A stretch of 64,000 nt of DNA from Escherichia coli (GTDB taxonomy: Bacteria > Pseudomonadota > Gammaproteobacteria > Enterobacterales > Enterobacteriaceae). The notes under the pieces were generated by a model. The model was not told where the DNA came from. It made no database searches and was given only the letters and a program-made list of their open reading frames with translations. The position numbers and the translations under genes were made by a program. The DNA is taken from assembly GCF_003019035.1 (NCBI RefSeq), contig NZ_CP027447.1. One strand, 5' to 3'. This document shows positions 1 through 64,000 of this stretch, piece by piece. Positions within the stretch are counted from its first letter, which is position 1, and every line of letters starts with the position of its first letter.

Positions 1-48
1 CGTAAACGCCTTATCCGCCCTACGGGGTAGTGCTGTTCGTATGAGGCG
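1..48. repeat. Partial REP-like (repetitive extragenic palindromic) element at window edge, 3' of fbaB
   Basis: GC-rich imperfect palindrome resembling E. coli REP units (..ACGCCTTATCCG..CCTACGG..) immediately downstream of the fbaB stop; truncated by window start. Confidence 0.45.
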
Positions 49-50
49 TA

Positions 51-1103
51 TCAGGCAATAGTAATTTTGCTATCGAGATAAACGTCCTGCACGGCGTTAA
101 TCAGTTTCACGCCGTCAGCCATCGATTTCTTGAACGCCTTACGTCCAAGAATCAGCCCCATTCCGCCAGCGCGTTTGTTGATAACCGCAGTACGCACTGC
201 ATCGCTGAGGTCAGTTTCACCGCCCGCAGCACCGCCGGAGTTTATCAACCCAGCCCGGCCCATATAGCAGTTAGCTAACTGATAACGCACCAGATCAATC
301 GGGTTTTCGCTGGTCAATTTGCTGTAGACGCGATCGTCGGTATAACCGTAATTAATCGCTTTATAGCCGCCGTTATTTTCCGCCATTTTTTGTTTAACGA
401 TATCTGCACCTATGGTCGCCGCCAGATGGTTTGCCTGACCGGTCAGGTCGGCGGAAACATGGTAATCAACGCCATCTTTCTTAAAGGCGGAGTTACGCAA
501 ATAGGCCCACAGCACTGTCACCATGCCCAGCTCGTGCGCACGTTCAAAAGCCGCAGAAATTTCTTCAATCTGGCGACGTGACTCTTCCGAGCCAAAATAG
601 ATAGTCGCCCCAACCGCCACCGCGCCCATATTGAACGCCTGCTCCACGCTGGCATACAGCGTTTGATCGTAGGTATTCGGGTAACTTAGCGTCTCGTTGT
701 GATTAAGTTTGACGAGGAATGGAATGCGATGCGCGTAACGCCGCGATACCGATGCCAGCACGCCGTAAGTTGACGCCACGCAGTTACAGCCCGCTTCGAT
801 CGCCAGTTCAACAATGTTTTTCGGGTCAAAGTAGAGCGGGTTAGCGGCAAATGAAGCTCCGGCAGAGTGCTCAACGCCCTGGTCAACCGGCAGAATAGAA
901 AGATATCCTGTGCCAGCCAGACGCCCGGTGTTGTACAACGTCTGCATATTACGTAACACCGCTGGCGGGCGATTATTGTCAATCATCACGCGGTCTACGT
1001 AGTCATGTCCGGGGAGATAAAGCTGGTCAGAAGGAATAGTCATACAACGGTGCTGTAAAAGGTTGTCGGCGTCTTTGCCAAGCAACTGCGCAATATCTGT
1101 CAT
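51..1103 (-). CDS. fbaB: Fructose-bisphosphate aldolase, class I (350 aa)
   Basis: ORF 51..1175(-); mature protein begins [20 protein letters not shown] as recalled for E. coli FbaB; internal ATG (1101-1103) chosen over the upstream in-frame ATG at 1175. Confidence 0.93.
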
Positions 1104-1359
1104 TACTATGCTCCCGTAAATTCCGATTGGATATCGGCTATGGATTGTCCTGGCCCGCCTTTTGCGGGCAATCATAATCCTGGTCGTTACGGGCGAGTTT
1201 TTCCATCTTTTGGATGTTTTTTCAGCGTTTTCTGTTGGCTCGATTCATCAGAAAAAATGTTACAGCGGTCAAGCTTTCACCGCAAAGGTATTTAAAAGGT
1301 ATTATTAAGTGGTATTGTCATCGCGTACCTTACATTACCTGTCATGAAGGAATTAAAAG

Positions 1360-2637
1360 ATGAAAACAACAGCAAAGCTGTCGTTCATGATGTTTGTTGA
1401 ATGGTTTATCTGGGGCGCGTGGTTTGTGCCATTGTGGTTGTGGTTAAGTAAAAGCGGTTTTAGTGCCGGAGAAATTGGCTGGTCGTATGCCTGTACCGCC
1501 ATTGCGGCGATCCTGTCGCCGATTCTGGTTGGCTCCATCACTGACCGCTTTTTCTCGGCACAGAAAGTGCTGGCGGTATTGATGTTCGCTGGTGCGGTGC
1601 TGATGTATTTCGCTGCGCAACAGACCACTTTTGCCGGCTTCTTCCCGTTACTGCTGGCCTACTCGCTAACCTATATGCCGACCATTGCGCTGACTAACAG
1701 TATCGCTTTTGCCAACGTGCCGGATGTGGAGCGTGATTTCCCGCGCATTCGTGTGATGGGCACTATCGGCTGGATTGCCTCTGGTCTGGCATGTGGATTC
1801 TTGCCGCAAATGCTGGGTTATGCCGATATCTCACCGACGAACATCCCGCTGCTGATTACCGCCGGAAGTTCTGCTCTGCTTGGTGTGTTTGCGTTTTTCC
1901 TGCCCGACACGCCACCAAAAAGCACCGGCAAAATGGATATTAAAGTCATGCTCGGCCTGGATGCGCTGATCCTGCTGCGCGATAAGAACTTCCTCGTCTT
2001 TTTCTTCTGTTCATTCCTGTTTGCGATGCCACTGGCGTTCTATTACATCTTTGCCAACGGTTATCTGACCGAAGTTGGCATGAAAAACGCCACTGGCTGG
2101 ATGACGCTCGGCCAGTTCTCTGAAATCTTCTTTATGCTGGCATTACCGTTTTTTACCAAACGCTTTGGTATCAAAAAGGTATTATTACTTGGTCTGGTCA
2201 CCGCTGCGATCCGCTATGGCTTCTTTATTTACGGTAGTGCGGATGAATATTTCACCTACGCGTTACTGTTCCTCGGCATTTTGCTGCACGGCGTAAGTTA
2301 CGATTTTTACTACGTTACCGCTTACATCTATGTCGATAAAAAAGCCCCCGTGCATATGCGTACCGCTGCGCAGGGGCTGATCACGCTCTGCTGCCAGGGC
2401 TTCGGCAGTTTGCTCGGCTATCGTCTTGGCGGTGTGATGATGGAAAAGATGTTCGCTTATCAGGAACCGGTAAACGGACTGACTTTCAACTGGGCCGGGA
2501 TGTGGACTTTCGGCGCGGTGATGATTGCCATTATCGCCGTGCTGTTCATGATTTTTTTCCGCGAATCCGACAACGAAATTACGGCTATCAAGGTCGATGA
2601 TCGCGATATTGCGTTGACACAAGGGGAAGTTAAATGA
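1360..2637 (+). CDS. yegT: Nucleoside:H+ symporter-family (NupG/XapB-like MFS) transporter, 425 aa
   Basis: Long hydrophobic polytopic ORF; GAAGGA RBS ~9 nt upstream of ATG; recalled as E. coli YegT. Confidence 0.9.
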   Translation: MKTTAKLSFMMFVEWFIWGAWFVPLWLWLSKSGFSAGEIGWSYACTAIAAILSPILVGSITDRFFSAQKVLAVLMFAGAVLMYFAAQQTTFAGFFPLLLAYSLTYMPTIALTNSIAFANVPDVERDFPRIRVMGTIGWIASGLACGFLPQMLGYADISPTNIPLLITAGSSALLGVFAFFLPDTPPKSTGKMDIKVMLGLDALILLRDKNFLVFFFCSFLFAMPLAFYYIFANGYLTEVGMKNATGWMTLGQFSEIFFMLALPFFTKRFGIKKVLLLGLVTAAIRYGFFIYGSADEYFTYALLFLGILLHGVSYDFYYVTAYIYVDKKAPVHMRTAAQGLITLCCQGFGSLLGYRLGGVMMEKMFAYQEPVNGLTFNWAGMWTFGAVMIAIIAVLFMIFFRESDNEITAIKVDDRDIALTQGEVK

Positions 2638-3638
2638 AAACAGAACGTATTCTCGGTGCTCTTTATGGGCAGGCGTTAGGGGATGCGATGGGGATGCCCT
2701 CCGAGCTTTGGCCGCGCAGTCGCGTCAAAGCACACTTTGGCTGGATTGACCGTTTTCTGCCTGGGCCAAAGGAGAATAACGCAGCCTGTTATTTTAACCG
2801 CGCCGAATTCACCGACGATACCTCGATGGCGCTGTGTCTGGCGGATGCGTTACTGGAACGTGAAGGCAAGATCGATCCGGATCTGATTGGGCGTAATATT
2901 CTCGACTGGGCGCTGCGTTTCGACGCCTTTAACAAAAACGTACTAGGTCCGACCTCGAAGATTGCGCTTAACGCCATTCGCGACGGTAAACCCGTTGCTG
3001 AACTGGAAAATAACGGCGTGACCAACGGCGCAGCGATGCGCGTCTCGCCATTAGGTTGTTTGCTTCCGGCGCGCGATATTGACTCTTTTATTGATGATGT
3101 GGCGCTGGCCTCCAGCCCGACACATAAATCCGATCTGGCGGTTGCGGGGGCGGTAGTCATCGCATGGGCGATTTCTCGTGCCATTGACGGAGAAAGCTGG
3201 TCAGCGATTGTTGATTCACTGCCTTCAATTGCGCGACATGCTCAACAAAAACGCATCACTACCTTCAGCGCCTCACTGGCAGCACGTCTGGAGATTGCGC
3301 TGAAAATTGTGCGCAATGCCGATGGCACCGAATCCGCCAGCGAACAGCTTTACCAGGTCGTTGGCGCAGGTACCAGCACTATTGAGTCCGTTCCGTGCGC
3401 CATTGCGCTGGTTGAACTGGCACAAACCGACCCGAACCGTTGCGCCGTCCTGTGCGCTAACCTTGGCGGCGACACAGACACCATCGGTGCTATGGCGACG
3501 GCAATTTGTGGCGCGTTGCATGGCGTTAACGCTATCGATCCTGCGTTAAAGGCGGAACTGGATGCAGTAAATCAGCTTGATTTCAACCGCTATGCCACGG
3601 CGCTGGCGAAATATCGTCAACAACGGGAGGCGGTATGA
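2634..3638 (+). CDS. yegU: ADP-ribosylglycohydrolase-family protein, 334 aa
   Basis: ATG overlaps yegT stop (ATGA, translational coupling); recalled as E. coli YegU (ADP-ribosylglycohydrolase family). Confidence 0.9.
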   Translation: MKTERILGALYGQALGDAMGMPSELWPRSRVKAHFGWIDRFLPGPKENNAACYFNRAEFTDDTSMALCLADALLEREGKIDPDLIGRNILDWALRFDAFNKNVLGPTSKIALNAIRDGKPVAELENNGVTNGAAMRVSPLGCLLPARDIDSFIDDVALASSPTHKSDLAVAGAVVIAWAISRAIDGESWSAIVDSLPSIARHAQQKRITTFSASLAARLEIALKIVRNADGTESASEQLYQVVGAGTSTIESVPCAIALVELAQTDPNRCAVLCANLGGDTDTIGAMATAICGALHGVNAIDPALKAELDAVNQLDFNRYATALAKYRQQREAV

Positions 3639-4600
3639 GCGGCGCGCGATTACACACGCTGCTGCCTGAATTAACCACGCGTCAGTCGGTGATGGTCGTC
3701 GGCGCGGCGGTCATTGACGTGATCGCCGACGCTTATGCCCTCCCCTGGCGTGGGTGCGATATCGAACTGAAACAGCAGAGCGTTAACGTTGGCGGCTGCG
3801 CACTGAATATTGCCGTGGCGTTAAAGCGCCTCGGCATCGAAGCGGGTAATGCCTTGCCGCTCGGTCAGGGCGTGTGGGCGGAGATTATTCGCAACCGGAT
3901 GGCAAAAGAGGGCTTAATCAGCCTGATCGATAACGCCGAAGGCGATAACGGCTGGTGTCTGGCGCTGGTTGAGCCGGATGGTGAACGCACGTTTATGTCG
4001 TTCAGCGGTGTGGAAAATCAATGGAATCGCCAATGGTTGGCGCGATTAACCGTTGCACCTGGCAGCCTGCTCTATTTTTCCGGTTATCAACTGGCCTCGC
4101 CCTGCGGCGAATTGTTAGTGGAATGGCTGGAAAAGCTGCAAGACGTGACGCCGTTTATCGATTTTGGCCCACGTATTGGCGATATCCCGGATGCATTACT
4201 GGCGCGGATCATGGCCTGTCGACCTTTAGTATCACTCAATCGTCAGGAGGCTGAGATTGCCGCCGAACGTTTTGCTTTATCCGCAGAGATAACAACACTT
4301 GGCAAGCAATGGCAGGAGAAATTTGCCGCGCCGTTGATCATTCGTCTCGATAAAGAGGGCGCATGGTATTTCAGCAACGACGCTTCTGGCTGCATTCCGG
4401 CATTTCCAACGCAAGTTGTAGACACCATTGGGGCGGGCGACAGTCATGCCGGCGGCGTACTTGCCGGGCTGGCCTCTGGTCTGCCACTGGCGGATGCCGT
4501 ATTACTGGGCAATGCAGTGGCGTCGTGGGTTGTCGGGCATCGGGGCGGTGATTGTGCGCCAACGCGCGAGGAACTACTCCTCGCACACAAAAACGTATAG
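3635..4600 (+). CDS. yegV: PfkB/ribokinase-family carbohydrate or nucleoside kinase, 321 aa
   Basis: ATGA overlap with yegU stop; C-terminal DTIGAGDSHAGG motif typical of PfkB kinases. Confidence 0.9.
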   Translation: MSGARLHTLLPELTTRQSVMVVGAAVIDVIADAYALPWRGCDIELKQQSVNVGGCALNIAVALKRLGIEAGNALPLGQGVWAEIIRNRMAKEGLISLIDNAEGDNGWCLALVEPDGERTFMSFSGVENQWNRQWLARLTVAPGSLLYFSGYQLASPCGELLVEWLEKLQDVTPFIDFGPRIGDIPDALLARIMACRPLVSLNRQEAEIAAERFALSAEITTLGKQWQEKFAAPLIIRLDKEGAWYFSNDASGCIPAFPTQVVDTIGAGDSHAGGVLAGLASGLPLADAVLLGNAVASWVVGHRGGDCAPTREELLLAHKNV

Positions 4601-5320
4601 ATCGCTGCGACAGTGGCTGATGCTGTACTCAATAGGCCGTTGCTGTTGGTCAAGCGCCACTTGCTTGATCACCAGCACCGGTATTTTGCTATCTAACTGA
4701 ATATGTGACTGAAACTCGGCATCCGGCATCCGGGCGCTAACGCGGGAACGCGTACGTTGTGGGTAAATGTGCTGGCTGCGGAAGTAGTCATAAAGAGAAA
4801 TCCCGATGGCATCAACATCATGAATTAAATGTGCCGGAACCCACGATTCCTCAATCGATACCGCTTCTTCATCGACATAGCGAATACGCTTAAGCAAAAA
4901 GACATCACTTCCCGCTTCGACCGCCAGCTGCTGCGCAACTTCTTCGGGACATTTCACGACACGCTTGTTAACCCATAGCGTATCGGGCTTTTTCCCGCGC
5001 AATACCACCTGCTGAGAAAAACCTCGCGCTTCTTTCAACGAGTATTCGAAGATGTTGTTGATCTGCGTACCGTAACCACGCGAACGCGTCACCACGCCCT
5101 CTTCTTCCAGCGCCTGCATCGCCTTGCGCACCGTAATGCGCGAAACGCCGGTTAACTGACTTAAATCACGCTCACCGGGCAAAATATTGCCATGCTCCAG
5201 CACCCCGCTGCGCACGGCATTTTTTACCGTTTCGGCAAACTTAATATAAAGCGGCGTGTTATCCGCCGCTAAAATACGTTCGTTCAGTTGGGCAATCAGC
5301 TGGGTATGCGCTTGTTCCAT
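4574..5320 (-). CDS. yegW: GntR-family (HutC-subfamily-like) transcriptional regulator, 248 aa
   Basis: N-terminal winged HTH (..LPGERDLSQLTGVSRITVRKAMQALEEEGVV..) plus C-terminal effector domain; 3' end overlaps the yegV 3' end by 27 nt (convergent). Confidence 0.9.
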   Translation of the reverse strand: MEQAHTQLIAQLNERILAADNTPLYIKFAETVKNAVRSGVLEHGNILPGERDLSQLTGVSRITVRKAMQALEEEGVVTRSRGYGTQINNIFEYSLKEARGFSQQVVLRGKKPDTLWVNKRVVKCPEEVAQQLAVEAGSDVFLLKRIRYVDEEAVSIEESWVPAHLIHDVDAIGISLYDYFRSQHIYPQRTRSRVSARMPDAEFQSHIQLDSKIPVLVIKQVALDQQQRPIEYSISHCRSDLYVFVCEE

Positions 5321-5371
5321 TTGTCTTTTTCCTGCCGGGGAGTCTGGTGGGAGTATATCACTGCTTCTTAT

Positions 5372-6190
5372 TTAAGGCGTTTCTTTAATCCCATCAACGA
5401 ATCCCTGCAACTCCTCCTCTGTGCCATTAAACACATTAAAATCCACCGGACCATTAATGCCATCTACCTGCCCACGGTCGGAATGCTGCCAGAAGCGCCA
5501 GGCCATGCCGTCATTGTCCGGACGACGTTGATAGTAGTGAGCCACCCACCACGGATATTCATTGAAATAGCCCGCCAGATTCGTGTGATAAAAAACGGCT
5601 CCTGAGTAAATAATCGGCTTTTTCCCCGTACTTTTTTCGACCATTTTTAGCCACTGACTTACCCGCTTGCGTAATTCTTTTGCCGATAATTTTCCCCGTT
5701 CTTCTACGTCCAGCACGGCAGGGAAATCGCCTTGTGAGAAATCCACCGTTTGCAGAAATAATCTCGCCTGAACTGAAGCGGATACCGACGGGGAAAAATA
5801 ATGATACGCCCCGCGCAGCAGGCCATTTTCGCGGCTTAGTTGCCAGTTACGCGAAAAATAGGGGTCCACCAGCTTTTCGCCTTCCGTCGCCTTAATAAAA
5901 GCAAACTGTAAGCGGATACCGTTGTCGCGCATTTTTGCCACCCGCTGCCAGTCGATCCGCTCCTGCCAGCGCGAAACATCTATTCCGTGAATGGTGTAAC
6001 TGGCAGGAATGCGAATAGCAAAAGATTTGACTGGACGATAACCGTAGAAGTGGATGTAGTCTTTAATCTGAATTGCTGTCGAGTAGAAAAAATTCACCGT
6101 CTGACGCGGATAAATTGCAACGATGGAAATTAGCCCAAGAGCGCATAATAAAGCGGTGAATTTTTTTCGACTGGTGATTCTCAGCTGCAT
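5372..6190 (-). CDS. yegX: Glycoside hydrolase family 25 (lysozyme-like) protein with N-terminal membrane anchor/signal
   Basis: ORF 5372..6199(-); GH25-like protein recalled as YegX (272 aa); start set at ATG 6188-6190, alternative in-frame ATG at 6197-6199 gives 275 aa. Confidence 0.85.
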   Translation of the reverse strand: MQLRITSRKKFTALLCALGLISIVAIYPRQTVNFFYSTAIQIKDYIHFYGYRPVKSFAIRIPASYTIHGIDVSRWQERIDWQRVAKMRDNGIRLQFAFIKATEGEKLVDPYFSRNWQLSRENGLLRGAYHYFSPSVSASVQARLFLQTVDFSQGDFPAVLDVEERGKLSAKELRKRVSQWLKMVEKSTGKKPIIYSGAVFYHTNLAGYFNEYPWWVAHYYQRRPDNDGMAWRFWQHSDRGQVDGINGPVDFNVFNGTEEELQGFVDGIKETP

Positions 6191-6254
6191 TGGTTTCATC
6201 CCTGAATGTCAGCGCCAAAGACTGACAATAACCAAAGCAGCTATAGTAAGGTGC

Positions 6255-7055
6255 TCACCACCACGCGTGGAAGTGGTGAACCGGACCAATACCGTGACCA
6301 ACTTCCAGCGTGTCGGCCTGGGCTAACGCCGATGAAAGCCAGCTTTTTGCCTCCTGTACGGTGTCAGCCCAGTTTGTATGGCGCGGGCGTAGTGCAGCCA
6401 ACGCCGCAGAGAGCGTACAACCAGTGCCGTGGGTGTTTTTGGTCATAATGCGCGGTGCAGTAAATCGTTGTTCCCCCTCACGAGTAAACAGCCAGTCCGG
6501 GCTTTGCTCATCATCCAGATGACCACCTTTCATTAGCACTGCGCCACAGCCCATCGCCAACAGCGATCGCCCTTGTTCCAGCATTTCCTGTTCGGTGCGC
6601 GCGTGTGGCGCGTCGAGCAAGGCGGCTGCTTCGGGCAAGTTTGGCGTTATTAATGAAACATGTGGCAATAATCGACTGCGTAGCGTGGCAACTGCCGAAG
6701 GTGAAAGCAGCGGGTCGCCGCTTTTTGCCAGCATAACGGTGTCGAGTACCACGTTTTGGATCTGATAACGTTGCAACCGTTCTGCCACCGCTTCAACAAT
6801 ATCGGTTTCCGCCAGCATACCGATTTTAGTGGTATCGATTCGCACATCGCTGAACACCGAATCGAGCTGGGCGGCGACAAAATCAGGCTCAATGCGATAC
6901 ACCAACTGTACGCCACGGGTATTTTGCGCCACCAGTGCAGTAATCACTGAGCAACCATAAGCGCCAAGTGCCGAGAAGGTTTTAAGATCGGCCTGAATCC
7001 CCGCACCACCACTCGGATCAGTACCGGCAATCGTCAGAGCGTTAATTCGTTTCAT
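6255..7055 (-). CDS. thiD: Hydroxymethylpyrimidine / phosphomethylpyrimidine kinase, 266 aa
   Basis: Ribokinase-fold protein ([25 protein letters not shown]..); start ATG overlaps thiM stop (ATGA); recalled as ThiD. Confidence 0.95.
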
Positions 7056-7840
7056 GCCTGCACCTCCTGCGTCAATTGCCAGAGCGCATCAAGGAAATGT
7101 GGAACAAAACTGCCTGGCCCCTCGCTTCTGGCGACTGCGCGTTCTCCAGCTTGTTTCATCCAGTGACAGGCAAATGCGATATTTTCCAGCGTATCGCCTG
7201 GTAGCGCACAACAGGCAGCGACAACCGCCGATAGTGCACAGCCAGTTCCTACCACTTTGGTCATTAACGGATCGCCACCGTGAATGCCAATGATACGATG
7301 TCCATCGGTAACATAATCCACCTCGCCAGTGACCACGACAATTGCGCCAGTTTCCCGTGCCAGTGTTTGTGCAGCAGGTATCGCGTTAGCTGCGGCATCA
7401 GTGGTATCCACTCCCCGTCCACCATTAGCAACGCCAGCTAATGCCATGATTTCCGAAGCATTACCACGTATGGCGGTTGGCTTATGGGACAGAAGTTCCA
7501 CACAAAAACGGCGGCGATAATCGAGCGCACCAACCGCAACCGGATCAAGCGTCCAGGGCATTTGTGATCGTGTTGCTTGCTCAACGGCAGCACTCATCGC
7601 TTGCGCTCGTGGCTGCGTCAGCGTGCCAACGTTAATCAACAAGGCACTGGCGATAGCCGCAAACTGACTGGCCTCTTCGGTTTCGATAACCATTGCTGGC
7701 GATGCACCGAGCGCCAGCAAGGTATTGGCAGTAAAGGTTTGCACCACATCGTTGGTCATACAGTGCACAAGAGGGGAATGTTGGTGAAAAAGGTGTAACG
7801 CGTGCGCAGATTGCGCTGAACTCAGCAGGTCGACTTGCAT
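7052..7840 (-). CDS. thiM: Hydroxyethylthiazole kinase, 262 aa
   Basis: 262-aa ORF with AGGAG RBS; preceded by a canonical TPP riboswitch; recalled as ThiM. Confidence 0.95.
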
Positions 7841-7975
7841 AGTTTGCTCCTGCCATAACGTGAAGAAGCAATGACCTGGTGGTCCGTGACTTCCCTACGC
7901 TGGCATTATCCAGATCAGGTGATACGGGTATTTCTCAGCCTTTACGCAGAAGGGCACCCCGAGTCGTTTGGTTGC
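7841..7975 (-). promoter_or_regulatory. thiM 5' leader containing TPP (THI-box) riboswitch
   Basis: Minus-strand leader reads ..GGGGUGCCCUUCUGCGU.AAGGCUGAGAAAUACCCGUAUCACCUGAUCUGGAUAAUGCCAGCGUAGGGAAGUCACGGACCACCAGGUCAUUGCUUCUUCACGUUAUGGCAGGAGCAAACUAUG, the well-known thiM TPP aptamer with CUGAGA box and SD-sequestering expression platform. Confidence 0.9.
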
Positions 7976-8062
7976 GATAATAAATCGCAGAGGAGGATGG
8001 TAATGTCCAGCGCACGCGTTGTAAACGGGGAAAAACGGCGGTATTACAATAACGTTGTGAAA

Positions 8063-8335
8063 TTATTTGATATAAGAATCCAGCACCTTCAGAACGACAT
8101 CCAGATCTTCTTCACGTTTTAGCTCATCCCCCTGGTGAACGATGTGTTCCGTCAGATGGCCTTTAATCACTTCCCGCATCAGACCGTTTACCGCGCCACG
8201 GATAGCAGCAATCTGTTGTAAAACTGCAGCGCATTCATGCGGTTCGTCGAGCATTTTCTTGAGCGCCACGACCTGGCCCTGAATCTTACTGGCACGCGCT
8301 TTCAGTTTCTGTTTATCACGGATGGTATGAGACAT
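8063..8335 (-). CDS. rcnR: Ni(II)/Co(II)-responsive transcriptional repressor (CsoR/RcnR family), 90 aa
   Basis: 90-aa all-helical ORF divergent from rcnA; recalled as RcnR. Confidence 0.93.
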
Positions 8336-8383
8336 GGCAACACCTGGTTAACAAGAATATGAAAAATCATAGCACTATTAATC

Positions 8384-8418
8384 TACTGGGGGGTAGTATC
8401 AGGTACTGGGGGGGAGTA
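8384..8418. promoter_or_regulatory. Two tandem RcnR operator sites (TACT-G6/7-N-AGTA) in the rcnR-rcnA divergent promoter region
   Basis: TACTGGGGGGTAGTA (8384-8398) and TACTGGGGGGGAGTA (8404-8418): G-tract flanked by TACT/AGTA inverted repeat, matching the described RcnR recognition motif. Confidence 0.8.
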
Positions 8419-8455
8419 GAATCAGATTGCCGAATTAATACTAAGAATTATTATC

Positions 8456-9280
8456 ATGACCGAATTTACAACACTTCTTCAGCAAGGAAACGCCTGGTTC
8501 TTCATCCCCAGCGCCATCTTACTTGGTGCGCTTCATGGCCTGGAACCGGGGCACTCAAAAACGATGATGGCGGCGTTTATCATCGCCATCAAAGGCACCA
8601 TTAAACAGGCGGTGATGCTCGGACTGGCAGCAACCATTTCGCATACCGCAGTGGTCTGGTTAATTGCCTTTGGCGGGATGGTGATCAGCAAACGCTTTAC
8701 TGCTCAATCAGCAGAACCGTGGCTCCAGTTGATTTCCGCAGTGATCATTATTAGCACCGCGTTCTGGATGTTCTGGCGTACCTGGCGCGGCGAACGCAAC
8801 TGGCTGGAGAATATGCACGAGCATGATCATGAGCATCATCACCACGATCACGAAGATCACCACGACCATGGACATCATCACCATCACGAACATGGCGAGT
8901 ATCAGGATGCCCATGCACGAGCCCATGCCAATGACATTAAACGACGCTTTGATGGTAGAGAGGTCACCAACTGGCAAATTTTGCTATTTGGCTTAACCGG
9001 TGGCCTTATCCCCTGCCCGGCAGCAATTACCGTGCTGTTGATTTGCATTCAGTTGAAAGCCCTGACACTGGGCGCAACACTGGTCGTCAGTTTCAGCCTC
9101 GGCCTGGCGTTAACGCTTGTCACCGTAGGCGTTGGCGCAGCAATCAGCGTTCAGCAGGTCGCAAAACGCTGGAGCGGATTTAACACTCTCGCTAAACGCG
9201 CTCCCTATTTTTCCAGTCTGTTGATTGGCTTAGTTGGTGTGTATATGGGCGTACATGGCTTCATGGGCATAATGCGATAA
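8456..9280 (+). CDS. rcnA: Nickel/cobalt efflux membrane protein with His-rich cytoplasmic loop, 274 aa
   Basis: Polytopic membrane ORF with central His-rich segment (HEHDHEHHHHDHEDHHDHGHHHHHEHG) encoded by CAT/CAC-rich DNA ~8820-8900. Confidence 0.95.
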   Translation: MTEFTTLLQQGNAWFFIPSAILLGALHGLEPGHSKTMMAAFIIAIKGTIKQAVMLGLAATISHTAVVWLIAFGGMVISKRFTAQSAEPWLQLISAVIIISTAFWMFWRTWRGERNWLENMHEHDHEHHHHDHEDHHDHGHHHHHEHGEYQDAHARAHANDIKRRFDGREVTNWQILLFGLTGGLIPCPAAITVLLICIQLKALTLGATLVVSFSLGLALTLVTVGVGAAISVQQVAKRWSGFNTLAKRAPYFSSLLIGLVGVYMGVHGFMGIMR

Positions 9281-9490
9281 CTCAATCCTTTAGGCTTGCA
9301 TGTTATCTTCAGGATTCTTAAATCAGCTATTTCCGCTGACTCTCTGCTCGCTAAGGATGCTTTTAGGGCATCCTTTCATTTACACTTTTTACGAAATCAT
9401 GGGATCACTAACAAAATATCGCTTGTCAGTTATATTGTATGGCAGGAAAGATATGCGACTGATATTACAGATCCCCAAAGTGGAGAGTTT

Positions 9491-9829
9491 ATGACCATTA
9501 AAAATAAGATGTTGCTGGGTGCGCTTTTGCTGGTTACCAGTGCCGCCTGGGCCGCACCAGCCACCGCGGGTTCGACCAATACCTCGGGAATTTCTAAGTA
9601 TGAGTTAAGCAGTTTCATTGCTGACTTTAAGCATTTCAAACCAGGTGACACCGTACCAGAAATGTACCGTACCGATGAGTACAACATTAAGCAGTGGCAG
9701 TTACGTAACCTGCCCGCGCCTGATGCCGGGACGCACTGGACCTATATGGGTGGCGCGTACGTGTTGATCAGCGACACCGACGGTAAAATCATTAAAGCCT
9801 ACGACGGTGAGATTTTTTATCATCGCTAA
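9491..9829 (+). CDS. rcnB: Periplasmic Ni/Co homeostasis protein (112 aa, signal peptide)
   Basis: ORF-track entry 9296..9829 is an N-terminal extension; real start ATG 9491 preceded by GTGGAGAG RBS; product MTIKNKMLLGALLLVTSAAWA.. has a signal peptide; recalled as RcnB/YohN. Confidence 0.9.
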   Translation: MTIKNKMLLGALLLVTSAAWAAPATAGSTNTSGISKYELSSFIADFKHFKPGDTVPEMYRTDEYNIKQWQLRNLPAPDAGTHWTYMGGAYVLISDTDGKIIKAYDGEIFYHR

Positions 9830-9855
9830 AAAAAGCCCCCTCGGAGAGAGGGGGA
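9830..9855. terminator. GC-rich hairpin (CCCCCTC-GGAGA-GAGGGGG) between convergent rcnB and yehA; likely rho-independent terminator, strongest for the minus-strand (yeh) transcript
   Basis: 7-bp G/C stem 9836-9842 / 9848-9854 with 5-nt loop; A-tract on plus strand 5' side gives U-tract after the hairpin on the minus strand. Confidence 0.6.
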
Positions 9856-9910
9856 AATGCAAACACCTTGTTATTTTTTATTATTAGCCACTTGCTCGTC
9901 TTGCTTATTA

Positions 9911-10945
9911 TTAGTCGTATTTCACATTGATTAATGCGGTTGCCTCCAGTGCGCCAGATTTAACTTTGTTTGTATCGTAAACGTAGTAACTGGCCGTTAT
10001 CGGAATTGAAACCGTTGTATCTGTAAGTTTTGACTTTGCCGCAATTTCTTTTAAATTTGTATATCCTTTACTGCTGTTAGTGATATTTAAAAGTGTGACT
10101 GGCGTACCATTACTTTCAAGAATAAATCCTACGCCATTATCTTCCGCACCTTTCAGGATCGTGTTGCTGTTGGTTAACAAGTCAGAACTTGATAAATACA
10201 CCTGCATTTTCCGTGATGTTTGATTTTGTTGACCTAATAAGTTTTTACAACGCAGAACAATATCCCCTTTGTTACTATTTATTGTTGCTTTGTTACCTGT
10301 AGCTGGTAATTGTGAAACGGGAATACTCTCTAAAGTAATTAATAAATCGTCCGGTTTGCAGGTTGTGGTTATCGGGTTGTATGACAATGTCAGATTAAAG
10401 GAATAGACACCTGCATTTTGTGCCAATGCATTTCTGTAGCTATTTACACATGCATCCCATGACTTACCACCTAATAAACACAGTAGAAATTGTACTGCGG
10501 CACTCCCGCGTGTCGATGATGAAGCACTGGATAATGTCGCAACTCCATTAATCATCACTGAACCACCGCCTCCCGCAGAAACATTCACTTTTGCATTACT
10601 GGCCGCAGGTGTCACCGTTACCGAATAACCACTGGTGAAACTGGTCTGATTATTTGACAACGTAATGTTGTTTTTATTGGTCCATTCAAAATGTAAATTT
10701 AATTTAATGGTATCGTTATAAAGTCCAACAATAATATCCGACGGGCTCATAGGGGTGATAGTATTTGTACTCACGCATGACGAATCATTAAAATTATGCT
10801 CATATGTCGCCATTTGTGTTTGAGTAAGTGAAAAATCCCCCTGAACAACCAAATTGTGCTGAACAGATAACTCACTATAACATGCCGCATAGCTCACAGG
10901 CATAACCATCATCATTACTATAAATAGCATTATGCGAATTTCCAT
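9911..10945 (-). CDS. yehA: Fimbrial adhesin-like / tip subunit of Yeh chaperone-usher fimbriae, 344 aa
   Basis: Signal peptide, Ser/Thr/Asn-rich, AT-rich codon usage; last gene of yehDCBA cluster; recalled as YehA. Confidence 0.88.
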   Translation of the reverse strand: MEIRIMLFIVMMMVMPVSYAACYSELSVQHNLVVQGDFSLTQTQMATYEHNFNDSSCVSTNTITPMSPSDIIVGLYNDTIKLNLHFEWTNKNNITLSNNQTSFTSGYSVTVTPAASNAKVNVSAGGGGSVMINGVATLSSASSSTRGSAAVQFLLCLLGGKSWDACVNSYRNALAQNAGVYSFNLTLSYNPITTTCKPDDLLITLESIPVSQLPATGNKATINSNKGDIVLRCKNLLGQQNQTSRKMQVYLSSSDLLTNSNTILKGAEDNGVGFILESNGTPVTLLNITNSSKGYTNLKEIAAKSKLTDTTVSIPITASYYVYDTNKVKSGALEATALINVKYD

Positions 10946-10960
10946 AGAACCACCTGACTA

Positions 10961-13441
10961 TTACTGGCAAATATAATTTCTACTTTCATCAATCTCTTTA
11001 CCGAAGGTGATTGTGCATGAAAGCCCTTGTTGCTTATCAATTGCCACATTAACCGATGGCGGTACTTCATTGGTGCGAATAAATAACTGGCTTCCCTGGC
11101 CGACAACACCAATATTATGACCATGGATATCATTGACTTCATAACCAAACGTTAATGGTTGCCCATCCGCTCTTAACGCTTTTATAAACCATGGCTTGCG
11201 CTGATCGGTATCAAAATTAACCAGTACAACCGCGCCGCGATAAGGGGCGGCAATTTTCCGGTTGCCACGTAATTCTGCTTCGCTATCGCTTTGTGACACA
11301 TCCAACATCAGGTAATTTTCCCGATAAGGTGTCATTCCGTCATATACCACCACTCCATTACGGTTTGTTGTGTGATATTTTTGCCCATTGACATAAGCAT
11401 CTTTAATTCCTGGCGCATTCATCACAGCAAACGTTTCAGAAAGACGGTTTGCCAGATTAACGCCACCCGACCAGGCGACAATGCCCCCTGAAACACTGGC
11501 TCCAGCCTGTCGATAAGCACTCGACTGACTATAACTGCCATTCACTGTCGCAACCGGCGCGTTCCAGGTTAAATTCGCCCCAGCTGTCGTTTCATTTCCC
11601 TGATACTGATAACTCAGGTTGACCCCATAGTTAAACTGATCCCGGCTTCCAACGGTTCCTGATAATCCCGTATTATTTGAGGCAACCCCCTGATCATCAA
11701 ACGTCGTTGAGTTAGACATATATATTTGCCGACGAGGCGTCGTAACGTCATCACCCCAATCAAAGGGAATCGATATAAAAATATTAAAACGTTTCTCTTC
11801 ATGATGATTCTCGTCATAAGCCTGGCTTGCCGCGAGGGTATAGCTTATCCGTCGTAGGTTGTTGGAATAACTCAACTGATAATCCTTACTACTGCCGCTA
11901 CGCCCCCAGTAATCTCGCCATAACGTACTTAATGACACAGAACCCCAGCCTTCTGGCAATGACTGGCTCATATTAGCAGAAAAGCTATTTTTACGGCCAA
12001 AATCGTTCTGGTAATAATCGGCAATGTCATAGATATCGTTTTCATCACGGCGATAATTATCTTTATTGTTTGCCCAAACGTGATCGTTAAATGTCCGGTA
12101 ATCACGCGACGAATAACGCCAGGCCGCCAGACCAAAACGCGTCGACGTTTGGCTCACAAATTTGTTGTAGGCAATTTGATAACTTTGCCCGTCAAACACA
12201 TCGCCGTTGTCTTGTTTACTATGCGACTTCGTGGCATCGACGGAAATGGCACCAATGCGTGTATTCCAGCCAGTCCCCAAAGTGAACGCGTAATAATTAT
12301 TCGCGACCATCGATCCGCCATACAGCGTCAATAAGTTATTAAAACCATACTGATAACCCGCCTGAACAAAATCACTTTGTTTGCTCGCCCCTTCAATATG
12401 GCTACGACCTGCCGCAAAATCATATTTCGACACGCCGGGTTGCAGCATATTCGGCACTGCTGCATAAGGCACCAGATAGGTGGTTACCGAACCGTCCGCC
12501 TCTTTCACGCTGACATCAAGATCTGCTCCACCACCGGCCAACTGCAAATCTGTAATCGCAAACGGGCCAGGAGGAACCTCTTTCTGATAAACCACAAAAC
12601 CGTTCTGTTCAATAGTTACCAGCGCGTTACTCTGAGCAATCCCCTGCACCCGTGGCGTAAAATTCTGTTTCGAGTTAGGCAACATCTGCATATCACGAAA
12701 CAACCGCACACCGCTGAAGCGAACAGAATCAAAAATATCGCTTGATGTGTACATATCACCCACGCGAAGCGTGCCGAGAAGTTGGGCAAATCCACGTTCC
12801 AGATACAGGGTATTGCTTTTCCACACCCCTGGATTGCTATTTGTTTTACTGAAACTGGCATCAGAATGCAGTTGCCACCCCAGTAAGTTTAACCCGCTGT
12901 TAAAACGTACATATGTACTCTTGCTATTACCCGACGCTTTATAGTCGCTGTAATACTGACTCACATAATAAGAGGTATAAAACGCATTAATACCCCGCTC
13001 CCAGTTTTCCGGTGGAACATAGCCACTTTCCAGTTCTTCCACCCACGCCTGCGGGACACTGAAATCGAGACGAAAAACTCCGATATCCCAGGTATAGCTC
13101 CCACCCTGAACAAGTTGCTCAAATGTTAAACATTGCTTACCGCTGGCAAAGTTATCGGTATTAATGCCTAACCGCTTGATAATTTCCCTTGATAAACATG
13201 TTTCTTGCGGGTTGTCTTTAACAATAATCTCATATTTCCCGCGCCATTGCTTATTGACATAAATATCGATGTCATACTGCCCCGGCAAGGGTTGATTATC
13301 ATCAAGACGAATATTTGCAACCTGCTGGTCTTTCATTCCACCTATCATAAAATGGGTATCAAAGGTTTCTTCAGCTGCATAAGCTTCAATGCCGAGCAAT
13401 AACGCTACGATTGCTGATGCAAGTGGGGTCATTCTCAACAT
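10961..13441 (-). CDS. yehB: Outer-membrane fimbrial usher protein, 826 aa
   Basis: ORF-track start (TTG at 13456) rejected; ATG at 13439-13441 gives MLRMTPLASAIVALLLGIEAYA.. signal peptide; large beta-barrel usher-type protein. Confidence 0.9.
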   Translation of the reverse strand: MLRMTPLASAIVALLLGIEAYAAEETFDTHFMIGGMKDQQVANIRLDDNQPLPGQYDIDIYVNKQWRGKYEIIVKDNPQETCLSREIIKRLGINTDNFASGKQCLTFEQLVQGGSYTWDIGVFRLDFSVPQAWVEELESGYVPPENWERGINAFYTSYYVSQYYSDYKASGNSKSTYVRFNSGLNLLGWQLHSDASFSKTNSNPGVWKSNTLYLERGFAQLLGTLRVGDMYTSSDIFDSVRFSGVRLFRDMQMLPNSKQNFTPRVQGIAQSNALVTIEQNGFVVYQKEVPPGPFAITDLQLAGGGADLDVSVKEADGSVTTYLVPYAAVPNMLQPGVSKYDFAAGRSHIEGASKQSDFVQAGYQYGFNNLLTLYGGSMVANNYYAFTLGTGWNTRIGAISVDATKSHSKQDNGDVFDGQSYQIAYNKFVSQTSTRFGLAAWRYSSRDYRTFNDHVWANNKDNYRRDENDIYDIADYYQNDFGRKNSFSANMSQSLPEGWGSVSLSTLWRDYWGRSGSSKDYQLSYSNNLRRISYTLAASQAYDENHHEEKRFNIFISIPFDWGDDVTTPRRQIYMSNSTTFDDQGVASNNTGLSGTVGSRDQFNYGVNLSYQYQGNETTAGANLTWNAPVATVNGSYSQSSAYRQAGASVSGGIVAWSGGVNLANRLSETFAVMNAPGIKDAYVNGQKYHTTNRNGVVVYDGMTPYRENYLMLDVSQSDSEAELRGNRKIAAPYRGAVVLVNFDTDQRKPWFIKALRADGQPLTFGYEVNDIHGHNIGVVGQGSQLFIRTNEVPPSVNVAIDKQQGLSCTITFGKEIDESRNYICQ

Positions 13442-13456
13442 AGGCAGCTCCTGCAA

Positions 13457-14131
13457 TTAAATTTTGTCACTAATATAGTTGCCATGGTCATCGATAATGG
13501 TCAGATGCCAGTTATTCGCATTATTACTTTTGACATTAATACTCTGACTTTCTAAGGGGGCAATCATAATAGTTTCATAATTGACTTTGACATTATTAGC
13601 TTTGACATCCGAAATCGTCACCCAATTTGCTGAGTCATTTTTTATCACCAATCCATTGCCACTGCGATTTACCCGTAACTTTTTAAATGTCGCTTTATTT
13701 ACCGGTGCAATACCCGCAGGCCGGTAAAACAATTTGATTCTGTTTTGCATTGCAAATTTCAGTGCATTCTTGCCCTCTTGCTCTGGACTATTTGGTGGAA
13801 TATCCAGAACATTCAGATAAAAAATGCTCTCTTTATTAGTGGGCAGTTTATTCGGCATAATTTTGATTTTTACTTGCTGCCCGGAATTTGCCCCTATTTT
13901 TGCCACTGGTGGCGTTAACATGAAAGGAACCTGAATTTTTTCTGGTGGTAACGACGTATCACCATCATCAATCCACGCCTGCAGCAGCGAAGAACGGTTT
14001 CCCTGATTCATCAACTGCACCATCACTTCTTTATTTTCTGCCGGGTAAATAATACGCGTCCCGTAGATAACAATACCGGCATGTGCAGGAAGGACCATAG
14101 AAGAAATGAGTAAAGCAAATAATCCTTTCAT
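13457..14131 (-). CDS. yehC: Periplasmic fimbrial chaperone (PapD-like), 224 aa
   Basis: Signal peptide MKGLFALLISSMVLPAHA followed by chaperone-like sequence; sits between major subunit and usher genes. Confidence 0.88.
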   Translation of the reverse strand: MKGLFALLISSMVLPAHAGIVIYGTRIIYPAENKEVMVQLMNQGNRSSLLQAWIDDGDTSLPPEKIQVPFMLTPPVAKIGANSGQQVKIKIMPNKLPTNKESIFYLNVLDIPPNSPEQEGKNALKFAMQNRIKLFYRPAGIAPVNKATFKKLRVNRSGNGLVIKNDSANWVTISDVKANNVKVNYETIMIAPLESQSINVKSNNANNWHLTIIDDHGNYISDKI

Positions 14132-14150
14132 CTTAATGCCTCTTAAATTA

Positions 14151-14180
14151 AAAGGCCGCCATGGGGATAGCGGCCATGTT
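14151..14180 (-). terminator. Putative intra-operon hairpin/attenuator between yehD and yehC
   Basis: GGCCGC..(9 nt)..GCGGCC hairpin (14155-14175); on the minus strand it is followed by a U-rich tract (plus-strand AAAA/TTAAATTAA); such partial terminators after the major pilin gene are common in fimbrial operons. Confidence 0.4.
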
Positions 14181-14211
14181 TATTACCTGGAGAAACTTGA
14201 AATTTTATTTA

Positions 14212-14754
14212 TTAATCCTGCGCCACACGCATAACCAGAGAAGATAACACATCACCTGATTGCACTGAATTATCTGTCAGCTTCAGGTATTTTGCTTTAA
14301 ACGGAATAGCATATTGACCTTCCGCTGTTTTATAACTCTCAATGTTAAAAGGTGCAGAAACATCCAGGACATCGCTGTTATCACCTAAATAGAGATAGTA
14401 CCCCACGGTATCGTTGCTACTGGCTATCGCCTTATCGTTTCCGGTTATTTTATCGTTGGTAATCAACGAGAGTTTTACACCAGCAACTTCTTTCGGACAG
14501 CTAATTTTTAACATGCTGCTGGTTACACCGACTGCATCATCATAGGTCGAGTATTTAGCTTTACCTTCAAAGACAGTGGTTGGTACAGTTGGCATATTAA
14601 TACTTACTGAATCGCCACCCGCTTCGAATTTACACGGAGATTCTGCAATATTCCCTTTAATGGTTAATGTTCCGGTATCAACGTCTGCGGCAAATACCCC
14701 AGCGCTCATAAAAAAAGAAGAAAAGACAGCGGCAGCAATAATTGAACGTTTCAT
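14212..14754 (-). CDS. yehD: Fimbrial major subunit-like protein, 180 aa
   Basis: Signal peptide MKRSIIAAAVFSSFFMSAGVFA, pilin-like size and conserved Cys pair; first gene of the cluster with long AT-rich upstream region. Confidence 0.9.
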   Translation of the reverse strand: MKRSIIAAAVFSSFFMSAGVFAADVDTGTLTIKGNIAESPCKFEAGGDSVSINMPTVPTTVFEGKAKYSTYDDAVGVTSSMLKISCPKEVAGVKLSLITNDKITGNDKAIASSNDTVGYYLYLGDNSDVLDVSAPFNIESYKTAEGQYAIPFKAKYLKLTDNSVQSGDVLSSLVMRVAQD

Positions 14755-15049
14755 AATATGTTCCTTAATAAAATTTATTTTTTGGTTGTTAAGAGTCTGT
14801 ATCTCTTGGAAACAAATTTCTCACATCAAAAAAGTTGCTGCAATGTAAACATATTGTTTTATTGATTTAAAACAAATTAACTATTGCAATATAAATACAA
14901 CAAATACTTAAGCATATTAAATATTTATCACATCTATTAATTAATGCGGATTTTTGTAAATGGTATTATTGATATCAATAAAAAAGCTGAAATCATTCAC
15001 ACGAATGATTTCAGCTTTCTAAATCCGATTAAAAAACCAGGGTGGCAAA

Positions 15050-15331
15050 TTAATCGTAGCGATTTAACACGATTCGACGTTTGCTATCGCTACCTGCAAC
15101 AACCACTTCTGTCGTTACACCTTTGACTGGCGAAGAAACCTGATGACGGGTATCAACATCATACGTTAACTGACCACAATGCTGTTGAGGTTGACCATTA
15201 ACCATAGCCATACTGCATGTTGGGGGACTGATCCTGCCATTAATCGTTAATGTGGCAGTCTGTGAAGAGAACGCGGGAGAAGCCATTCCATAGGCAAGAA
15301 AAATAATTCCTGACAGCCAGTACTTATTCAT
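15050..15331 (-). CDS. yehE: Small secreted protein of unknown function (93 aa) upstream of the yeh fimbrial genes
   Basis: Signal peptide MNKYWLSGIIFLAYGMASPAFS; recalled as YehE. Confidence 0.8.
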   Translation of the reverse strand: MNKYWLSGIIFLAYGMASPAFSSQTATLTINGRISPPTCSMAMVNGQPQQHCGQLTYDVDTRHQVSSPVKGVTTEVVVAGSDSKRRIVLNRYD

Positions 15332-15593
15332 TGAACGTTATCCCTGTAGTAAAGGTTATGCCTGGATAGAATGAGTGCATAACAAACTATAGCTGTACAT
15401 CCACTACACAGCCACGAAGGATGATAATGAAGCATTGCCTGTACGATCAATCGACTTTATAGAGTTTCGGACGAAGGTCCGCAGAATATTTGCAGCATTA
15501 AATAAGTGTTCATTAATGCGGCAAAAACAAATACACCGCATCAATGTAACATCTCTGCGGTGTATGAAAAACAACCAAAAAGGTTAATACGCG

Positions 15594-16703
15594 TTAGACC
15601 GCGCGGAAGGAAATCTCGCCAGGAATGACTTCTCCCTGCCAATAAAGCTGGGCTGCAACGCGGTCAGCCAGCTGGCGGTAGATAGCGGTAAATTCGCTCT
15701 CCGGACGGCTGATAACCGTTGGCGTGCCTTTATCGAGATCTTCACGTAAGGAGATGTGTAACGGCATCTGCCCCAGCAACTGCGTGTGGTATTTCTCGGC
15801 CAGTTTCTCTGCACCACCGGTACCGAAAATCGGTTCATGGTGACCACAGTTACTGCAAATATGCACACTCATGTTCTCGACAATACCGAGCACCGGAACC
15901 TCGACTTTCTCGAACATCACAATGCCTTTTTTCGCATCGATCAACGCAATGTCCTGCGGGGTGGTGACCACTACCGCGCCAGTTACTGGAATGTTTTGTG
16001 CCAGTGTCAATTGAATGTCACCGGTGCCTGGCGGCATATCAAGCACCAGATAGTCGAGATCCGGCCACAAGGTTTCCTGCAACATTTGCATTAACGCCTT
16101 GCTCGCCATCGGACCACGCCACACCATCGCATTGTCGTCAGTGACCAGATAACCAATTGAATTGGTTGCAAGGCCATGAGACATAATCGGTGCCATGTGG
16201 GTACCGTCCGGCGAAGTTGGACGCTGATTTTCTGCGCCCAGCATGGTGGGGATTGATGGGCCGTAGATATCGGCGTCCAGAATGCCGACTTTCGCCCCTT
16301 CCGCCGCCAGTGCCAACGCCAGGTTTACCGCCGTGGAAGATTTACCCACGCCGCCTTTACCGGAACTGACCGCAATGATGTTCTTCACGCCATTAATACC
16401 CGGCTGATTCTTCACGCGTTTTAAGGTGGCGATATTGTGCGACAGTTTCCAGTCGATAGCTTTCGCCCCGGTGATACGCAGCAGTTCGGCGCTACATTGC
16501 TCTTTTAACTCTTCGAACGCGCTATGCCAGACGAATGGCATAACCAGTTCCACATGCAACGTGTCGTCCATCCAGGCGACATGGTGCAACGCTTTCAGCG
16601 TGGTGAGGTTATGCTTCAGGGTTGGGTGCTGAAAATTGGCCAGTGTCCCGGCGACCATTGCGCGCAAGGCTTCTGGTGATTTGGCCTGGGATTGTTCGTT
16701 CAT
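15594..16703 (-). CDS. mrp: Fe-S cluster carrier P-loop ATPase (Mrp/ApbC/NBP35 family), 369 aa
   Basis: Deviant Walker A SSGKGGVGKSSTAVNLA and CxxC motif (CSNCGHH); divergent from metG. Confidence 0.95.
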   Translation of the reverse strand: MNEQSQAKSPEALRAMVAGTLANFQHPTLKHNLTTLKALHHVAWMDDTLHVELVMPFVWHSAFEELKEQCSAELLRITGAKAIDWKLSHNIATLKRVKNQPGINGVKNIIAVSSGKGGVGKSSTAVNLALALAAEGAKVGILDADIYGPSIPTMLGAENQRPTSPDGTHMAPIMSHGLATNSIGYLVTDDNAMVWRGPMASKALMQMLQETLWPDLDYLVLDMPPGTGDIQLTLAQNIPVTGAVVVTTPQDIALIDAKKGIVMFEKVEVPVLGIVENMSVHICSNCGHHEPIFGTGGAEKLAEKYHTQLLGQMPLHISLREDLDKGTPTVISRPESEFTAIYRQLADRVAAQLYWQGEVIPGEISFRAV

Positions 16704-16870
16704 CCCGACTCCTTATTTATAAAGATAACTTATCGCTATTAGTTTACCTGAAGTTAACAGCTAAGTACTTACCTAATAATGCATCATAAGATGCTTGCAC
16801 AGGACTTACGTAACCATGCCCCATTTGGTACTATCTAAGCCCTTTTCACTACAAAGAAGTAATGCCTACT

Positions 16871-18904
16871 ATGACTCAAGTCGCGAAGAAAATTCTGGTG
16901 ACGTGCGCACTGCCGTACGCTAACGGCTCAATCCACCTCGGCCATATGCTGGAGCACATCCAGGCTGATGTCTGGGTCCGTTACCAGCGAATGCGCGGCC
17001 ACGAGGTCAACTTCATCTGCGCCGACGATGCCCACGGTACACCGATCATGCTGAAAGCTCAGCAGCTCGGTATCACCCCGGAGCAGATGATTGGCGAAAT
17101 GAGTCAGGAGCATCAGACTGATTTCGCAGGCTTTAACATCAGCTATGACAACTATCACTCGACGCACAGCGAAGAGAACCGCCAGTTGTCAGAACTTATC
17201 TACTCTCGCCTGAAAGAAAACGGTTTTATTAAAAACCGCACTATTTCTCAGCTGTACGATCCGGAAAAAGGCATGTTCCTGCCGGACCGTTTTGTGAAAG
17301 GCACCTGCCCGAAATGTAAATCCCCGGATCAATACGGCGATAACTGCGAAGTCTGCGGCGCGACCTACAGCCCGACTGAATTGATCGAGCCGAAATCGGT
17401 GGTTTCTGGCGCTACGCCGGTAATGCGTGATTCTGAACACTTCTTCTTTGATCTGCCCTCTTTCAGCGAAATGTTGCAGGCATGGACCCGCAGCGGTGCG
17501 TTGCAGGAGCAGGTGGCAAATAAAATGCAGGAGTGGTTTGAATCCGGCCTGCAACAGTGGGATATCTCCCGCGACGCGCCGTACTTCGGTTTTGAAATTC
17601 CGAACGCGCCGGGTAAATATTTCTACGTCTGGCTGGATGCGCCGATTGGCTATATGGGTTCTTTCAAGAATCTGTGCGACAAGCGCGGCGACAGCGTAAG
17701 CTTCGATGAATACTGGAAGAAAGACTCCACCGCCGAGCTGTACCACTTCATCGGTAAAGATATTGTTTACTTCCACAGCCTGTTCTGGCCAGCAATGCTG
17801 GAAGGCAGCAACTTCCGCAAGCCGACCAACCTGTTTGTTCATGGCTATGTGACGGTGAACGGCGCGAAGATGTCTAAGTCTCGCGGTACCTTTATTAAGG
17901 CCAGCACCTGGCTGAATCATTTTGACGCCGACAGCCTGCGTTACTACTACACTGCGAAACTCTCTTCGCGCATTGATGATATCGATCTCAACCTGGAAGA
18001 TTTCGTTCAGCGCGTGAATGCCGATATCGTTAACAAAGTGGTTAACCTGGCCTCTCGTAATGCGGGCTTTATCAACAAGCGTTTTGACGGCGTGCTGGCA
18101 AGCGAACTGGCTGACCCGCAGTTGTACAAAACCTTCACGGATGCCGCTGAAGTGATTGGTGAAGCGTGGGAAAGCCGCGAATTTGGTAAAGCAGTGCGCG
18201 AAATCATGGCGCTGGCTGATCTGGCTAACCGCTATGTCGATGAACAGGCTCCGTGGGTGGTGGCAAAACAGGAAGGCCGCGATGCCGACCTGCAGGCAAT
18301 TTGCTCAATGGGCATAAACCTGTTCCGCGTGCTGATGACTTACCTGAAGCCGGTACTGCCGAAACTGACCGAGCGCGCAGAAGCATTCCTCAATACAGAA
18401 CTGACCTGGGATGGTATCCAGCAACCGCTGCTGGGCCACAAAGTGAATCCGTTCAAAGCGCTGTATAACCGCATCGATATGAAGCAGGTTGAAGCACTGG
18501 TGGAAGCGTCTAAAGAAGAAGTGAAAGCAGCTGCCGCGCCAGTTACTGGCCCACTGGCAGATGATCCGATTCAGGAAACCATCACCTTTGACGACTTCGC
18601 CAAAGTTGACCTGCGCGTGGCGCTGATCGAAAACGCAGAGTTTGTTGAAGGTTCTGACAAACTGCTGCGCCTGACGCTGGATCTCGGCGGTGAAAAACGC
18701 AATGTCTTCTCCGGCATTCGTTCTGCTTACCCGGATCCGCAGGCACTTATTGGTCGTCATACCATTATGGTGGCTAACCTGGCACCACGTAAAATGCGCT
18801 TCGGTATCTCCGAAGGCATGGTGATGGCTGCCGGTCCTGGCGGGAAAGATATCTTCCTGCTAAGCCCGGATGCTGGTGCTAAACCGGGTCATCAGGTGAA
18901 ATAA
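16871..18904 (+). CDS. metG: Methionine--tRNA ligase, 677 aa
   Basis: HIGH-type motif ([10 protein letters not shown]) and KMSKS motif ([10 protein letters not shown]); start set at ATG 16871 ([11 protein letters not shown]..) instead of upstream ATG 16862. Confidence 0.97.
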
Positions 18905-18913
18905 TCCCCCTTC

Positions 18914-18945
18914 AAGGCGCTGCATCGACAGCGCCTTTTCTTTAT
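18914..18945 (+). terminator. Rho-independent terminator of metG
   Basis: AAGGCGCTG-catcga-CAGCGCCTT hairpin (18914-18937) followed by TTCTTTAT. Confidence 0.8.
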
Positions 18946-19044
18946 AAATTCCTAAAGTTGTTTTCTTGCGATTTTGTCTCTCTCTAACCCGCATAAATAC
19001 TGGTAGCATCAGCATTCAACTGGATAAAATTACAGGGATGCAGA

Positions 19045-22000
19045 ATGAGACACTTTATCTATCAGGACGAAAAATCACATAAATTCTGGGCGGTGGAGCA
19101 GCAGGGAAACGAGTTGCATATCTGTTGGGGAAAAGTTGGCACCAAAGGGCAAAACCAAGTAAAAAGTTTTGCGGATGCTGCGGCAGCGGCAAAAGCGGAG
19201 CTTAAGCTGATCGCGGAGAAGGTGAAGAAGGGATATGTGGAGCAAGCGAAGGATAATTCTTTGCAACCTTCCCAAACGGTAACGGACTCTCTCAAGGTAG
19301 CGGACTTATCCACCATTATTCAGGAACAACCCTCTTTCGTAGCAGAAACCCGTGCGGCTGACAAAAATACAGATGCTGTTTTACCGTGGCTGGCAAAAGA
19401 TATTGCTGTCGTTTTTCCGCTTGAAGTCGTACCCACCACCTTAAGCCATCGCCGCTTTCCCGGAGATCCTGTTACACCTGTAGATAAATTAACCCAGTTA
19501 CGTCGCTTAGCCTGTGGCGTGTCGCAACGGGATAACAAAACAGCTACATTTGACTTCAGCGCCTGTACTTTAGAGTGGCAAAACTTCATCGCTCAGGCGA
19601 TCGATCTGATTAACAGCCCGAAAACGACAAAATTACCATCACCGGTAATGGCTGTACTCGCGGCACTTGAACTGCACTGCACGAGATATAAAGAGCGTGA
19701 GGATGTTATGGATCAGATTATTCAGGAAGGCGGTCTGGAATATGCTACTGATGTAATAATACATCTTCAACAAATATCTATTGAATGGGATTATGTCAAC
19801 AATAATATTGTTTTCCTGTCGTCTGGCATTTCACCTGATTACTTGCAGCAATATTCCAGCTTTGAATTACGCCTACGTAAACATTTATCACTGGCGGAAG
19901 AGTCTCTCTGGCAAAAATGTGCACAAAAACTTATTGCCGCAGTTCCACATATTCCAGAATGGCGGCAACCATTAATTGCTTTGTTATTACCCGAAAAACC
20001 AGAAATTGCACATGAAATTGCCCAGCGTCTACTGGGGCAAAAGAAATTACCCTCGCTTGAGTGGCTAAAAATAGTGGCGACTGATGAGCACATTCTTGCC
20101 TCATTAGAAAAATATCACGAGCCATATGCCATTTTTGATGATTACTATTGTGGTGCGATATGGTCAGCCACCGTATTACAGGAGCAAGGTGTTGCAGCCC
20201 TGCCCCGATTTGCACCCTATGTCGCAAGTGACTACTGCGCCGATGTGTTGAGTCATATCAATCATCCGTTCGCATTAACACTGCTTATACGTGTAGCCGG
20301 GCATACTAAACGCTGTCACGATCGAATGACGAAAGCCTGCGCTGCGTTCCCACACGCAGCACTGGCAGCACTGGCGGAACTTCTAGTGCAAAAAGAAGAG
20401 AATAGTTGGCGCATTATGCTAATGACGATGCTTATCTCGCAACCTACACTAGCAGAACAGGTCATTCCCTGGCTTTCGACACCCGCAGTTGCAGTGCTGA
20501 AATCATGCCAGCAACAACTGAAACAGCCCTCAAACCATGCCAGTGCCGATCTACTGCCGGCCATAGTAGTCTCCCCACCATGGCTTTCGAAAAAGAAAAA
20601 ATCGCCGATTCCGGTGCTTGATTTAGCACCGCTCAACCTCGAATCCATATGCACAATAACCGACACAGAAGCTAAAGAGTTTCAAACTCATTGGGACTGG
20701 GAACCGCATAAGCCAGGTGAAGGTGCTAAAGATTTCCTTTACTCGCTGGGGTATCGCCGCTGGGATTTTGACACATATAAATATATCGGCGCTTCTGACT
20801 CGGCAATTGACGCATGGGAACGTGAGGACTTCGCTACACTCATCCAAATGTTTAAAGCCCACCATGCACCGTATCAGGGGGAGTGGCATCTCAACTCACT
20901 TCCCTTTTTACCTATGCAAAAAGCGATTAAACTATGGGAATTTCTCAGCAAAGAGCCGCATACCGCGGTAAAACCTGTCATGCTTTATTTGCGACTGGCA
21001 GGTATGAGTGGTTTTCTACACTCGTTTTCACGCTACCCTCAAGAAGGTTTTGCGGTTGCTAATTATTTTGCCGCAACGGAACTGGCTCCTGCCGTCGCCC
21101 GCGCCTTTAACAAACTCAAAACTCTACGACAAGACGCCCGCACCTGGCTGCTGAAATATCCGGAACATGCCATTACCGGCCTGTTGCCTGCGGCACTCGG
21201 CAAAGCCGGTGAATCCCAGGATAACGCCCGTGCCGCTTTACGTATGTTGATTGAAAATGGTTATCCGTCATTACTGCAAGAAATCGCCCAGCGTTATAAC
21301 CAGCCGGAAGTAACCGATGCGGTGAACGCTCTACTTGCGCTCGATCCCTTAGATAATCACCCGACTAAAATCCCGACACTTCCGGCCTTTTATCAGCCAT
21401 CGCTCTGGACGCGCCCGGTATTAAAAGCAAACGCCCAATCACTGCCAGATAGCGCCCTCTTCCACCTCGGTGAAATGCTCCGCTTCCCTCAGGAAGATAC
21501 GCTGTATCCGGGGTTATTACAGGTGAAAGACGCCTGTACTGCCGACTCACTGGCTGAGTTTGCCTGGGATCTGTTTACCGCCTGGCAGACCGCTGGCGTG
21601 CCGTCGAAAGAGAGCTGGGCGTTCACTGCATTAGGTGTTCTTGGCAACGATGACACCGCCCGCAAACTGACGCCATTAATCCGCGCCTGGCCTGGCGAAT
21701 CTCAGCATAAACGTGCCACCGTTGGGTTGGATATTCTCGCTGCTATCGGCAGCGATATCGCCCTGATGCAGCTTAACGGCATCGCCCAGAAACTGAAATT
21801 CAAAGCCTTACAGGAGCGGGCGAAAGAAAAAATTGCCGACATTGCCGAAAGTCGCGAACTCACAGTGGCAGAACTTGAAGATCGGTTAGCACCGGATCTC
21901 GGTCTGGATGATAACGGTTCGCTGCTGCTGGATTTCGGGCCACGGCAGTTCACCGTCAGCTTTGATGAAACCTTAAAACCGTTTGTGCGTGATGCTTCCG

Positions 22001-22833
22001 GCAGCCGCCTGAAAGACTTGCCTAAACCGAACAAAAGCGATGATGAAACCCAAGCGAACGATGCAGTTAACCGCTACAAACTGTTGAAAAAAGATGCGCG
22101 TACCGTTGCCGCCCAGCAGGTAGCAAGGCTGGAATCCGCCATGTGCCTGCGCCGCCGCTGGTCGCCGGAAAACTTTCAGCTCTTCCTGGTTGAGCATCCG
22201 CTGGTTCGCCACTTAACCCGCCGTCTGATTTGGGGCGTTTATAGCACCGAAAACGAGCTACTGGCTTGCTTTCGCGTGGCGGAAGATAACAGCTACAGCA
22301 CCGCAGACGATGATCTTTTCACCCTGCCGGAAGGCGATATCTCTGTTGGCATTCCTCACGTTCTGGAAATATCACCCACGGATGCTGCCGCCTTTGGTCA
22401 ACTTTTTGCCGACTACGAACTGCTACCGCCGTTCCGCCAGCTCGACCGTAACAGTTACGCCCTGACAGAAGCCGAGCGCAACGCCAGCGAACTGACCCGC
22501 TGGGCAGGCAGAAAATGCCCGAGCGGTCGGGTAATGGGGCTGGCGAATAAAGGCTGGATAAAGGGCACCCCGCAGGATGGAGGCTGGATCGGCTGGATGA
22601 TCAAACCTCTCGGTCGCTGGTCGTTAATCATGGAAATCAATGAAGGATTTGCAGTTGGTATGTCGCCAGCCGAACTCAGTGCCGAGCAACTCTTAAGTAA
22701 GCTGTGGCTATGGGAAGGCAAAGCGGAAAGCTATGGCTGGGGGAGCAATTCAACACAGGAAGCGCAGTTCTCCGTACTCGATGCCATCACCGCCAGCGAG
22801 CTAATTAACGATATTGAAGCCCTTTTTGAATAA
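19045..22833 (+). CDS. molR: Giant WGR-like-domain protein (1262 aa); intact molR-type ORF (pseudogene fragments in K-12)
   Basis: N-terminus FWAVEQQGNELHICWGKVGTKGQ.. fits a WGR-like domain; paralogous to the adjacent yehI over most of its length; continuous 3789-nt ORF without frameshift. Confidence 0.85.
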   Translation: MRHFIYQDEKSHKFWAVEQQGNELHICWGKVGTKGQNQVKSFADAAAAAKAELKLIAEKVKKGYVEQAKDNSLQPSQTVTDSLKVADLSTIIQEQPSFVAETRAADKNTDAVLPWLAKDIAVVFPLEVVPTTLSHRRFPGDPVTPVDKLTQLRRLACGVSQRDNKTATFDFSACTLEWQNFIAQAIDLINSPKTTKLPSPVMAVLAALELHCTRYKEREDVMDQIIQEGGLEYATDVIIHLQQISIEWDYVNNNIVFLSSGISPDYLQQYSSFELRLRKHLSLAEESLWQKCAQKLIAAVPHIPEWRQPLIALLLPEKPEIAHEIAQRLLGQKKLPSLEWLKIVATDEHILASLEKYHEPYAIFDDYYCGAIWSATVLQEQGVAALPRFAPYVASDYCADVLSHINHPFALTLLIRVAGHTKRCHDRMTKACAAFPHAALAALAELLVQKEENSWRIMLMTMLISQPTLAEQVIPWLSTPAVAVLKSCQQQLKQPSNHASADLLPAIVVSPPWLSKKKKSPIPVLDLAPLNLESICTITDTEAKEFQTHWDWEPHKPGEGAKDFLYSLGYRRWDFDTYKYIGASDSAIDAWEREDFATLIQMFKAHHAPYQGEWHLNSLPFLPMQKAIKLWEFLSKEPHTAVKPVMLYLRLAGMSGFLHSFSRYPQEGFAVANYFAATELAPAVARAFNKLKTLRQDARTWLLKYPEHAITGLLPAALGKAGESQDNARAALRMLIENGYPSLLQEIAQRYNQPEVTDAVNALLALDPLDNHPTKIPTLPAFYQPSLWTRPVLKANAQSLPDSALFHLGEMLRFPQEDTLYPGLLQVKDACTADSLAEFAWDLFTAWQTAGVPSKESWAFTALGVLGNDDTARKLTPLIRAWPGESQHKRATVGLDILAAIGSDIALMQLNGIAQKLKFKALQERAKEKIADIAESRELTVAELEDRLAPDLGLDDNGSLLLDFGPRQFTVSFDETLKPFVRDASGSRLKDLPKPNKSDDETQANDAVNRYKLLKKDARTVAAQQVARLESAMCLRRRWSPENFQLFLVEHPLVRHLTRRLIWGVYSTENELLACFRVAEDNSYSTADDDLFTLPEGDISVGIPHVLEISPTDAAAFGQLFADYELLPPFRQLDRNSYALTEAERNASELTRWAGRKCPSGRVMGLANKGWIKGTPQDGGWIGWMIKPLGRWSLIMEINEGFAVGMSPAELSAEQLLSKLWLWEGKAESYGWGSNSTQEAQFSVLDAITASELINDIEALFE

Positions 22834-22842
22834 GGAAAGAGC

Positions 22843-25800
22843 ATGGACAAGGAATTACCGTGGCTGGCGGATAACGCGCAACTGGAACTGAAATATAAAA
22901 AGGGTAAAACACCACTCAGCCATCGCAATTGGCCGGGTGAACCGGTGCCTGTTATCACTGAAAGCATCATCCAGACACTGGGTGATGAATTGCTACACAT
23001 TGCTGAGAAGAAAAAAAACATTGTCTGGCGTTATGATAATTTTTCACTGGAGTGGCAGTCCGCCATCACGCAGGCCATCAACTTGATCGGCGAACACAAA
23101 CCCTCAATCCCGGCCCGGACAATGGCGGCGCTAGCCTGTATCGCGCAAAATGATAGCCAACAGTTACTCGACGAAATCGTCCAACAAGAGGGACTGGAAT
23201 ATGCGACTGAAGTGGTGATTGCACGCCAGTTTATTGTACGGTGTTATGAGAGTGATCCTCTGGTAGTAACATTGCAGTATCAGAAGGAGGACTATGGCTA
23301 TGGCTATGGCTATGGCTATGGCTATGGCTATGGTTATCGCTCAGAAACCTATAACGAATTCGATCTCCGACTGCGTAAGCATCTCTCTCTGGCAGAGGAA
23401 AGCTGCTGGCAGCGTTGCGCCGACAAACTCATTGCCGCACTGCCAGGACTACCCCAAGTTCGCCGTCCTTTTATTGCACTCATCCTCCCGGAAAAACCAG
23501 AAATCGCCAATGAGTTGGTAGGCCTTGAATGCCCGTGGACTCATTTTCATTCTAAGGAGTGGTTAAAAGTTGTTGCTACTGACCACAGGGCAGTGGGAAA
23601 ACTCGAACGCTACTGGAGCCAGGATATATTTAGCGATCGCGAAGCCAGCTACATGTCGCATGAAAACCACTTCGGCTACGCGGCCTGCGCCGCCCTTTTG
23701 CGCGAACAAGGAATTGCAGCCGTTCCACGCCTCGCGATGTATGCCCATAAAGAAGATTGCGGTAGCCTGCTGGTACAAATTAACCATCCGCAGGTCATCC
23801 GCACCCTGCTGTTAGTTGCTGATAAAAACAAACCCAGCCTGCAACGTGTGGCTAAATACAGTAAAAACTTCCCCCATGCGACGCTTGCCGCACTGGCAGA
23901 GCTTCTGGCGTTAAAAGAACCGCCTGCACGCCCTGGTTATCCAATCATCGAAGACAAAAAGCTGCCTGCACAGCAAAAAGCTCGAGATGAATACTGGCGT
24001 ACGCTGTTACAAACGCTGATGGCATCGCAGCCACAACTGGCAGAAGAGGTGATGCCGTGGTTAAGTACTCAAGCCCAGGCAGTGCTGAATAGTTATTTAT
24101 CGGCACCGCCCAAAACGGTTATTGATAGCACCGATAACATCCAAATGCCTGAAATCCTCGTTTCACCACCGTGGCGTAGTAAGAAAAAAATGACAGTTCC
24201 ACGTCTTGATTTGGCACCGTTCGAATTAACGCCGCAAGTTTACTGGCAACCAGGCGAACGAGAGAGGCTTGCCGCCACTGAGTCTGCCCGTTATTTCAGC
24301 ACGGAATCTCTTGCGGAACGCATGGAACAAAAAAGTGGACGAGTTGTATTACAGGAGCTGGGTTTTGGAGATGATGTATGGCTGTTTTTGAATTATATAC
24401 TCCCCGGAAAACTGGATGCTGCACGCAATTCACTCATTGTTCAGTGGCATTACTACCCAGGGCGGGTTGAAGAGATCATGAATGGCTGGAGCTCCCCGGA
24501 AGCTCAATTAGCAGAACAGGCGCTTCGCAACGGTCACGTAGAAGTGTTAATTAACATATGGGAAAATGACAGCTACTCACGCTATCGTCGGGAAAAGAGT
24601 ATCTGGAACCTGTATTTATTGGCGCAGTTGCCGCGTGAGATGGCTTTGACTTTCTGGCTACGTATCAATGAGAAAAAGCATCTGTCTGCGGGTGAGGACT
24701 ATTATCTCAGTATCTTCGGATTGGATGCTCTACCAGGTCTGCTGTTGGCTTTTTCACATCGTCCAAAAGAAACATTTCCATTAATTTTAAATTTCGGCGC
24801 AACAGAACTGGCCCTGCCCGTTGCCCGCGTCTGGCGACGTTTCGCGGCGCAGCGTGATCTGGCTCGCCAGTGGATTTTACATTGGCCGGAACATACAGCT
24901 ACTGCACTTATCCCTCTTGTCTTCACCAAATCCAGCGATAATAGCGAAGCTGCATTACTTGCCCTGCGTTTACTTTACGAACAGGGACATGGCGAGTTAC
25001 TGCAAACCGTGGCAAACCGCTGGCAGCGTACAGATGTGTGGCCTGCCCTGGAGCAATTACTTAAACAGAGTCCAATAGAGATTTACCCGACACGCATTCC
25101 AAAAGCCCCTGATTTCTGGCAGCCGGCAATGTGGTCCAGGCCGCGCCTTATCACGAATAATCAACCTGTTACCGATGACGCTCTGGAAATTATCGGCGAA
25201 ATGCTGTGCTTTACCCAGGGCGGACGTTTTTATAGCGGACTGGAACAACTGAAAACTTTCTGCCAGCCGCAAACGCTGGCAGCTTTTGCCTGGGATCTCT
25301 TCACCGCGTGGCAACAAGCTGGTGCTACCGCAAAAGACAACTGGGCATTTCTGGCGTTAAGTCTCTTTGGCGACGAAAGCACGGCACGGGATCTGACGAC
25401 ACAGATCCTTGCCTGGCCACAAGAGGGCAAATCTGCCCGTGCTGTCAGTGGTCTGAATATACTTACTCAGATGAATAATGATATGGCACTGATACAGCTG
25501 CATCATATATCGCAACGGGCGAAATCCCGCCCCTTACGTGATAACGCGGCGGAATTTCTTCAGGTGGTCGCAGAAAATCGTGGGCTAAGCCAGGAACAGT
25601 TAGCGGACAGATTAGTCCCAACACTGGGTCTTGATGATCCGCAGGCGTTGAGTTTTGATTTTGGTCCCCGGCAGTTTACCGTTCGCTTTGATGAAAACCT
25701 TAACCCGGTTATCTTTGATCAGCAAAACGTTCGCCAGAAAAGCGTTCCCCGGTTGCGCGCCGATGACGATCAACTGAAAGCGCCCGAGGCACTGGCCCGA

Positions 25801-26505
25801 CTAAAAGGGCTAAAAAAAGATGCCACTCAGGTGAGCAAAAACCTGCTCCCACGTCTTGAAACTGCCCTGCGCACCACCCGACGCTGGTCGCTGGCAGATT
25901 TTCATTCTCTGTTTGTTAATCATCCCTTTACCCGCCTGGTTACTCAGCGATTGATATGGGCGGTTTATCCGGCAAATGAACCGCGTCGTTTACTCAACGC
26001 CTTTCGTGTGGCCGCTGAGGGGGAGTTCTGCAATGAGCAAGATGAGCCAATTGACCTGCCTGCCGATGCTCTGATTGGCATTGCCCACCCGTTAGAAATG
26101 ACAGCAGAAATGCGCAGTGAATTTGCACAGCTTTTTGCCGATTACGAAATTATGCCGCCTTTTCGCCAGTTGACGCGGCGCACAGTGCTGCTCACGCCTG
26201 ACGAGTCAGCCAGTAATAGTTTGAATCGCTGGGAAGGTAAATCTGCTACCGTTGGGCAGCTTATGGGAATGCGATACAAAGGCTGGGAGTCAGGCTATGA
26301 GAACGCATTTGTCTATGACCTGGGCGAGTACCGGCTGGTCCTTAAGTTTTCATCCGGTTTTAACCACTACAATGTTGATAGCAAAGCGCTAATGAGCTTC
26401 CGTTCTCTTCATGTATACCGTGACAATAAATCTGTCACTTTTGCCGAACTTGATGTGTTTGATTTGAGTGAAGCGTTAAGCGCACCCGACGTCATTTTCC
26501 ATTAA
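22843..26505 (+). CDS. yehI: Giant uncharacterised protein (1220 aa), tandem paralog of molR; C-terminal region of the type annotated DUF4132
   Basis: AAGGAAAGA RBS; shares blocks with molR (..QEGLEYATEVVI.., ..DLRLRKHLSLAEES.., ..GPRQFTVRFDE.., ..LFADYEIMPPFRQL..); contains in-frame Tyr-Gly repeat. Confidence 0.88.
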   Translation: MDKELPWLADNAQLELKYKKGKTPLSHRNWPGEPVPVITESIIQTLGDELLHIAEKKKNIVWRYDNFSLEWQSAITQAINLIGEHKPSIPARTMAALACIAQNDSQQLLDEIVQQEGLEYATEVVIARQFIVRCYESDPLVVTLQYQKEDYGYGYGYGYGYGYGYRSETYNEFDLRLRKHLSLAEESCWQRCADKLIAALPGLPQVRRPFIALILPEKPEIANELVGLECPWTHFHSKEWLKVVATDHRAVGKLERYWSQDIFSDREASYMSHENHFGYAACAALLREQGIAAVPRLAMYAHKEDCGSLLVQINHPQVIRTLLLVADKNKPSLQRVAKYSKNFPHATLAALAELLALKEPPARPGYPIIEDKKLPAQQKARDEYWRTLLQTLMASQPQLAEEVMPWLSTQAQAVLNSYLSAPPKTVIDSTDNIQMPEILVSPPWRSKKKMTVPRLDLAPFELTPQVYWQPGERERLAATESARYFSTESLAERMEQKSGRVVLQELGFGDDVWLFLNYILPGKLDAARNSLIVQWHYYPGRVEEIMNGWSSPEAQLAEQALRNGHVEVLINIWENDSYSRYRREKSIWNLYLLAQLPREMALTFWLRINEKKHLSAGEDYYLSIFGLDALPGLLLAFSHRPKETFPLILNFGATELALPVARVWRRFAAQRDLARQWILHWPEHTATALIPLVFTKSSDNSEAALLALRLLYEQGHGELLQTVANRWQRTDVWPALEQLLKQSPIEIYPTRIPKAPDFWQPAMWSRPRLITNNQPVTDDALEIIGEMLCFTQGGRFYSGLEQLKTFCQPQTLAAFAWDLFTAWQQAGATAKDNWAFLALSLFGDESTARDLTTQILAWPQEGKSARAVSGLNILTQMNNDMALIQLHHISQRAKSRPLRDNAAEFLQVVAENRGLSQEQLADRLVPTLGLDDPQALSFDFGPRQFTVRFDENLNPVIFDQQNVRQKSVPRLRADDDQLKAPEALARLKGLKKDATQVSKNLLPRLETALRTTRRWSLADFHSLFVNHPFTRLVTQRLIWAVYPANEPRRLLNAFRVAAEGEFCNEQDEPIDLPADALIGIAHPLEMTAEMRSEFAQLFADYEIMPPFRQLTRRTVLLTPDESASNSLNRWEGKSATVGQLMGMRYKGWESGYENAFVYDLGEYRLVLKFSSGFNHYNVDSKALMSFRSLHVYRDNKSVTFAELDVFDLSEALSAPDVIFH
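23293..23334 (+). repeat. In-frame hexanucleotide microsatellite (TATGGC)6 + TATGGT encoding a (Tyr-Gly)n tract inside yehI
   Basis: Six perfect TATGGC units 23293-23328 plus one TATGGT, in the yehI reading frame; absent from the paralogous position in molR. Confidence 0.9.
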
Positions 26506-26510
26506 AACAC

Positions 26511-26542
26511 AGCGGGCAGTGATGCGACTGCCCGTTATTAAC
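26511..26542 (+). terminator. Hairpin downstream of yehI (possible terminator/attenuator)
   Basis: CGGGCAGT-gatgcg-ACTGCCCG stem-loop (26513-26534) followed by TTATTAAC. Confidence 0.5.
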
Positions 26543-26565
26543 ACGACCTGCCACCGGGGGAAGCG

Positions 26566-26886
26566 ATGATCGTGCAAAAAGAGCTGGTCACTATTTACGA
26601 TTATGAGGCCCCTGTACCTGAAGAGCCGTTTTCCTTCAGACTTGAGATCCATAAATGCTCTGAATTATTTACAGGTTCCATCTACCGGCTGGAGCGATTC
26701 CGGCTACATCCAACATTTCATCAACGTGATCGAGAGGATATCGACCCGCTAATAAATGATGCGTTGATTTATATAAGAGATGAGTTTATTGATGAGCGAA
26801 AATTACGGGGCGAATCACCAGAAACGGTAATAGCCATTTTTAATCGTGAACTACAGAATATATTCAACCAAGAAATAGAAAAATAG
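26566..26886 (+). CDS. yehK: Small acidic protein of unknown function, 106 aa
   Basis: ORF with GGGGGAAGCG upstream; no recognisable motif; recalled as YehK. Confidence 0.8.
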   Translation: MIVQKELVTIYDYEAPVPEEPFSFRLEIHKCSELFTGSIYRLERFRLHPTFHQRDREDIDPLINDALIYIRDEFIDERKLRGESPETVIAIFNRELQNIFNQEIEK

Positions 26887-26894
26887 CTTTATTA

Positions 26895-26920
26895 AAGGGG
26901 GGAAACGGTATTCCCCCTTA
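26895..26920. terminator. Bidirectional GC hairpin between convergent yehK and the small toxin-like gene
   Basis: GGGGGG-aaacggtatt-CCCCC stem-loop flanked by A/T; placed between the 3' ends of yehK (+) and the 29-codon ORF (-). Confidence 0.5.
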
Positions 26921-26940
26921 GATGCGTTTCAATTTGCCCG

Positions 26941-27030
26941 TTACTTCAACAAATCAATCAGCCGTAACAGAGCCACTAATAACTCCAGTACGGCAATGAG
27001 CACGGTTAACTTTTGTGTCAGCGTGTCCAT
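26941..27030 (-). CDS. zorO: 29-aa hydrophobic peptide, type I toxin-like (ZorO-like)
   Basis: Minus-strand ATG (27028-27030) with AAGGAGAG SD; translates to MDTLTQKLTVLIAVLELLVALLRLIDLLK, a single predicted TM helix; matches my recollection of ZorO from O157:H7; long structured 5' leader with an antisense target site. Confidence 0.65.
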   Translation of the reverse strand: MDTLTQKLTVLIAVLELLVALLRLIDLLK

Positions 27031-27211
27031 CCGCTCTCCTTATTAAGGAGCGCAACACCAGCATCTTACCCTTACACTGCCTGTCGATACTGGTTTACGT
27101 ATGTTGGACCACGATGTTGCACTCCGGATCAGGGCACTACCTGCGGCACCACCCGTCCGGTAGCCAGGACTTGAAATGGGTTCGATCCGGCGCAACGTCC
27201 CAACAGTCAGG

Positions 27212-27262
27212 ATTATAAATCTCATTATCTTAATTGCAACGGGGTCCACCGATGGTTATAAT
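27212..27262. promoter_or_regulatory. Back-to-back sigma70-like promoters sharing one palindromic -35 hexamer (TTGCAA): minus-strand promoter for the toxin mRNA and plus-strand promoter for the antisense sRNA
   Basis: Plus: TTGCAA (27234-27239) -17 nt- TATAAT (27257-27262); minus: TTGCAA -16 nt- TATAAT (complement of 27212-27217); the minus promoter predicts a ~170-nt 5' UTR for the toxin. Confidence 0.55.
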
Positions 27263-27268
27263 TCGTTC

Positions 27269-27352
27269 GTTGGAACACGATGTTGCACAGGCCGTGGTGT
27301 TAGGCCTGAAAGTAGTAAATAAAAGAACCTGCCTCACCAGCAGGTTTTTTTA
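27269..27352 (+). ncRNA. orzO: Candidate antitoxin sRNA (OrzO-like), ~80 nt, divergent from the toxin gene
   Basis: Starts ~7 nt after TATAAT; 5' seed GTTGGAACACGATGTTGCAC (27269-27288) is 19/20 identical to 27103-27122, so it is complementary to the toxin mRNA leader; internal hairpin CAGGCC..GGCCTG; ends in intrinsic terminator. Confidence 0.55.
27326..27352 (+). terminator. Rho-independent terminator of the candidate sRNA
   Basis: AACCTGC-ctcacca-GCAGGTT stem-loop followed by TTTTTTT. Confidence 0.8.
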
Positions 27353-27462
27353 TTTACTATGATCTGCTTTCCAGATATTTTCCGCTCAAACAACTAATGC
27401 GCCAAACATTTATTGCGCGTAAAATATCGTTTATTTCATTAATACATTTCAGGGATGAATAT

Positions 27463-28551
27463 ATGTCACCGCAGAATAATCATCTGCAGCGTCCGCCTGC
27501 CGCTGTGTTATACGCCGATGAACTGGCAAAATTAAAACAAAATGATCACGCACCTTGCCCGCCCGGTTGGCAGTTAAGTTTGCCTGCGGCCCGTGTTTTT
27601 ATCCTTGGCGACGAAGCACAAAATATTAGCCGTAAAGTCGTGATTAGCCCCTCCGCTGTCGAACGCATGTTAGTCACTCTCGCTACCGGGCGCGGTTTGA
27701 TGTTGGTGGGGGAACCTGGCACCGCAAAATCGCTCCTGTCTGAATTACTGGCAACCGCTATTAGCGGCGATGCCGGGTTAACCATCCAGGGCGGCGCATC
27801 TACTACTGAAGATCAAATCAAGTACGGCTGGAACTACGCCCTGCTTATCAACCATGGTCCGTCAACGGAAGCACTGGTCCCTGCCCCGCTTTACCAGGGA
27901 ATGCGCGACGGCAAAATCGTCCGTTTTGAAGAGATAACGCGTACACCGCTGGAAGTACAAGACTGTCTGTTAGGTATGCTTTCTGACAGGGTGATGACGG
28001 TGCCGGAGCTCACCGCTGAAGCCAGTCAGCTCTATGCGCGGGAAGGCTTTAATATTATTGCCACTGCCAATACCCGCGATCGCGGCGTCAATGAAATGAG
28101 TGCTGCGCTAAAGCGTCGTTTCGATTTTGAAACTGTCTTTCCGATTATGGATTTCGCTCAGGAGCTGGAGCTTGTCGCCAGTGCTTCGGCGCGTTTGCTG
28201 GCCCATAGCGGTATTCCGCATAAAGTGCCTGACGCGGTACTGGAGTTACTGGTCCGCACCTTCCGCGATCTGCGTGCCAACGGCGAAAAGAAAACGTCAA
28301 TGGATACACTAACAGCGATTATGTCCACCGCTGAAGCCGTGAACGTGGCCCACGCTGTGGGCGTCCGCGCCTGGTTTTTAGCGAATCGCGCAGGTGAGCC
28401 AGCCGATCTGGTGGACTGTATTGCCGGAACCATCGTCAAAGATAACGAAGAAGATCGCGCGCGTCTGCGCCGTTACTTCGAACAGCGAGTCGCCACACAT
28501 AATGAAGCTCACTGGCAGGCTTATTATCAAGCTCGCCACCGCCTGCCGTGA
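27463..28551 (+). CDS. yehL: MoxR-like AAA+ ATPase (CbbQ/NirQ/NorQ-type), 362 aa
   Basis: Walker A LMLVGEPGTAKS, Walker B-like KIVRFEEITR; start ATG 27463 (MSPQNNHLQRPP..) chosen over ORF-track 27397. Confidence 0.9.
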   Translation: MSPQNNHLQRPPAAVLYADELAKLKQNDHAPCPPGWQLSLPAARVFILGDEAQNISRKVVISPSAVERMLVTLATGRGLMLVGEPGTAKSLLSELLATAISGDAGLTIQGGASTTEDQIKYGWNYALLINHGPSTEALVPAPLYQGMRDGKIVRFEEITRTPLEVQDCLLGMLSDRVMTVPELTAEASQLYAREGFNIIATANTRDRGVNEMSAALKRRFDFETVFPIMDFAQELELVASASARLLAHSGIPHKVPDAVLELLVRTFRDLRANGEKKTSMDTLTAIMSTAEAVNVAHAVGVRAWFLANRAGEPADLVDCIAGTIVKDNEEDRARLRRYFEQRVATHNEAHWQAYYQARHRLP

Positions 28552-28561
28552 GGAAAGATGC

Positions 28562-30841
28562 ATGAGCGAGCCGTTAATTGTCGGCATCCGGCATCATAGT
28601 CCGGCCTGCGCCCGGCTGGTGAAATCGTTAATCGAAAGCCAGCGGCCACGATACGTGTTGATTGAAGGCCCGGCTGATTTTAATGACCGGGTAGACGAAC
28701 TGTTGTTAGCCCACCAGCTTCCGGTAGCTATTTACAGTTATTGCCAGTATCAGGATGGTGCGGCCCCCGGGCGTGGTGCCTGGACGCCATTTGCTGAATT
28801 TTCGCCGGAGTGGCAGGCGCTACAAGCCGCACGTCGTATTCAGGCACAAACTTACTTCATCGATTTGCCTTGCTGGGCACAAAGTGAAGAAGAGGACGAT
28901 TCGCCTGATACGCAAGAGGAAAGCCAGACCTTGCTGCTGCGTGCCACCCGCATGGATAACAGCGACACCCTGTGGGATCACTTGTTCGAAGATGAAAGCC
29001 AGCAAACTGCATTACCCTCTGCACTGGCGCACTATTTTGCCCAACTGCGGGGCGACGCCTCCGGCGATGCACTCAATCGTCAGCGCGAAGCCTTTATGGC
29101 CCGCTGGATTGCATGGGCGATGCAGCAAAATAATGGCGACGTATTAGTCGTCTGCGGAGGCTGGCACGCTCCGGCACTGGCAAAAATGTGGCGCGAATGC
29201 CCGCAAGAAATTAACACGCCAGAATTGCTCTTACTGGATGATGCCGTTACAGGTTGCTATCTCACGCCATACAGTGAAAAGCGCCTTGATGTGCTGGCAG
29301 GATACCTTTCAGGAATGCCTGCCCCGGTCTGGCAAAACTGGTGCTGGCGGTGGGGCTTGCAGCAGGCAGGTGAACAACTGCTGAAAACGGTTCTTACCCG
29401 TTTGCGCCAGCACCACTTGCCTGCTTCAACAGCGGATATGGCTGCCGCTCATCTGCATGCGATGGCACTGGCACAGTTGCGCGGTCATACACTACCGTTA
29501 CGCACTGACTGGCTGGATGCCATAGCAGGATCGCTGATTAAAGAAGCCCTGAATGCGCCGTTGCCGTGGAGCTATCGCGGCGTTATTCATCCCGATACCG
29601 ATCCGATTCTGCTAACGTTGATAGACACATTAGCGGGTGACGGATTCGGTAAACTTGCCCCTTCTACGCCACAACCGCCTCTGCCAAAAGATGTCACCTG
29701 CGAACTGGAACGTACCGCAATCTCTCTTCCGGCGGAGCTTACCTTAAATCGCTTTACCTCCGATGGACTGGCGCAAAGTCAGGTGTTACATCGGCTGGTA
29801 ATACTGGAGATCCCAGGGGTTGTGCGCCAGCAGGGAAGTACACTGACACTTGCAGGCAACGGTGAAGAACGCTGGAAATTAACCCGCCCGCTTAGCCAAC
29901 ATGCGGCATTAATTGAGGCCGCCTGCTTTGGTGCCACACTCCAGGAAGCCGCACGCCATAAATTAGAAGCCGATATGCTGGACGCGGGTGGAATCGGCAG
30001 TATCACCACATGTCTTAGCCAGGCGGCGTTAGCGGGTCTGGCGTCCTTCAGTCAACAATTACTGGAGCAACTTACATTATTAATCGCCCAGGAAAATCAG
30101 TTTGCCGAAATGGGCCAGGCGCTGGAAGTGCTATACGCCTTATGGCGGCTGGATGAAATTAGCGGTATGCAAGGCGCGCAGATATTACAGACGACGTTAT
30201 GCGCAGCTATCGATCGCACACTCTGGCTGTGTGAATCCAACGGCAGACCGGATGAAAAGGAGTTTCACGCTCACCTGCATAGCTGGCAAGCGCTTTGCCA
30301 TATCCTGCGCGATCTACATAGCGGCGTTAATTTACCCGGCGTTTCGCTTTCTGCGGCGGTAGCCTTACTGGAGCGCCGCAGTCAGGCGATTCATGCCCCG
30401 GCGCTGGATCGCGGCGCGGCTCTTGGCGCACTAATGCGTCTGGAACATCCCAACGCCAGTGCCGAAGCGGCGCTGACGATGCTGGCGCAGTTATCCCCGG
30501 CACAATCCGGCGAGGCGCTGCACGGTTTGCTGGCATTAGCCCGTCATCAACTGGCCTGTCAGCCGGCATTTATCGCCGGTTTCAGTAGTCATTTAAATCA
30601 ACTGAGTGACGACGATTTTATTAACGCCCTGCCCGATTTACGCGCGGCGATGGCCTGGCTACCACCACGAGAACGCGGGACGCTGGCGCATCAGGTGCTT
30701 GAGCATTACCAGCTCGCACAGCTTCCCATTTCAGCGCTGCAAATGCCGTTGCATTGTCCACCGCAAGCCATTGCACATCATCAACAACTCGAACAGCAGG
30801 CACTGGCATCGCTGCAACACTGGGGAGTTTTCCATGTCTGA
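28562..30841 (+). CDS. yehM: Large uncharacterised protein (759 aa), second gene of the yehLMPQ cassette
   Basis: ATG 10 nt after yehL stop with GAGGAAAGA RBS; Ala/Leu-rich, no motif I can recognise by eye; stop overlaps yehP start. Confidence 0.85.
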   Translation: MSEPLIVGIRHHSPACARLVKSLIESQRPRYVLIEGPADFNDRVDELLLAHQLPVAIYSYCQYQDGAAPGRGAWTPFAEFSPEWQALQAARRIQAQTYFIDLPCWAQSEEEDDSPDTQEESQTLLLRATRMDNSDTLWDHLFEDESQQTALPSALAHYFAQLRGDASGDALNRQREAFMARWIAWAMQQNNGDVLVVCGGWHAPALAKMWRECPQEINTPELLLLDDAVTGCYLTPYSEKRLDVLAGYLSGMPAPVWQNWCWRWGLQQAGEQLLKTVLTRLRQHHLPASTADMAAAHLHAMALAQLRGHTLPLRTDWLDAIAGSLIKEALNAPLPWSYRGVIHPDTDPILLTLIDTLAGDGFGKLAPSTPQPPLPKDVTCELERTAISLPAELTLNRFTSDGLAQSQVLHRLVILEIPGVVRQQGSTLTLAGNGEERWKLTRPLSQHAALIEAACFGATLQEAARHKLEADMLDAGGIGSITTCLSQAALAGLASFSQQLLEQLTLLIAQENQFAEMGQALEVLYALWRLDEISGMQGAQILQTTLCAAIDRTLWLCESNGRPDEKEFHAHLHSWQALCHILRDLHSGVNLPGVSLSAAVALLERRSQAIHAPALDRGAALGALMRLEHPNASAEAALTMLAQLSPAQSGEALHGLLALARHQLACQPAFIAGFSSHLNQLSDDDFINALPDLRAAMAWLPPRERGTLAHQVLEHYQLAQLPISALQMPLHCPPQAIAHHQQLEQQALASLQHWGVFHV

Positions 30842-31970
30842 ACTGAACGATCTTCTGACCACCCGTGAGCTACAACGCTGGCGATTAATTCTTGGCGAAG
30901 CGGCAGAAACGACGCTTTGTGGGCTGGATGACAACGCCCGGCAGATAGACCACGCGCTGGAGTGGCTGTACGGGCGCGATCCTGAACGGCTCCAGCGTGG
31001 TGAACGCTCTGGTGGATTAGGTGGCTCAAATCTCACCACCCCTGAGTGGATCAACAGTATTCACACGCTGTTTCCGCAACAGGTGATTGAGCGACTGGAA
31101 AGCGATGCCGTACTGCGCTACGGCATTGAAGATGTGGTGACGAATCTCGACGTGCTGGAACGTATGCAGCCTTCTGAAAGCCTGCTACGCGCCGTTTTGC
31201 ACACCAAACATCTGATGAATCCCGAAGTACTGGCTGCCGCCCGCCAGATAGTGCGCCAGGTTGTTGAAGAAATTATGGCTCGACTGGCAAAGGAAGTTCG
31301 TCAGGCTTTTTCTGGTGTCCGCGATCGCCGTCGCCGCTCATTTATTCCACTGGCGCGAAACTTTGATTTCAAAAGTACTCTGCGCGCCAACCTGCAACAC
31401 TGGCACCCGCAACACGGCAAGTTGTATATCGAATCCCCCCGCTTTAACAGCCGCATTAAACGCCAAAGCGAACAATGGCAACTGGTCTTACTGGTTGATC
31501 AAAGCGGATCAATGGTGGACTCGGTGATCCACTCAGCGGTGATGGCGGCCTGTTTATGGCAGTTACCCGGTATTCGTACCCATCTGGTGGCGTTTGACAC
31601 CAGCGTGGTTGATCTCACGGCAGACGTTGCCGATCCGGTAGAGTTATTAATGAAAGTGCAATTAGGCGGCGGAACCAATATCGCCAGTGCCATGGAATAT
31701 GGTCGGCAACTTATTGAACAACCAGCGAAAAGCGTCATTATCCTCGTGAGTGATTTTTATGAAGGGGGTTCATCATCATTGCTGACGCATCAGGTGAAAA
31801 AGTGTGTCCAGAGCGGCATCAAAGTGCTGGGGCTGGCAGCGCTCGACAGCACCGCAACGCCTTGCTATGACCGCGATATGGCCCAGGCGCTGGTTAATGT
31901 TGGCGCACAAATAGCCGCAATGACACCGGGTGAACTGGCTACCTGGCTTGCGGAGAATTTGCAGTCATGA
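30834..31970 (+). CDS. yehP: von Willebrand factor A (VWA) domain protein with MIDAS motif, 378 aa
   Basis: ATGTCTGA overlap with yehM stop; MIDAS-like LVLLVDQSGSM (DxSxS); ORF-track 5' extension rejected. Confidence 0.9.
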   Translation: MSELNDLLTTRELQRWRLILGEAAETTLCGLDDNARQIDHALEWLYGRDPERLQRGERSGGLGGSNLTTPEWINSIHTLFPQQVIERLESDAVLRYGIEDVVTNLDVLERMQPSESLLRAVLHTKHLMNPEVLAAARQIVRQVVEEIMARLAKEVRQAFSGVRDRRRRSFIPLARNFDFKSTLRANLQHWHPQHGKLYIESPRFNSRIKRQSEQWQLVLLVDQSGSMVDSVIHSAVMAACLWQLPGIRTHLVAFDTSVVDLTADVADPVELLMKVQLGGGTNIASAMEYGRQLIEQPAKSVIILVSDFYEGGSSSLLTHQVKKCVQSGIKVLGLAALDSTATPCYDRDMAQALVNVGAQIAAMTPGELATWLAENLQS

Positions 31971-33967
31971 ATTCACTACGTCCGGAATTATTAGAACTGA
32001 CGCCGCAGGCCCTGACGGCGTTAAGCAATGCCGGTTTTGTTAAGCGCAGTCTTAAGGAACTGGAAAATGGCAACGTCCCGGAAATCAGCCATGAGAACGG
32101 CGCTTTAATCGCCACCTTCAGTGACGGTGTCCGTACCCAACTGGCGAGCGGTCAGGCACTGAAAGAGGCCCGGTGCAGTTGCGGGGCCAGCGGCATGTGC
32201 CGCCATCGCGTGATGCTGGTGTTAAGTTATCAGCGACTTTGCGCCACCACTCAGCCCACGGAAAAAGAAGAAGAGTGGCAGCCTGCAATCTGGCTGGAAG
32301 AACTGGCTACCCTGCCCGATGCCACCCGCAAACGTGCACAGGCGCTGGTCGCTAAAGGCATCACCATTGAGTTATTCTGTGCGCCGGGCGAAATTCCCTC
32401 AGCCCGCTTACCGATGAGTGACGTGCGTTTTTATTCCCGCAGCAGCATTCGCTTCGCCCGCTGTGATTGCATTGAAGGAACGCTGTGTGAACATGTCGTA
32501 CTGGCGGTACAGGCCTTTGTCCAGGCCAAAACTCAGCAGGCGGAATTTACTCATTTAATCTGGCAGATGCGCAGCGAACACGTCACATCATCTGACGATC
32601 CGTTTGCCAGCGAAGAAGGCAACGCGTGTCGTCAATATGTTCAGCAATTAAGCCAGGCATTATGGCTTGGCGGCATCAGCCAGCCGCTTATTCACTACGA
32701 GGCCGCTTTCAGCCGCGCGCAGCAAGCGGCAGAGGCCTGCAACTGGCGCTGGGTGAGTGAGTCACTACGACAGCTACGGGCAAGCGTTGATGCCTTCCAC
32801 GCCCGCGCCAGTCACTATCATGCCGGAGAATGCTTACGTCAGCTTGCGGTATTAAACAGTCGATTAAATTGCGCACAAGAGATGGCGCGCCGCGACAGTA
32901 TCAGTGAAGTTCCTCCCATGCCGTGGCGAACGGTGGTTGGCGCAGGCATTGCTGGCGAAGCAAAGCTTGATCATTTGCGGCTGGTGTCGCTAGGTATGCG
33001 TTGCTGGCAGGATATTGAGCAGTATGGTTTACGCATCTGGTTTACCGATCCCGACACCGGCAGTATTTTGCACCTTTCGCGCAGTTGGCCGCGAAGTGAA
33101 CAGGAAAACTCACCGGCAGCGACGCGTCGGCTGTTGAGTTTTCAGGCAGGCGCGCTGGCGGGTGGACAAATTGTTTCACAGGCAGCGCGTCGCAGTGCCG
33201 AAGGCGAACTGCTATTCGCGACCCGCAACCGCTTAAGTAGCGTTGTGCCGCTGTCGCCAGACGCCTGGAAAATGCTGAGTGCGCCGCTGCGCCAGCCAGG
33301 CATTGTGGCTTTACGTGAATATTTACGCCAGCGTCCCCCCGCCTGCATACGACCACTCAACCAGGTCGATAACTTATTTATTCTGCCAGTCGCTGAGTGT
33401 ATTTCACTCGGTTGGGATAGCAGCCGCCAGACACTGGATGCGCAGGTAATCAGCGGCGAAGGTGAAGATAACGTGCTGACATTATCCCTACCAGCCTCTG
33501 CCTGTTCGCCCTTTGCTGTTGAACGCATGGCGGCGCTTTTGCAACAAACAGACGACCCCGTGAGTCTGGTTTCTGGCTTTGTCAGCTTTGTAGAGGGGCA
33601 ATTGACACTGGAACCACGGGTGATGATGACAAAAACCCGCGCCTGGGCGCTGGACGCAGAAACTGCGCCTGTAGCACCGCTACCTTCTGCCAGCGTTTTG
33701 CCTGTGCCGTCTACCGCTCATCAGTTGCTGATGCGCTGCCAGGCGTTACTTATTCAACTGCTCCATAACGGCTGGCGCTATCAGGAACAGAGTGCTATTG
33801 GTCAGGCAGAGTTGCTGGCGAATGACCTCACCGCGGTGGGTTTTTATCGGCTGGCACATGTGTTGGGACAATTTCGTAATACAGAAAGCGAGGCACGGGT
33901 AGAAGCAATGAATAACGGTGTTTTGCTTTGCGAACAATTATTCCCCATGCTTCAGCAACAAGGATGA
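31967..33967 (+). CDS. yehQ: SWIM zinc-finger protein, 666 aa
   Basis: ATGA overlap with yehP stop; two CxCxnCxH SWIM-type motifs (ARCSCGASGMCRHRV and ARCDCIEGTLCEHVV) in the N-terminal third. Confidence 0.88.
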   Translation: MNSLRPELLELTPQALTALSNAGFVKRSLKELENGNVPEISHENGALIATFSDGVRTQLASGQALKEARCSCGASGMCRHRVMLVLSYQRLCATTQPTEKEEEWQPAIWLEELATLPDATRKRAQALVAKGITIELFCAPGEIPSARLPMSDVRFYSRSSIRFARCDCIEGTLCEHVVLAVQAFVQAKTQQAEFTHLIWQMRSEHVTSSDDPFASEEGNACRQYVQQLSQALWLGGISQPLIHYEAAFSRAQQAAEACNWRWVSESLRQLRASVDAFHARASHYHAGECLRQLAVLNSRLNCAQEMARRDSISEVPPMPWRTVVGAGIAGEAKLDHLRLVSLGMRCWQDIEQYGLRIWFTDPDTGSILHLSRSWPRSEQENSPAATRRLLSFQAGALAGGQIVSQAARRSAEGELLFATRNRLSSVVPLSPDAWKMLSAPLRQPGIVALREYLRQRPPACIRPLNQVDNLFILPVAECISLGWDSSRQTLDAQVISGEGEDNVLTLSLPASACSPFAVERMAALLQQTDDPVSLVSGFVSFVEGQLTLEPRVMMTKTRAWALDAETAPVAPLPSASVLPVPSTAHQLLMRCQALLIQLLHNGWRYQEQSAIGQAELLANDLTAVGFYRLAHVLGQFRNTESEARVEAMNNGVLLCEQLFPMLQQQG

Positions 33968-34091
33968 AATAGTGCTTTTTATTAAGAGTTCTACTCCTGT
34001 TCCGGACTGCTCACGCCACAGTATTAGGCATATCCTATATAGCCCCTGGTGAGAGTCACCAGTTCCTTGATTAAATAAAATGGAGTTTTAC

Positions 34092-34553
34092 ATGAAGGCT
34101 TTCAATAAGCTGTTTTCCCTTGTTGTTGCATCTGTTCTGGTTTTCTCTCTTGCTGGCTGCGGTGACAAAGAAGAATCAAAGAAATTCAGCGCCAATCTGA
34201 ACGGCACTGAAATTGCCATTACCTATGTCTACAAAGGTGACAAGGTGCTTAAGCAATCTTCTGAAACCAAAATTCAATTTGCCTCCATTGGTGCAACCAC
34301 CAAAGAAGATGCCGCCAGGACACTTGAGCCGTTAAGCGCCAAATACAAAAACATCGCGGGTGTTGAAGAAAAATTAACCTATACCGATACCTACGCGCAG
34401 GAAAACGTGACTATTGATATGGAAAAAGTGGATTTTAAAGCCCTGCAGGGTATTTCAGGAATCAACGTTTCTGCTGAAGATGCCAAAAAAGGTATCACTA
34501 TGGCGCAAATGGAACTGGTGATGAAAGCCGCTGGTTTTAAAGAAGTGAAATAA
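34092..34553 (+). CDS. yehR: Lipoprotein of unknown function (DUF1307-type), 153 aa
   Basis: GGAG RBS 6 nt before ATG 34092; lipobox LAGC after signal peptide (MKAFNKLFSLVVASVLVFSLAGCGDKE). Confidence 0.88.
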   Translation: MKAFNKLFSLVVASVLVFSLAGCGDKEESKKFSANLNGTEIAITYVYKGDKVLKQSSETKIQFASIGATTKEDAARTLEPLSAKYKNIAGVEEKLTYTDTYAQENVTIDMEKVDFKALQGISGINVSAEDAKKGITMAQMELVMKAAGFKEVK

Positions 34554-34559
34554 TCTGTC

Positions 34560-34584
34560 GGCGGCCATGTTTCGCATGGCCGCC
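34560..34584. terminator. Bidirectional hairpin between convergent yehR and yehS
   Basis: Perfect 10-bp stem GGCGGCCATG / CATGGCCGCC with 5-nt loop TTTCG. Confidence 0.6.
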
Positions 34585-34593
34585 ATACCCGTC

Positions 34594-35064
34594 TTAGCTT
34601 TTCTTCACATGCTGGCGCGCTGCCAGTCCACGCAGAAAATAACGTAAAAATTGATCGCCGCATTCGCGGAAGTTTTTATGATCCGGTGCACGCATCATCG
34701 CCGTAATTTCCGGCATCGAAACGCGGAACTGCTGTTCGGTGAGGATCGCCAGAATGTCATCGGTTTTAAGCGAAAACGCGATGCGTAATTTTTTCAGCAC
34801 GATGTTGTTATTAATGCGACGTTCCGGCTCCAGTGCCGGAGCAGACTCATCCTTGCCGCGTTTTTCATAAATCAGGCCATTGAGGAATGAAGACAAAACA
34901 ATGTCCGGACAACGCTGAAAACCCTCTTCGTCTTCTTTACGTAGCCAGACGGCGATCTGTTCCGCGGTGGCTTCGACATTACCCAGCGCCAGAATACGCA
35001 CCAGGTCATTATTATTGGCTTTCAAAATGTAGCGCACGCTGCGCAGAATATCGTTACTTAGCAT
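34594..35064 (-). CDS. yehS: Cytoplasmic protein of unknown function (DUF1456-type), 156 aa
   Basis: Start at ATG 35062-35064 (MLSNDILRSVRYILK..) rather than ORF-track extension; recalled as YehS. Confidence 0.85.
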   Translation of the reverse strand: MLSNDILRSVRYILKANNNDLVRILALGNVEATAEQIAVWLRKEDEEGFQRCPDIVLSSFLNGLIYEKRGKDESAPALEPERRINNNIVLKKLRIAFSLKTDDILAILTEQQFRVSMPEITAMMRAPDHKNFRECGDQFLRYFLRGLAARQHVKKS

Positions 35065-35110
35065 GAGGCCTTCAGGTGTTGATGAGGCAAAAAGCCATTT
35101 TAGCAGTCTT

Positions 35111-35830
35111 TTACAGGCCAATCGCCTCTTTTAAGCTTTTCAGATAACGGCGGCTGACCGGCACGGTTAAGCCATTACGCAAAATCAACTCGGCCTGACC
35201 GTTATCTTCCAGACGAATCTCCTGTAAATGCGCGAGGTTAACCAGATACTGACGATGGCAGCGCAGTAGTGGTGTACGACTCTCCAGGGTACGTAATGTC
35301 AGTTCGGTAAAGCCCTCTTTCCCTTCGTGACTGGTAACGTAGACACCGCTCATCCGACTGCTGACAAATGCCACATCTTTCATTTGCAGCAAATAAATCC
35401 GACTATGCCCCGTACAAGGGATAAATTTCAGCGCCTGTTGATTTTCCGGTAACAACGAAACATCCTGCTTGCTGCGCTCCAGACGCAATCGCGCCAGCGT
35501 TTTCTCCAGTCGCGCTTCATCAATTGGCTTCAGCAGATAATCAAAGGCATGTTCTTCAAAGGCTTTAATGGCGTATTCATCAAACGCGGTGAGAAAAACA
35601 ATATACGGACGATGTTCCGGGTCGAGCATCCCCACCATTTCCAGACCACTGATGCGCGGCATCTGGATATCGAGGAACAGCACATCCGGGCGCAGTTTAT
35701 GCACCGCGCCGATCCCTTCCACGGCGTTTGAACACTCACCAACGATTTCAATATCGCTCTGCTCCTGCAAAAATACGCGCAGGTTCTCCCGTGCTAACGG
35801 TTCATCATCGACAATTAAGACTTTAATCAT
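35111..35830 (-). CDS. btsR: LytTR-family response regulator (pyruvate-responsive two-component system), 239 aa
   Basis: Receiver domain [17 protein letters not shown].. plus C-terminal LytTR DNA-binding domain; 4-nt overlap with btsS stop. Confidence 0.92.
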
Positions 35831-37512
35831 GCCTCGTCCCTCCATGGTAGTCGTAACGTTATTCGGGTGTAACTATCAGGCTCACAGGCGACGCTTATCC
35901 CATAGTCATCGCCAAACCGTTCACGTAAACGCTTATCCACCAGATTCATCCCCAGCCCACTGGCATTGGTTACCGGTTGATACAAACCGGCATTGTCTTC
36001 GATCTCCAGCATCAAATGTTGCCCCTCACGTCGGGCGCTGATTGCCACTCGCCCTGTATCCAGCAGTTGTGATGTCCCATGTTTAATGGCGTTTTCCACT
36101 ATCGGTTGCAGGGTAAACGCGGGCAATTGCTGCTGGGATAATTCTTGCGGAATAGCAATGTTGACCTGCAACCGCGACTGGAAGCGCGCCTTTTCAATTT
36201 GCAGATAAGCGTTCACATGTTCAATTTCGTCGGCGAGAGTAACAAACTCCGAAGGCCGCTTTAAGTTTTTGCGGAAAAAAGTGGAAAGATACTGCACCAG
36301 CTGGCTGGCCTGTTCGCTGTCGCGGCGGATCACCGCTTTAATGGTGTTAAGCGCATTAAACAAAAAATGGGGATTCACCTGGGCGTGAAGCAGTTTGATC
36401 TCTGACTGGGTGAGCATCGCTTTTTGCCGCTCATATTGCCCGGCGAGGATCTGCGCCGAAAGCAGTTGCGCAATCCCCTCACCCAGCGTGCGATTGATTG
36501 AACTGAATAAACGGTTTTTGGCTTCATACAATTTGATGGTACCCATCACTCGCTGATTTTCACCACGCAACGGAATGACCAGCGTCGACCCCAGTTTGCA
36601 TTGCGGATGCAAAGAGCAACGGTAAGGCACTTCGTTGCCATCAGCGTAGACCACTTCACCGGTTTCAATCGCTTTTAAGGTGTAAGTCGAAGAAATCGGT
36701 TTGCCGGGTAAATGGTGGTCGTCACCAATTCCGGTAAAGGCCAGCAATTTCTCTCGATCGGTAATCGCGACTGCACCAATATCCAGCTCCTGATACAGCA
36801 CCTGTGCCACTTTCATGCTGTTCACTTCGTTAAACCCCTGACGCAAAATGCCTTCCGTCGAGGCCGCCACTTTCAGCGCAGTGGCAGAAAAAGCTGAAGT
36901 GTATTTTTCAAACATCGCGCGTTTATCGAGCAATATACGCATAAACAGTGCCGCGCCGACGGTATTGGTGACCATCATTGGCGCAGCAATATTACTCACC
37001 AGACGCACCGCATCTTCATAAGGTCGGGCGATCGCCAGGATGATCAACATTTGCACCATTTCAGCGACGAACGTAACGGCACCGGCGGTAATGGGGTTAA
37101 AGACTTTATCAGTGCGCCCGCGACGGATCAGGATGCTGTGTACCAGGCCGCCGAGCAATCCTTCAACGATGGTCGAGATCATGCAACTTAGCGCGGTCAT
37201 GCCCCCCATCGAATATCGATGTAACCCGCCGGTCAGACCAACCAGCCCACCGACGACCGGACCGCCGAGTAAGCCGCCCATTACCGCGCCTATCGCACGG
37301 GTATTGGCAATAGAATCGTCAATGTGCAACCCAAACCAGGTGCCCATGATGCAGAAGATGGAAAAGACGATGTAGCAGAGAAATTTATGCGGCAGACGAA
37401 CCGTGACCTGCATTAACGGTATGAATAATGGCGTTTTACTCATTAACCACGCAATGACTAAAAAAACGCACATCTGCTGAAGCAGCAGCAACACCAGATT
37501 AAAATCGTACAT
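35827..37512 (-). CDS. btsS: LytS-type sensor histidine kinase (5TM Lyt-GAF-HisKA/HATPase), 561 aa
   Basis: N-terminal polytopic membrane domain, C-terminal kinase motifs (..[16 protein letters not shown].., ..[18 protein letters not shown]..); start ATG 37510-37512. Confidence 0.92.
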
Positions 37513-37733
37513 ACCCGCAAACCACACTTCCCTTTAAAACGCGTAACATACATTGCCTGCGTTTAACTTTCTTTGAACTCTTGCAGAAAAATGAGAATTC
37601 GTGAGTATGATCACTCAAAATCGCCTGGCAAAAATAAAATCACCCTATAGATGCACAAAAAACGGGCAAAACTACCTGGTTCGCAAAACTGCGTCTAAAG
37701 TTAAACCGGGACCTCGCGAGCAAGGGTGAGACG

Positions 37734-38465
37734 ATGGCGCTTTACACAATTGGTGAAGTGGCGTTGCTTTGTGATATTAACCCTGTCACGTTACGCGCGT
37801 GGCAGAGGCGTTACGGATTGCTGAAACCGCAACGGACAGACGGCGGTCATCGGCTGTTCAACGATGCCGATATTGACCGGATCCGCGAGATCAAACGCTG
37901 GATCGACAACGGCGTGCAGGTCAGCAAAGTTAAAATGCTGCTCAGTAATGAAAATGTTGATGTGCAGAACGGCTGGCGCGATCAGCAAGAAACATTACTG
38001 ACTTACCTGCAAAGCGGCAATCTGCATAGCCTGCGAACGTGGATCAAAGAGCGCGGTCAGGATTACCCCGCCCAGACACTCACCACGCACCTGTTTATTC
38101 CACTGCGCCGACGGCTTCAGTGCCAACAACCGACTCTCCAGGCGCTGCTGGCGATCCTCGACGGCGTACTGATCAACTACATCGCCATCTGTCTGGCTTC
38201 GGCGCGCAAAAAACAGGGTAAAGATGCACTGGTGGTTGGCTGGAATATTCAGGATACCACTCGTCTGTGGCTGGAGGGCTGGATTGCCAGTCAACAAGGA
38301 TGGCGCATTGATGTCCTCGCCCACTCGCTCAATCAACTACGCCCTGAACTGTTCGAAGGTCGTACATTGCTGGTGTGGTGCGGTGATAATCGAACCTCCG
38401 CCCAACAGCAGCAACTCACCAGTTGGCAGGAACAAGGCCATGATATTTTCCCACTCGGCATTTAA
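37734..38465 (+). CDS. mlrA: MerR-family transcriptional regulator (curli/csgD activator), 243 aa
   Basis: N-terminal MerR HTH YTIGEVALLCDINPVTLRAWQRRYGLL; recalled as MlrA/YehV. Confidence 0.92.
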   Translation: MALYTIGEVALLCDINPVTLRAWQRRYGLLKPQRTDGGHRLFNDADIDRIREIKRWIDNGVQVSKVKMLLSNENVDVQNGWRDQQETLLTYLQSGNLHSLRTWIKERGQDYPAQTLTTHLFIPLRRRLQCQQPTLQALLAILDGVLINYIAICLASARKKQGKDALVVGWNIQDTTRLWLEGWIASQQGWRIDVLAHSLNQLRPELFEGRTLLVWCGDNRTSAQQQQLTSWQEQGHDIFPLGI

Positions 38466-38524
38466 TGATTCGTTAACAAATGCGCTTTACTGTACAATCC
38501 TTTCGTTAACATAAGGAGTGCATT

Positions 38525-38632
38525 ATGCGCATAGCTAAAATTGGGGTCATCGCCCTGTTCCTGTTTATGGCGTTAGGCGGAATTGGTGGCGTCATGCTCG
38601 CAGGTTATACCTTTATTTTGCGTGCTGGCTGA
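38525..38632 (+). CDS. yohO: Small membrane protein, 35 aa
   Basis: AAGGAG RBS; translates [35 protein letters not shown] (single TM helix); 3' end overlaps the 3' end of yehW by 20 nt. Confidence 0.75.
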
Positions 38633-39344
38633 ACGCCTGCACCAGCCTTTCAAACAGGCGGTCTGCGATGATCGCCGCCAGTGCCACCAGTAATGCCCCC
38701 TGGATCACATACGCGGTATTAAATCCGCTAAGCCCGATGATGATCGGCGTACCCAGCGTGCTGGCCCCTACCGTTGAGGCGATCGTCGCCGTACCAATGT
38801 TGATAATCACCGAAGTTCGCACGCCCGCCAGAATCACCGGAGCCGCCAGCGGTAGCTCGACCTTACGCAGTCGCTGACCACGACTCATTCCCATACCTTT
38901 CGCAACTTCTGTCACGCTGGCATCAATCGCTCCCAGCCCGGCAAGTGTCGCCTGCAGGACGGGTAGCACACCGTAAAGGATCAAGGCGATAATCGCCGGT
39001 TGCAGGCCAAAGCCGATCACCGGAACGGCAATCGCCAGCACTGCAACGGGCGGAAAAGTCTGCCCAACGGCAGCAATAGTTTCCACCAGTGGGCGAAATT
39101 CCGCGCCCCACGGGCGAGTAACAATAATTCCTGCACCAGTGCCAATGATCACCGCAAACAAACTCGAAATTCCCACCAGCCAGAAATGAGCCAGTGCCAG
39201 AGCTGCAAAACTTTCTTGCTGATAAACGGGGCGTGGCAGTTGTGGGAACAAGGCAGCAAACAGCGGCTGGCTGTAAGGCAGCCAGAAAATCAGTGCCACA
39301 AACAAAGCAATGAGCCAGAACAGCGGATCGCGCAACATCTTCAT
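38613..39344 (-). CDS. yehW: Osmoprotectant ABC transporter permease, 243 aa
   Basis: Polytopic permease; operon yehZYXW on minus strand. Confidence 0.93.
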
Positions 39345-39348
39345 ACGC

Positions 39349-40275
39349 TTACGCCTCCACCAGCAGATCCTGAAAATGCAGCGTGCCGCAAGGCTGGCCC
39401 TGCGTGTTCATCACCGGCAGCACCTCGCATCCCCGCGCGACAAACAGGGAGAGCGCATCGCGTAGCGTCATCTCTTCTGCCAGTGCCTCACCTTCTGCAC
39501 GTTCTTCGCGACGCACGTAATCCGCCACACTACGTAACGAAAGCAGGCGCACACCCAGTTCACTACGTCCAAAAAACTGGCGAACAAAATCATTCGCCGG
39601 ACGAGTCAGCATCGTCAGCGGATTGCCCTGCTGCACCACTTCACCGTGATCCATCAATACCAGATGTTCTGCCAGCCGTAGCGCCTCATCAATATCATGA
39701 GTGACCAGCACAATAGTGCGCCCCAGCAAACGGTGAATGCGCGTCATCTCTTGTTGCAACGCGCCGCGCGTTACCGGGTCCAGTGCGCCAAAAGGTTCAT
39801 CCATCAGTAAGACTTGCGGATCGGCAGCCAGTGCGCGCGCCACTCCCACACGTTGCTGCTGACCACCGGAAAGCTGATGCGGATAACGCTCACGTAAATT
39901 TGACTCCAGCCCCAGTAGCGCCATTAATTCGTCGATACGATCGTCAATCCTCGCCCGCGACCATTTTTGTAATTGCGGCACGGTAGCGATGTTTTGCGCC
40001 ACGCTCCAGTGGGGAAACAGGCCAATAGATTGAATGGCATAGCCCATCCGGCGGCGCAACTCCAGCACTGGCAGCGAGCGAATTTCTTCTCCGGCAAAGC
40101 GGATCACGCCACTGTCATGCTCCACCAGGCGGTTAATCATTTTCAGAGTGGTGGATTTACCGGAGCCTGATGTACCAATCAGCACTGAAAAACTCCCCTC
40201 CTGAAAATTGAGATTGAGATCGTTAACGGCTTTTTGTGCGCCGAACAGTTTGCTGACATGGCTAAATTCAATCAT
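39349..40275 (-). CDS. yehX: Osmoprotectant ABC transporter ATP-binding protein with C-terminal CBS-like region, 308 aa
   Basis: Walker [13 protein letters not shown] signature LSGGQQQRV, Walker B LLMDEPF. Confidence 0.95.
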
Positions 40276-41425
40276 TACGTTTCACCTTCAGCAGTGCGAT
40301 AAGCAAATCGAACAGCGCGTCGGTAAGCACCGCCAGAACAATTACCGGGATCACCCCCAGCAACACTAAATCAATGGCACTGCTTAGCAGCCCCTGGAAA
40401 ACCAGCGCACCAAAACCGCCTGCGCCGATTAACGCTGCAATCACCGCCATACCTACAGTTTGCACCATCACCACCCGCAGGCTGCGCAGAAATACCGGTA
40501 ACGCCAGCGGTAACTGAACATGCAGGAATCGCTGCGCCCCGCTCATCCCCATCGCTCTGGCGCTCTCCAGCACATCGCGCGGGATCTGGTTCAAGCCGAC
40601 TACCACGCCGCGCACCAGCGGCAGCAAGGCATAGAGCACCAGCGCAATCAGTGCGGGTGTCATTCCGGTTCCTGCTATGCCCAGCTTACCCAGCCACGGA
40701 AAGGCCGTCACCAGCGCGGCAAGCGGCGCAATCAACAGGCCAAAGAGCGCCACCGAAGGCACGGTCTGAATGACATTGAGTAGCGAAAAAATCGCCCCCT
40801 GCCGCGCGGTGGAAAAGTAGCACCAGACGCCCAACGGCACACCAATCACTAACGCAGGCAGCACCGCACCAAACAGCAACGTCAGATGTTGCGCCAGCGC
40901 GTCATCAAACACATCCTGACGGTTGGCGTATTCTTTCATTAGCGAGAGATCGTTAAGCACGCCGGAATACAGCAACCACAGCGGAATGATGGCAATCTGC
41001 ATATGCAACAACCAGCGCCACAGCGGATGCGTGGAGATTCGTCGGATGGCATCGCTACAGGCAAGCAATGCCAGCGCCGCAGCCAGCCAGAAACCACTGC
41101 CGAGGCTGGTACGCGCCAGCGCACTGCCATTTTGCGCCAGTTGTGTCGCCGCCTTTCCAGCTCCCCACACCAGCAATACGAAGACGAATTGCGCCAGAAT
41201 GAGTGCAAAAATGCTGCCTTTTTTAGCGGGAATAACACAGGCTGTCAGCCAGGCGCAACCAACGCCCACCAGCATCCAGATCGTTTGCGGCCACAGCTGC
41301 CAGAGATGGCGCCCCTCACCCGAAACTAAACGATTAGGCGCGTAACTGATAAACGGCAGCGCCGCTGCGATTGCCGTCAGCAACAGCAGCAGCGCCAGAA
41401 CAGGATTAATACGTAGATAAGTCAC
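40268..41425 (-). CDS. yehY: Osmoprotectant ABC transporter permease, 385 aa
   Basis: Polytopic permease; 8-nt overlap with yehX start. Confidence 0.93.
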
Positions 41426-41431
41426 GGGAAA

Positions 41432-42349
41432 TTACTTCGTCCACCCTTTTTGTTTCAGGTAGTCGGCAGCCACTTTTTTGGCATCCAGTCCTTCAACTGC
41501 AATGCTGGCATTCAGTTGCTGCAATGTTTTTGCATCGAGGCTGGCGAAGACTGGCTGTAGCCACTGTGCCATTTGCGGATACTCCTTCAGCACCGACTCA
41601 CGCACCACTGGTGCAGGCGCGTAGATAGGCTGCACGCCTTGCGGATCGCTTAAGGTTTGCAACCCCAGTGCCGCGACCGGACCGTCAGTGCCGTAAGCCA
41701 TTGCGGCATTAACGCCAGAAGTTTGCTGGGCAGCGGCCTTGATCGTTACCGCCGTGTCGCCACCAGCCAGTGACAGCAACTGATCCTGACCGAGCTTAAA
41801 GCCATAGGCTTTTTCAAAGGCGGGTAACGCATCGGCGCGTTCGATAAACTCTGCTGAGGCAGCCAGTTTGAAGGTGCCACCCTCTTTCAGATAACGACTC
41901 AGGTCAGCAAGCGAAGTGAGTTTGTTTTTCTCTGCCACATCCTGACGCACGGCGATGGTCCAGGTGTTATTTGCAGGCGCGGGCGTCAGCCAGATTAACT
42001 TGTTTTGCTCTGCATCGAGTTTTTTGACTTTCTCATAGCCTTGCTGCGCGTTTTTCCATGCCGTATCGTTTTCATCTTTAAAGAAAAACGCGCCATTGCC
42101 AGTATATTCCGGATAGATATCCAGCTCACCAGAAGTGATCGCCCCGCGCACTACGGGAGTCGTTCCCAATTGCACTTTATTTACCGTAGGAACGCCGTGA
42201 CTTTCCAGCACCTGCAAAATGATATTGCCGAGCAGCGCGCCTTCGGTATCGATTTTTGAACCGACTTTAACGGGGGAAGCCGCGTGCAGCGGCAGGCTCA
42301 CGGCTGCCAACAAAACCAGTGAACCTGCCCAGACCTTTGAGAGTGGCAT
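41432..42349 (-). CDS. osmF: Periplasmic glycine betaine-binding protein of ABC transporter, 305 aa
   Basis: Signal peptide MPLSKVWAGSLVLLAAVSLPLHA; first gene of yehZYXW operon. Confidence 0.93.
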   Translation of the reverse strand: MPLSKVWAGSLVLLAAVSLPLHAASPVKVGSKIDTEGALLGNIILQVLESHGVPTVNKVQLGTTPVVRGAITSGELDIYPEYTGNGAFFFKDENDTAWKNAQQGYEKVKKLDAEQNKLIWLTPAPANNTWTIAVRQDVAEKNKLTSLADLSRYLKEGGTFKLAASAEFIERADALPAFEKAYGFKLGQDQLLSLAGGDTAVTIKAAAQQTSGVNAAMAYGTDGPVAALGLQTLSDPQGVQPIYAPAPVVRESVLKEYPQMAQWLQPVFASLDAKTLQQLNASIAVEGLDAKKVAADYLKQKGWTK

Positions 42350-42497
42350 GATGCTTTCCTCAATCTTTTACTGTTGTTTTCAGCGAATTAAGAGAAAAGC
42401 ATAGTTGATAATGGCGGGGTTAGCCTGAGCGGAAGGAATCAGTTGCAGAATCAGATAAATACTTAAAGGGCGCAAACGTCGCGCCCTTGCTAAAGCA

Positions 42498-44795
42498 TTA
42501 CAGCAACTCAAACTCGCCTTTCTTAACGCGTGCGGAATCAGTGCCGATAAAGACATTGAACTTGCCAGACTCGGCGTCATATTTCATCTGTTGATTCCAG
42601 AACTTCAGCGCCTCGATATCAATCGGGAAGCTGACGGTCTGGGTTTCGCCCGGTTTCAGGGTGATTTTCTCAAAGCCTTTCAGCTGTTTTACCGGGCGAC
42701 TCATGGAAGCCGTCACATCCTGCAGGTACATCTGAACTACCGTCGCCCCTTCGCGCTTACCGGTGTTCGTCACCTGCACGCTGGCGGTCACTTTGCCGTC
42801 ACGCTTCATGGTCGGCGCAGAAAGTTTCACATCAGAGACGGTGAAAGTGGTATAGCTCAGACCATAGCCGAACGGATAAAGCGCCCCGTTAGCTTCATCA
42901 AAATAACGCGAAGTGTATTTGTTCGGCTTGTCGGCATTATACGGGCGACCGGTATTCAGATGACTGTAGTACACCGGGATCTGCCCGACAGAACGCGGGA
43001 AGGACATCGGCAGCTTGCCGGACGGGTTGTAATCGCCAAACAATACATCGGCAATTGCATTACCGCCTTCAGTCCCCGCAAACCAGGTTTCCAGAATCGC
43101 ATCCGCCTGCTGATCTTCTTTCACCAGCGCCAGCGGACGCCCGTTCATCAGCACCAGCGCCAGCGGTTTACCGGTGGCTTTCAGCGCCGCAATCAAGTCA
43201 CGTTGGCTTTGCGGAATAGTGATATCGGTACGGCTGGAGGCCTCGTGCGCCATCCCCTGAGCTTCACCGACCACAGCCACCACCACATCAGATTGCTTCG
43301 CGGTTTGCACCGCTTCATCAATCATCTCTTGCGGCGAGCGCGGATCAACTTTGACCGCCTCTTCATACTGATTCAGGAAATCGATAATGCCTTTGTCACT
43401 GGTAACGTTCGCCCCTTTGGCATACAGCACTTTACCGTTTTCGCCGACGGCGTTTTTAATCCCGGTCAGTACGGTCACAGATTGATCGGCAACACCGGCT
43501 GCTGACCAGCTGCCCATCACGTCACGTTTGCTGTCCGCCAGTGGCCCTACCACCGCAATGGTTGCCGTTTTTTTCAGCGGCAGCGTTTCAAGACGGTTTT
43601 TCAGCAACACCAGGCTTTCGCGCGCCACTTCACGCGCTTCTTTGCGGTGCAGGCGGCTTTCGGCATTGGTATCCACCGGGTCAGACTCTTTCGGACCGAG
43701 ATGGCTGTACGGGTCGTTAAACAACCCCATATCATATTTAACGTTCAGTACATGACGGGCAGCGTCATCCAGCTCTTCCATCGTCACTTTGCCGGATTTG
43801 ATCAACCCAGGCAGATACTTCGAGTAATACTCGTCGCTCATACTCATGTTGATGCCGGATTTCAGCGCCACGCGCACCGCATCTTCCGGGTCTGCCGCCG
43901 TGCCATGTTTAATCAGCTCTTTGATTGCGCCGTGATCGGAAACGGTGATGCCTTTAAAGCCCCACTGGTCGCGCAGAACATCTTTCAGCAGCCAGGAGTC
44001 GGAGGTGGCTGGCGTGCCGTTCAGCGAGTTCAGCGCCACCATCACCGCGCCGCTGCCTGCGTCCAGCCCCGCTTTGTACGGCGGCATATAATCATTAAAC
44101 AGGCGCTGCGGACTCATATCGACGGTGTTGTACTCTTTACCGCCTTCTACCGCGCCGTATGCGGCAAAGTGTTTGACGCTGGTCATCACCGAGTAGCGAT
44201 CTGCCGGGCTTTTACCCTGCATCGCTTCCACCATGGTTTTGCCCATTATTGAGGTGAGATACGTATCTTCGCCAAAACCTTCGGAAGCACGTCCCCAGCG
44301 CGGATCGCGCGAGACATCGACCATCGGTGCCCAGGTCATGTTCAGGCCATCATCTGCCGCTTCATAAGCAGAGACACGCCCGACTGTTTTCACTGCATCG
44401 AGGTTAAAAGACGAGGCCAGACCGAGGCTAATCGGGAACACCGTGCGCTGACCGTGCAGCACGTCGTAAGCAAAGAAAAGAGGAATTTTCAGGCGGCTTA
44501 ATTCCATCACCTGATCCTGCATGGCGCGGATATCCTGACGGGTTACGGTGTTGAAAATCGCCCCAACCTGACCGTCTTTGATCATCTCGCGGATCGCCTC
44601 TTTCGGGTTATCCGGGCCGACGCTGATTAAGCGCAGCTGACCAATTTTCTCATCAACTGTCATTTTCTTAAGCAGTTCGGTGACGAACGCATCCCGCGCT
44701 TCGGGCGTTAATGGATGGTTGCCGAATAAATCATCCGCCAGTGCTGGCTGCAGGGCCAGACTCACCGCGATTCCTACTGAACATAGCCATTTCAT
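42498..44795 (-). CDS. bglX: Periplasmic beta-glucosidase (GH3), 765 aa
   Basis: Start at ATG 44793-44795 (MKWLCSVGIAVSLALQPALA signal peptide), ORF-track extension rejected; GH3 two-domain architecture. Confidence 0.95.
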   Translation of the reverse strand: MKWLCSVGIAVSLALQPALADDLFGNHPLTPEARDAFVTELLKKMTVDEKIGQLRLISVGPDNPKEAIREMIKDGQVGAIFNTVTRQDIRAMQDQVMELSRLKIPLFFAYDVLHGQRTVFPISLGLASSFNLDAVKTVGRVSAYEAADDGLNMTWAPMVDVSRDPRWGRASEGFGEDTYLTSIMGKTMVEAMQGKSPADRYSVMTSVKHFAAYGAVEGGKEYNTVDMSPQRLFNDYMPPYKAGLDAGSGAVMVALNSLNGTPATSDSWLLKDVLRDQWGFKGITVSDHGAIKELIKHGTAADPEDAVRVALKSGINMSMSDEYYSKYLPGLIKSGKVTMEELDDAARHVLNVKYDMGLFNDPYSHLGPKESDPVDTNAESRLHRKEAREVARESLVLLKNRLETLPLKKTATIAVVGPLADSKRDVMGSWSAAGVADQSVTVLTGIKNAVGENGKVLYAKGANVTSDKGIIDFLNQYEEAVKVDPRSPQEMIDEAVQTAKQSDVVVAVVGEAQGMAHEASSRTDITIPQSQRDLIAALKATGKPLALVLMNGRPLALVKEDQQADAILETWFAGTEGGNAIADVLFGDYNPSGKLPMSFPRSVGQIPVYYSHLNTGRPYNADKPNKYTSRYFDEANGALYPFGYGLSYTTFTVSDVKLSAPTMKRDGKVTASVQVTNTGKREGATVVQMYLQDVTASMSRPVKQLKGFEKITLKPGETQTVSFPIDIEALKFWNQQMKYDAESGKFNVFIGTDSARVKKGEFELL

Positions 44796-44990
44796 ATGGA
44801 TTTTTCTTCCTCTGTTGCCCGACGTGGCAGCGAAAATGGTGCAAAAACCGTAGTTTGCCATAAGCATGATGGAGAGAGAAAAAGAATGCTCAGTTTATTG
44901 TCTGAATTTTCAAAATATTCACTCGCTGAATTGTCATACAAGGCGCTATTCTAGTTTGTGATATTTTTTCGCCACCACAAGGAGTGGAAA

Positions 44991-46706
44991 ATGTCTTCCA
45001 TGACAACAACTGATAATAAAGCCTTTTTGAATGAACTTGCCCGTCTGGTCGGTCATTCACACCTGCTCACCGATCCCGCAAAAACGGCCCGCTATCGCAA
45101 GGGCTTCCGTTCTGGTCAGGGCGACGCGCTGGCTGTCGTTTTCCCTGGCTCACTACTGGAATTGTGGCGGGTGCTGAAAGCCTGCGTCACCGCCGACAAA
45201 ATTATTCTGATGCAGGCCGCTAATACAGGTCTGACCGAAGGATCGACGCCAAACGGTAACGACTATGATCGCGATATCGTGATCATCAGCACCCTGCGTC
45301 TCGACAAGCTGCACGTACTCGGTAAGGGCGAACAGGTGCTGGCCTATCCGGGCACCACGCTCTATTCACTGGAAAAAGCCCTCAAACCGCTGGGACGCGA
45401 ACCGCACTCGGTGATTGGATCATCGTGTATAGGCGCATCGGTCATCGGCGGTATTTGTAACAACTCCGGCGGCTCGCTGGTGCAGCGTGGCCCGGCGTAT
45501 ACCGAAATGTCGTTATTCGCGCGTATAAATGAAGATGGCAAACTGACGCTGGTGAACCATCTCGGGATTGATCTGGGCGAAACGCCGGAGCAGATCCTTA
45601 GCAAGCTGGATGACGATCGCATCAAAGATGACGATGTGCGTCACGATGGTCGTCACGCCCACGATTATGACTATGTCCACCGCGTTCGTGATATTGAAGC
45701 CGACACGCCCGCACGTTATAACGCCGATCCGGATCGGTTATTTGAATCTTCTGGTTGCGCCGGGAAGCTGGCCGTCTTTGCGGTACGTCTTGATACCTTC
45801 GAAGCGGAAAAAAATCAGCAGGTGTTTTATATCGGCACCAACCAGCCGGAAGTGCTGACCGAAATCCGCCGTCATATTCTGGCTAATTTCGAAAATTTGC
45901 CGGTTGCCGGGGAATATATGCACCGGGATATCTACGATATTGCGGAAAAATACGGCAAAGACACCTTCCTGATGATTGATAAGTTAGGCACCGACAAGAT
46001 GCCGTTCTTCTTTAATCTCAAGGGACGCACCGATGCGATGCTGGAGAAAGTGAAATTCTTCCGTCCGCATTTTACCGACCGTGCAATGCAAAAATTCGGT
46101 CACCTGTTCCCCAGCCATTTACCGCCACGCATGAAAAACTGGCGCGATAAATACGAGCATCATCTGCTGTTAAAAATGGCGGGCGATGGCGTCGGTGAAG
46201 CCAAATCGTGGCTGGTGGATTATTTCAAACAGGCCGAGGGCGATTTCTTTGTCTGTACGCCGGAGGAAGGCAGCAAAGCGTTTTTACACCGTTTCGCCGC
46301 TGCGGGCGCAGCAATTCGTTATCAGGCGGTGCATTCCGATGAAGTCGAAGACATTCTGGCGCTGGATATCGCTCTGCGGCGTAACGACACCGAATGGTAT
46401 GAGCATTTACCGCCGGAGATCGACAGCCAGCTGGTGCACAAGCTCTATTACGGCCATTTTATGTGCTATGTCTTCCATCAGGATTACATCGTGAAAAAAG
46501 GCGTGGATGTGCACGCGCTGAAAGAACAGATGCTGGAACTGCTGCAGCAGCGTGGCGCGCAATACCCTGCCGAACATAACGTCGGTCATTTGTATAAAGC
46601 ACCGGAGACGTTGCAGAAGTTTTATCGCGAGAACGATCCGACCAACAGTATGAATCCGGGGATCGGTAAAACCAGTAAGCGGAAAAACTGGCAGGAAGTG
46701 GAGTAA
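44991..46706 (+). CDS. dld: FAD-dependent D-lactate dehydrogenase (quinone), 571 aa
   Basis: AGGAG RBS before ATG 44991 (MSSMTTTDNKAFLNELARLVG..). Confidence 0.95.
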   Translation: MSSMTTTDNKAFLNELARLVGHSHLLTDPAKTARYRKGFRSGQGDALAVVFPGSLLELWRVLKACVTADKIILMQAANTGLTEGSTPNGNDYDRDIVIISTLRLDKLHVLGKGEQVLAYPGTTLYSLEKALKPLGREPHSVIGSSCIGASVIGGICNNSGGSLVQRGPAYTEMSLFARINEDGKLTLVNHLGIDLGETPEQILSKLDDDRIKDDDVRHDGRHAHDYDYVHRVRDIEADTPARYNADPDRLFESSGCAGKLAVFAVRLDTFEAEKNQQVFYIGTNQPEVLTEIRRHILANFENLPVAGEYMHRDIYDIAEKYGKDTFLMIDKLGTDKMPFFFNLKGRTDAMLEKVKFFRPHFTDRAMQKFGHLFPSHLPPRMKNWRDKYEHHLLLKMAGDGVGEAKSWLVDYFKQAEGDFFVCTPEEGSKAFLHRFAAAGAAIRYQAVHSDEVEDILALDIALRRNDTEWYEHLPPEIDSQLVHKLYYGHFMCYVFHQDYIVKKGVDVHALKEQMLELLQQRGAQYPAEHNVGHLYKAPETLQKFYRENDPTNSMNPGIGKTSKRKNWQEVE

Positions 46707-46711
46707 TAATT

Positions 46712-46737
46712 ACGGATGGCAGAGTATCGCCATCCGT
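46712..46737. terminator. Bidirectional terminator hairpin between convergent dld and pbpG
   Basis: ACGGATGGC-agagtatc-GCCATCCGT perfect 9-bp stem. Confidence 0.65.
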
Positions 46738-46744
46738 CATTCAT

Positions 46745-47677
46745 TTAATCGTTCTGTGCCGTCTGCCCCGCCGCCGCCATTTGGGCGGCTTTTTGTTTTT
46801 TATAGCTCAACGCTGCTGCCGGAACAGGCATCACTTTACCGGTTTCAATCCAGGTACGCAGGCGGCTGGCATCGGCAAAATGGGTATATTTGCCAAACGC
46901 GTCCATTACTACCAGCGCCACCGGTTTATTATTGATAACCGTACGCATCACCAGACAATGGCCCGCCGCATTGGTAAAGCCGGTTTTGGTTAACTGAATA
47001 TTCCAGTTATCGCGATACACCAGATGGTTAGTATTGCGGAACGGCAGCGTATACGTCGGGTTAGAGAAGGTTGCCATATCTTCCCGGGTGGTACTTAACT
47101 GCCCGATCAACGGATATTGTTTGCTGGCAATGAGCAGTTTGGTTAAGTCACGGGCAGTTGAAACGTTATGCACCGACAATCCGGTAGGTTCAACAAAGCG
47201 CGTGTTGTTCATTCCGAGCGATTTCGCTTTCGCATTCATTGCCTTAATAAAGGCTTTGTAACCACCGGGATAATGGTGCGCAAGGCTTGCCGCCGCGCGG
47301 TTTTCTGAAGACATCAGCGCCAGCAACAGCATATCTTTACGGCTGATTTCGCTGTTCAGTCGTACGCGCGAATAGACCCCTTTCATCTCCGGCGTCTGGC
47401 TGATATCCACTTTTAGTTTTTCATCCAGCGGCAGTCGTGCATCCAGCACAACCATCGCGGTCATTAATTTGCTGATAGACGCAATCGGACGCACCAGATC
47501 CGGGTGGTTCGAATAGATCACTTTGTTAGTATTCAGATCAACAATCATCGCGCTACCGGAAGCAATTTCCGGTTGTGACGCGGTGGTAGCGGCTGCCGTT
47601 TTCGCAACGGCCTGCGGTGCAAAAGGCACAGCCAGCATCAGGGCCAGGCTAAATAAAGAAACTCGAAATTTCGGCAT
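46745..47677 (-). CDS. pbpG: D-alanyl-D-alanine endopeptidase (PBP7), 310 aa
   Basis: Signal peptide [25 protein letters not shown]; SxxK active-site motif (ASISKLMT). Confidence 0.95.
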
Positions 47678-47850
47678 GATGAGCATTCAGATAGTGGTTC
47701 ACGCGCACGGGTTGCGCACCGCCGGAGTAAGGATTTACTGAGGCTAGCGACGCCATCATAACGAGCAAAAAGTGCGATCGTCAAAGAAGAATCGTGAGGA
47801 AATGCTGCATTGCTGACATTTACGCCAGCAATGCAGCGCAAAAGAACTTT

Positions 47851-48438
47851 CTAGAACAAACGATAACCGTAGCCCCATAGTATAACGGTAAGGGCGAGCA
47901 GCACTTCCAGCACCAGCACGCCTATCGCCAGTGTCGAACTGGAGAAGCTAAGTCCTTCCTCTTTGTTGATATTCAGGAAGCTCGGAATACCGAGATACAG
48001 CAGGTAGCCGGTGTAAAACAGCGCCACCGTGCCGACCAGCGCACACAACCAGACCAGCGGGTAAAGCGCCACCAGACCGCTTAAAAACAGCGGAGTTGCA
48101 ACGTAGCCCGCGAAGACCATGCAGTGCGCAAGTGACGGACGCTGCGGATAATTGCGCGCCATCCACCAGATGACCCGCCCCATCACCGCGACCCCAGCCA
48201 GCATAACGCCATAAAACAAGACAGCCAGCGCCAGTCCGGTAAACCAGGATAACTTCAGGATAGTGCCATCGCCAAAATTCCAGCCAATCTGTGTAGTGCC
48301 AATGAAGGCGCAAATCACCGGAATCGCCGCCATCAGCAAAACGTGGTGGGTGTAGTGATGAGAAATCGTTTCGTTTTCGCGATTAATCACCTGCATTTCA
48401 CGATCGGGATGGGAAAACAGTCCCCAGACATGGCTCAT
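47851..48438 (-). CDS. yohC: Inner-membrane protein (Yip1-like), 195 aa
   Basis: Polytopic membrane ORF; start at ATG 48436-48438 (MSHVWGLFSHPDREMQ..). Confidence 0.85.
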   Translation of the reverse strand: MSHVWGLFSHPDREMQVINRENETISHHYTHHVLLMAAIPVICAFIGTTQIGWNFGDGTILKLSWFTGLALAVLFYGVMLAGVAVMGRVIWWMARNYPQRPSLAHCMVFAGYVATPLFLSGLVALYPLVWLCALVGTVALFYTGYLLYLGIPSFLNINKEEGLSFSSSTLAIGVLVLEVLLALTVILWGYGYRLF

Positions 48439-48607
48439 ACCGCCCCCTTGTTGTGAGTTCATGAACCTGACAGTTCAAGTATAAGTCAGCTTGTGATTAT
48501 TTTTTGTTCGCTCATGTAATTTGCACCGTCTGATGTACGTCCTTTTTCAGCGTGAATGATTCACAGGGTGTATGCTTACAGGCAAGCAAAGGGAGACAGA
48601 CTGTCCT

Positions 48608-49186
48608 ATGGATCTCAATACACTCATCTCACAATATGGTTATGCCGCGCTGGTTATCGGTAGCCTGGCGGAAGGTGAAACCGTGACTTTGCTGGGAGGC
48701 GTTGCGGCACATCAGGGGCTATTAAAGTTCCCGCTGGTGGTACTTTCTGTGGCGCTTGGCGGCATGATTGGCGACCAGGTGCTTTATCTGTGCGGGCGGC
48801 GGTTTGGCGGCAAGCTGTTACGCCGTTTCTCGAAACATCAGGATAAAATTGAGCGGGCGCAGAAACTTATCCAACGCCATCCGTATCTGTTTGTCATTGG
48901 TACGCGTTTTATGTATGGCTTTCGGGTCATTGGCCCGACGCTGATTGGTGCCAGCCAGCTGCCGCCGAAAATCTTTCTGCCGCTGAATATTCTCGGCGCA
49001 TTTGCCTGGTCGCTGATTTTTACCACTATCGGTTACGCTGGTGGGCAGGTGATTGCGCCGTGGTTGCACAATCTCGACCAGCATTTGAAGCACTGGGTCT
49101 GGTTGATTCTGGTCGTGGTTCTGGTGGTAGGCGTGCGCTGGTGGCTGAAACGGCGCGGGAAGAAAAAGCCGGATCATCAGGCGTAA
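48608..49186 (+). CDS. yohD: DedA-family inner-membrane protein, 192 aa
   Basis: Start at ATG 48608 (MDLNTLISQYGYAALVIGSLAEGE..); DedA-type sequence. Confidence 0.88.
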   Translation: MDLNTLISQYGYAALVIGSLAEGETVTLLGGVAAHQGLLKFPLVVLSVALGGMIGDQVLYLCGRRFGGKLLRRFSKHQDKIERAQKLIQRHPYLFVIGTRFMYGFRVIGPTLIGASQLPPKIFLPLNILGAFAWSLIFTTIGYAGGQVIAPWLHNLDQHLKHWVWLILVVVLVVGVRWWLKRRGKKKPDHQA

Positions 49187-49194
49187 AACCATTG

Positions 49195-49285
49195 CCCTGG
49201 ATAAGGTGTTCGCGCCGCATCCGACATCCGGTGCACCATGCCTGATGCGACGCTGGCGTGTCTTATCTGGCCTAACCCATTGAAA
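49195..49285. repeat. BIME: two REP units in inverted orientation, between convergent yohD and yohF
   Basis: ..GGATAAGGTGTTCGCGCCGCATCCGACATCCGG.. and ..GCCTGATGCGACGCTGGCGTGTCTTATCTGGCCTAAC.. match the E. coli REP consensus. Confidence 0.8.
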
Positions 49286-49305
49286 TAACCACGCACCTCA
49301 CTGCG

Positions 49306-50067
49306 CTATTCTGGGTTGAACTGCGGATTCGCCAACATAAAGCCGCCATCCACTATCAACGACTGCCCGGTGGTGTAATTTGCGCCCTCCGAACAAAGCC
49401 ATACCACCAGGCTGGCAATCTCATGCGTTGTGCCAAAACGTCGCAAGGGAATCGAAGGCTCCGCGTCAGGCTTCACGTCGCCGCCATCCATGCCGTTCAT
49501 TGGCGTGGCGATCGCCCCAGGTGCGACTGCGTTCACCAAAATTTTATGCCTGACCAGCTCCAGCGCCATTGCTTTGGTTAACCCGCCGAGCGCATGTTTA
49601 GCGGCTGTGTAGGCGCTGGCATCCGGCAGCGGCGTATGTTCATGTACCGATGTAATGTTGATGATGCGACCGCCCTGCCCTTGTTTCACCATCTGACGAG
49701 CCGCAATTTGCGAGCATAAAAATGCGCCATCGACATCAACGGTAAAAATCTTGCGCCACTCATCGAAAGCCATATCAAGAAACGGCGCTTTGGTCATTGC
49801 GCCCGCATTATTCACCAGCACATCAATACGCCCCAGCCGTTGAATAAGTTTCTCCAGCGCCAGTGCCCCTTCTGGTAGATTGCCGAGATCCAGTTGCACG
49901 ATCTCCGCACGTACGCCGTAGCTAACTACCTCACGCGCGGTATCTTTTGCCCCTTCTTCATCTGAGTGCCAGGTAATGCCAATATCAAACCCCTGCTGCG
50001 CCAGTAATAACGCGCACTCTTTGCCGATCCCCGAATCGGAGGCGGTAATTATCGCGACCTGTGCCAT
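49306..50067 (-). CDS. yohF: Short-chain dehydrogenase/reductase (SDR), 253 aa
   Basis: Rossmann motif TASDSGIGKE; start ATG 50065-50067 (MAQVAIITASD..). Confidence 0.9.
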   Translation of the reverse strand: MAQVAIITASDSGIGKECALLLAQQGFDIGITWHSDEEGAKDTAREVVSYGVRAEIVQLDLGNLPEGALALEKLIQRLGRIDVLVNNAGAMTKAPFLDMAFDEWRKIFTVDVDGAFLCSQIAARQMVKQGQGGRIINITSVHEHTPLPDASAYTAAKHALGGLTKAMALELVRHKILVNAVAPGAIATPMNGMDGGDVKPDAEPSIPLRRFGTTHEIASLVVWLCSEGANYTTGQSLIVDGGFMLANPQFNPE

Positions 50068-50119
50068 CGAATTCTCCACTTAACGCTCAACAAACGTTAA
50101 GTATAGAAGGCGCATATCA

Positions 50120-51556
50120 TCAGCGTTTGTAACCCCCGCCCAGCGCACCGGTGAGTTGAATGGAAGCATCCAGCCACTGTCCCTGCAAGAGCAGACCATT
50201 GGCCCGCTCACGCAGCGCGGGGATTCTGGCTTCGCTGACGCGGGAACCAGCAATGATGCCCGCGTTAAAGCGCGCCTGCGCAAGACCTACCACACGCAAG
50301 GCATCGTGCTCAATTTGCGCCTGATGCTGGTTTTTCTCCGCCAGTGTCTGAACCTGGCTGGCCGCCCGCGCCACGTCATTTACCGCTTCAACCACCGCTT
50401 TGTTGTAGCTGGCGATAGACAAGTTGCTTTCGGCTTTTGCAATATCGAGGTTGGCGTTAAGACGACCACTATCGAAAATGGGTAGCGTCAGGCCTGCCGT
50501 AACGCCCATTTGCTGCGCGGAATGACGGAACAGATCGCTTAAGTGCAACGCATCCTGTTGCAGGAAGGCCATCAGGTTGATGTCAGGATAAAATGCCGCT
50601 TTTGCCGCATCAATAGTGCTTAACGATGACTCAACGTACCAGTGCGCCGCCTGCAAATCTGCCCGCCGGGCCAGTAAGGAGTACCCCAGTTCATCAGGAA
50701 GCTGGCTTGCCACTTTCGGCAACGCGACCGGATTAAGCTTCAATGCCTTTGTCTGGTGATTTGTAAGTGCGCTTAACCGTGCCTCAATAATTTTCATTTT
50801 CCCCGCGACATCGTTGAGCTGCTGCCGGGTTTTGCTGGCATTAATATCGGTTTCCACACCTTCAACTGCAGAAGTAATCCCGTTCTGATATAGCTGGCGA
50901 TCGGTGGCGATAATGGTGTTCTGCTCTTTTTCGATTTGCTGTAAGACCGTGTTTAACGCCGCCTGGGTTTGCCACTCCCAGTACAGGCGGGCTACGCTGC
51001 CAGCCAGCAATTGGCGGGTTTGCTCGCGTTCCGCCGCCCGTGCTTTAACCGTACCGAGGCGAGCAGTAACCTCCGCCCGATTCTTTCCCCAGATATCGAG
51101 ATGCCAGCCCGCCGTTAAGCCAAAAGTACCGTTGGTGTACCACGGACCGGTCGTACCTGCGGCAGGATCGTTCAGAGCAAACGGCCCCATTAACCCTTCT
51201 GCAGACATTTTTTGCCGCTCCATATCCGCAGAAAAGTCGATCTGCGGACCATCCTGAGTGGCAACTGCCTTCGCCTGGGCTTCAGCCAGCTGAATGCGCT
51301 GTTCAGCCACCTGCATATCCGGTGCGTTCTGTAGTGCGTTATTAATTAATGAGGTGAGTTGATTATCGTGATACTCCAGCCACCATTGGCTGTCTGGCCA
51401 ACCATTTTTCAGCGCCGTGGGTAATGCGGTGTCAACTTGTGTCGCGGGTGTTTGCTGGCTTAACGCCTGGCGGGTTTCATGCATAGGCGCACACCCGGCC
51501 AGCATCAGTAACAGCGGAAAACAGGCGATGGCTGGATAAAAAGAATCACGATTCAT
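50120..51556 (-). CDS. mdtQ: Outer-membrane efflux lipoprotein (OMF/NodT family), intact ~478 aa
   Basis: Continuous ORF; start at ATG 51554-51556 gives signal peptide with lipobox (..FPLLLMLAGC); recalled as a pseudogene in K-12 but uninterrupted here. Confidence 0.85.
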   Translation of the reverse strand: MNRDSFYPAIACFPLLLMLAGCAPMHETRQALSQQTPATQVDTALPTALKNGWPDSQWWLEYHDNQLTSLINNALQNAPDMQVAEQRIQLAEAQAKAVATQDGPQIDFSADMERQKMSAEGLMGPFALNDPAAGTTGPWYTNGTFGLTAGWHLDIWGKNRAEVTARLGTVKARAAEREQTRQLLAGSVARLYWEWQTQAALNTVLQQIEKEQNTIIATDRQLYQNGITSAVEGVETDINASKTRQQLNDVAGKMKIIEARLSALTNHQTKALKLNPVALPKVASQLPDELGYSLLARRADLQAAHWYVESSLSTIDAAKAAFYPDINLMAFLQQDALHLSDLFRHSAQQMGVTAGLTLPIFDSGRLNANLDIAKAESNLSIASYNKAVVEAVNDVARAASQVQTLAEKNQHQAQIEHDALRVVGLAQARFNAGIIAGSRVSEARIPALRERANGLLLQGQWLDASIQLTGALGGGYKR

Positions 51557-51779
51557 GGGGGAATAATCAGGTAAGAAAAGGTGCGCGGAGATTACCGTGT
51601 GTTGCGATATATTTTTTAGTTTCGCGTGGCAATACATCAGTGGCAATAAAACGACATATCCAGAAAAATATACACTAAGCGAATGATATCTTCCGATTTA
51701 TCTTAATCGTTTATGAATAGCGGCAAAGGGCTTCGTTTTTTCCTATACTTATTCAGCACTCACAAATAAAGGAACGCCA

Positions 51780-51863
51780 ATGAAAATTATACTCTGGGCT
51801 GTATTGATTATTTTCCTGATTGGGCTACTGGTGGTGACTGGCGTATTTAAGATGATATTTTAA
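51780..51863 (+). CDS. yohP: Small membrane protein, 27 aa
   Basis: AAGGAA RBS; translates MKIILWAVLIIFLIGLLVVTGVFKMIF (single TM helix). Confidence 0.8.
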   Translation: MKIILWAVLIIFLIGLLVVTGVFKMIF

Positions 51864-52230
51864 AAATCAGATATGGCATATAAGTTGTCAGGTCAGTAAC
51901 TCGATATTTTGTGTACTTGATTTACAAACAGCTCCGGTGTTGGTGGCGTCAAAATCGCTGAAGCGTTCCCCGAAGGCCGGGGCAGCCCACATGGATGTGG
52001 GCTGAGGGCGCGTCTTACAAGGACGTTACCTCGCGCCCGACCCGGTAGCCGAAGGGGATAAGCTGAAGGTACCGCGCAGCGGCGATTTTGTTCGCCAGAG
52101 CCCGGGGGTGCAGGGGGAGGAGGCGATTGTCCTCCCCCTGCGCGCTCCTTGCGCCAGTGGCAATATGTGGCTTAGCTCATGAAAGGAGCGCAACAAGATG
52201 ATGAAGCTAAATAAGCGATTCATTGTCTCA

Positions 52231-52265
52231 GATAAGCTGCGATTCCACTATTATCGCAGCTTATC
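52231..52265. repeat. Perfect 12-bp inverted repeat spanning the dusC stop codon
   Basis: GATAAGCTGCGA-ttccactatta-TCGCAGCTTATC; 3' arm lies inside the last codons of dusC; no flanking T-tract on either strand. Confidence 0.6.
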
Positions 52266-53201
52266 GATATCAATTGCCTGAATAGCCCTTGCAATATCAG
52301 GGGAATTATTCAACACCCGAACATGCTGAAATAATTCTGTTGCTTCATCGTATTCTTTACGCAAATAACTCAACCACTGTTTAATCCGCGCTACGTGATA
52401 TAACCCGGTATCGCCCTGCTTTTCCAGACGGGTATATTTTTGCAGCAAAGCAACCACCTCCGGCCACGGCATTCGCGGTTCGTTATATTTCACCACACGG
52501 CTCAGGTTGGGAATATTGAGCGCCCCGCGACCAATCATCACCGCGTCACAGCCGCTGATCGCCATACACTGTTGCGCGCTCTGCCAGTCCCAGATTTCAC
52601 CGTTGGCAATCACCGGAATATTCAGCCGTTGGCGAATCTCACCAATCGCCTGCCAATCAATATGCTCCGCGCGGTAACCCTGCTCTTTTGTCCGCCCATG
52701 CACCACCAGCTCCGTAGCGCCAGCCTGTTGAACCGCATCGGCGATTTCAAATTTCTTCTCACCGCTGTCCCAGCCCAGACGCACTTTCACACTGACGGGC
52801 AAATGCGCCGGTACAGCTTCGCGCATCGCTTTTGCACCCTGATAGATGAGTTCAGGATCTTTGAGTAACGTCGCCCCACCGCCGCTACCGTTAACCGTTT
52901 TCGACGGGCAGCCGCAATTGAGATCCACGCCCCAGGAACCTAACTCGACTGCACGGGCGGCGTTCTCTGCCAGCCATTGTGGGAACTGGCCTAACAACTG
53001 CACGCGCACCAGCGTACCGGATGGTGTCCGGCTGGCGTTTTGTAGCTCAGGGCAAATGCGATGAAAGACTTTTACCGGCAGCAGTTGATCCACCACGCGG
53101 ACAAACTCGGTGATGCACAGATCGTAGTCGTTAACTTCGGTCAGTAATTCCCGCACCAGAGAGTCAAGCACACCCTCCATCGGAGCCAGTAACACACGCA
53201 T
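52251..53201 (-). CDS. dusC: tRNA-dihydrouridine synthase C, 316 aa
   Basis: Start at ATG 53199-53201 ([33 protein letters not shown]..), ORF-track extension rejected; Dus-family TIM-barrel sequence. Confidence 0.93.
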
Positions 53202-53403
53202 ATCATCACCCGCCAAAAAATGAGGCGCTATGTTAGCGCCTATGGTCAGCGGATTAAAGGTCTGCAAAGAGGGATTGCTGCAAACTGCAATCCCTCTCTA
53301 TGCTTGATGTATGCCTGAGTTCGCTGCGCATTGTGTAATACCGGGGAGCGAAAAAATAAGCGCTGATTTCTTAATGTGATCGGTAGCACGTTTTACGAAT
53401 TAA

Positions 53404-54530
<1,127 letters not shown>

Positions 54531-54534
54531 AATT

Positions 54535-54600
54535 TGCGATGCGTCGCGCATTTTTGATGTAAGTTTCACGCGTTGCATAATTAATGAGATTCAGATCACA
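54535..54600 (+). promoter_or_regulatory. cdd promoter region with CRP-binding sites
   Basis: TGCGATGCGTCGCGCA (54535-54550) and TGAGATTCAGATCACA (54585-54600) fit the CRP half-site pattern TGTGA-N6-TCACA; the second is followed by TATAAA -10-like hexamer. Confidence 0.7.
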
Positions 54601-54659
54601 TATAAAGCCATAACGGGTTCGTAAACTGTTATCCCATTACATGATTATGAGGCAACGCC

Positions 54660-56655
<1,996 letters not shown>

Positions 56656-56848
56656 TATTTTCCCTTTTCTGTTAATTATTGAGAATAATTATTACTTCAC
56701 TTAATAAGCTGCGGATATAACATTCTGAACCGCAGCTATTTGTGAATCCTTTCACAGTTTAAATTTCCCCACGCGCATAGCCTTAATATCAGCACGCAAT
56801 ATTTATTTAGCGTTCGCCTTAATTACTCATAGCATTAAGGAAGATCAC

Positions 56849-58087
56849 ATGCCGCAACAAAATTATCTGGATGAACTCACTCCGGCTTTTACGCCTTTAC
56901 TGGCGATTAAAGAAGCCTCTCGCTGTTTATTATGTCATGACGCTCCCTGTAGTCAGGCTTGCCCGGCGCAAACTGACCCAGGGAAATTTATCCGCTCAAT
57001 TTATTTTCGTAATTTTAAAGGTGCTGCCGAGACAATTCGCGAAAATAATGCCCTCGGTGCCGTTTGTGCCAGAGTGTGCCCGACGGAGAAATTATGCCAA
57101 AGCGGTTGTACACGTGCCGGTGTTGATACTCCCATTGATATCGGTCGCTTACAGCGTTTTGTTACTGATTTTGAACAACAAACCGGGATGGAAATTTATC
57201 AGCCCGGTACTAAAACGCTCGGCAAAGTCGCGATTATTGGCGCGGGTCCTGCCGGATTGCAGGCCAGTGTGACACTGACAAACCAGGGTTATGACGTCAC
57301 GATCTATGAGAAAGAAGCACAACCCGGTGGCTGGTTGCGTAACGGCATTCCGCAATTCCGGTTACCGCAATCGGTGCTGGATGCAGAAATCGCCCGTATA
57401 GAAAAAATGGGCGTGACCATTAAATGCAATAACGAAATCGGTAACACACTCACCCTGGAGCAGCTGAAAGCGGAAAACCGCGCGGTACTGGTCACCGTGG
57501 GGTTATCGAGCGGTTCGGGGCTACCACTGTTTGAGCATAGCGACGTTGAGATTGCCGTCGACTTCCTGCAACGTGCACGACAGGCGCAAGGCGATATCAG
57601 CATTCCACAAAGCGCATTAATTATCGGCGGCGGTGATGTCGCGATGGACGTAGCCAGCACGCTGAAAGTTCTCGGCTGTCAGGCGGTAACCTGCGTAGCG
57701 CGTGAAGAGTTAGATGAGTTTCCGGCAAGCGAAAAAGAGTTTGCCAGCGCCCGGGAGTTGGGCGTTTCGATCATCGATGGATTTACACCTGTAGCCGTGG
57801 AAGGCAATAAAGTCACCTTTAAGCATGTTCGTTTACCAGGTGAACTAACGATAGCGGCGGACAAAATTATTCTCGCCGTCGGTCAGCATGCCAGACTGGA
57901 TGCCTTTGCGGAGTTAGAGCCGCAGCGTAACACCATCAATACACAAAATTACCAGACCCGCGATCCGCAAGTCTTTGCTGCTGGCGATATTGTTGAGGGT
58001 GACAAAACCGTGGTCTATGCCGTGAAAACCGGGAAAGAAGCCGCCGAGGCGATTCATCACTATTTAGAGGGAGCTTGCTCATGTTAA
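56849..58087 (+). CDS. preT: NAD-dependent dihydropyrimidine dehydrogenase subunit PreT, 412 aa
   Basis: AAGGAAGA RBS; N-terminal Cys cluster and GAGPAG dinucleotide-binding motif. Confidence 0.93.
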
Positions 58088-59316
58088 CGAAAGATCTTTC
58101 GATTACTTTTTGCGGCGTGAAGTTTCCCAACCCGTTCTGCCTCTCTTCTTCGCCTGTAGGCAACTGCTATGAGATGTGTGCCAAAGCCTACGACACAGGC
58201 TGGGGCGGCGTGGTGTTTAAAACGATCGGCTTTTTTATCGCCAACGAAGTCTCGCCGCGTTTTGATCATCTGGTGAAAGAAGATACCGGTTTTATCGGCT
58301 TCAAAAATATGGAGCAGATTGCTGAACATCCGTTGGAAGAGAATCTGGCCGCCCTGCGTCGGCTGAAAGAAGATTACCCGGACAAAGTATTGATCGCTTC
58401 AATCATGGGCGAAAATGAGCAGCAATGGGAAGAGCTGGCGCGTCTGGTGCAAGAAGCTGGCGCGGATATGATCGAGTGTAACTTCTCCTGTCCGCAAATG
58501 ACTTCTCATGCGATGGGTAGCGATGTCGGGCAAAGCCCGGAGCTGGTAGAAAAATATTGTCGGGCAGTAAAACGTGGTTCCACGCTGCCAATGCTGGCGA
58601 AGATGACGCCGAATATCGGTGATATGTGCGAAGTGGCGCTGGCGGCGAAGCGCGGCGGCGCAGATGGCATTGCGGCGATTAACACCGTTAAATCCATCAC
58701 CAATATCGATCTTAATCAGAAAATCGGTATGCCGATCGTTAACGGTAAATCGAGTATTTCCGGATATTCCGGTAAAGCGGTAAAACCGATCGCCCTGCGC
58801 TTCATTCAGCAAATGCGTACCCATCCAGAACTGCGCGATTTCCCGATCAGCGGTATCGGCGGCATTGAAACCTGGGAAGATGCGGCGGAGTTTTTATTGC
58901 TCGGTGCAGCGACGTTGCAGGTGACCACCGGCATTATGCAGTACGGGTATCGGATAGTGGAAGATATGGCAAGCGGGTTGTCGCATTATCTCGCCGATCA
59001 AGGGTTTGATTCGTTGCAGGAGATGGTAGGTCTGGCGAATCACAATATTGTCCCGGCGGAAGATTTAGACCGCAGTTATATTGTCTATCCCCATATCAAT
59101 CTTGATAAATGTGTTGGCTGTGGACGCTGTTATATTTCCTGTTACGACGGCGGTCACCAGGCGATGGAATGGAGCGAGAAAACCCGCACACCGCATTGTA
59201 ATACCGAGAAATGCGTGGGTTGTCTGCTTTGTGGTCACGTCTGCCCGGTGGGTTGTATTGATCTCGGAGAAGTGAAGTTTAAGAAAGGCGAGAAAGAACA
59301 CCCGGTAACGTTGTAG
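58081..59316 (+). CDS. preA: NAD-dependent dihydropyrimidine dehydrogenase subunit PreA, 411 aa
   Basis: Start ATG 58081 overlaps preT 3' end by 7 nt; DHOD-like barrel plus C-terminal 2x[4Fe-4S] motifs ([23 protein letters not shown]). Confidence 0.93.
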
Positions 59317-59319
59317 AAC

Positions 59320-59375
59320 CCGCGTCACATCCGGCATTTGGCACCGAATGCCGGATGCAGCGCATCCGGCAATAC
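59320..59375. repeat. REP-like paired hairpins between convergent preA and mglC
   Basis: CCGGCATT-tggcaccg-AATGCCGG and GCCGGATGC-agc-GCATCCGGC palindromes. Confidence 0.6.
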
Positions 59376-59386
59376 CCATATTCACA

Positions 59387-60397
59387 TCATTTCTTACGCG
59401 CGTATTTCAGTGAATCCAGCGCTACGGCGAAGATAATAATCGCCCCTTTGATGATGTACTGCCAGTATGGGTTTACGCCGATATACGTCAGGCCATAGTT
59501 GATGACGGTAAAAATAATTACCCCGGTCACCACGCCAATCACCGTCCCCACACCGCCGCTGAACGATACGCCGCCCACCACGCACGCTGCGATAGCATCC
59601 AGTTCATACATAAAGCCGAGGTTGTTGGTGGCAGAGCCGATACGTCCGGCTTCTAACATCCCGCCGAAGGCATAGAACACACCAGACAACGCGTAGATCA
59701 TCAGCAGGTTCAGGCCGACGTTGACACCAGATACTTTCGCCGCTTCCGGGTTACCGCCAATGGCAAAAATGTTCTTACCGAAGCGGGTTTTGTTCCACAA
59801 CACCCAGACGAACGCCACCGCAATCAACGCGTAGAAGGTGATGTAAGAGAGACGGAAACTCCCCAGTGCGACAAAGCCCTGAGCAAAGGTAGAGAAGCCA
59901 CTGTCAAAACCAGAAATTGGCGACGCCCCGACAAAGTCGTAATAGAGCGAGTTGATGCCATAGACGATGATCATCGTGCCGAGCGTGGTAATGAACGGCG
60001 TCACGTTGAGATAGGCGATAATCAGACCGTTGATCAAACCGATCACCGCACCAATGGCACAGACAATCAGAATAACCAGCACAATCGGCATCGTCGCCAT
60101 TTCCGGGAATACTTTGTTAGCGTTATCCATGGACTGCAATAACGTCGCTGCCACCACGGCTGCCAGCCCTACCTGACGTCCCGCAGAAAGGTCGGTCCCC
60201 TGGGTGACAATTAACCCTGCCACACCAAGCGCGATAATAATACGCACCGATGACTGGGTGAGAATATTACTTAAGTTCAACAGACTTAAAAATGTTGGGT
60301 CCTGGAAAATAATAATTGCCAGCAAAACTAAAAGAACGACGTAAATACCGCCTTCTTTCAGGTAAGTAAGAAAACTTTTCTTATTTAACGCACTCAT
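59387..60397 (-). CDS. mglC: Galactose/methyl-galactoside ABC transporter permease, 336 aa
   Basis: Polytopic permease at end of mglBAC operon. Confidence 0.96.
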   Translation of the reverse strand: MSALNKKSFLTYLKEGGIYVVLLVLLAIIIFQDPTFLSLLNLSNILTQSSVRIIIALGVAGLIVTQGTDLSAGRQVGLAAVVAATLLQSMDNANKVFPEMATMPIVLVILIVCAIGAVIGLINGLIIAYLNVTPFITTLGTMIIVYGINSLYYDFVGASPISGFDSGFSTFAQGFVALGSFRLSYITFYALIAVAFVWVLWNKTRFGKNIFAIGGNPEAAKVSGVNVGLNLLMIYALSGVFYAFGGMLEAGRIGSATNNLGFMYELDAIAACVVGGVSFSGGVGTVIGVVTGVIIFTVINYGLTYIGVNPYWQYIIKGAIIIFAVALDSLKYARKK

Positions 60398-60412
60398 GGG
60401 AAGCCCCTAATC

Positions 60413-61933
60413 TTAAAGGTGCAAAGACGCAAGACGCAGAATTTCGCTTTGCGTTGTTGTTTTTGTATCGACAATTCCGGAAACGAGACCATTGCTCATG
60501 ACCAGAATACGGTCTGTTATCCCTAACAACTCTGGCATTTCGGAGGAGATAATAATAATCCCCTTGCCTTTCTTCGCCAGTTCGGCAATTAACTGATAAA
60601 TCTCAAACTTAGCCCCAACGTCAATACCGCGCGTCGGTTCATCGAGCATTAATATTTCTGGTTGCGTTAACAGCCAGCGACCAATAATCACTTTTTGCTG
60701 ATTACCACCGGAGAGCGAACCTATTTGCGTCCGATGACCTGGCGTTTTTACCCGCATCGAATCAATGACCCACTGGGTATCGCTTTTCATCCGCGAATTA
60801 TCCAGCAAGCCAACTTTATTTTTGTAGTTGCGAATATTGGAAATTAACGAGTTAAAACCGATATCCAAATAGGCATAAATTCCCGTTGAGCGGCGCTCCT
60901 CAGTTACCAGAGCAAATCCGTGGTTTATGGCTTCATTGGCATTATGGTTATTGATCTTTTTGCCGTGCAACGTAATGGTGCCAGCCGATTTCTCGCGAAT
61001 ACCAAATAACGTCTCAACAATATCGGTACGTTTCGCCCCCACCAGCCCGGCAATACCGAGGATCTCCCCTTTATGCAGATCAAACGAGACATCACGGATC
61101 GACGGCTGGCGCAGTGACGTCAGGTTACGCACCTCGAGGATGACTTCGCCCGGCTTGTTTTCTTTGTCAGGGAAACGCTGGTTAAGAGAACGCCCAACCA
61201 TCATGGCGATGATCTTGTCCATCGTCAGCCCTGCCAGCGGTTCGGTGGCGATCCACTGACCGTCGCGCAATACGGTAACTTCATCACATAACTGGAAGAT
61301 TTCTTCCATTTTATGCGAGATATAAACAATACCGCAGCCGCGCTCTTTTAATTTACGAATAATAGTGAACAGATGATTGACCTCTTTTTCGGTCAACGAA
61401 GAAGTCGGTTCATCCATAATCACAATTTTCGCGTTATAGGAAAACGCTTTGGCGATTTCGATCATCTGCATTTGCGAAACGGATAATGTGCCGACGCGCG
61501 CACGCGGATCGATATCAATATCCAGTTCATCAAAAATCGCTTTGGTTTCGCGGTACATTTTGTCCTGATCGACAAACATGCCTTTGGTGGGATATCGCCC
61601 CAGCCACATGTTATCCATCACCGAACGTTGTAATACCAGATTTAACTCCTGGTGTACCATCGAAATACCATTTTCCAGCGCTTCTTTGGCAGAATGGAAA
61701 TCGATCTCTTTACCCTGGAATAAAATGGTGCCGGAGTCTTTTTGATAAATACCAAACAGGCATTTTAATAATGTTGATTTTCCTGCGCCGTTTTCCCCCA
61801 TTAATGCATGGATAGAATGTGGCCGGACTTTTAAATTAACGTTATCAAGTGCCTTAACACCGGGAAAAGACTTGTTGATACCGCTCATTTCCAACAAGTA
61901 TTCCCCGGAAGACGGAGTCGTTGAGCTGACCAT
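60413..61933 (-). CDS. mglA: Galactose/methyl-galactoside ABC transporter ATP-binding protein (duplicated ABC domains), 506 aa
   Basis: Walker [11 protein letters not shown], second nucleotide-binding domain with LSGGNQQKV signature. Confidence 0.96.
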
Positions 61934-61993
61934 ATAATTTTACCTTGTTGGCCATACAATAAGGGCGCAGTAAACGACTGCGCCCAATCAGTC

Positions 61994-62992
61994 TTATTTC
62001 TTGCTGAATTCAGCCAGGTTGTCTTTATCTACGCCAACATAAGGTACGCGGACCACTTTGTTGTCGATTTTCCAGTTGGTGCCATCAGCCGCACCTTTGC
62101 CATCGGCCAGGTTTTTCGCCAAATCAAAGGTCGCTTTCGCCTGGTTGTTAGCATCGTTCAGTACGGTGCCCGCCAGTGCACCGGATTTCACCAGCGCCAG
62201 CGCTTCTGGCAGCGCATCGACGCCAAACACCGGAATGCTGGACTTGTTGTGTGCTTTCAGTGCTTCTACCGCGCCCATTGCCATCGCATCGTTGTTGGCG
62301 ATAACCACTTCGATTTTGTTGGCGTTCGGGCCAGACAGCCAGGCGTCCATCTTATCTTTCGCCTGAGCGGTGTCCCACATAGCGGTATCTAACTGTAACT
62401 GTTCAGTTTTGATGCCTTTGTCGTTCAATTCTTTAATCACGTAAGTGGTACGTGCTTCTGCATCCGGATGGCCCGGCTCACCTTTCAGCAGTACGAACTG
62501 AATCTGACCGTCTTTGTTCAGATCCCAACCCTGATTCGCCGCCCAGTGTTTAGCAATCAAATCGCCCTGAATAATGCCGGACTCTTTGGAGTCAGTGCCA
62601 ACGTAGTAGGCTTTGTCGTAGCTATCCAGCGCCTTACGAGACGGTTCTTTGTTGAAGAAAACCACCGGCACGTTTTGCCCACGCGCTTTCTCAATCACCG
62701 TACCCGCAGCTGCCGGGTCAACCAGGTTGATTGCCAGTGCCTTCACCCCTTTCGCCAGCAATACGTCGATCTGATCGTTCTGCTTGGACTGGTCATTCTG
62801 AGAATCATTCATCAGCAGCTGAACATCTGGCGCGGCTTTCGCATCTTGCTCAATAGCCTTGCGCACCACAGACATAAAGTTATCGTCGTACTTGTAGATT
62901 GTTACACCAATGCGAGTATCAGCAGCGTGTGCAGCGGCACCGAATAACATGCTGGCCATCACAGCAGACAGGGTTAACACCTTCTTATTCAT
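61994..62992 (-). CDS. mglB: Periplasmic D-galactose/D-glucose-binding protein, 332 aa
   Basis: Signal peptide [23 protein letters not shown]; recalled as MglB. Confidence 0.96.
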
Positions 62993-63240
62993 GGTATCTC
63001 CGGTTTTTCTTATGCAGGGTAGTGCTTGAGATAAATGCTCGGCGGGGCAGTAGAGTTAATGAAGTGTTACTGAACGCCGAAGCTCACTTTTTAAAATTCG
63101 TTCTTCCATGCCCGGTAACGCTCCAGAAAACGGCTTTAATTGTTGTTATGACGCTATTACCTCGGTGAAAGTGATTATTCACTGTTACATACGGGTTACA
63201 ACGTTAAAACGGTGCAATCATAGCTATCACATTGTTAAGA

Positions 63241-63262
63241 TACTGTGAAATCACTCACAGAT
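63241..63262. promoter_or_regulatory. Near-perfect CRP-binding site between galS 3' end and mglB
   Basis: TGTGA-aatcac-TCACA (63244-63259), a perfect match to both CRP half-sites; mglBAC is known to be cAMP-CRP dependent. Confidence 0.7.
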
Positions 63263-63271
63263 TGAAAGCGG

Positions 63272-64000
63272 TTACATCGCCTGATTTGTTGAGTTAGTGA
63301 TCGCCGCCGCATTCTGGCGTGTTGCGACAGAATGGCGACGCACTAACGTCGGCATAAAACAGTGGCTGGCACGAGGATCAATATTGCCTGCTGCCCCCAG
63401 CAAGGCCAGTTCGGTGGCTAATTTCGCCATTGAAGCAATGGGATAACGCACGGTCGTTAATTGCGGGTCGGTGTAACGGGCGATGGGAATATCATCGAAA
63501 CCGATGATGGAGAGATGTAACGGAATCGCAATGCCATTATCTTTTAATGCTGTCAGTGCGCCAGCGGCCATATTGTCGTTATAAGCAAATACAGCGGTAA
63601 GTTGTAGATTGCGCCCCAGCAGTTCAACCATCGCCGCCTCACCGCCCGGCATGTCAGGCGTGCCAGTGCCAATCCAACTTTCCGGCGGAATAATATCCTG
63701 CTCTTTCAACGCACTCATCCAGCCTGCTTTACGCATGGCGTCATCTTCAATGCCGTGGCTGGAAGAAAGATAACCAATACGTTGATGGCCGTTATTCAGC
63801 AACATGCGCGTCGCCATTCGGGCACCACTGAGATTATCCAGGCAAACGCAACGATGGGCGTACCCCGGCACAACGCGGTTGATTAACACCATACCGGGAA
63901 TGTTATCCATAAATTGTGCCAGTTCATCATCACTCAATGCTTTTGAGTGAACAATCAACGCATTACAACGCTGGCGAATTAACACCTCAATGGCATGACG
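63272..64000 (-). CDS. galS: LacI/GalR-family galactose isorepressor, C-terminal part (5' end beyond window)
   Basis: ORF 63272..63985(-) continues past the window edge; periplasmic-binding-protein-like effector domain of the GalR/GalS type. Confidence 0.85.

Follow-up and report, generated by a model that had tools for sequence, protein, structure and literature searches.

Pseudouridine is catabolized in E. coli by PsuT (YeiM), the PfkB kinase PsuK (YeiC) and the pseudouridine-5′-phosphate glycosidase PsuG (YeiN). The yegTUV operon resembles this system in that a single operon brings a PfkB kinase together with a candidate glycosidase and a nucleoside transporter of its own, with no further aglycone-processing enzyme needed, and the order we propose for yegTUV, phosphorylation followed by cleavage to ribose-5-phosphate and a base, would be the same. 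The proteins themselves differ: PsuG has the Indigoidine_A fold whereas YegU has the ADP-ribosylglycohydrolase (ARH) fold, PsuT is a CNT and YegT an NHS transporter, and YegV scores only 19.7 bits on the pseudouridine-kinase model, for which the cutoff is 540.

The same set of domains is found in Salmonella, where STM4065, STM4066 and STM4067 provide a permease, a PfkB kinase and a putative ADP-ribosylglycohydrolase, and where, according to work by Dougherty & Downs from 2003, the operon is reportedly under the control of a GntR-type repressor (STM4068). The transporter families of the two operons are different, and YegV is not orthologous to STM4066 (PDB 1TYY), as YegV matches 1TYY with E = 3e-5 and ribokinase with 5e-16. 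The STM4066 enzyme is a demonstrated aminoimidazole riboside kinase, and ΔSTM4067 is attenuated in the pig intestine (PMC3161100). This kinase phosphorylates the riboside of a small heterocycle.

Two further systems share part of the logic. In nicotinamide riboside uptake by PnuC and NadR, a carrier is paired with a kinase, and carriers of the PnuC type rely on a partner kinase to trap the imported riboside. The kinase at yegU loci with PnuC is a PfkB protein instead of NadR or Nrk, the E. coli transporter is an NHS symporter, and a hydrolase comes next, so the product would not be retained as a nucleotide. RihA, RihB and RihC with RbsK, and the Bacteroides rus loci, among which examples with predicted ADP-ribosylglycohydrolases are reported in one study, also involve the release of ribose from ribosides and its phosphorylation; however, the Rih enzymes have the IUNH fold and act before the kinase. 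Against this background, we propose that yegTUV is an inducible module for the salvage or catabolism of a non-canonical riboside from outside the cell, by which we mean ribose linked to an unusual aglycone, that would be phosphorylated and then cleaved to ribose-5-phosphate and the aglycone, a reading to which we give about an even chance of being correct.

Gene layout and repression by GgaR

The stretch of E. coli DNA that we analyzed (the window, 64,000 nucleotides) contains 5 kb that are 100% identical to an E. coli chromosome annotated as yegT, yegU, yegV and yegW. The operon and its repressor YegW (GgaR) are known and not new, and the locus is found in 5424 of 5426 complete E. coli genomes. 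An earlier sequence-only reading had named the four genes, and profile searches agree with it at levels far beyond chance: YegT matches PF03825 Nuc_H_symport at 1.3e-183 and TIGR00889 with 653 bits (cutoff 446), YegU matches PF03747 ADP_ribosyl_GH at 1.4e-66, YegV matches PF00294 PfkB at 1.4e-56, and YegW has GntR (3e-16) and UTRA (2e-36) domains; the GntR/HutC regulator class given in that reading holds. So does its statement that no substrate has been firmly established. NCBIfam (June 2026) and RefSeq still give generic names only.

The ATGA start/stop overlaps of yegT/yegU (2634-2637) and yegU/yegV (3635-3638), read directly in the sequence, and the overlapping 3′ ends of yegV and yegW are as that reading had described (Table 1). 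It had also staked the operon on co-transcription, and a single 3.3-kb yegTUV mRNA is detected with yegT and yegV probes (PMC10819704). The 4-nt overlaps are kept in most of the Enterobacteriaceae-type loci examined, and the yegV/yegW overlap has exactly the same length in 18/18 such loci with a convergent, overlapping yegW. Scanning the overlap gave no terminator-like site between the two 3′ ends, and the gene pair appears in a list of RNA-seq-supported "excludon" pairs (PMC12288877).

Table 1. Coordinates of genes and candidate regulatory features, numbered within the window
Feature	Position	Strand	Length	Description
Promoter-like site of yegTUV	1276-1305	+		-35 TTCACC 1276-1281, 18-nt spacer, -10 TATTAT 1300-1305
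Candidate GgaR (YegW) operator	1284-1339			GGTAT-type repeats; overlaps the -10 element
yegT	1360-2637	+	425 aa	ORF; MFS nucleoside:H+ symporter, NHS family
Intragenic pair TGGTAT-N5-AGGTAT	2166-2182			+806 of yegT; 11-nt spacing as in the first two promoter boxes
yegU	2634-3638	+	334 aa	ORF; ARH-fold hydrolase
yegV	3635-4600	+	321 aa	ORF; PfkB-family kinase
3′ ends of yegV/yegW (convergent)	4574-4600		27 nt	Overlap
yegW (ggaR)	5320-4574	-	248 aa	ORF; GntR/HutC-type repressor, winged HTH and UTRA effector domain

YegW has been renamed GgaR. Published ChIP-chip and gel-shift experiments, together with Northern blots and RT-qPCR, identified yegTUV as its single target, which it represses about 30-fold as judged from derepression in the deletion mutant (PMC10819704). 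The promoter-like site was found by a consensus scan with 9/12 matches, weak evidence when such a scan stands alone, and it falls inside the 190-bp upstream probe that GgaR bound in published gel shifts (PMC10819704). In the candidate operator, the box [A/T]GGTAT occurs three times in direct orientation, at 1286, 1297 and 1310 (spacings of 11 and 13 nt), and after these come the inverted elements GTACC (1325-1329) and TTACC (1335-1339). The pattern AAAGGTATT-N2-AAAGGTATT...TGGTA-N11-TACC is kept upstream of yegT in most of 25 aligned Enterobacterales and Vibrio loci, where the flanking sequence is variable; within this alignment it is absent upstream of yegT in Gilliamella (L020). The density of GGTA/TACC reaches its maximum for the entire window in the 70-nt operator-like stretch. 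The GgaR operator is likely formed by these conserved GGTAT boxes, which cover the promoter. The intragenic pair lies within the second, weaker GgaR-binding probe of the published work, which covers 571-869 bp within the yegT ORF (PMC10819704), and roughly half of the related species, Vibrio included, have it in the corresponding position. It also encodes a conserved peptide, FGIKKV, and coding constraint may account for its conservation. Three published points were absent from the sequence-only reading: the renaming of YegW as GgaR with its single target, ADP-glucose as an effector proposed from gel shifts, and the YegT structure 8ZOJ.

Transporter, hydrolase and kinase across yegU loci

Our comparison covered 79 loci with a yegU homologue, drawn from Proteobacteria, Firmicutes, Actinobacteria, Chloroflexi and other groups. 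A kinase lies no more than 4 kb from the hydrolase in 68 of these, 63 with a YegV-like PfkB protein and five in which PfkB is replaced by a non-homologous, ATP-utilizing AIRS-family (AIR-synthase-related) protein, while 11 loci have no kinase nearby. Fusions of ARH and PfkB domains occur in both domain orders, and in five fusions the PfkB half reaches 172-214 bits with the profile of the YegV family, compared with 122 bits at most for any solved ribokinase. The frequency of nearby kinases and the fusions in both orders argue that the kinase and the hydrolase are functionally coupled.

An uptake transporter accompanies the module in all 79 loci. The adjoining families are NHS (25 loci), NCS1 (PF02133; 19), PnuC (TIGR01528; 15) and ECF S-component (4), with the PnuC-family carrier (148 bits, cutoff 42.45) found in Firmicutes directly after the YegV-like kinase. 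A Bmp-type ABC system is present in the metagenomic locus L084, in which the gene for a double-ARH protein has as its immediate neighbors a PF04227 (PsuG-family) gene, a PfkB gene and the nucleoside ABC transporter. The four swapped families, NHS, NCS1, PnuC and ECF, are unrelated, and all are known for nucleosides, nucleobases or vitamins. The module is self-contained: no additional recurrent enzyme family was present among 130 flanking genes.

YegT matches the crystal-structure chain 8ZOJ over its full length; besides the engineered K267A, only three residues differ. In alignment, the ribose-binding residues R136, T140 and E264 of NupG and its protonation Asp correspond to conserved R131, T135, E255 and D315 of YegT, and the base-contact residues of NupG are not matched (PMC8042404, PMC11979927). 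Isothermal titration detected no binding of uridine, adenosine, cytidine or guanosine (PMC11979927), and published work reports no YegT uptake of uridine, cytidine, xanthosine or gemcitabine. With the swapping of transporters, the retained ribose-binding residues and the failure of canonical nucleosides to be bound or taken up, a riboside substrate is suggested.

The AlphaFold model of YegU (pLDDT 97.5) has as its best solved fold match MJ1187, a structural-genomics protein with no assigned function (TM 0.81/0.90; E = 1.4e-29), followed by DraG and ARH3. Like these proteins, ARH1 and Tri1, YegU has a complete two-metal site, aligning with all ARH3 metal ligands (E24, T60-D61-D62 and D280/D282/T283), and its H164 aligns with ARH3 H182. 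The fold, the metal site and low-scoring hits with the models for DraG and Tri1 could be read as a conventional enzyme removing ADP-ribose from protein or nucleic acid, as DraG, ARH1, ARH3 and Tri1 do, with functionally unrelated neighbors. We consider this very improbable. Both equivalog scores are far under their cutoffs (79 versus 337 bits for DraG, 69 versus 490 bits for Tri1), and the F143 and Y149 that stack on adenine in ARH3 are Asn and Val in YegU. Further, yegU sits with a transporter and a kinase instead of an ADP-ribosyltransferase or nitrogenase, no ADP-ribosyltransferase partner is among the recurrent neighbors of yegU loci, and the ATGA coupling with the conserved linkage or fusion to a sugar or nucleoside kinase and transporters points to small-molecule metabolism.

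The YegV family has invariant D28, G53-G54, N58, N202/E205 (NxxE) and G266-A-G-D269. It keeps the GG motif and the Asn of ribokinases as well as their ribose-diol and catalytic Asp residues, and its closest solved relatives are ribokinases that align over the full length at ~1e-34. YegV nevertheless falls below the cutoff on both ribokinase equivalog models (82.8 versus 299.65 bits for TIGR02152, 62.5 versus 341 bits for the other), and in place of the conserved Lys43 of ribokinase the family has a nearly invariant Cys55. By these sequence criteria YegV has a ribokinase-like scaffold and is not a ribokinase equivalog. Since the Glu143 position of ribokinase is often E or Q in this family, sequence alone would also allow free ribose as a substrate. 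This is what the reverse order would call for, with YegU cutting the riboside to free ribose and aglycone and YegV serving as a dedicated ribokinase that feeds the pentose-phosphate pathway, much as RihA, RihB and RihC operate with RbsK or as in the ribose-utilization loci of Bacteroides; the 11 loci with a hydrolase and no nearby kinase fit that order as well. We regard it as unlikely. E. coli already has RbsK, and a second ribokinase strictly linked or fused to a hydrolase across phyla is hard to justify. The pairing with PnuC and the replacement of PfkB by AIRS suit a riboside kinase better, and to our knowledge every characterized ARH substrate has a 5″-phosphorylated ribose.

Proposed order of the reactions and a possible ADP-glucose connection

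Saito et al. 2024 connect the operon to glycogen, such that YegTUV would use or make ADP-glucose or a related ADP-sugar and promote glycogen, with GgaR sensing ADP-glucose. In gel shifts, ADP-glucose at 10-100 µM frees GgaR from the fbaB/yegT spacer where glucose and ADP do not, making it the proposed effector, glycogen in ΔggaR is about 2-fold higher at 6 h, yegTUV mRNA is about 3-fold higher at 1% than at 0.25% glucose, and ΔyegV was among the low-glycogen mutants of a screen (PMC10819704). However, the response to glucose is small beside the derepression in ΔggaR, the two control ligands did not include ADP-ribose, AMP, UDP-glucose or sugar phosphates, and published work describes no reaction in which YegT, YegU or YegV acts on ADP-glucose, the authors themselves calling the gene functions unknown (PMC10819704). 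The constant uptake transporter and the nature of YegT as a proton symporter with ribose-binding residues also speak against this role, as does the lack of any glycogen-metabolism family among the 25 most frequent flanking families of the 79 loci, so that none occurs in more than 1-2 loci. Moreover, ARH enzymes act at ribose C1″ and not at a glucosyl phosphate. We judge a role in ADP-glucose metabolism to be quite unlikely.

The sequence-only reading had predicted that a compound is taken up, cut at a ribosyl bond and phosphorylated; comparative genomics supports this logic, but phosphorylation before cleavage is more likely than the order it gave. We infer in which order the reactions run, that phosphorylation is at the 5′ position, what the products are and what kind of substrate is used. 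The carrier and kinase logic of the PnuC loci, the 5″-phosphorylated substrates of ARH enzymes and the metal ligands and H164 of YegU argue that the kinase acts first, as do the departure of YegV from ribokinase equivalogs, the change of Lys43 to Cys55, the AIRS swap and the analogy to STM4066. Weighing against the model as a whole are the 11 loci without a kinase, the ribokinase kinship of YegV, the lack of any riboswitch or accessory gene that would indicate a particular aglycone, and the stereochemistry of the linkage. Characterized ARH enzymes cut α-linked ADP-ribosyl bonds whereas common nucleosides are β-ribosides, so either the substrate would be an α-riboside or the YegU family would have changed its stereochemical preference. 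The ADP-glucose ligand and the glycogen phenotype fall outside the model except through mimicry or an indirect effect.

We hypothesize that YegT imports the riboside by proton symport, recognizing ribose through the NupG-equivalent residues, and that YegV is a riboside 5′-kinase whose phosphorylation of the 5′-OH would trap the compound in the cell. YegU would then be a glycosidase that uses its ARH fold for hydrolysis at ribose C1′, releasing ribose-5-phosphate and free aglycone. Dimers of YegW/GgaR on the GGTAT boxes over the -10 region would keep the operon silent until an effector frees them. We speculate that the phosphorylated intermediate may itself act as this effector and that ADP-glucose might mimic it.

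Gene layout, transcription and repression

The gene layout given by the sequence-only reading was exact. A mechanical ORF listing returned the four genes collected in the table below, start and stop codons overlap as ATGA at both junctions within yegTUV when read in the sequence, the convergent yegV and yegW genes share their 3′ ends, and profile searches confirmed the assigned families with very high significance. Using megablast with window 1000-6000, we found an E. coli chromosome with 100% identity and matched the locus in 5424 of 5426 complete E. coli genomes. In the identical chromosome, yegT is annotated as a nucleoside permease, yegU as an ADP-ribosylglycohydrolase (ARH) family protein, yegV as a carbohydrate kinase family protein, and yegW as a GntR family regulator, with fbaB on one side of the locus and yegX-thiD-thiM on the other. 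The locus itself is not new: it carries annotation throughout E. coli, and publications cover its operon organisation, its repressor and a structure of its transporter. The sequence-only reading is supported and in part overtaken by the literature. None of the four proteins reached an equivalog (specific-function) model in an NCBIfam profile search, and a literature search found no paper assigning a substrate to YegT, YegU or YegV. The earlier statement that the substrate is not firmly identified still stands against the literature searched and the June 2026 NCBIfam library; yegTUV is one of the remaining conserved core-genome E. coli operons without an assigned reaction.

Coordinates of features in the E. 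coli window and in selected yegU-homologue loci or metagenomic contigs (L handles)
Feature	Sequence	Position	Strand	Remark
fbaB	window	51-1175	-	mechanical ORF
fbaB annotated start	window	1103	-	
GGTAT/TACC repeats	window	1284-1339		candidate GgaR operator
Direct [A/T]GGTAT boxes	window	1286, 1297, 1310		
Inverted GTACC	window	1325		
Inverted TTACC	window	1335		
-10-like TATTAT	window	1300-1305		
yegT	window	1360-2637	+	425 aa, mechanical ORF
TGGTAT-N5-AGGTAT pair	window	2166-2182		inside yegT
yegT/yegU ATGA overlap	window	2634-2637		
yegU	window	2634-3638	+	334 aa, mechanical ORF
yegU/yegV ATGA overlap	window	3635-3638		
yegV	window	3635-4600	+	321 aa, mechanical ORF
yegV/yegW shared 3′ ends	window	4574-4600		27 nt
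yegW	window	5320-4574	-	248 aa, mechanical ORF
yegX	window	5372-6199	-	directly downstream of yegW
TPP riboswitch	window	~7875-7971	-	upstream of thiM-thiD
nadC	L050	7082-7978		Leuconostoc holzapfelii, directly upstream of yegU homologue
nadC	L070	4947-5801		Blautia MAG, a few genes upstream of yegU homologue
Variant AIRS/ECF module	L064	3112-8197		
Variant AIRS/ECF module	L079	3276-8984		
Variant AIRS/ECF module	L066	6390-8972		
Variant AIRS/ECF module	L053			
Variant AIRS/ECF module	L060			
ABC transporter, PF04227 gene, PfkB and double-ARH row	L084	1-8079		metagenomic

Three observations concern the flanking genes. In the mechanical listing, fbaB begins 24 codons ahead of where it is annotated to start, and with the annotated start the fbaB-yegT spacer is 256 bp rather than 184 bp. 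The yegX gene carries the annotation of a GH25 glycoside hydrolase (lysozyme-type), its translation starts with a hydrophobic stretch, and it lies outside the conserved module in other taxa; we know of no characterisation of this gene. The TPP riboswitch annotated in the identical RefSeq record is ordinary and unrelated to yegTUV.

YegW carries an N-terminal GntR winged helix-turn-helix domain (PF00392, 59.2 bits) and a C-terminal UTRA domain (PF07702, 125.1 bits), which place it in the GntR/HutC subfamily. By ChIP-chip, Saito et al. 2024 located YegW on a single chromosomal region, the fbaB/yegT spacer, with a weaker site within yegT (PMC10819704). Co-transcription, whose absence the sequence-only reading named as a refutation, was shown in the same study, where yegT and yegV probes detected one transcript of ~3.3 kb, seen only upon yegW deletion (PMC10819704). 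Loss of yegW derepressed yegTUV ~30-fold, and the protein was renamed GgaR (PMC10819704). Identification of the YegW effector, proposed in the sequence-only reading as a check, has also been attempted: in gel shifts, 10-100 µM ADP-glucose released GgaR from DNA, and neither glucose nor ADP had an effect (PMC10819704). In vivo, yegTUV mRNA rose ~3-fold when glucose was raised from 0.25% to 1%, and ΔggaR cells contained ~2 times as much glycogen at 6 h (PMC10819704). These effects could be read as a direct role of the operon in ADP-glucose or glycogen metabolism. We regard such a role as improbable.

The GGTAT/TACC repeats between the annotated fbaB start and yegT overlap a -10-like element and lie inside the published high-affinity GgaR probe (PMC10819704). 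Most of the 25 loci from Enterobacterales and Vibrio have the same box arrangement ahead of yegT, in divergent flanking sequence, and because of this conservation we consider the repeats a likely GgaR operator; the arrangement is absent in Gilliamella (L020). A further pair of boxes inside yegT has the 11-nt spacing of the first two promoter boxes and falls within the published weaker intragenic probe. This pair encodes the conserved peptide FGIKKV, making its sequence conservation ambiguous and inseparable from coding constraint.

At the other end of the operon, every Enterobacteriaceae-type locus examined has a yegV/yegW overlap of exactly 27 nt, and no terminator-like site was found between the genes at this junction. 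Together this means that derepressed yegTUV transcription must run antisense into yegW, and the pair is among the RNA-seq-supported overlapping-transcript "excludons" (PMC12288877). We speculate that antisense reading into yegW could strengthen induction by positive feedback.

Transporter, hydrolase and kinase

YegT matched models for nucleoside:H+ symporters (family NHS) over its full length (PF03825, 611 bits, cutoff 25.9; TIGR00889, 653.2 bits, cutoff 446.1) and aligned to NupG (7DL9) with E = 3.7e-51. The ribose-binding residues R136, T140 and E264 of NupG align to YegT R131, T135 and E255, in line with Wang et al. 2021, who found these binders identical in NupG, XapB and YegT (PMC8042404). 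In the GxxxD motif of TM10, the protonatable Asp is D315 in our alignment, in agreement with PMC8042404 and PMC11979927. Xiao et al. 2025 determined the YegT structure at 3.1 Å (PDB 8ZOJ), noted that the base-contact residues of NupG are not kept, and obtained no ITC signal with uridine, adenosine, cytidine or guanosine (PMC11979927). A 2024 transport study likewise found that YegT takes up none of uridine, cytidine, xanthosine and gemcitabine (PMC11241209).

YegU matched PF03747 with 225.5 bits. Its AlphaFold model is all-helical (pLDDT 97.5), and Foldseek gave TM scores of 0.70-0.81 to MJ1187, DraG and ARH3. Among solved structures the uncharacterised MJ1187 came first, ahead of a Thermus ARH-related protein, DraG and ARH3; the fold search returned no solved relative nearer than MJ1187, and thus gave no ligand clue. 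The ARH3 metal ligands E41, T76, D77, D78, D314, D316 and T317 align to YegU E24, T60, D61, D62, D280, D282 and T283, and ARH3 H182 aligns to H164. Across 40 diverse homologues, D61, H164 and D282 never vary, and conservation reaches at least 90% at T60, D62, T163, D280 and T283; E24 is absent from the list of conserved columns.

Such a site could belong to a conventional de-ADP-ribosylation enzyme. However, YegU scored far below the DraG model (TIGR02662, 79.1 bits vs 337) and the Tri1 model (NF041672, 69.1 bits vs 490). In ARH3, F143 and Y149 sandwich the adenine of ADP-ribose, and in YegU these positions align to Asn and Val. We consider it very improbable that YegU is a conventional enzyme of this kind. 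YegU looks like an active ARH-fold hydrolase without DraG, Tri1 or ARH3 orthology.

YegV matched PF00294 with 192.5 bits and has the PfkB hallmarks, namely a diol-binding Asp28, G53-G54, N58, an NxxE motif at 202-205 and a GAGD motif ending at D269. N202, E205 and G266-A267-G268-D269 are invariant or nearly so in 33 family members. The YegV family profile is nearest to ribokinases, which suits a variant of the pathway in which the hydrolase acts first. YegV nevertheless failed both ribokinase (RbsK) equivalogs (TIGR02152, 82.8 vs 299.65; NF008353, 62.5 vs 341), and it scored 19.7 bits against the pseudouridine kinase PsuK model NF007355, which has a cutoff of 540. The conserved ribokinase substrate residue Lys43 (human K54) is replaced in YegV by a nearly invariant Cys55. 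A second argument, that ribokinase Glu143 is replaced by an invariant Tyr151, was dropped, as the counterpart of Glu143 is position 152, a variable site that is often E and in E. coli is Q. Among the sequence arguments that might separate a ribose from a riboside substrate for YegV, only the Lys43-to-Cys55 change stands. We judge the hydrolase-first variant unlikely.

Conservation of the module across phyla

With a YegU-homologue profile, we collected 79 loci from a set holding one genome per bacterial or archaeal species, and neighbours within 4 kb of the hydrolase gene were counted by tblastn. The loci span Enterobacterales, Vibrio, Aeromonas, Gilliamella, many Lachnospiraceae and other Clostridia, Bacilli, Lactobacillales, Negativicutes, Actinobacteria, Chloroflexi, Marinimicrobia and Melioribacter, and the hydrolase-kinase pair recurs in at least five phyla, including the abundant gut Lachnospiraceae. 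A kinase of any kind was present in 68/79 loci (a YegV-like PfkB in 63, an AIR-synthase-related (AIRS) PF00586 protein in 5), a GntR/UTRA regulator in 49, and a transporter of one of four kinds in 63. The transporters were NHS (YegT-like) in 25 loci, NCS1 permeases in 19, PnuC-family carriers in 15 and ECF S-components in 4. The NHS form is restricted to the Enterobacterales and Vibrio group, NCS1 permease genes lie mostly between the hydrolase and kinase genes, and PnuC-family genes directly follow the kinase gene. The conserved unit is a regulator, an uptake system, a kinase and an ARH-fold hydrolase, and the uptake component is freely exchanged among carriers of the kinds usual for nucleosides, for nucleobases and for ribosides resembling vitamins.

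A variant of the module without PfkB consists of a GntR regulator, an ECF transporter (S, A/A′ and T), the AIRS-related protein and a YegU-like hydrolase. All five AIRS-related proteins co-occur with an ECF transporter or ECF components. This family may provide a non-orthologous riboside kinase; as a lead only, alpha-ribazole kinase CblS presumably belongs to the same COG.

Fusions of ARH and PfkB were found among cluster representatives in both domain orders. The kinase halves of P0203, P0204, P0215, P0230 and P0251 are YegV-like, scoring 172-214 bits on the YegV-family profile, on which solved ribokinases reach at most 122 bits. In P0187, P0194, P0200, P0207 and P0210 the partner is from another PfkB subfamily, and P0161 has two ARH domains. 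The two orders and at least two PfkB subfamilies imply several independent fusion events. Source names for the fusions and the AIRS-like neighbours are generic ("selenophosphate synthetase-related" at JGI, "AIR synthase related"). Metagenomic contigs carry related arrangements: L080 has GntR, ECF and a PfkB-ARH fusion, L083 has NCS1 and an ARH-PfkB fusion, and L084 has in a row a Bmp-type ABC nucleoside transporter, a gene of the pseudouridine-5′-phosphate glycosidase family (PF04227), a PfkB and a 692-aa double-ARH protein, which hints at a link to modified-nucleoside catabolism. Two assignments on these contigs were rejected: by NCBIfam the L084 PfkB is no PsuK equivalog, and a 430-aa neighbour in L080 is a member of the alkaline-phosphatase superfamily and no clear phosphopentomutase.

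Neither neighbour clustering nor a Pfam census covering 130 flanking genes turned up a recurrent further enzyme family or aglycone-processing enzyme. An Rfam scan at the gathering threshold of 18 Firmicutes loci, most without a detected GntR gene, found no riboswitch upstream of the module, and its only matches (an unrelated TPP riboswitch, an SRP RNA and RAGATH-18) lay elsewhere in the loci. In two loci only, the yegU homologue is preceded by a nadC gene (quinolinate phosphoribosyltransferase; 277 bits vs cutoff 198). This fits the PnuC association, but so small a number cannot carry a conclusion. In our literature search, we met no earlier account of the conservation across phyla, of fusions in both orders or of the exchange of transporters, and ARH-family proteins were not tied to PnuC, to riboside kinases or to the catabolism of pseudouridine, dihydrouridine or NR. 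These three features narrow the search for a substrate to ribosides.

A proposed riboside pathway and its candidate substrates

We propose that YegT would import a non-canonical riboside, that YegV would phosphorylate it at the 5′ position, and that YegU would hydrolyse the phosphorylated riboside to ribose-5-phosphate and an aglycone. Taken whole, this scheme has in our estimation an even chance of being right. From the GGTAT boxes GgaR would hold the operon repressed until it is released by an effector, which may be the phosphorylated intermediate.

Several indirect lines of evidence argue for the kinase acting before the hydrolase. PnuC-type carriers depend on a trapping kinase, and every characterised ARH substrate carries, to our knowledge, a 5′′-phosphorylated ribose. 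YegV does not qualify as a ribokinase equivalog but is tied to the hydrolase by linkage or fusion, and an unrelated ATP-utilising family replaces it in the ECF-type loci. The same order is suggested by the look-alike Salmonella operon STM4065-4067, which contributes to persistence in the pig intestine and whose PfkB enzyme, STM4066, is a demonstrated riboside kinase (PMC3161100). The yegTUV operon also resembles the PsuK/PsuG type of system in having a transporter, a kinase and a glycosidase in one transcription unit and no further pathway enzyme; it differs from pseudouridine PsuT/PsuK/PsuG in that the glycosidase of our scheme has the ARH fold.

Tentatively, and with somewhat less than even confidence, we suggest that YegU and YegV stand for a widespread but so far overlooked role of the ARH fold, as the glycosidase of a riboside kinase-then-nucleotide glycosidase pathway for a ubiquitous non-canonical riboside and not as an ADP-ribosylation eraser. 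If true, a core-genome E. coli operon would be assigned, and an ARH-fold nucleotide glycosidase could explain an orphan activity such as NMN nucleosidase. If the proposed scheme is correct, it would be a variant of the pseudouridine design, which to a specialist would be a useful rather than an astonishing extension.

The contexts give weak and mutually inconsistent clues to the aglycone. PnuC and NCS1 carriers and the nadC neighbours hint weakly at a pyridine riboside, with nicotinamide or nicotinate riboside or a derivative as the candidate. Analogy with STM4066 would make an imidazole riboside a candidate, and the psuG-family gene nearby in L084 would do so for a modified nucleoside of RNA, for example dihydrouridine; both hints are weak. 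Known ARH enzymes are alpha-specific, and this stereochemistry weakly suggests an alpha-riboside as a fourth candidate. Knowledge of the substrate would give models of gut bacterial metabolism one more nutrient or salvage route, widen ARH-fold chemistry beyond the reversal of ADP-ribosylation, and clarify whether the ADP-glucose/glycogen link is direct. The question is directly testable, since ΔyegW expresses the operon constitutively, the three proteins are tractable, and YegT has already been crystallised.

What the first reader, a model, noticed from the sequence alone, without database searches (positions are those of the whole stretch)
5372..6190. yegX: membrane-anchored GH25 lysozyme-like gene with no phage context
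GH25 muramidases are usually phage or prophage endolysins or autolysins. This one sits alone next to thiD, with an N-terminal hydrophobic anchor and no holin or phage genes nearby, so it may be a domesticated cell-wall hydrolase.
Basis: partly seen in the sequence, partly recalled or inferred. Interest (0 to 1): 0.3.

Follow-up and report, generated by a model that had tools for sequence, protein, structure and literature searches.

The report
E. coli yegX, membrane-anchored GH25 muramidase
This is yegX, a known but unstudied core gene of E. coli for a lysozyme-type cell-wall enzyme tethered to the inner membrane; it shows no sign of phage origin, and published RNA-seq suggests it is switched off with the neighbouring thiamine genes.

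Summary
Window 5372-6190 (minus strand) is E. coli yegX (b2102), 272 aa. It is full length in 5423 of 5426 complete E. coli genomes and RefSeq already annotates it as a GH25 protein. It has a basic N-tail, one hydrophobic helix (residues 11-27), a conserved 35-residue linker and a complete GH25 domain. The catalytic residues D71, D161-x-E163 and D250 are invariant in relatives. The AlphaFold model matches solved GH25 lysozymes. dN/dS of 0.08 against E. albertii indicates purifying selection. No phage genes lie within 9 kb.

The "domesticated phage lysin" reading is not supported. Nearest relatives are cellular proteins with the same anchor-linker-GH25 layout in Bacteroidota, two unnamed metagenomic contigs, some Salmonella and rare E. 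fergusonii. No phage record exceeds 41% identity, and the best one looks like a Bacteroidales chromosome fragment.

It also does not stand alone. It follows thiM-thiD with a 64-bp spacer and no terminator. In published RNA-seq its repression tracks thiD in three strains, so it is probably the last gene of the TPP-riboswitch-controlled thiMD transcript.

Most likely it is an accessory, inner-membrane-tethered periplasmic muramidase. Enzyme activity, topology and physiological role remain untested. The gene is already known, so interest is low to moderate.

The parts
5372..6190 (-). yegX coding sequence (272 aa plus stop); E. coli K-12 b2102
   Evidence: ORF list and translation. RefSeq annotates it as yegX, glycoside hydrolase family 25 protein. 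Full length in 5423 of 5426 complete E. coli genomes.
6199..6203 (-). Shine-Dalgarno AGGGA, 8 nt before the ATG at 6190. It abuts the upstream in-frame ATG at 6199, which is therefore an unlikely start.
   Evidence: Read from the sequence. The motif and spacing are conserved in E. albertii, E. fergusonii and Salmonella.
6161..6190 (-). Residues 1-10, MQLRITSRKK: basic tail with four Arg/Lys, predicted cytoplasmic by the positive-inside rule
   Evidence: Translation. The topology is inferred, not measured.
6110..6160 (-). Residues 11-27, FTALLCALGLISIVAIY: single hydrophobic helix, a predicted uncleaved signal anchor with no lipobox
   Evidence: Mean Kyte-Doolittle hydropathy 2.38. AlphaFold helix 8-26. 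An equivalent segment is present in all 21 aligned relatives and in 57 of 64 representatives.
6005..6109 (-). Residues 28-62: subfamily-specific juxtamembrane helix (28-47) and beta-hairpin (51-62) before the barrel
   Evidence: AlphaFold secondary structure. Y51, F57, I59 and P62 are conserved across relatives. Solved GH25 structures align only from about residue 65 onward.
5456..5983 (-). GH25 catalytic domain (Pfam PF01183, residues 70-245; the modelled barrel spans 67-254)
   Evidence: Pfam E=1e-54. PDB sequence matches to 2WAG (7.9e-34), 4KRU and 1JFX. Foldseek top hit 2WAG with TM-score 0.85 and rmsd 2.0 A.
5978..5980 (-). Codon for Asp71 (HGIDVS motif), the first active-site Asp
   Evidence: Codon check. 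Invariant in alignment A2.
5702..5710 (-). Codons for Asp161-Val-Glu163, the GH25 DXE catalytic motif
   Evidence: Codon check. Invariant in A2. Aligned with the DIE and DVE motifs of 4KRU and 2WAG. The role of the DXE motif is described in PMC7954357.
5441..5443 (-). Codon for Asp250 (VDFNVF motif), a conserved C-terminal active-site Asp
   Evidence: Codon check. Invariant in A2. Its equivalence to Cpl-1 Asp182 is from my own knowledge.
6191..6254 (-). thiD-yegX spacer: no terminator-like site; predicted RNA stems pair the yegX start codon
   Evidence: No terminator-like site on this strand in the spacer. Fold energy -30.6 kcal/mol, z=-3.0. Both arms are invariant across Escherichia species.
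6255..7055 (-). thiD, the upstream gene of the proposed shared transcript
   Evidence: RefSeq annotation. Its log2 fold changes track those of yegX.
7052..7840 (-). thiM, the first gene of the thiMD operon
   Evidence: RefSeq annotation.
7875..7971 (-). TPP riboswitch controlling thiMD and, by inference, yegX
   Evidence: Rfam RF00059, 72 bits against a gathering score of 54.3. It lowers mRNA of the whole thiMD operon through Rho-dependent termination (PMC5499598).
4574..5320 (-). yegW (GgaR), the downstream neighbour 51 bp after yegX; apparently not co-regulated with it
   Evidence: RefSeq annotation. Absent from the differential-expression lists that contain yegX, thiD and thiM. Its only reported ChIP target is yegTUV (PMC10819704).

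Best explanation
yegX encodes an accessory peptidoglycan N-acetylmuramidase (a GH25 lysozyme) held on the periplasmic face of the inner membrane by an uncleaved N-terminal signal anchor.

Shown here:
- The protein has a complete GH25 domain, the catalytic Asp/DXE/Asp set and a modelled GH25 barrel.
- It has a basic tail, one hydrophobic helix and a conserved 35-residue linker, and a large cellular subfamily shares this layout.
- It is under purifying selection and is a core E. coli gene.
- It has no phage context.

Inferred:
- The topology is N-terminus in the cytoplasm and catalytic domain in the periplasm.
- The short tether keeps the enzyme close to the membrane. It would then cut MurNAc-beta-1,4-GlcNAc bonds in membrane-proximal glycan (nascent or loosely attached strands) rather than dissolve the sacculus.
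- Hydrolysis would leave reducing MurNAc ends, unlike the anhydro-MurNAc ends left by E. coli's lytic transglycosylases.

Expression: yegX is most likely the last gene of the thiM-thiD-yegX transcript. [quoted passage not shown] A weak constitutive promoter in the spacer and an RNA structure over the start codon may keep output low.

History: the gene was probably already beside thiMD in the common ancestor of Escherichia and Salmonella. Its nearest named relatives outside those genera are in Bacteroidota.
For: Enzyme:
- Pfam GH25 at 1e-54.
- PDB sequence matches to 2WAG, 4KRU and 1JFX.
- AlphaFold model with mean pLDDT 86.7; Foldseek top hits are all GH25 lysozymes, TM-score 0.85 to 2WAG.
- D71, D161, E163 and D250 invariant; DXE role from PMC7954357.

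Anchor:
- Four Arg/Lys before a 17-residue segment with mean hydropathy 2.38.
- No lipobox, and the Cys is not conserved.
- The same architecture in 57 of 64 representatives.

Selection and ancestry:
- dN/dS 0.077 against E. albertii with dS 0.87.
- dN between E. coli and Salmonella is 0.22, against 0.24 for thiM next door.
- Full length in 5423 of 5426 genomes.
- The Salmonella copy sits on the other side of thiMD behind a decayed copy of the thiM leader.

Not phage:
- Neighbourhood has no phage genes.
- Phage collection maximum is 41% identity, and the best record looks bacterial.
- No PADLOC match.

Expression:
- No terminator-like site in the 64-bp spacer.
- yegX log2FC is -3.75, -6.42 and -3.80 against thiD -3.74, -5.56 and -4.09 in three strains, alongside thiCEFGH (PMC6729007).
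- thiM is also down, and yegW is not listed as changed.
- The riboswitch lowers mRNA of the whole thiMD operon (PMC5499598).
- RNA polymerase holoenzyme binding was mapped to the thiD/yegX spacer (PMC3946193).

Dispensable:
- Keio deletion mutants exist, with only mild drug phenotypes.
- The gene is deleted in the reduced-genome strain DGF-298.
Against: - No enzymatic, localisation or morphology data for YegX turned up in the paper library, so activity, substrate and topology are predictions.
- Cleavage by signal peptidase after Ala25 (IVA|IY) cannot be excluded. That would give a soluble periplasmic enzyme.
- Co-transcription rests on one RNA-seq study with three strains and on the lack of a terminator. 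No transcript spanning the thiD-yegX junction was seen here.
- An independent promoter responding to the same medium shift is possible.
- From my own knowledge, reducing-end muropeptides are not a reported feature of E. coli sacculi, so activity in vivo may be very low or conditional.
Confidence: 0.6

Rival explanations
1. It is a domesticated phage endolysin, possibly of the signal-arrest-release (SAR) type. The N-terminal helix would leave the membrane on depolarisation and free the enzyme to lyse the cell, as the remnant of a prophage lysis cassette.
For: GH25 domains are common in phage endolysins; PHROGs endolysin families match at up to 8e-47. An N-terminal helix joined directly to a muralytic domain resembles SAR endolysins such as P1 Lyz. 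On a crude hydrophobicity sum the YegX helix (-1.65) is not far from the P1 SAR helix (-0.17).
Against: - No holin, pinholin, spanin or other phage gene lies within 9 kb.
- No phage record exceeds 41% identity and none is a coliphage; the best one looks like a Bacteroidales chromosome fragment.
- The anchor-linker-GH25 layout is shared by cellular proteins across Bacteroidota and by most of the nearest cluster representatives.
- Family helices are rich in Leu/Ile/Val/Phe, with Gly/Ala/Ser/Thr at 6-41%, against 47% and a GGG run in P1 Lyz.
- The very strong match to phrog_23704 (1e-82, a 134-aa family of unknown function) covers only residues 153-272. It looks like a host gene fragment swept into a prophage prediction.
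Confidence: 0.05
2. The enzyme is the same, but the N-terminal segment is a cleavable signal peptide, so mature YegX is a soluble periplasmic lysozyme able to reach the whole sacculus.
For: The n-region and h-region resemble a Sec signal peptide, and Ile23-Val24-Ala25 could serve as a -3/-1 site.
Against: The candidate site sits at the end of the hydrophobic core with no polar c-region. Most relatives have no small-residue site at the equivalent place, for example LLILSPFYYG. The helix plus a conserved linker is retained across the family, which is more typical of an anchor. No signal-peptide predictor was available here.
Confidence: 0.15
3. The GH25 fold is used on something other than the cell's own peptidoglycan. 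It could act on another N-acetyl-hexosamine glycan or on imported wall fragments from other bacteria, or it could be a binding protein with little catalytic turnover.
For: - GH25-like folds of other or unknown function appear among the structural matches (Rv2525c, GHIP).
- In Pedobacter-type genomes the homologue sits between an M20 dipeptidase and a dipeptide-epimerase-like gene. That hints at wall-fragment catabolism rather than growth.
- Deletion gives no strong phenotype.
Against: All catalytic residues are invariant and under purifying selection. All characterised GH25 enzymes cited here are muramidases (PMC7954357). The Pedobacter synteny is confined to one family and absent from Chitinophagaceae, Mucilaginibacter and Enterobacteriaceae.
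Confidence: 0.12
4. The tie to thiMD is functional rather than an accident of read-through. YegX would be made on purpose during thiamine starvation, for wall remodelling or controlled lysis that helps vitamin acquisition or cross-feeding.
For: yegX repression equals that of thiD in three strains. The gene stays next to thiMD in E. coli, E. albertii, E. fergusonii and Salmonella.
Against: Adjacency in close relatives is explained by common descent. In Salmonella the upstream riboswitch copy is decayed and undetectable by Rfam even at E<=1, so TPP control has probably not been preserved there. No thi genes flank the Bacteroidota homologues. No biochemical link between a muramidase and thiamine salvage is known to me.
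Confidence: 0.07

Closest known systems
GH25 (Chalaropsis-type) lysozymes with solved structures: Bacillus anthracis BaGH25c (2WAG), Streptomyces Cellosyl (1JFX), Clostridium phage phiSM101 Psm (4KRU/4KRT)
   Same: Same catalytic domain. Sequence matches at 7.9e-34 to 1.5e-26. Foldseek TM-score 0.79-0.85 on the target over about 200-220 aligned columns at 30-33% identity. The DXE motif and flanking Asp residues are aligned.
   Different: Those enzymes are secreted or phage-released, and some carry cell-wall-binding repeats. YegX instead has a basic tail, one membrane helix and a conserved 35-residue juxtamembrane module (residues 28-62) that the solved structures lack. It also comes from a Gram-negative bacterium.
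YegX-like membrane-anchored GH25 proteins of Bacteroidota (Pedobacter, Mucilaginibacter, Solitalea, Chitinophagaceae and a gut Bacteroidales-like contig)
   Same: Same full-length architecture and length (about 260-300 aa). They are 43-57% identical over up to 97% of the protein, and the linker residues Y51, F57, I59 and P62 are conserved.
   Different: Different phylum and genomic context. Many Pedobacter-type loci place the gene between an M20 dipeptidase and a dipeptide-epimerase-like gene. In Enterobacteriaceae it is next to thiMD. None of these proteins turned up as characterised in the searches made.
SAR endolysins such as phage P1 Lyz
   Same: An N-terminal membrane helix is fused directly to a muralytic domain that works in the periplasm.
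   Different: P1 Lyz has a different catalytic family (from my own knowledge). It sits in a phage lysis cassette with holin and antiholin genes. Its helix is rich in Gly and Ala (47% Gly/Ala/Ser/Thr with a GGG run, against 35% for YegX). YegX has no lysis partners.
MltG, the inner-membrane-anchored glycan-strand-cleaving enzyme of E. coli (comparison from my own knowledge, not tested here)
   Same: Same presumed topology, a single N-terminal helix with a periplasmic glycan-cleaving domain held near the membrane. This makes it the best functional analogy for how a tethered enzyme could act on nascent strands.
   Different: MltG is a lytic transglycosylase with a YceG fold and gives anhydro-MurNAc ends. 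YegX is predicted to be a hydrolase that gives reducing MurNAc ends. There is no sequence relationship.

Membership tests
Glycoside hydrolase family 25 (CAZy GH25, Pfam PF01183) | Significant match to the family profile over the full domain | tested here: met
   PF01183 at E=1e-54, 186.1 bits against a cutoff of 27, profile positions 1-180 of 180.
Glycoside hydrolase family 25 (CAZy GH25, Pfam PF01183) | Catalytic DXE motif plus conserved N- and C-terminal Asp residues | tested here: met
   D161-V-E163, D71 and D250 are present, invariant in 21 relatives and aligned with the DXE of 2WAG and 4KRU. The motif is defined in PMC7954357.
Glycoside hydrolase family 25 (CAZy GH25, Pfam PF01183) | [quoted passage not shown] | tested here: met
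   The test used a predicted model only: AlphaFold mean pLDDT 86.7, with 10-residue block means of 91-98 across residues 71-210. The top 17 Foldseek hits are all GH25 structures, with TM-score 0.85 to 2WAG.
Glycoside hydrolase family 25 (CAZy GH25, Pfam PF01183) | Beta-1,4-N-acetylmuramidase activity on peptidoglycan | not testable with these tools
   This needs an enzyme assay. No published assay of YegX was found.
Prophage or phage lysis cassette endolysin | Adjacent holin, spanin or other phage genes | tested here: not met
   RefSeq annotation 9 kb to either side shows only metabolic, transporter, regulator and fimbrial genes.
Prophage or phage lysis cassette endolysin | Close homologues in phage genomes | tested here: not met
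   All 161 matching phage records are below 60% identity and the best is 41%. That best record is unverified and carries bacterial housekeeping and outer-membrane genes by my reading of its ORFs.
SAR (signal-arrest-release) endolysin | Weakly hydrophobic, Gly/Ala-rich N-terminal helix able to leave the membrane | tested here: inconclusive
   The YegX helix has 35% Gly/Ala/Ser/Thr and a hydrophobicity sum of -1.65, against 47% and -0.17 for P1 Lyz. Family values overlap, and the scale values were recalled from memory. The result leans against membership.
SAR (signal-arrest-release) endolysin | Partner pinholin or holin | tested here: not met
   None is annotated nearby.
Bacterial lipoprotein | Lipobox [LVI][ASTVI][GAS]C at the end of the signal sequence | tested here: not met
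   The residues before Cys16 are A-L-L, so position -1 is Leu. The Cys is absent or shifted in E. fergusonii-type, Salmonella and Bacteroidota relatives.
thiMD operon (TPP-riboswitch regulon) | Same strand, short spacer and no terminator between thiD and the gene | tested here: met
   The spacer is 64 bp and has no terminator-like site on the minus strand. The spacer hairpin has no U-tract.
thiMD operon (TPP-riboswitch regulon) | Expression follows thiD and other TPP-controlled genes | tested here: met
   From published RNA-seq only: yegX -3.75, -6.42 and -3.80 against thiD -3.74, -5.56 and -4.09, with thiCEFGH also repressed.
thiMD operon (TPP-riboswitch regulon) | A single transcript spans thiD and yegX, and its level depends on the riboswitch | not testable with these tools
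   This needs RT-PCR, Northern analysis or long-read RNA data. PMC5499598 probed only thiM and thiD.

The most novel reading that the evidence does not exclude
YegX would be E. coli's only true hydrolytic lysozyme acting on its own wall. Its coupling to the TPP riboswitch would be physiologically meaningful: thiamine starvation would switch on a membrane-tethered muramidase. That enzyme would remodel or partly open the sacculus, or release reducing-end muropeptides. This would link vitamin status to cell-wall turnover, lysis or cross-feeding in the gut.
Probability: 0.08. Interest if true: 0.55.

Novelty: already known. Interest (0 to 1): 0.25.

Why it matters
From my own knowledge, E. coli is usually described as cutting its glycan strands with lytic transglycosylases rather than lysozymes. 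Yet nearly every strain keeps an intact GH25 muramidase gene under purifying selection, and no study of it turned up. Three points could make it tractable:
- It belongs to a large cellular family of membrane-anchored GH25 enzymes.
- It has no detectable phage ancestry.
- It is probably expressed only when thiamine is scarce.

Standard rich media contain thiamine and would silence the gene, which may explain the lack of phenotypes. The practical message is to look for its activity and phenotype in thiamine-free medium. The annotation itself is not new.

Tried and rejected
- NCBIfam gave no match for YegX and PADLOC gave none, so there is no curated equivalog and no defence-system link.
- Paper searches for yegX, b2102, P76421, ECK2095 and JW2089 found no dedicated study. 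They returned only screen tables, transcriptome tables and unrelated text matches.
- A search on GH25, E. coli and periplasm found nothing about this protein.
- The ground-beef transcriptome that lists yegX as up 2.3-fold does not mention thi genes, so it could not serve as a second test of co-regulation.
- I could not name the organisms behind the two metagenomic contigs carrying 54-56% identical homologues (L084, L085; Fnr/Crp-like regulator, HemN-like, response regulator, Hpt and DnaB neighbours).
It therefore cannot prove absence from other Enterobacteriaceae; it did not list Salmonella enterica or E. fergusonii, which were found through other look-ups.
- The M20 peptidase next to the homologue in L085 belongs to a different M20 subfamily from the Pedobacter dipeptidase. 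The apparent cross-phylum synteny was dropped.
- A second TPP riboswitch in front of the Salmonella gene was rejected. Only a decayed 3' half remains, and Rfam finds nothing there even at E<=1.
- The simple hydrophobicity comparison with the P1 Lyz SAR helix did not separate the two classes cleanly.
- No maximum-likelihood phylogeny was built, so the direction and date of any transfer between Bacteroidota and Proteobacteria remain open.
Full report
**What is there**

The window is E. coli chromosome. Positions 4500-7900 match strain SCU-301 at 100% and occur in 5424 of 5426 complete E. coli genomes. The finding's coordinates, 5372-6190 on the minus strand, are exactly the RefSeq gene yegX, annotated as "glycoside hydrolase family 25 protein".

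The mechanical ORF runs on to 6199 and would add Met-Lys-Pro. An AGGGA Shine-Dalgarno at 6199-6203 abuts that first ATG and sits 8 nt before the ATG at 6190. The same arrangement is kept in E. albertii, E. fergusonii and Salmonella. The 272-aa product is therefore the likely one.

Transcription order on the minus strand is:
- TPP riboswitch, 7875-7971 (Rfam, 72 bits)
- thiM
- thiD
- a 64-bp spacer
- yegX
- a 51-bp spacer
- yegW

The yegTUV operon converges from the other side.

**The protein**

Pfam Glyco_hydro_25 covers its whole 180-position profile at E=1e-54. The best solved relatives are the Bacillus anthracis GH25 lysozyme 2WAG (7.9e-34), the Clostridium phage phiSM101 lysin 4KRU and Streptomyces Cellosyl 1JFX.

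An AlphaFold model built on 21 relatives has mean pLDDT 86.7, with 10-residue block means of 91-98 across residues 71-210. Its top 17 Foldseek hits in the PDB are all GH25 enzymes, led by 2WAG at TM-score 0.85 and rmsd 2.0 A.

The catalytic DXE motif (D161-V-E163) and the flanking Asp71 and Asp250 are present. They are invariant across the alignment and align with the DXE of the solved enzymes. The motif's catalytic role is described in PMC7954357.

Ahead of the barrel lie three elements:
- a basic tail, MQLRITSRKK
- a 17-residue hydrophobic helix, FTALLCALGLISIVAIY (mean hydropathy 2.38)
- a helix plus beta-hairpin module, residues 28-62

The solved GH25 enzymes lack that module, and its residues Y51, F57, I59 and P62 are conserved in relatives. 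There is no lipobox and no clear signal-peptidase site. By the positive-inside rule the N-terminus is cytoplasmic and the enzyme periplasmic. This is an inference.

**A maintained gene**

yegX is full length in 5423 of 5426 complete E. coli genomes. Against E. albertii, dN/dS is 0.077 at an unsaturated dS of 0.87.

It is nevertheless dispensable in the laboratory:
- Keio deletion mutants exist and show only mild boric-acid and epetraborole sensitivity.
- The reduced-genome strain DGF-298 lacks the gene.

GC content is 48% against 50.7% for the window, so there is no sign of recent import.

**Where it comes from**

The nearest named relatives outside Escherichia and Shigella are Bacteroidota: Pedobacter, Mucilaginibacter, Solitalea, Chitinophagaceae and Saprospiraceae. 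They are 43-57% identical across nearly the whole length, anchor and linker included.

Three unlabelled closer clusters were resolved:
- A 268-aa protein at 68% identity belongs to Salmonella enterica, with named members in subspecies indica, salamae and enterica.
- A 282-aa protein at 78% belongs to rare E. fergusonii strains.
- Two contigs from unnamed bacteria carry homologues at 54-56% identity. Their neighbours are an Fnr/Crp-like regulator, a HemN-like enzyme and DnaB.

In Salmonella the gene sits on the other side of thiMD, between rcnB and thiM. About 210 nt upstream lies a decayed copy of the thiM leader. This copy keeps the 3' half of the TPP aptamer and the thiM ribosome site, with the start codon mutated to CTG. 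The intact riboswitch still precedes thiM. This fits a local duplication and deletion that moved the gene.

dN between E. coli and Salmonella is 0.22, similar to 0.24 for thiM next door. Together these points suggest the gene was already beside thiMD in the common ancestor of the two genera.

Family-wide figures:
- 24,108 cluster representatives match at E<=0.001, and 1,126 at E<=1e-30.
- Among the nearest 150, 57 of 64 full-length single-domain proteins have an N-terminal hydrophobic segment.
- That segment lies ahead of the HGIDVS active-site motif, a median of 67 residues from the protein's start.

The anchored layout is therefore a widespread cellular design.

**Not a phage gene**

- No phage, holin or spanin gene lies within 9 kb.
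- In 50,697 phage records every match is below 60% identity and the best is 41%.
- That best record is an "UNVERIFIED Bacteriophage sp." faecal contig. By my reading of its ORFs, the other genes are a PrmA-like methyltransferase and outer-membrane proteins, so it looks like a Bacteroidales chromosome fragment.
- PHROGs endolysin families match the domain, as expected for a shared fold.
- The strongest PHROGs match is a 134-aa family of unknown function, at 1e-82 over residues 153-272. It looks like a host-gene fragment captured in a prophage prediction.
- A comparison of the helix with the SAR helix of P1 Lyz leaned against a SAR mechanism but was not decisive.

**Regulation, the one unexpected point**

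In fact no terminator-like site separates it from thiD.

[quoted passage not shown] It lists yegX among the 20 most repressed shared genes (PMC6729007):

| Gene | Strain 1 | Strain 2 | Strain 3 |
|---|---|---|---|
| yegX (log2FC) | -3.75 | -6.42 | -3.80 |
| thiD (log2FC) | -3.74 | -5.56 | -4.09 |

The genes thiC, thiE, thiF, thiG and thiH are repressed alongside. In the supplementary lists thiM is also down, and yegW does not appear as changed.

The thiM riboswitch is known to lower mRNA of the whole thiMD operon through Rho-dependent termination and decay (PMC5499598). The simplest reading is that yegX is the distal gene of that transcript and is silenced when thiamine is available.

Two further details bear on expression:
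- RNA polymerase holoenzyme binding was mapped in vitro to the thiD/yegX spacer (PMC3946193), so a basal promoter may also exist.
- The spacer RNA is predicted to fold at -30.6 kcal/mol (z=-3.0), with a stem pairing the yegX start codon. Both arms are invariant across Escherichia species, so covariation cannot be tested.

YegW's only reported ChIP target is yegTUV (PMC10819704).

**Verdict**

The domestication story is only partly supported. yegX is a maintained chromosomal wall hydrolase gene, but it belongs to a cellular family of membrane-anchored GH25 enzymes with no detectable phage ancestry.

The most likely mechanism is a periplasmic, inner-membrane-tethered muramidase. It would cut membrane-proximal glycan and be expressed at low level, mainly under thiamine limitation. 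Activity, topology and role are untested, and I found no study of them.

Novelty is "already known". Interest is low to moderate. The practical lead is that experiments should be done in thiamine-free medium.

Noticed in passing
L002 (Salmonella enterica contig) 7626-7800, with the GH25 gene at 8001-8807 and the intact riboswitch at 9002-9098: A decayed duplicate of the thiM leader lies upstream of the Salmonella yegX homologue. It keeps the 3' half of the TPP aptamer and the thiM ribosome site, with the start codon changed from ATG to CTG. The homologue sits between rcnB and thiM rather than after thiD. This looks like the scar of a duplication and deletion that moved the gene.
   Followed up: partly
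window 6191-6254 (minus strand): The thiD-yegX spacer RNA is predicted to fold at -30.6 kcal/mol (z=-3.0). A long stem, AGCUGCUUUGGUU with AACCAAUGCAGCU, pairs the yegX start codon. Both arms are invariant in E. coli, E. albertii and E. fergusonii. A C-to-A mutation reported in one heat-evolved lineage (PMC12812777, -36/+29) maps to window 6226, inside the inner hairpin.
   Followed up: partly
Loci L008, L013, L023, L025, L030, L039, L042, L052, L056, L072 and other Pedobacter-type loci, genes flanking the match at 8001: In many Sphingobacteriaceae the YegX-like gene lies between an M20 dipeptidase and a convergent enolase-superfamily gene. The dipeptidase passes the NCBIfam NF006053 cutoff. 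The enolase-superfamily gene's best models are L-Ala-D/L-Glu epimerases, below cutoff. DUF255 and FKBP genes follow. This hints at peptidoglycan-peptide catabolism. The arrangement is absent from the Chitinophagaceae, Mucilaginibacter and Saprospiraceae loci.
   Followed up: partly
L087 (GenBank MT838172.1, 'UNVERIFIED: Bacteriophage sp.'), 1-5594: This is the best 'phage' match to YegX. It carries a 282-aa anchored GH25 gene beside what I read as a PrmA-like methyltransferase and outer-membrane proteins. It is probably a Bacteroidales chromosome fragment filed among phages.
   Followed up: partly
PHROGs family phrog_23704, matched by YegX residues 153-272 (window 5375-5734): A 134-aa PHROG of unknown function matches the C-terminal half of YegX at 1e-82. 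It is most likely a truncated host yegX swept into a prophage prediction, which could mislead automated phage annotation.
   Followed up: no
L003 (E. fergusonii-type contig) 2631-9226: In rare E. fergusonii strains the yegX homologue is followed by two large DUF6493/DUF7824/DUF7825 genes and a gene with a weak SWIM match, in place of yegW and yegTUV. The next similarity to the window is to the fbaB region, at 88% identity.
   Followed up: no
window 4574-4600: The 3' ends of the convergent genes yegV (3635-4600, plus strand) and yegW (4574-5320, minus strand) overlap by 27 bp.
   Followed up: no
Homologue list (P0014, P0020, P0071): Several Shigella entries for this protein are truncated (185-239 aa). 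This may be gene decay in Shigella, in contrast with the near-universal intact gene in E. coli.
   Followed up: no

Follow-up and report, generated by a model that had tools for sequence, protein, structure and literature searches.

The minus-strand element at positions 7971-7875 is almost certainly the thiM TPP riboswitch of Escherichia coli, situated in the 150-nt leader of the thiMD operon. No observation speaks against this identification. This riboswitch is already known and annotated, and the copy described here is ordinary apart from one rare base change in a peripheral stem.

Identity of the riboswitch and its surroundings

A first-pass annotation, made from the letters alone, had placed a TPP riboswitch at 7841-7975 and named an Rfam TPP covariance scan as the way to check it. 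That check was passed. Model RF00059 matches minus-strand positions 7971-7875 over its full length (model positions 1-105) with 72.0 bits against a gathering score of 54.3 bits, at an E value of 3.3e-12 for a search of 4,227 families against both strands of 64 kb. No other TPP match occurs in the window, by which we mean the whole 64-kb stretch of DNA that was analysed, and the gathering-threshold scan of that window returned three matches in total. The existing annotation points to the same bases. The window matches E. coli SCU-301 (NZ_CP051751.1) at every base of its first 20 kb (100% identity), and in the RefSeq record of that genome a feature labelled 'riboswitch / TPP riboswitch' maps exactly to 7971-7875. 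The 321-nt leader region is present in 5,424 of 5,426 complete E. coli genomes, and all of the matches listed carry the annotation riboswitch / thiM / rcnR. The K-12 leader scores 71.2 bits with the same model, slightly below the score obtained in the window. By score, by its ligand-sensing nucleotides, by helices P1-P5 and by its location in the leader of a thiamine gene, the aptamer belongs to the RF00059 family.

The first-pass annotation gave no strand. The riboswitch lies on the minus strand, as does thiM, whose ATG is 34 nt from the end of the aptamer. In the numbering of the structural literature, which we use for nucleotides of the RNA, nucleotide n corresponds to window position x = 7976 - n. 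The span 7841-7975 extends from the base immediately 5' of the thiM ATG to nucleotide 1 of this numbering and takes in both the aptamer and the expression platform; it leaves out the first 15 nt of the putative transcript, which would start at about 7990. The features of the locus, in order of position, are:

6255-7055, minus strand: thiD, HMP/HMP-P kinase, in the same operon as thiM and overlapping it by 4 nt (NCBIfam TIGR00097, 359.9 bits)
7052-7840, minus strand: thiM, hydroxyethylthiazole kinase, the regulated gene (NCBIfam TIGR00694, 330 bits, cut-off 256.4; RefSeq)
7739-7783, minus strand: thiM codons 20-34, the Rho-termination region of K-12 (mapped from Bastet 2017, PMC5499598)
7838-7840, minus strand: thiM start codon ATG (ORF list; aligns with the K-12 start)
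7847-7851, minus strand: Shine-Dalgarno sequence (SD) AGGAG of thiM (read from the sequence)
7851-7868, minus strand: switching segment of the platform, which contains the CUUC anti-SD and corresponds to literature nt 108-125 (coordinates after Rentmeister 2007, PMC1920254)
7875-7971, minus strand: TPP riboswitch aptamer (THI element), helices P1-P5 (RF00059; RefSeq)
7890-7905, minus strand: 3' part of the aptamer, literature nt 71-86 (3' strands of P5, P4 and P1), the anti-sequestering stem in the ON state (PMC1920254; minimum-energy fold)
7943, minus strand: rare allele, A for G at nt 33 of the aptamer, with loss of the loop-closing C27-G33 pair of P3 (K-12 alignment)
7973-7989, minus strand: 5'-terminal hairpin UGCGAU-UUAUU-AUCGCA, +2 to +18, 6 bp (present in every fold)
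7990, minus strand: putative thiM transcription start site (Bastet 2017 numbering, with no indels relative to K-12)
7997-8025, minus strand: promoter-like site with -35 TTTACA (8025-8020), a 17-nt spacer and -10 TACCAT (8002-7997) (consensus scan, 9/12 matches)
8063-8335, minus strand: rcnR, the upstream neighbour and not part of the switch (NCBIfam NF011613, 197.3 bits, cut-off 138; RefSeq)
8456-9280, divergent: rcnA (NCBIfam nickel/cobalt efflux transporter family; the name rcnA is from RefSeq)

All four proteins (ThiM, ThiD, RcnR and the nickel/cobalt efflux transporter) score above their NCBIfam cut-offs. The spacer between rcnR and thiM measures 222 nt, equal to that of K-12. The first-pass annotation had put the riboswitch immediately downstream of the rcnR stop; downstream is correct, but immediately is not, since 91 nt separate the end of rcnR from the aptamer, and this gap contains the promoter-like site of thiM, the putative start site and the 6-bp 5'-terminal hairpin (7989-7973).

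The site TTTACA-17 nt-TACCAT was the one promoter-like site that the scan found on the minus strand. On its own the scan is weak evidence, as shuffled versions of the region contain a mean of 1.0 such site, but the location of the site fits the start-site numbering of the literature. Bastet 2017 (PMC5499598) counts from the transcription start site and places the AUG at U152 and the ribosome binding site at G142. Because that numbering can be transferred with no indels between the window and K-12, we infer that +1 lies at window position 7990, 7 nt downstream of the promoter-like -10, with G7849 corresponding to G142; this start site is carried over from the K-12 papers. The stem of the 5' hairpin is the same in K-12 and is conserved in Escherichia, while its loop differs at 7979. 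We speculate that this hairpin might protect the 5' end of the transcript.

The riboswitch had also been offered as a positive control for RNA-element detection in the window. It serves that role well, as one of the most thoroughly characterised bacterial riboswitches was flagged at the right coordinates, and its correct recognition supports trust in RNA calls made from the sequence of this window. The fold energy of the whole leader is no better than that of shuffled sequence (z -0.34), which is expected of a bistable RNA. In other words, thermodynamics alone would have missed the element.

The program-made list of open reading frames includes a plus-strand ORF of 83 aa at 7871-8122. One could suppose that this ORF is a real gene and that the RNA match is incidental, a supposition to which we give practically no credence. 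The ORF runs antisense to the 3' end of rcnR as well as to a riboswitch that is annotated and scores strongly, RefSeq has no gene at 7871-8122, and the conservation of the region among related leaders is RNA-like, with covarying helices and an invariant SD/anti-SD core. On the grounds that it is antisense to an annotated RNA and that RefSeq has no gene there, the ORF was rejected as a gene, and the region is treated as a riboswitch in what follows.

Other RNA matches were observed elsewhere in the window. An OrzO-P antitoxin sRNA match (98.9 bits) lies at 27276-27351 on the plus strand, in the yehL-yehK intergenic region, and a 29-aa hydrophobic ORF, MDTLTQKLTVLIAVLELLVALLRLIDLLK, lies on the opposite strand at 26941-27030 (minus). 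This pair looks like a zor-orz type I toxin-antitoxin locus, and neither member is annotated in the RefSeq record. The Peptidase-S11 RNA motif RF03039 (72.8 bits) is found at 47682-47762 on the minus strand, directly upstream of pbpG, which encodes D-alanyl-D-alanine endopeptidase, and overlapping its start; this motif has no annotation in the RefSeq record.

The switch and its junction with rcnR

The mutually exclusive pairings of the ON and OFF states were both recovered by folding, and the platform sequence is identical to that of K-12. The unconstrained minimum-energy fold contains a long helix between nt 71-86 (7905-7890) and nt 108-125 (7868-7851), which is the TPP-free structure derived by chemical probing (Rentmeister 2007, PMC1920254). 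When the aptamer helices are enforced in ViennaRNA, the CUUC-containing segment pairs with the AGGAG SD, and the mean probability that the SD is unpaired falls from 0.53 in the free ensemble to 0.01. All designated pairs of P1-P5 form in the fold except C27-A33 at the apex of P3. The P1, P2, P4/P5 and lower P3 helices rest on the family model and on the K-12 crystal structure.

We propose that the switch would work in three steps. When TPP is scarce, nt 71-86 of the aptamer would pair with nt 108-125 of the platform, leaving the AGGAG SD free and thiM translated. When TPP is bound, helices P1-P5 of the aptamer would close, and the CUUC segment freed in this way would pair with the SD and block the initiation of translation. 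The untranslated mRNA would then expose codons 20-34 of thiM, where Rho loads, and thiMD transcription would stop prematurely, as it does in K-12. The K-12 thiM gene is under translational control with a secondary Rho-dependent termination that needs codons 20-34 (PMC5499598), and TPP binding has been demonstrated experimentally for the K-12 aptamer, which is one base different from that of the window (PMC2018614). For the window, we assume TPP binding, translational repression and the Rho step by analogy with these K-12 experiments. Codons 20-34 (C 29%, G 20%) differ from K-12 at two bases, ORF positions 81 and 90; both changes must be synonymous, because the sole difference from K-12 in the first 50 residues of ThiM is at residue 7 (S for G).

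Many TPP riboswitches of Firmicutes use a terminator mode (PMC5499598), and the thiM leader might be imagined to act in the same Bacillus-like way, as a transcription-attenuating riboswitch with an intrinsic terminator. We regard this as exceedingly improbable. On either strand of 7700-8500 a pattern scan predicted no intrinsic terminator, meaning a terminator-like hairpin followed by a U-run; the platform itself base-pairs with the SD; and the K-12 experiments point to translational control with secondary Rho-dependent termination. The lack of a predicted intrinsic terminator fits translational and Rho control (PMC5499598). A terminator-type platform was ruled out on the strength of the terminator scan and the direct SD pairing, which leaves translational control with a Rho-dependent step as our reading of the switch.

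A second alternative concerns the junction upstream. It holds that the region is mainly a 3' UTR or read-through tail of rcnR, such that thiMD is partly driven by the nickel/cobalt-responsive rcnR promoter and the riboswitch gates those transcripts as well. The arrangement of the locus gives this idea some footing. The two genes share a strand with 222 nt between them, the terminator scan predicts no intrinsic terminator there, and no rcnR terminator was found either by pattern scan or by folding of 8085-7972, where structure is at chance level (z 0.00). Unless Rho ends them first, rcnR transcripts may therefore continue into the thiM leader; that Rho could terminate them is itself one of the points against the alternative. 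More directly, the promoter-like site lies where the K-12 start-site numbering implies, which suggests that thiM has its own start, and among the ten best-ranked matches of a literature search no link between rcnR and thiM expression was found.

The distribution of the junction bears on the same question. A ThiM-based scan of one genome per species yielded 80 loci, and the alignment of leaders has 81 rows. Both rcnR and rcnA lie upstream of thiM in six of six Escherichia loci (L003-L008), which include E. coli, E. albertii, E. whittamii and further Escherichia species, and in none of the 74 others (L009-L082). The compact adjacency of thiMD and rcn that had been remarked on in the first-pass annotation is real here, given the 222-nt spacer, but among the loci compared it occurs in this genus only. 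Because the leader is conserved across the family whereas rcnR adjacency is restricted to Escherichia, the riboswitch is independent of rcnR, and we consider it quite unlikely that the region is mainly an rcnR tail. Our preferred reading remains a riboswitch leader with its own start site; read-through from rcnR would add to this riboswitch, not replace it. Within Escherichia, the terminator-less junction could let nickel/cobalt-induced rcnR transcription enter the thiMD leader. As an observation in its own right, the minus-strand stretch 7991-8062, from the rcnR stop to the thiM start site, is without an intrinsic terminator or significant structure.

Differences from K-12 and a rare allele in P3

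Over the 321-nt alignment of window positions 8100-7780 to K-12, mean column identity is 98% and there are no indels. Only two differences fall within the transcript. At 7979, in the loop of the 5' hairpin, U replaces C, and at 7943 A33 replaces G33, so that the topmost pair of P3, C27-G33, is broken. Eight more substitutions lie in the spacer upstream of the promoter, and seven of these fall between the end of rcnR and the -35 hexamer. The first-pass description of the aptamer as intact and matching the thiM leader holds up, with the exception of the A at 7943 in the aptamer and of position 7979 in the 5' hairpin loop.

The nucleotides on which ligand sensing depends are untouched by these changes. 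The highly conserved functional nucleotides U39, G40, A41, G42, A43, U59, G60, C77, G78 and A80 (PMC3764141) are all the same as in K-12 and 2GDI, and in the 81 leaders U39-A43, U59, G60, C77, G78 and A80 either do not vary or are at least 90% conserved. G21, C22, G37 and C24, the docking partners of L5, likewise match K-12.

The A33 allele is rare. An exact 71-mer carrying it occurs in 4 of 5,417 matching complete E. coli genomes (SCU-301, A22, A32 and E7-1N7), and the corresponding K-12 (G33) 71-mer is exact in 3,876 of 5,421 matching E. coli genomes. Across the 81 aligned leaders the 27-33 pair is CG in 64, UA in 10, GC in 1 and UG in 1, and it is unpaired in 4 rows, of which one is the window itself and two are truncated aptamers.

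We hypothesize, tentatively, that the allele weakens the switch, so that in SCU-301 and its three relatives the TPP set-point would be raised or thiMD expressed partly constitutively, although on balance we think this rather unlikely. Its rarity (4 of about 5,400 complete genomes) would be in keeping with such an effect, as would the maintenance of the 27-33 pair elsewhere by compensatory changes. With A33, only two A-U pairs are left above the bulged C24, which is stacked on A69 of L5. Nearest-neighbour calculation predicts a P3 hairpin of -1.2 kcal/mol in place of -5.8 kcal/mol. The aptamer-closed fold loses 4.6 kcal/mol of predicted stability and the ON state hardly changes; the gap that separates the aptamer-closed from the free fold widens by about 4.4 to 4.6 kcal/mol.

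Several considerations weigh against a strong effect. The Rfam score with A33 is not below that of K-12 but 0.8 bits above it (72.0 versus 71.2 bits); this score is no gauge of the effect of G33A, however, because Infernal places base 33 in the loop. The docking and ligand contacts sit in lower P3 and in J3-2, which G33A does not affect, and the leader of Buttiauxella izardii (L081) has a much shorter P3 and yet scores 76.5 bits. Since the RNA folds co-transcriptionally, equilibrium energy differences would overstate the effect of the substitution. The four strains that carry A33 came from one human, from two marsupials and from an agricultural setting, a range of sources that does not suggest a strongly harmful change.

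The effect of G33A is probably small. That it measurably shifts the TPP set-point of the thiM riboswitch, as a natural one-base tuning in a peripheral helix, is a possibility that we hold to be doubtful. In either case, the allele provides a ready-made natural variant for studying how the stability of a peripheral helix relates to riboswitch thresholds.

Related leaders and known TPP riboswitches

A homologous leader ending at the thiM ATG was found by nhmmer at 79 of the 80 loci. In the 81 aligned rows P1, P2 and lower P3 are invariant and P4/P5 nearly so; because these helices hardly vary, they provide little or no covariation evidence. The three upper pairs of P3 behave differently: they change in a compensatory way, reading CUUC...GAAG in some species, for instance, and CCAU...AUGG in others. 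No variation is seen in the CUUC/GGAG anti-SD/SD core of the 81 leaders. Since their cores do not vary, the ON and OFF platform helices gain little support from covariation, and what the alignment offers for them is conservation.

Among other Enterobacteriaceae (L009-L082, among them Citrobacter, Kluyvera, Kosakonia and Enterobacter), thiM leaders have the same aptamer core and the same CUUC/GGAG switch as the window. They differ in that the region of the promoter and 5' hairpin, upstream of about nt 8, cannot be aligned, and in that the top of P3 and the linker hairpin vary, with compensatory changes. At the locus of Providencia rettgeri RB151 (L076), neither nhmmer nor Rfam found a TPP leader within 2.5 kb upstream of the thiM homologue.

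Two Pseudocitrobacter leaders deserve separate mention. In P. faecalis DSM 27453 (L038:2366-2506) and P. vendiensis (L040:2366-2506), the 3' half of the aptamer and the whole platform are kept, the 5' half (P1-P3 and J3-2) has been swapped for unrelated AT-rich DNA, and neither leader has an Rfam TPP match. Judged from sequence, this looks like a natural loss of TPP sensing, and if so, translation of thiM would be predicted to be constitutively open in these species. A Pseudocitrobacter metagenome-assembled genome (MAG, L032) has an intact TPP switch (73.6 bits). The same locus carries a fluoride riboswitch (L032:2205-2272, minus strand, 52.3 bits) on the opposite strand about 100 nt upstream of the thiM TPP riboswitch, and a match to the sok antitoxin RNA (L032:4341-4514, minus strand, 95.7 bits) downstream.

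The TPP riboswitches of Bacillus and other Firmicutes, such as that of tenA, belong to the same aptamer family as thiM. Their expression platform is an intrinsic terminator/antiterminator, whereas none is predicted in the thiM leader. Within E. coli, the thiC and thiB (tbpA) TPP riboswitches belong to the same Rfam family and are subject to the same Rho-coupled translational control (PMC5499598), but they serve other operons, have other expression platforms and lie outside the window. The K-12 thiM riboswitch (upstream of b2104; 2GDI; PMC1920254, PMC2018614, PMC5499598) occupies the same locus as the element described here, with the same neighbours and the same 222-nt spacer, and the two are identical in P1, P2, P4, P5, J3-2, the pyrophosphate pocket, the anti-SD, the SD and the start codon.

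Follow-up and report, generated by a model that had tools for sequence, protein, structure and literature searches.

A tandem G-tract operator between rcnR and rcnA

The 64-kb stretch of Escherichia coli DNA analyzed here (hereafter, the window) contains the divergently oriented genes rcnR and rcnA, with rcnB positioned 3' of rcnA. On the minus strand at 8063-8335, rcnR encodes a 90-aa Ni(II)/Co(II)-responsive repressor of the CsoR/RcnR family, identified by a full-length match to the equivalog model NCBIfam NF011613 (4e-59) and by Pfam PF02583, and the corresponding protein is WP_000019944.1 in all E. coli chromosomes that we fetched. The plus-strand gene rcnA (8456-9280) encodes a Ni/Co efflux transporter with a His-rich loop (NF007454, 5.8e-169; Pfam NicO PF03824), followed on the same strand by the gene for the periplasmic partner, rcnB (yohN; 9491-9829; Pfam RcnB PF11776, 7.3e-19). 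The annotated length of rcnA takes several values in the E. coli records fetched (810, 825, 837, 858, 870, and 876 nt), which presumably reflects variation in repeat number within the His/Asp/Glu-rich loop, probably at about 8817-8900. On the far side of rcnR, a TPP riboswitch (RF00059, 72 bits, E=9.7e-14) is located on the minus strand at 7875-7971, 5' of a thiM-like ORF (7052-7840), and is also present in the RefSeq annotation; an Rfam scan of the rcnR-rcnA intergenic region itself gave no match.

The intergenic region, delimited by family HMM matches on either side, holds two G-tract sites, and positions 8384-8418 can be read directly from the window as TACTGGGGGGTAGTA-TCAGG-TACTGGGGGGGAGTA. 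The rcnR-proximal site (site 1, 8384-8398) is an exact motif match of the form TACT-G6-T-AGTA with its G-run at 8388-8393, and the rcnA-proximal site (site 2, 8404-8418) is an exact match of the form TACT-G7-AGTA with its G-run at 8408-8414; the two are separated by the 5-nt spacer TCAGG (8399-8403). A search of the window with TACTGGGGGGNAGTA, allowing up to two mismatches, returned two matches, namely sites 1 and 2 with zero mismatches each, compared with a mean of 0.16 matches expected in shuffled sequence. A repeat search likewise retrieved the two sites as a single 15-nt direct repeat with 93% identity. The G7 run of site 2 is the sole G/C run of at least seven in the window, in which four runs of six occur besides that of site 1. 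These exact matches, together with the HMM-identified flanks, bear out the description in an earlier note of two near-identical G-tract sites lying 20 bp apart between rcnR and rcnA. An imperfect 16-nt inverted repeat (8372-8387 and 8415-8430, 75% complementary) brackets the entire tandem arrangement, and the sequences just outside the two sites mirror one another (…ATTAATC-TACT and AGTA-GAATCAGAT…).

The same note had pointed to the recognition motif of RcnR, and here sequence, copy number, and location all agree with the published TACT-G6-N-AGTA operator. The operator was defined in K-12 MG1655 (Iwig & Chivers 2009, J Mol Biol 393:514; Blaha et al. 2011, Biochimie 93:434), as relayed by papers citing these studies. 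Over the 120 bp between the two genes, the window matches K-12 MG1655 with 100% identity, and hence the published operator data apply directly. We conclude that 8384-8418 almost certainly represents the already known tandem "type 1" RcnR operator, matching it in sequence, locus, and number of copies without any difference, with RcnR binding taken from the literature on the identical K-12 sequence. The operator itself is textbook-level knowledge for metal homeostasis and nothing new; the value of this part of the analysis is that a regulatory site has been correctly read.

Three papers (PMC3902906, PMC7055735, PMC7105576) give two copies of TACT-G6-N-AGTA as the RcnR operator, with one RcnR tetramer per site, minor-groove contacts at the TACT/AGTA repeats, and an A-form character of the operator DNA conferred by the unbroken G-tract. 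RcnAB are named as products under RcnR control in PMC7055735, and a shared operator serving both rcnA and rcnR features in the published description. According to the literature, apo-RcnR tetramers occupy the operator one per site, contacting the TACT/AGTA inverted half-sites on DNA to which the unbroken G-tract lends an A-form-like shape. Once bound, they repress rcnR as well as rcnA(B), until binding of either Ni(II) or Co(II) sets RcnR free. In the window, the sites that would be occupied in this way are spaced at exactly 20 bp start to start (approximately two helical turns) and have equal gaps of 7 nt between TACT and AGTA, with T at the N position of site 1 and G at that of site 2.

Predicted promoters interlocked with the operator

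The hexamer TAGAAT (8417-8422, plus strand), which overlaps the final two bases of site 2, is the putative -10 element of the rcnA promoter (PrcnA). It consists of the TA that ends site 2 and the four bases after it, and among the 78 orthologous loci with a site-2-like element (see below) it conforms to TAnnnT in every case and is TAGAAT in 48. A possible weak -35 element, TAGTAT (8394-8399, plus strand), was placed from spacing alone, 17 bp 5' of the predicted -10; it is a poor match to TTGACA and begins with the T at the conserved N position of site 1. On the minus strand, TGC-TATGAT (8366-8374) is the candidate extended -10 of the rcnR promoter (PrcnR), proposed from conservation only: in most loci, a minus-strand TGnTAnnnT element keeps a constant distance of 12 nt to site 1, for example as TGCTATAAT in eight and TGCTATGAT in four.

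In this predicted arrangement, site 2 would fill the PrcnA spacer and overlap its -10 element, and site 1 would lie over the -35 regions of PrcnA and PrcnR alike; bound RcnR would thereby occlude RNA polymerase. The predicted elements fit the published view that rcnA and rcnR share one operator. A generic promoter scan did not call the elements proposed here for rcnA and rcnR. Its sole hit, TTGCCG-16-TATTAT at 8427-8454, was rejected as a promoter because its transcript would begin no earlier than the rcnA ATG and chance alone would yield about 0.7 matches of this kind.

Two related systems offer comparisons. CsoR of Streptomyces lividans and Bacillus subtilis belongs to the same repressor family as RcnR and uses type 2 operators; the window element differs from these, according to PMC3902906, in that its single tract is unbroken, its repeats lie 7 bp apart, and each site takes one tetramer. 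The Mesorhizobium NreA operator (TATCC...G7...GGATA) is likewise of type 1, with a single G7 tract inside the -35/-10 spacer. It differs in being a single site with other half-sites, and its G-richness is dispensable for repression by NreA.

Conservation of the operator across species

Orthologous loci were collected with an RcnR-based scan using one genome per species, which yielded 80 loci with 76-100% protein identity from Escherichia, Citrobacter, Salmonella, Raoultella, Kosakonia, Rahnella, Hafnia, Edwardsiella, Erwinia, Morganella, and Vibrio europaeus. An element resembling site 2 is present in 78 of the 80, and its tract is G7 in 73 of these, AG6 in two, G8 in two, and G6 in one. In 58 of the 78 loci, site 1 matches TACTGGGGGGTAGTA exactly, the remainder having single substitutions in the run, a degenerate site, or none at all. 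In Morganella, Edwardsiella anguillarum, and Erwinia psidii, whose site 1 is degenerate or missing, site 2 is still retained, which indicates that the rcnA-proximal site is the core site.

Between the two sites, the spacer is always 5 nt long but is represented by 30 different pentamers across the 78 loci; being fixed in length and free in sequence, it points to a constraint on the 20-bp phasing and none on the spacer sequence. The base at N is likewise conserved across loci, as T for site 1 and as G for site 2. This conserved asymmetry, together with the 7-nt and 20-bp spacings that are maintained across Enterobacterales, fits an operator that is interlocked with two promoters.

As a whole, the sites form conserved islands within otherwise diverging rcnR-rcnA intergenic DNA, a pattern that bears on whether the repeat could instead have arisen by chance or for structural reasons, independently of RcnR, for instance as DNA able to form a G-quadruplex or as what is left of a duplication. 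The two copies do form a direct repeat, and G-runs can in principle adopt unusual structures. An intramolecular quadruplex, however, requires four G-runs and only two are present, and the element shows base-for-base conservation across genera while the flanks and inter-site spacer diverge. Moreover, the element always adjoins an rcnR ortholog, and the literature includes binding data. We consider this explanation exceedingly improbable and effectively refuted by the conservation pattern.

The operator is also found on plasmids. In an IncHI2-type plasmid copy of rcnR-rcnA, both sites and TAGAAT are kept and the remaining intergenic region has diverged. The 314-kb plasmid p21AR0133A (L019, locus 1184-2694) carries rcnR WP_000019951.1 and the conserved tandem operator beside an rcnA whose annotation is split or partial; an rcnR of this type, approximately 92% identical, was found in 411 plasmid records.

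G-tract length varies within E. coli

Of 5,426 complete E. coli genomes, about 5,352-5,361 contain the locus, and the 46-mer at 8376-8421 is identical in 4,819 of 5,359 E. coli records. To this we added counts of tract variants, obtained by exact-match searches with synthetic variant sequences. Site 2 has a G6 run in 146 and a G8 run in 108 of about 5,352 genomes and retains G7 in approximately 95%. At site 1, G5 is found in 20-35 genomes (20 exact matches and a further 15 with another difference) and G7 in 29, the latter count coming from a distant-mode search; G7 runs are masked by megablast as low complexity, as confirmed by a local simulation. In about 5% of E. coli genomes, then, the site 2 G-run departs from G7 by one base in either direction, and this is the one new observation at this locus.

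Two candidates for a common E. coli variant, first an A>G change at spacer position 8401 and then AGTA>AGCA in site 1, were rejected, being found in just three and seven genomes, respectively. Three different spacer SNPs occur within E. coli (8400, 8401, and 8402), and some 200 genomes carry single substitutions, a number obtained by subtraction and sampled only, with mainly 5-nt spacer changes (8400, 8402) in the sample.

These counts bear on a further proposal of the earlier note, that tract length, six versus seven, could tune repressor affinity between strains. Lengths do vary among strains, and the invariant tract lengths that had been named beforehand as contrary evidence are not what is seen across E. 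coli genomes. The part of the proposal that did not hold concerns the window itself, where six versus seven is a matter of base identity at N, with the same half-site spacing in both sites.

As a control for assembly error, we used a coding C6 run in btsS (37202-37207), in which a variant shortened by one base occurs in only 2 of 4,308 genomes. Variation in the operator runs exceeds this baseline by about 8-fold (site 1, one base shorter) to about 60-fold (site 2, one base shorter), a comparison to be read with the expectation that a G7 run is somewhat more error-prone than the C6 control. The low control count implies that most of the operator tract variation is not assembly error. The two genomes with the shortened btsS run (ExPEC XM and Ecol_448) also both appear in the site 2 G6 list and are therefore probably error-prone assemblies. 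Other likely artefacts are FG31-1, in which rcnA is frameshifted, and the double deletions among the ET strains of one study.

The distribution of the variants among strains is also informative. Site 2 is G6 in the O111-labelled strains 11128, RM9322, 110512, FWSEC0005, 1056-1, and 9662, and the G6 strains 95NR1 and 95JB1, which we take to be O111 as well, bring the O111 G6 strains to eight. G6 also occurs in O157:H7 EC4115 and SS17, and G8 is found in three O121-labelled strains (RM8352, 16-9255, and FWSEC0006) and in three ST2747 records. Strains of the G6 or G8 type that share a serogroup label differ in listed host, source, and accession series. The rcnA alleles WP_000134576.1 and WP_000134636.1 each occur with G6 and with G7, which suggests recurrent events. 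Slippage variants of the operator G-runs are real, recurrent, and rare.

Does tract length tune regulation?

A one-base change at site 2 would shift both the TACT-AGTA gap and the predicted 17-bp promoter spacer, and an effect on regulation is on that account plausible. The site 2 G-run may be a recurrent slippage site at which serogroup-linked alleles, G6 in O111-labelled and G8 in O121-labelled strains, could alter rcnA/rcnR expression through the half-site gap and a 16- or 18-bp promoter spacer; we put this forward tentatively and regard it as doubtful. If it were true, the G6 and G8 alleles would represent natural cis-regulatory variation in Ni/Co tolerance.

A related reading would have the G-runs act additionally as a slippage-driven tuning or contingency element, with the length of site 2 altering RcnR affinity and/or the -35/-10 spacing of PrcnA, so that lineages would have heritably different basal or induced Ni/Co efflux. 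Much of the population evidence described above is compatible with this: variant lengths at both sites that, judged by the btsS control, lie mostly beyond assembly error; the eight O111-labelled G6 and three O121-labelled G8 strains from differing hosts, sources, and accession series; rcnA alleles common to G6 and G7; and the position of the site 2 run within the predicted promoter spacer. Set against it are the clearly error-prone nature of some variant assemblies and, above all, the near-invariance of G7 over the 78 species-level loci, which argues for purifying selection on one length and is matched by the predominance of G7 among E. coli genomes. In addition, classic contingency tracts are longer than the 6-8 bases of this run, which belongs to an enteric bacterium proficient in mismatch repair. 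The near-fixed G7 points to constraint and not to adaptive tuning, and its near-fixation across species argues against high-frequency reversible switching. On balance, we judge a tuning or contingency role unlikely, and retain the reading of a constrained operator with rare slippage variants.

Homopolymer-tract phase variation in promoter spacers is familiar from Neisseria and Bordetella. The likeness to the present locus consists of a G-run situated between predicted -35 and -10 elements whose length varies among strains; compared with those systems, the run in the window is short (6-8) and has one length in about 95% of genomes. A literature search combining rcnR/rcnA with homopolymer, phase variation, evolution, or indels found nothing relevant. 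To the published RcnR operator, the present analysis adds the conserved TAnnnT overlap and a survey of tract length at both the population level and across species. The natural one-base tract alleles are ready-made variants for probing how CsoR/RcnR repressors read half-site spacing and G-tract shape, and together with the natural three-site operators described below they constitute minor but usable leads.

Natural operator rearrangements

Among the Kosakonia/Phytobacter loci, six contain three G-tract sites 5' of rcnR, arranged with the same 20-bp phasing. The order in these operators is AACTGGGGGGGAGTT followed by the usual site 1 and site 2, and the extra copy has AACT/AGTT half-sites. A third RcnR-type site has also arisen in E. 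coli WW2 (NZ_CP081881.1, L001 401-543), a single wastewater isolate, in which a 23-bp tandem duplication of TACTGGGGGGGAGTAGAATCAGG, corresponding to window positions 8404-8426, creates this site together with a second TAGAAT.

Other rearrangements remove or disrupt the element. In Escherichia whittamii Sa2BVA5, a 150-bp deletion (~8350-8499) between CCTGGTT repeats (window 8343-8349 and 8493-8499) eliminates the promoters together with both operators and some 13 codons from the start of rcnA. E. coli 097H6 (NZ_CP187781.1) has a 5-bp deletion at ~8415-8421 that changes the right half of site 2 from AGTA to AATA, making it a natural mutant of the operator and the predicted -10. In E. coli ETEC4085, an IS5-family element is inserted at ~8448, about 8 bp 5' of the rcnA start codon and between the operator/promoter region and rcnA.

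Follow-up and report, generated by a model that had tools for sequence, protein, structure and literature searches.

The Yeh fimbriae of Escherichia coli are the equivalent of the Stc fimbriae of Salmonella and have core status in E. coli (PMC3559732), and Stc forms thin fimbriae when placed under an inducible promoter (PMC5583245). The yehDCBA operon is described as cryptic but functional, its repression by H-NS being credited to Korea et al. (PMC5797941). According to the same source, the operon overlaps a predicted genomic island and H-NS-bound regions, is bound by H-NS in two genome-wide data sets (Kahramanoglou and Oshima), and is induced 3.6-fold by SlyA, an H-NS antagonist, in a response that is joint for all four genes (Table 2 footnote; PMC5797941). 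The H-NS occupancy of yehDCBA is taken from K-12 papers, which concern a strain other than the one studied here. Selective RNA processing and stabilisation have been reported for two other fimbrial operons, pap and CFA/I (PMC4423207).

The region at positions 9911-15331 of the window, that is, of the whole 64-kb stretch of E. coli DNA analysed here, holds the E. coli gene cluster for Yeh fimbriae, to which Stc corresponds in Salmonella. The yehDCBA operon has already been published, and the present follow-up adds modestly to what is known. The best explanation overall, to which we give a probability of about 70%, is an H-NS-silenced Yeh cluster with a conserved control module and an excess of yehD mRNA set by a hairpin.

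Gene content and age of the yeh locus

The genes yehA, yehB, yehC, yehD, and yehE are intact on the minus strand, according to the ORF list and the RefSeq annotation of a near-identical record, in which no yeh gene is flagged as a pseudogene. The locus shows 2 mismatches in 5801 bases to NZ_CP051751 (strain SCU-301), one at 14839 in the control region and one at 12245 in yehB. The span also contains a fifth gene, yehE, which had not been named in the original prediction. The genes, assigned from ORFs, annotation, and Pfam, and a downstream element, found by pattern scan and folding, are as follows:

9828-9854, minus strand: terminator-like hairpin followed by U7, 3' of yehA
9911-10945, minus strand: yehA, putative tip adhesin, 344 aa
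10961-13441, minus strand: yehB, outer-membrane usher, 826 aa, with PapC_N, Usher, and PapC_C domains
13457-14131, minus strand: yehC, periplasmic chaperone, 224 aa, with PapD_N and PapD_C domains
14212-14754, minus strand: yehD, major fimbrial subunit, 180 aa
15050-15331, minus strand: yehE, a separate small gene, 93 aa, DUF2574, with a signal peptide

The predicted order of major subunit, chaperone, usher, and adhesin, with all ORFs intact, was borne out by the ORFs, the RefSeq annotation, and Pfam. YehC carries the N- and C-terminal PapD domains (PF00345, E 5e-42; PF02753, E 6e-9), YehB is a three-domain usher (PF00577, E 7e-194, plus PF13954 and PF13953), and YehD matches PF00419 above the family cut-off, as a pilin-type major subunit does. 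In YehA, PF00419 covers only residues 184-344, the C-terminal pilin domain, and the N-terminal half has no Pfam family match. With a chaperone, an usher, a pilin, and a putative two-domain adhesin, yehDCBA is a chaperone-usher fimbrial operon. The hairpin and U7 at 9828-9854 likely represent the putative end of the operon transcript. An Rfam scan of 9000-17000 at E values up to 1 returned no known RNA family.

Of 5426 complete E. coli genomes, 5423 carry the yeh locus, and a synteny comparison showed that the gene order apbC-yehE-yehDCBA-rcnB is common to E. coli, Salmonella (Stc), and Citrobacter. Conservation differs strongly along the locus. Identity between genera is 70-77% for the usher gene and 62-65% for yehD. 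In a separate comparison between genera, yehC is conserved (58-71%) and the mature part of YehD is hypervariable (31-39%), with a conserved signal peptide. Other species carry either a different adhesin in place of YehA or one that has diverged strongly. The AT-rich region upstream of yehD had been called typical of horizontally acquired promoters, but the locus is not a recent acquisition, as its near-universal presence and the same neighbours in Salmonella and Citrobacter show. Neither the patchy distribution nor the lineage-specific insertion of a recent island was found, Escherichia, Salmonella, and Citrobacter sharing the same locus. The yeh locus is thus an old one, passed on by vertical descent in these genera.

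The AT-rich region upstream of yehD

The extreme AT-richness claimed for the region upstream of yehD was confirmed by the GC profile. The 295-bp spacer between yehE and yehD (14755-15049) has a GC content of 0.247, the lowest in the 64-kb window, and is the sole stretch of this length with a GC content of 0.30 or less (fraction of windows at or below its value, 0.00085). The window mean is 0.507, the operon has 0.425, and its flanks have 0.49-0.54. The suggestion that yehDCBA is silenced by H-NS likewise finds support in the literature, both in the binding of H-NS and in the 3.6-fold induction by SlyA (PMC5797941). H-NS coating of this upstream region of 25% GC would keep yehDCBA off in laboratory growth, and antagonists such as SlyA would relieve the silencing, as the published data indicate. 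A search with the high-affinity H-NS motif, which we take to be TCGATAAATT, gave one match with two mismatches, which is no more than shuffles yield.

The supposed leader of about 300 bp did not hold up as a single element. It is a composite of the yehE terminator, a poorly conserved stretch, and about 170 bp with near-invariant blocks:

14980-15020, minus strand: yehE intrinsic terminator, a long hairpin followed by U6 (fold and comparison)
14925-14979, minus strand: distal spacer, very AT-rich and poorly conserved (52-63% identity between genera)
14755-14924, minus strand: conserved AT-rich control region, probable yehD 5' UTR (cross-genus comparison)
14885-14906, minus strand: conserved block TATTTGTTG..TATATTGCA
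14854-14875, minus strand: conserved block, perfect inverted repeat TTGTTTTA-N6-TAAAACAA with 8-bp arms
14834-14850, minus strand: conserved block GTTTACATTGCRGYAAC
14816-14825, minus strand: conserved block TGTGAGAAAT
14791-14807, minus strand: small 5-bp helix AAGAG/CUCUU, named by hand and with moderate support only
within 14755-14924, minus strand: yehD ribosome-binding site AAGGAA

The yehE terminator occupies the first ~70 nt of the supposed leader, and its hairpin (dG -27.6, z -6.3) is much stronger than the one between yehD and yehC. Its lower stem covaries, and the upper one (..AUCAUUC / GAAUGAU..) keeps its sequence. The gene yehE would form the first of two minus-strand transcription units, ending at its own strong terminator, and yehDCBA the second. 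A small ORF starting from the terminator loop, (A/G)TGAATGAT..., was considered and rejected; it spans 5-35 codons with no conserved stop and, apart from the residues that the hairpin and U-run themselves specify, its peptide is not conserved.

The gene yehE accompanies Yeh/Stc operons, and YehE shows homology, over its first 42 residues, to the N-terminal end of the major subunit. YehE appears to be a secreted 70-residue protein whose N-terminus probably comes from the pilin donor-strand region. As a complete mini-pilin, it was modelled by AlphaFold with a pLDDT of 61 alone and of 65 (pTM 0.39) in a fusion with the YehD donor strand, and a Foldseek search of the model against the PDB gave no match with an E value below 0.7. 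Of the mini-pilin reading, only the N-terminal homology stands. A literature search by gene name retrieved nothing on yehE and nothing joining yehE, yehD, and yehC.

The spacer between yehE and yehD has a GC content of 24-32% in every genus compared, and so its low GC is maintained rather than the fading signature of an import. The AT-rich region could instead be a mere compositional residue of a foreign island that binds H-NS non-specifically and has no regulatory content. Its position as the GC minimum of the window agrees with such a residue, as does the published overlap of the operon with an island prediction and with stretches bound by H-NS (PMC5797941). However, the proximal 170 bp have an identity of 73-79% between genera and are about as conserved as the usher gene and more so than yehD and the distal spacer. 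The control blocks, including the perfect 8-bp inverted repeat, are nearly invariant in four genera (Escherichia, Salmonella, Citrobacter, and Superficieibacter) and, in about 30 loci, keep a constant spacing to the start codon, paralogous and plasmid copies included. The same control module is also found upstream of paralogous and plasmid-borne Yeh-like operons. A compositional residue is therefore an unlikely explanation. The ~170 bp adjoining yehD more probably constitute a conserved control module with the promoter and candidate regulator sites. Since the 24-32% GC predates the Escherichia/Salmonella split and the blocks are near-invariant, a specific conserved induction signal for these core cryptic fimbriae is probable.

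Several familiar kinds of control element were looked for. Pattern scanning and inspection of the alignments gave no convincing sigma-70 -35/-10 pair for yehD, and RNAalifold predicted no consensus structure for the 106 nt upstream of yehD. No GATC occurs within 14755-15049, which leaves no paired Dam sites of the Pap type. A search for invertible-switch repeats with arms up to 60 bp apart, closer together than those of the fim switch, found only short local palindromes. Resemblances of the blocks to PhoP, OmpR, CpxR, and TyrR sites were weighed and dropped as unconvincing. A more specific proposal, which we regard as tentative, is that a block of ~120 bp (TATTTGTTG..TATATTGCA, TTGTTTTA-N6-TAAAACAA, GTTTACATTGCGGYAAC, and TGTGAGAAT) may serve as a platform for a dedicated regulator or switch that wakes the Yeh/Stc fimbriae and, separately, that YehE may be a functional fimbrial accessory, e.g., a cap or assembly modulator. 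If true, either would help to establish under which conditions these "cryptic" core fimbriae come into use.

The hairpin between yehD and yehC

A GC-rich hairpin followed by a U-tract had also been predicted between yehD and yehC. The hairpin part stands, being conserved and showing compensatory changes; the U-tract is present in this allele but missing in about half of the relatives.

14145-14175, minus strand: RNA stem-loop (14154-14175) and U-tract UUUUAAUUU (14145-14153), from pattern scan, fold, and comparison

The stem has 9 bp, six of them G-C pairs, and closes a CCCC loop (dG -15.7 kcal/mol, z -3.7). The pattern scan gave six terminator-like sites against 8.3 expected from shuffles, a match that is not significant by itself, and the significance of the hairpin therefore rests on its conservation. 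All 34 Yeh-type loci have a GC-rich hairpin in the spacer from the major-subunit gene to the chaperone gene, with unrelated stem sequences and a median z of -3.1 (below -2 in 30 of the 34). Among the Escherichia hairpins, 97% of cells pair vs 15-61% with slid partners, and double changes from G-C to A-U are seen at two pairs, with a C-G to U-G change at a third. The U-G pairs suggest that selection acts on this strand's RNA. The comparison indicates that selection maintains the pairing of the hairpin throughout the Yeh/Stc family and that it is conserved as a structure, not as a sequence. In distant chaperone-usher operons, a top-2% hairpin was found within 160 nt upstream of the chaperone gene in 67% of 43 cases.

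The palindrome could alternatively act as DNA with no RNA role, either as a recombination boundary for the swapping of yehD or as a protein-binding site, and it does lie exactly at the border between the hypervariable yehD and the conserved yehC. However, its pairing is kept while the stem sequence differs by lineage, and U-G wobble is tolerated, which fits RNA folding; like hairpins also occur in unrelated chaperone-usher operons. We consider a purely DNA-level function very improbable.

The U-tract behaves differently from the stem. At least five U in the next 8 nt were counted in only 15 of the 34 related loci, and the tract is lacking in a second allele of E. coli as well as in E. albertii and E. 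whittamii. In the studied allele, it consists of four U followed by AAUUU and is thus interrupted. Termination may be weak or nil because the tract is short and absent in many relatives. The genes yehD, yehE, and yehC have no entries in the E. coli Term-seq 3'-end tables of Adams 2021 and TERMITe 2025, tables that may be incomplete, and such absence is expected of a silent operon.

A stable GC-rich stem followed by a U-run is also what a full intrinsic terminator of a monocistronic yehD transcript would look like, in which case yehCBA would be expressed from its own promoter. Against this, the run has only four consecutive U and is lacking in about half of the relatives, and the SlyA response is joint for all four genes (PMC5797941). 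In addition, the yehD-yehC spacer is 80 nt here, vs 47-65 nt in most relatives, and the yehC ribosome-binding site AAGAGG directly follows the hairpin and U-tract on the 3' side, so that little room is left for a yehC promoter. Full termination is accordingly a quite improbable reading.

A function without any termination is a possibility of more weight, though still the lesser one. The hairpin would then act only post-transcriptionally, as a barrier to 3' exonucleases or as a processing signal that lengthens the life of yehD mRNA relative to yehCBA. Every locus has the stem-loop, but not every one has the U-tract, and pap and CFA/I provide a precedent (PMC4423207). However, the U-run of this allele passes the consensus scan, and since U-rich tails are present in 15 of the 34 loci, termination probably plays a part in those loci. 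The two mechanisms can coexist.

In the explanation we prefer, the GC-rich stem-loop after yehD would make yehD mRNA more abundant than yehCBA mRNA, an excess that would supply many subunits per assembly machine. In this allele, some polymerases likely stop at the hairpin and its U-tract, and the hairpin likely also guards yehD-only RNA against exonucleases at its 3' end; where an allele or species lacks the U-tract, only a protective or processing role would apply. Because the U-tract is found in only about half of the loci, the conserved role is more likely that of a stem-loop raising subunit mRNA over machinery mRNA, and partial termination is more likely an allele-specific addition.

Comparison with known systems

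The operon studied here is the same system as E. coli K-12 yehDCBA and Salmonella stcABCD, with nothing essential that differs. It resembles the targets of H-NS silencing and SlyA counter-silencing, such as hlyE and the cryptic fimbrial operons elf, sfm, and yad, in its AT-rich upstream region, H-NS binding, and SlyA induction (PMC5797941). Unlike typical targets of xenogeneic silencing by H-NS, however, yeh is an ancient, vertically inherited locus with conserved specific blocks in its AT-rich region.

The yeh allele also shares a GC-rich 9-bp stem, a 4-nt loop, and a U-rich tail with intra-operon intrinsic terminators, but differs from them in its interrupted U-tract, which is not conserved in relatives. 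As expected of a stabiliser stem-loop, the structure lies at the 3' end of the most-needed cistron and is conserved at the level of structure in 34 of 34 loci. The optional U-tract argues for RNA stability or processing, rather than termination, as the conserved route to subunit excess.

As in pap and CFA/I, the stem-loop of yeh directly follows the major-subunit gene and precedes the assembly genes, and subunit mRNA is expected to exceed machinery mRNA. By analogy with these operons, it is plausible that the hairpin sets subunit stoichiometry. The pap operon differs in having a regulator gene, papB, ahead of papA, with RNase E cleavage between the two. Among chaperone-usher operons, yeh offers a clean example of features that are common to them, with leads for specialists in fimbrial regulation.

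Gene content and distribution of the yeh cluster

ORF listing and megablast against complete E. coli genomes identified window positions 9911–15331 (minus strand) as the E. coli yeh cluster, which differs from the near-identical strain SCU-301 at two bases, 14839 and 12245, the latter inside yehB. In the RefSeq annotation of the SCU-301 record, the cluster is flanked by rcnB and apbC, none of yehA–yehE is flagged as a pseudogene, and the genes are named as follows.

Genes of the yeh cluster (RefSeq annotation, SCU-301 record)
yehA: putative adhesin
yehB: usher
yehC: chaperone
yehD: fimbrial protein
yehE: YehE/DUF2574 protein

Pfam domains were detected in YehC (PapD_N, PapD_C), YehB (PapC_N, Usher, PapC_C), YehD (Fimbrial) and YehA (Fimbrial, in residues 184–344 only, the pattern expected of a two-domain adhesin). 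ORFs, annotation and domains agree that the gene order and intactness of yehDCBA were predicted correctly; the predicted span holds these four genes but also a fifth, yehE, which had not been named. Terminator-like hairpins with U-runs lie 3' of apbC (15523–15563, minus strand) and of yehA (9828–9854, minus strand, between the convergent yehA and rcnB), and so mark off yehE and yehDCBA from their neighbours as distinct units.

The initial observation is confirmed, and its reading receives partial support. The cluster as a whole is already known, and its yehD–yehC hairpin belongs to a familiar type with nothing unusual about it; the only leads with some novelty are yehE and a conserved control module next to yehD. 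Yeh has been classified among the core-associated fimbriae: it is intact in 92% of strains, corresponds to Salmonella Stc, and is identically positioned in Salmonella and Citrobacter (PMC3559732). Megablast found the locus in 5423 of 5426 complete E. coli genomes. In a synteny survey (YehC scan of one genome per species, then tblastn of all neighbours), the order apbC-yehE-yehD-yehC-yehB-(yehA)-rcnB was common to Escherichia species, Salmonella enterica subsp. arizonae and diarizonae, and many Citrobacter. Given this near-universal presence and shared synteny, the locus is not a recent horizontal acquisition.

The mature major subunit (encoded within 14212–14754) is only 31–39% identical between genera in the relatives L007–L036, while the signal peptide, upstream module, chaperone and usher are conserved. 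YehA (9911–10945) is often undetectable in relatives or matched in its C-terminal domain only (L005, L028). Such comparisons suggest that the surface-exposed major subunit and adhesin may be under diversifying selection or cassette replacement. A Yeh-like operon is also carried by pPE041_4, an F-like plasmid of swine E. coli (NZ_JBXSFL010000005.1; locus L085, 4099–9933), directly 3' of IS1, with an upstream module and hairpin of the Yeh kind and without yehE; about 11 plasmid matches were counted. The Yeh fimbrial type can thus be mobile. In strain 13P484A (record H27, NZ_CP019280.1), an IS1A transposase is annotated inside the yehE-yehD-yehC stretch and may naturally disrupt or activate the operon.

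The AT-rich spacer and the yehD-proximal module

The GC content of the yehE–yehD spacer (14755–15049) is 24.7%, and it is the sole 295-bp stretch at or below 30% GC in the 64-kb window, confirming the extreme AT-richness predicted upstream of yehD; the operon has 42.5% GC vs 49–54% for rcnAB, apbC and metG. Because spacer GC is 24–32% in every syntenic relative (43–52% for whole loci), it is maintained, not decaying.

The predicted H-NS silencing agrees with the literature and, being already published, is established knowledge. The operon is listed among cryptic chaperone-usher operons, shows H-NS binding in two data sets (Kahramanoglou; Oshima) and overlaps a predicted genomic island; SlyA over-production raises its expression 3.6-fold, every gene behaving alike, and Korea et al. 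are cited for poor laboratory expression, function from a constitutive promoter and H-NS repression (PMC5797941). H-NS silencing and its relief by SlyA are thereby shown in the literature. Stc formed thin fimbriae under an inducible promoter (PMC5583245).

The spacer is not the single leader originally envisaged; it comprises the yehE terminator, a poorly conserved stretch and a conserved segment of about 170 bp. Directly 3' of the yehE stop codon, a long hairpin with U6 (14980–15020, minus strand; dG −27.6, z −6.3) is a textbook terminator, so that yehE forms a transcription unit by itself. In 22 orthologues, pairing of the terminator helix reaches 95% and 50 cells are compensatory; paired percentage, compensatory-cell count and covariation score were each reached by 0 of 500 shuffles. 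The lower stem covaries freely and the upper stem, above all its 3'-arm sequence UGAAUGAU, hardly differs from genus to genus; an explanation for this invariance was sought and none found, and a small ORF beginning in the loop was considered and rejected.

Between genera, the middle of the spacer is 52–63% identical. The yehD-proximal 170 bp or so reach 73–79% between E. coli and other genera, like the usher gene (70–77%) and above yehD (62–65%) and yehE (58–67%). Alignments revealed near-invariant blocks whose spacing to the yehD start codon is fixed; for those in 14834–14906 this holds in about 30 loci.

Elements of the yehD-proximal module (from alignment, minus strand)
14885–14906: block TATTTGTTG..TATATTGCA
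14854–14875: perfect inverted repeat TTGTTTTA-N6-TAAAACAA
14834–14850: block GTTTACATTGCGGYAAC
14816–14825: block TGTGAGAAT
14791–14807: small helix AAGAG/CUCUU, 83% paired, moderate support only
Ribosome-binding site of yehD

The inverted repeat occurs once in the window vs 0.04 expected by chance; RNAalifold predicted no structure in the region of the small helix. The two longest blocks also precede most paralogous Yeh-like operons without yehE, and the plasmid-borne operon immediately after IS1. No known regulator site convincingly matched the blocks in 14834–14906, and the yehD promoter could not be placed in the upstream region. The spacer contains no GATC site, and flanking inverted repeats, sought with arms up to 60 bp apart, were not found; there is thus no sign of a Pap-type switch or, within that arm spacing, of a fim-type one. 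Position 14839, inside a conserved block, is A in the window and in S. arizonae and Superficieibacter sp. 1612, and G in SCU-301 and most examined Yeh-type loci. In the 5318 E. coli genomes that gave a match, the surrounding 121 nt had a best identity of 99.2%; the exact sequence is thus absent from every complete genome searched.

YehE as a putative pilin derivative

The yehE gene (15050–15331, minus strand) encodes a secreted DUF2574 protein of 93 aa. It accompanies Yeh/Stc operons in four genera (L002–L036), non-syntenic loci included, lies with the operon outside the apbC context in Superficieibacter, is inverted in one case, and is intact with conserved motifs in 27 distinct orthologues. 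By hhalign (probability 96.6%, E 5e-10), residues 1–42, which cover the signal peptide and TATLTINGR..PTC, share homology with the N-terminus of the major subunit, namely its signal peptide and first strand; they also align weakly with the FimG N-terminus. Beyond residue 42 nothing matched; predicted structures had low confidence, and a fold search gave no hit. The homology suggests that yehE is a conserved gene that arose from part of a pilin.

The hairpin between yehD and yehC

The hairpin at 14154–14175 (minus strand; GGCCGCUAU/CCCC/AUGGCGGCC; dG −15.7, z −3.7) is followed by UUUUAAUUU and the yehC ribosome-binding site. A terminator consensus scan gave 6 sites vs 8.3 expected, so matching the consensus carries little weight by itself; what decides is conservation. 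A GC-rich hairpin lies between the major-subunit and chaperone genes in all 34 Yeh-type loci (spacer 47–114 nt), with unrelated stem sequences and a median z of −3.1 (30 of 34 below −2). Compensatory change was assessed within Escherichia, where the spacer is alignable: 97% of cells pair vs 15–61% in slid controls, two pairs went from G-C to A-U by changes in both partners, another went from C-G to U-G, and the wobble pairs point to RNA of the minus (operon) strand. In the minimum-energy fold of 14132–14211 (minus strand), GUUUCU upstream of the hairpin pairs with the yehC ribosome-binding site (AGAGGC); this predicted extension, not conserved outside Escherichia, might mask yehC translation.

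The predicted stem-loop after yehD is therefore real, but conservation does not extend to its U-tract: of the 34 loci, 15 have at least 5 U among the 8 nt that follow and another 15 have at most 3. No such tract is present in E. albertii, E. whittamii, cryptic Escherichia clades or a second E. coli allele (strains 300709 and 123), which have AGCAUAAAUAU after the stem. Because pairing is conserved while the U-tract is not, the stem-loop is the feature selected everywhere, and termination would be at most an allele-specific addition. The two E. coli alleles, the K-12/window type with U-tract (14129–14214) and one resembling E. albertii, in which the stem is longer and the U-tract is missing (L082, 1490–1582; L083, 1482–1574), are accompanied by yehD-region sequences about 80% identical and offer a natural experiment on termination versus stabilisation. 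The searched published tables of transcript 3' ends list none for yehD, yehE or yehC, unsurprisingly for a silent operon.

The structure, position and composition of hairpin and spacer are conserved. The stem-loop is inferred to raise yehD mRNA above yehCBA mRNA, in the window allele through partial termination plus 3'-end protection, and in other alleles and species through protection or processing alone. Among 43 distant chaperone-usher operons (L037–L081; Serratia, Pseudomonas, Acinetobacter, Burkholderiales and others), 67% show a hairpin that ranks among the top 2% for its locus and sits no more than 160 nt upstream of the chaperone gene, which makes a stable hairpin there a general design feature of the class. 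Protection or processing of this kind has been reported for the pap and CFA/I operons (PMC4423207), to which the yeh operon may be likened.
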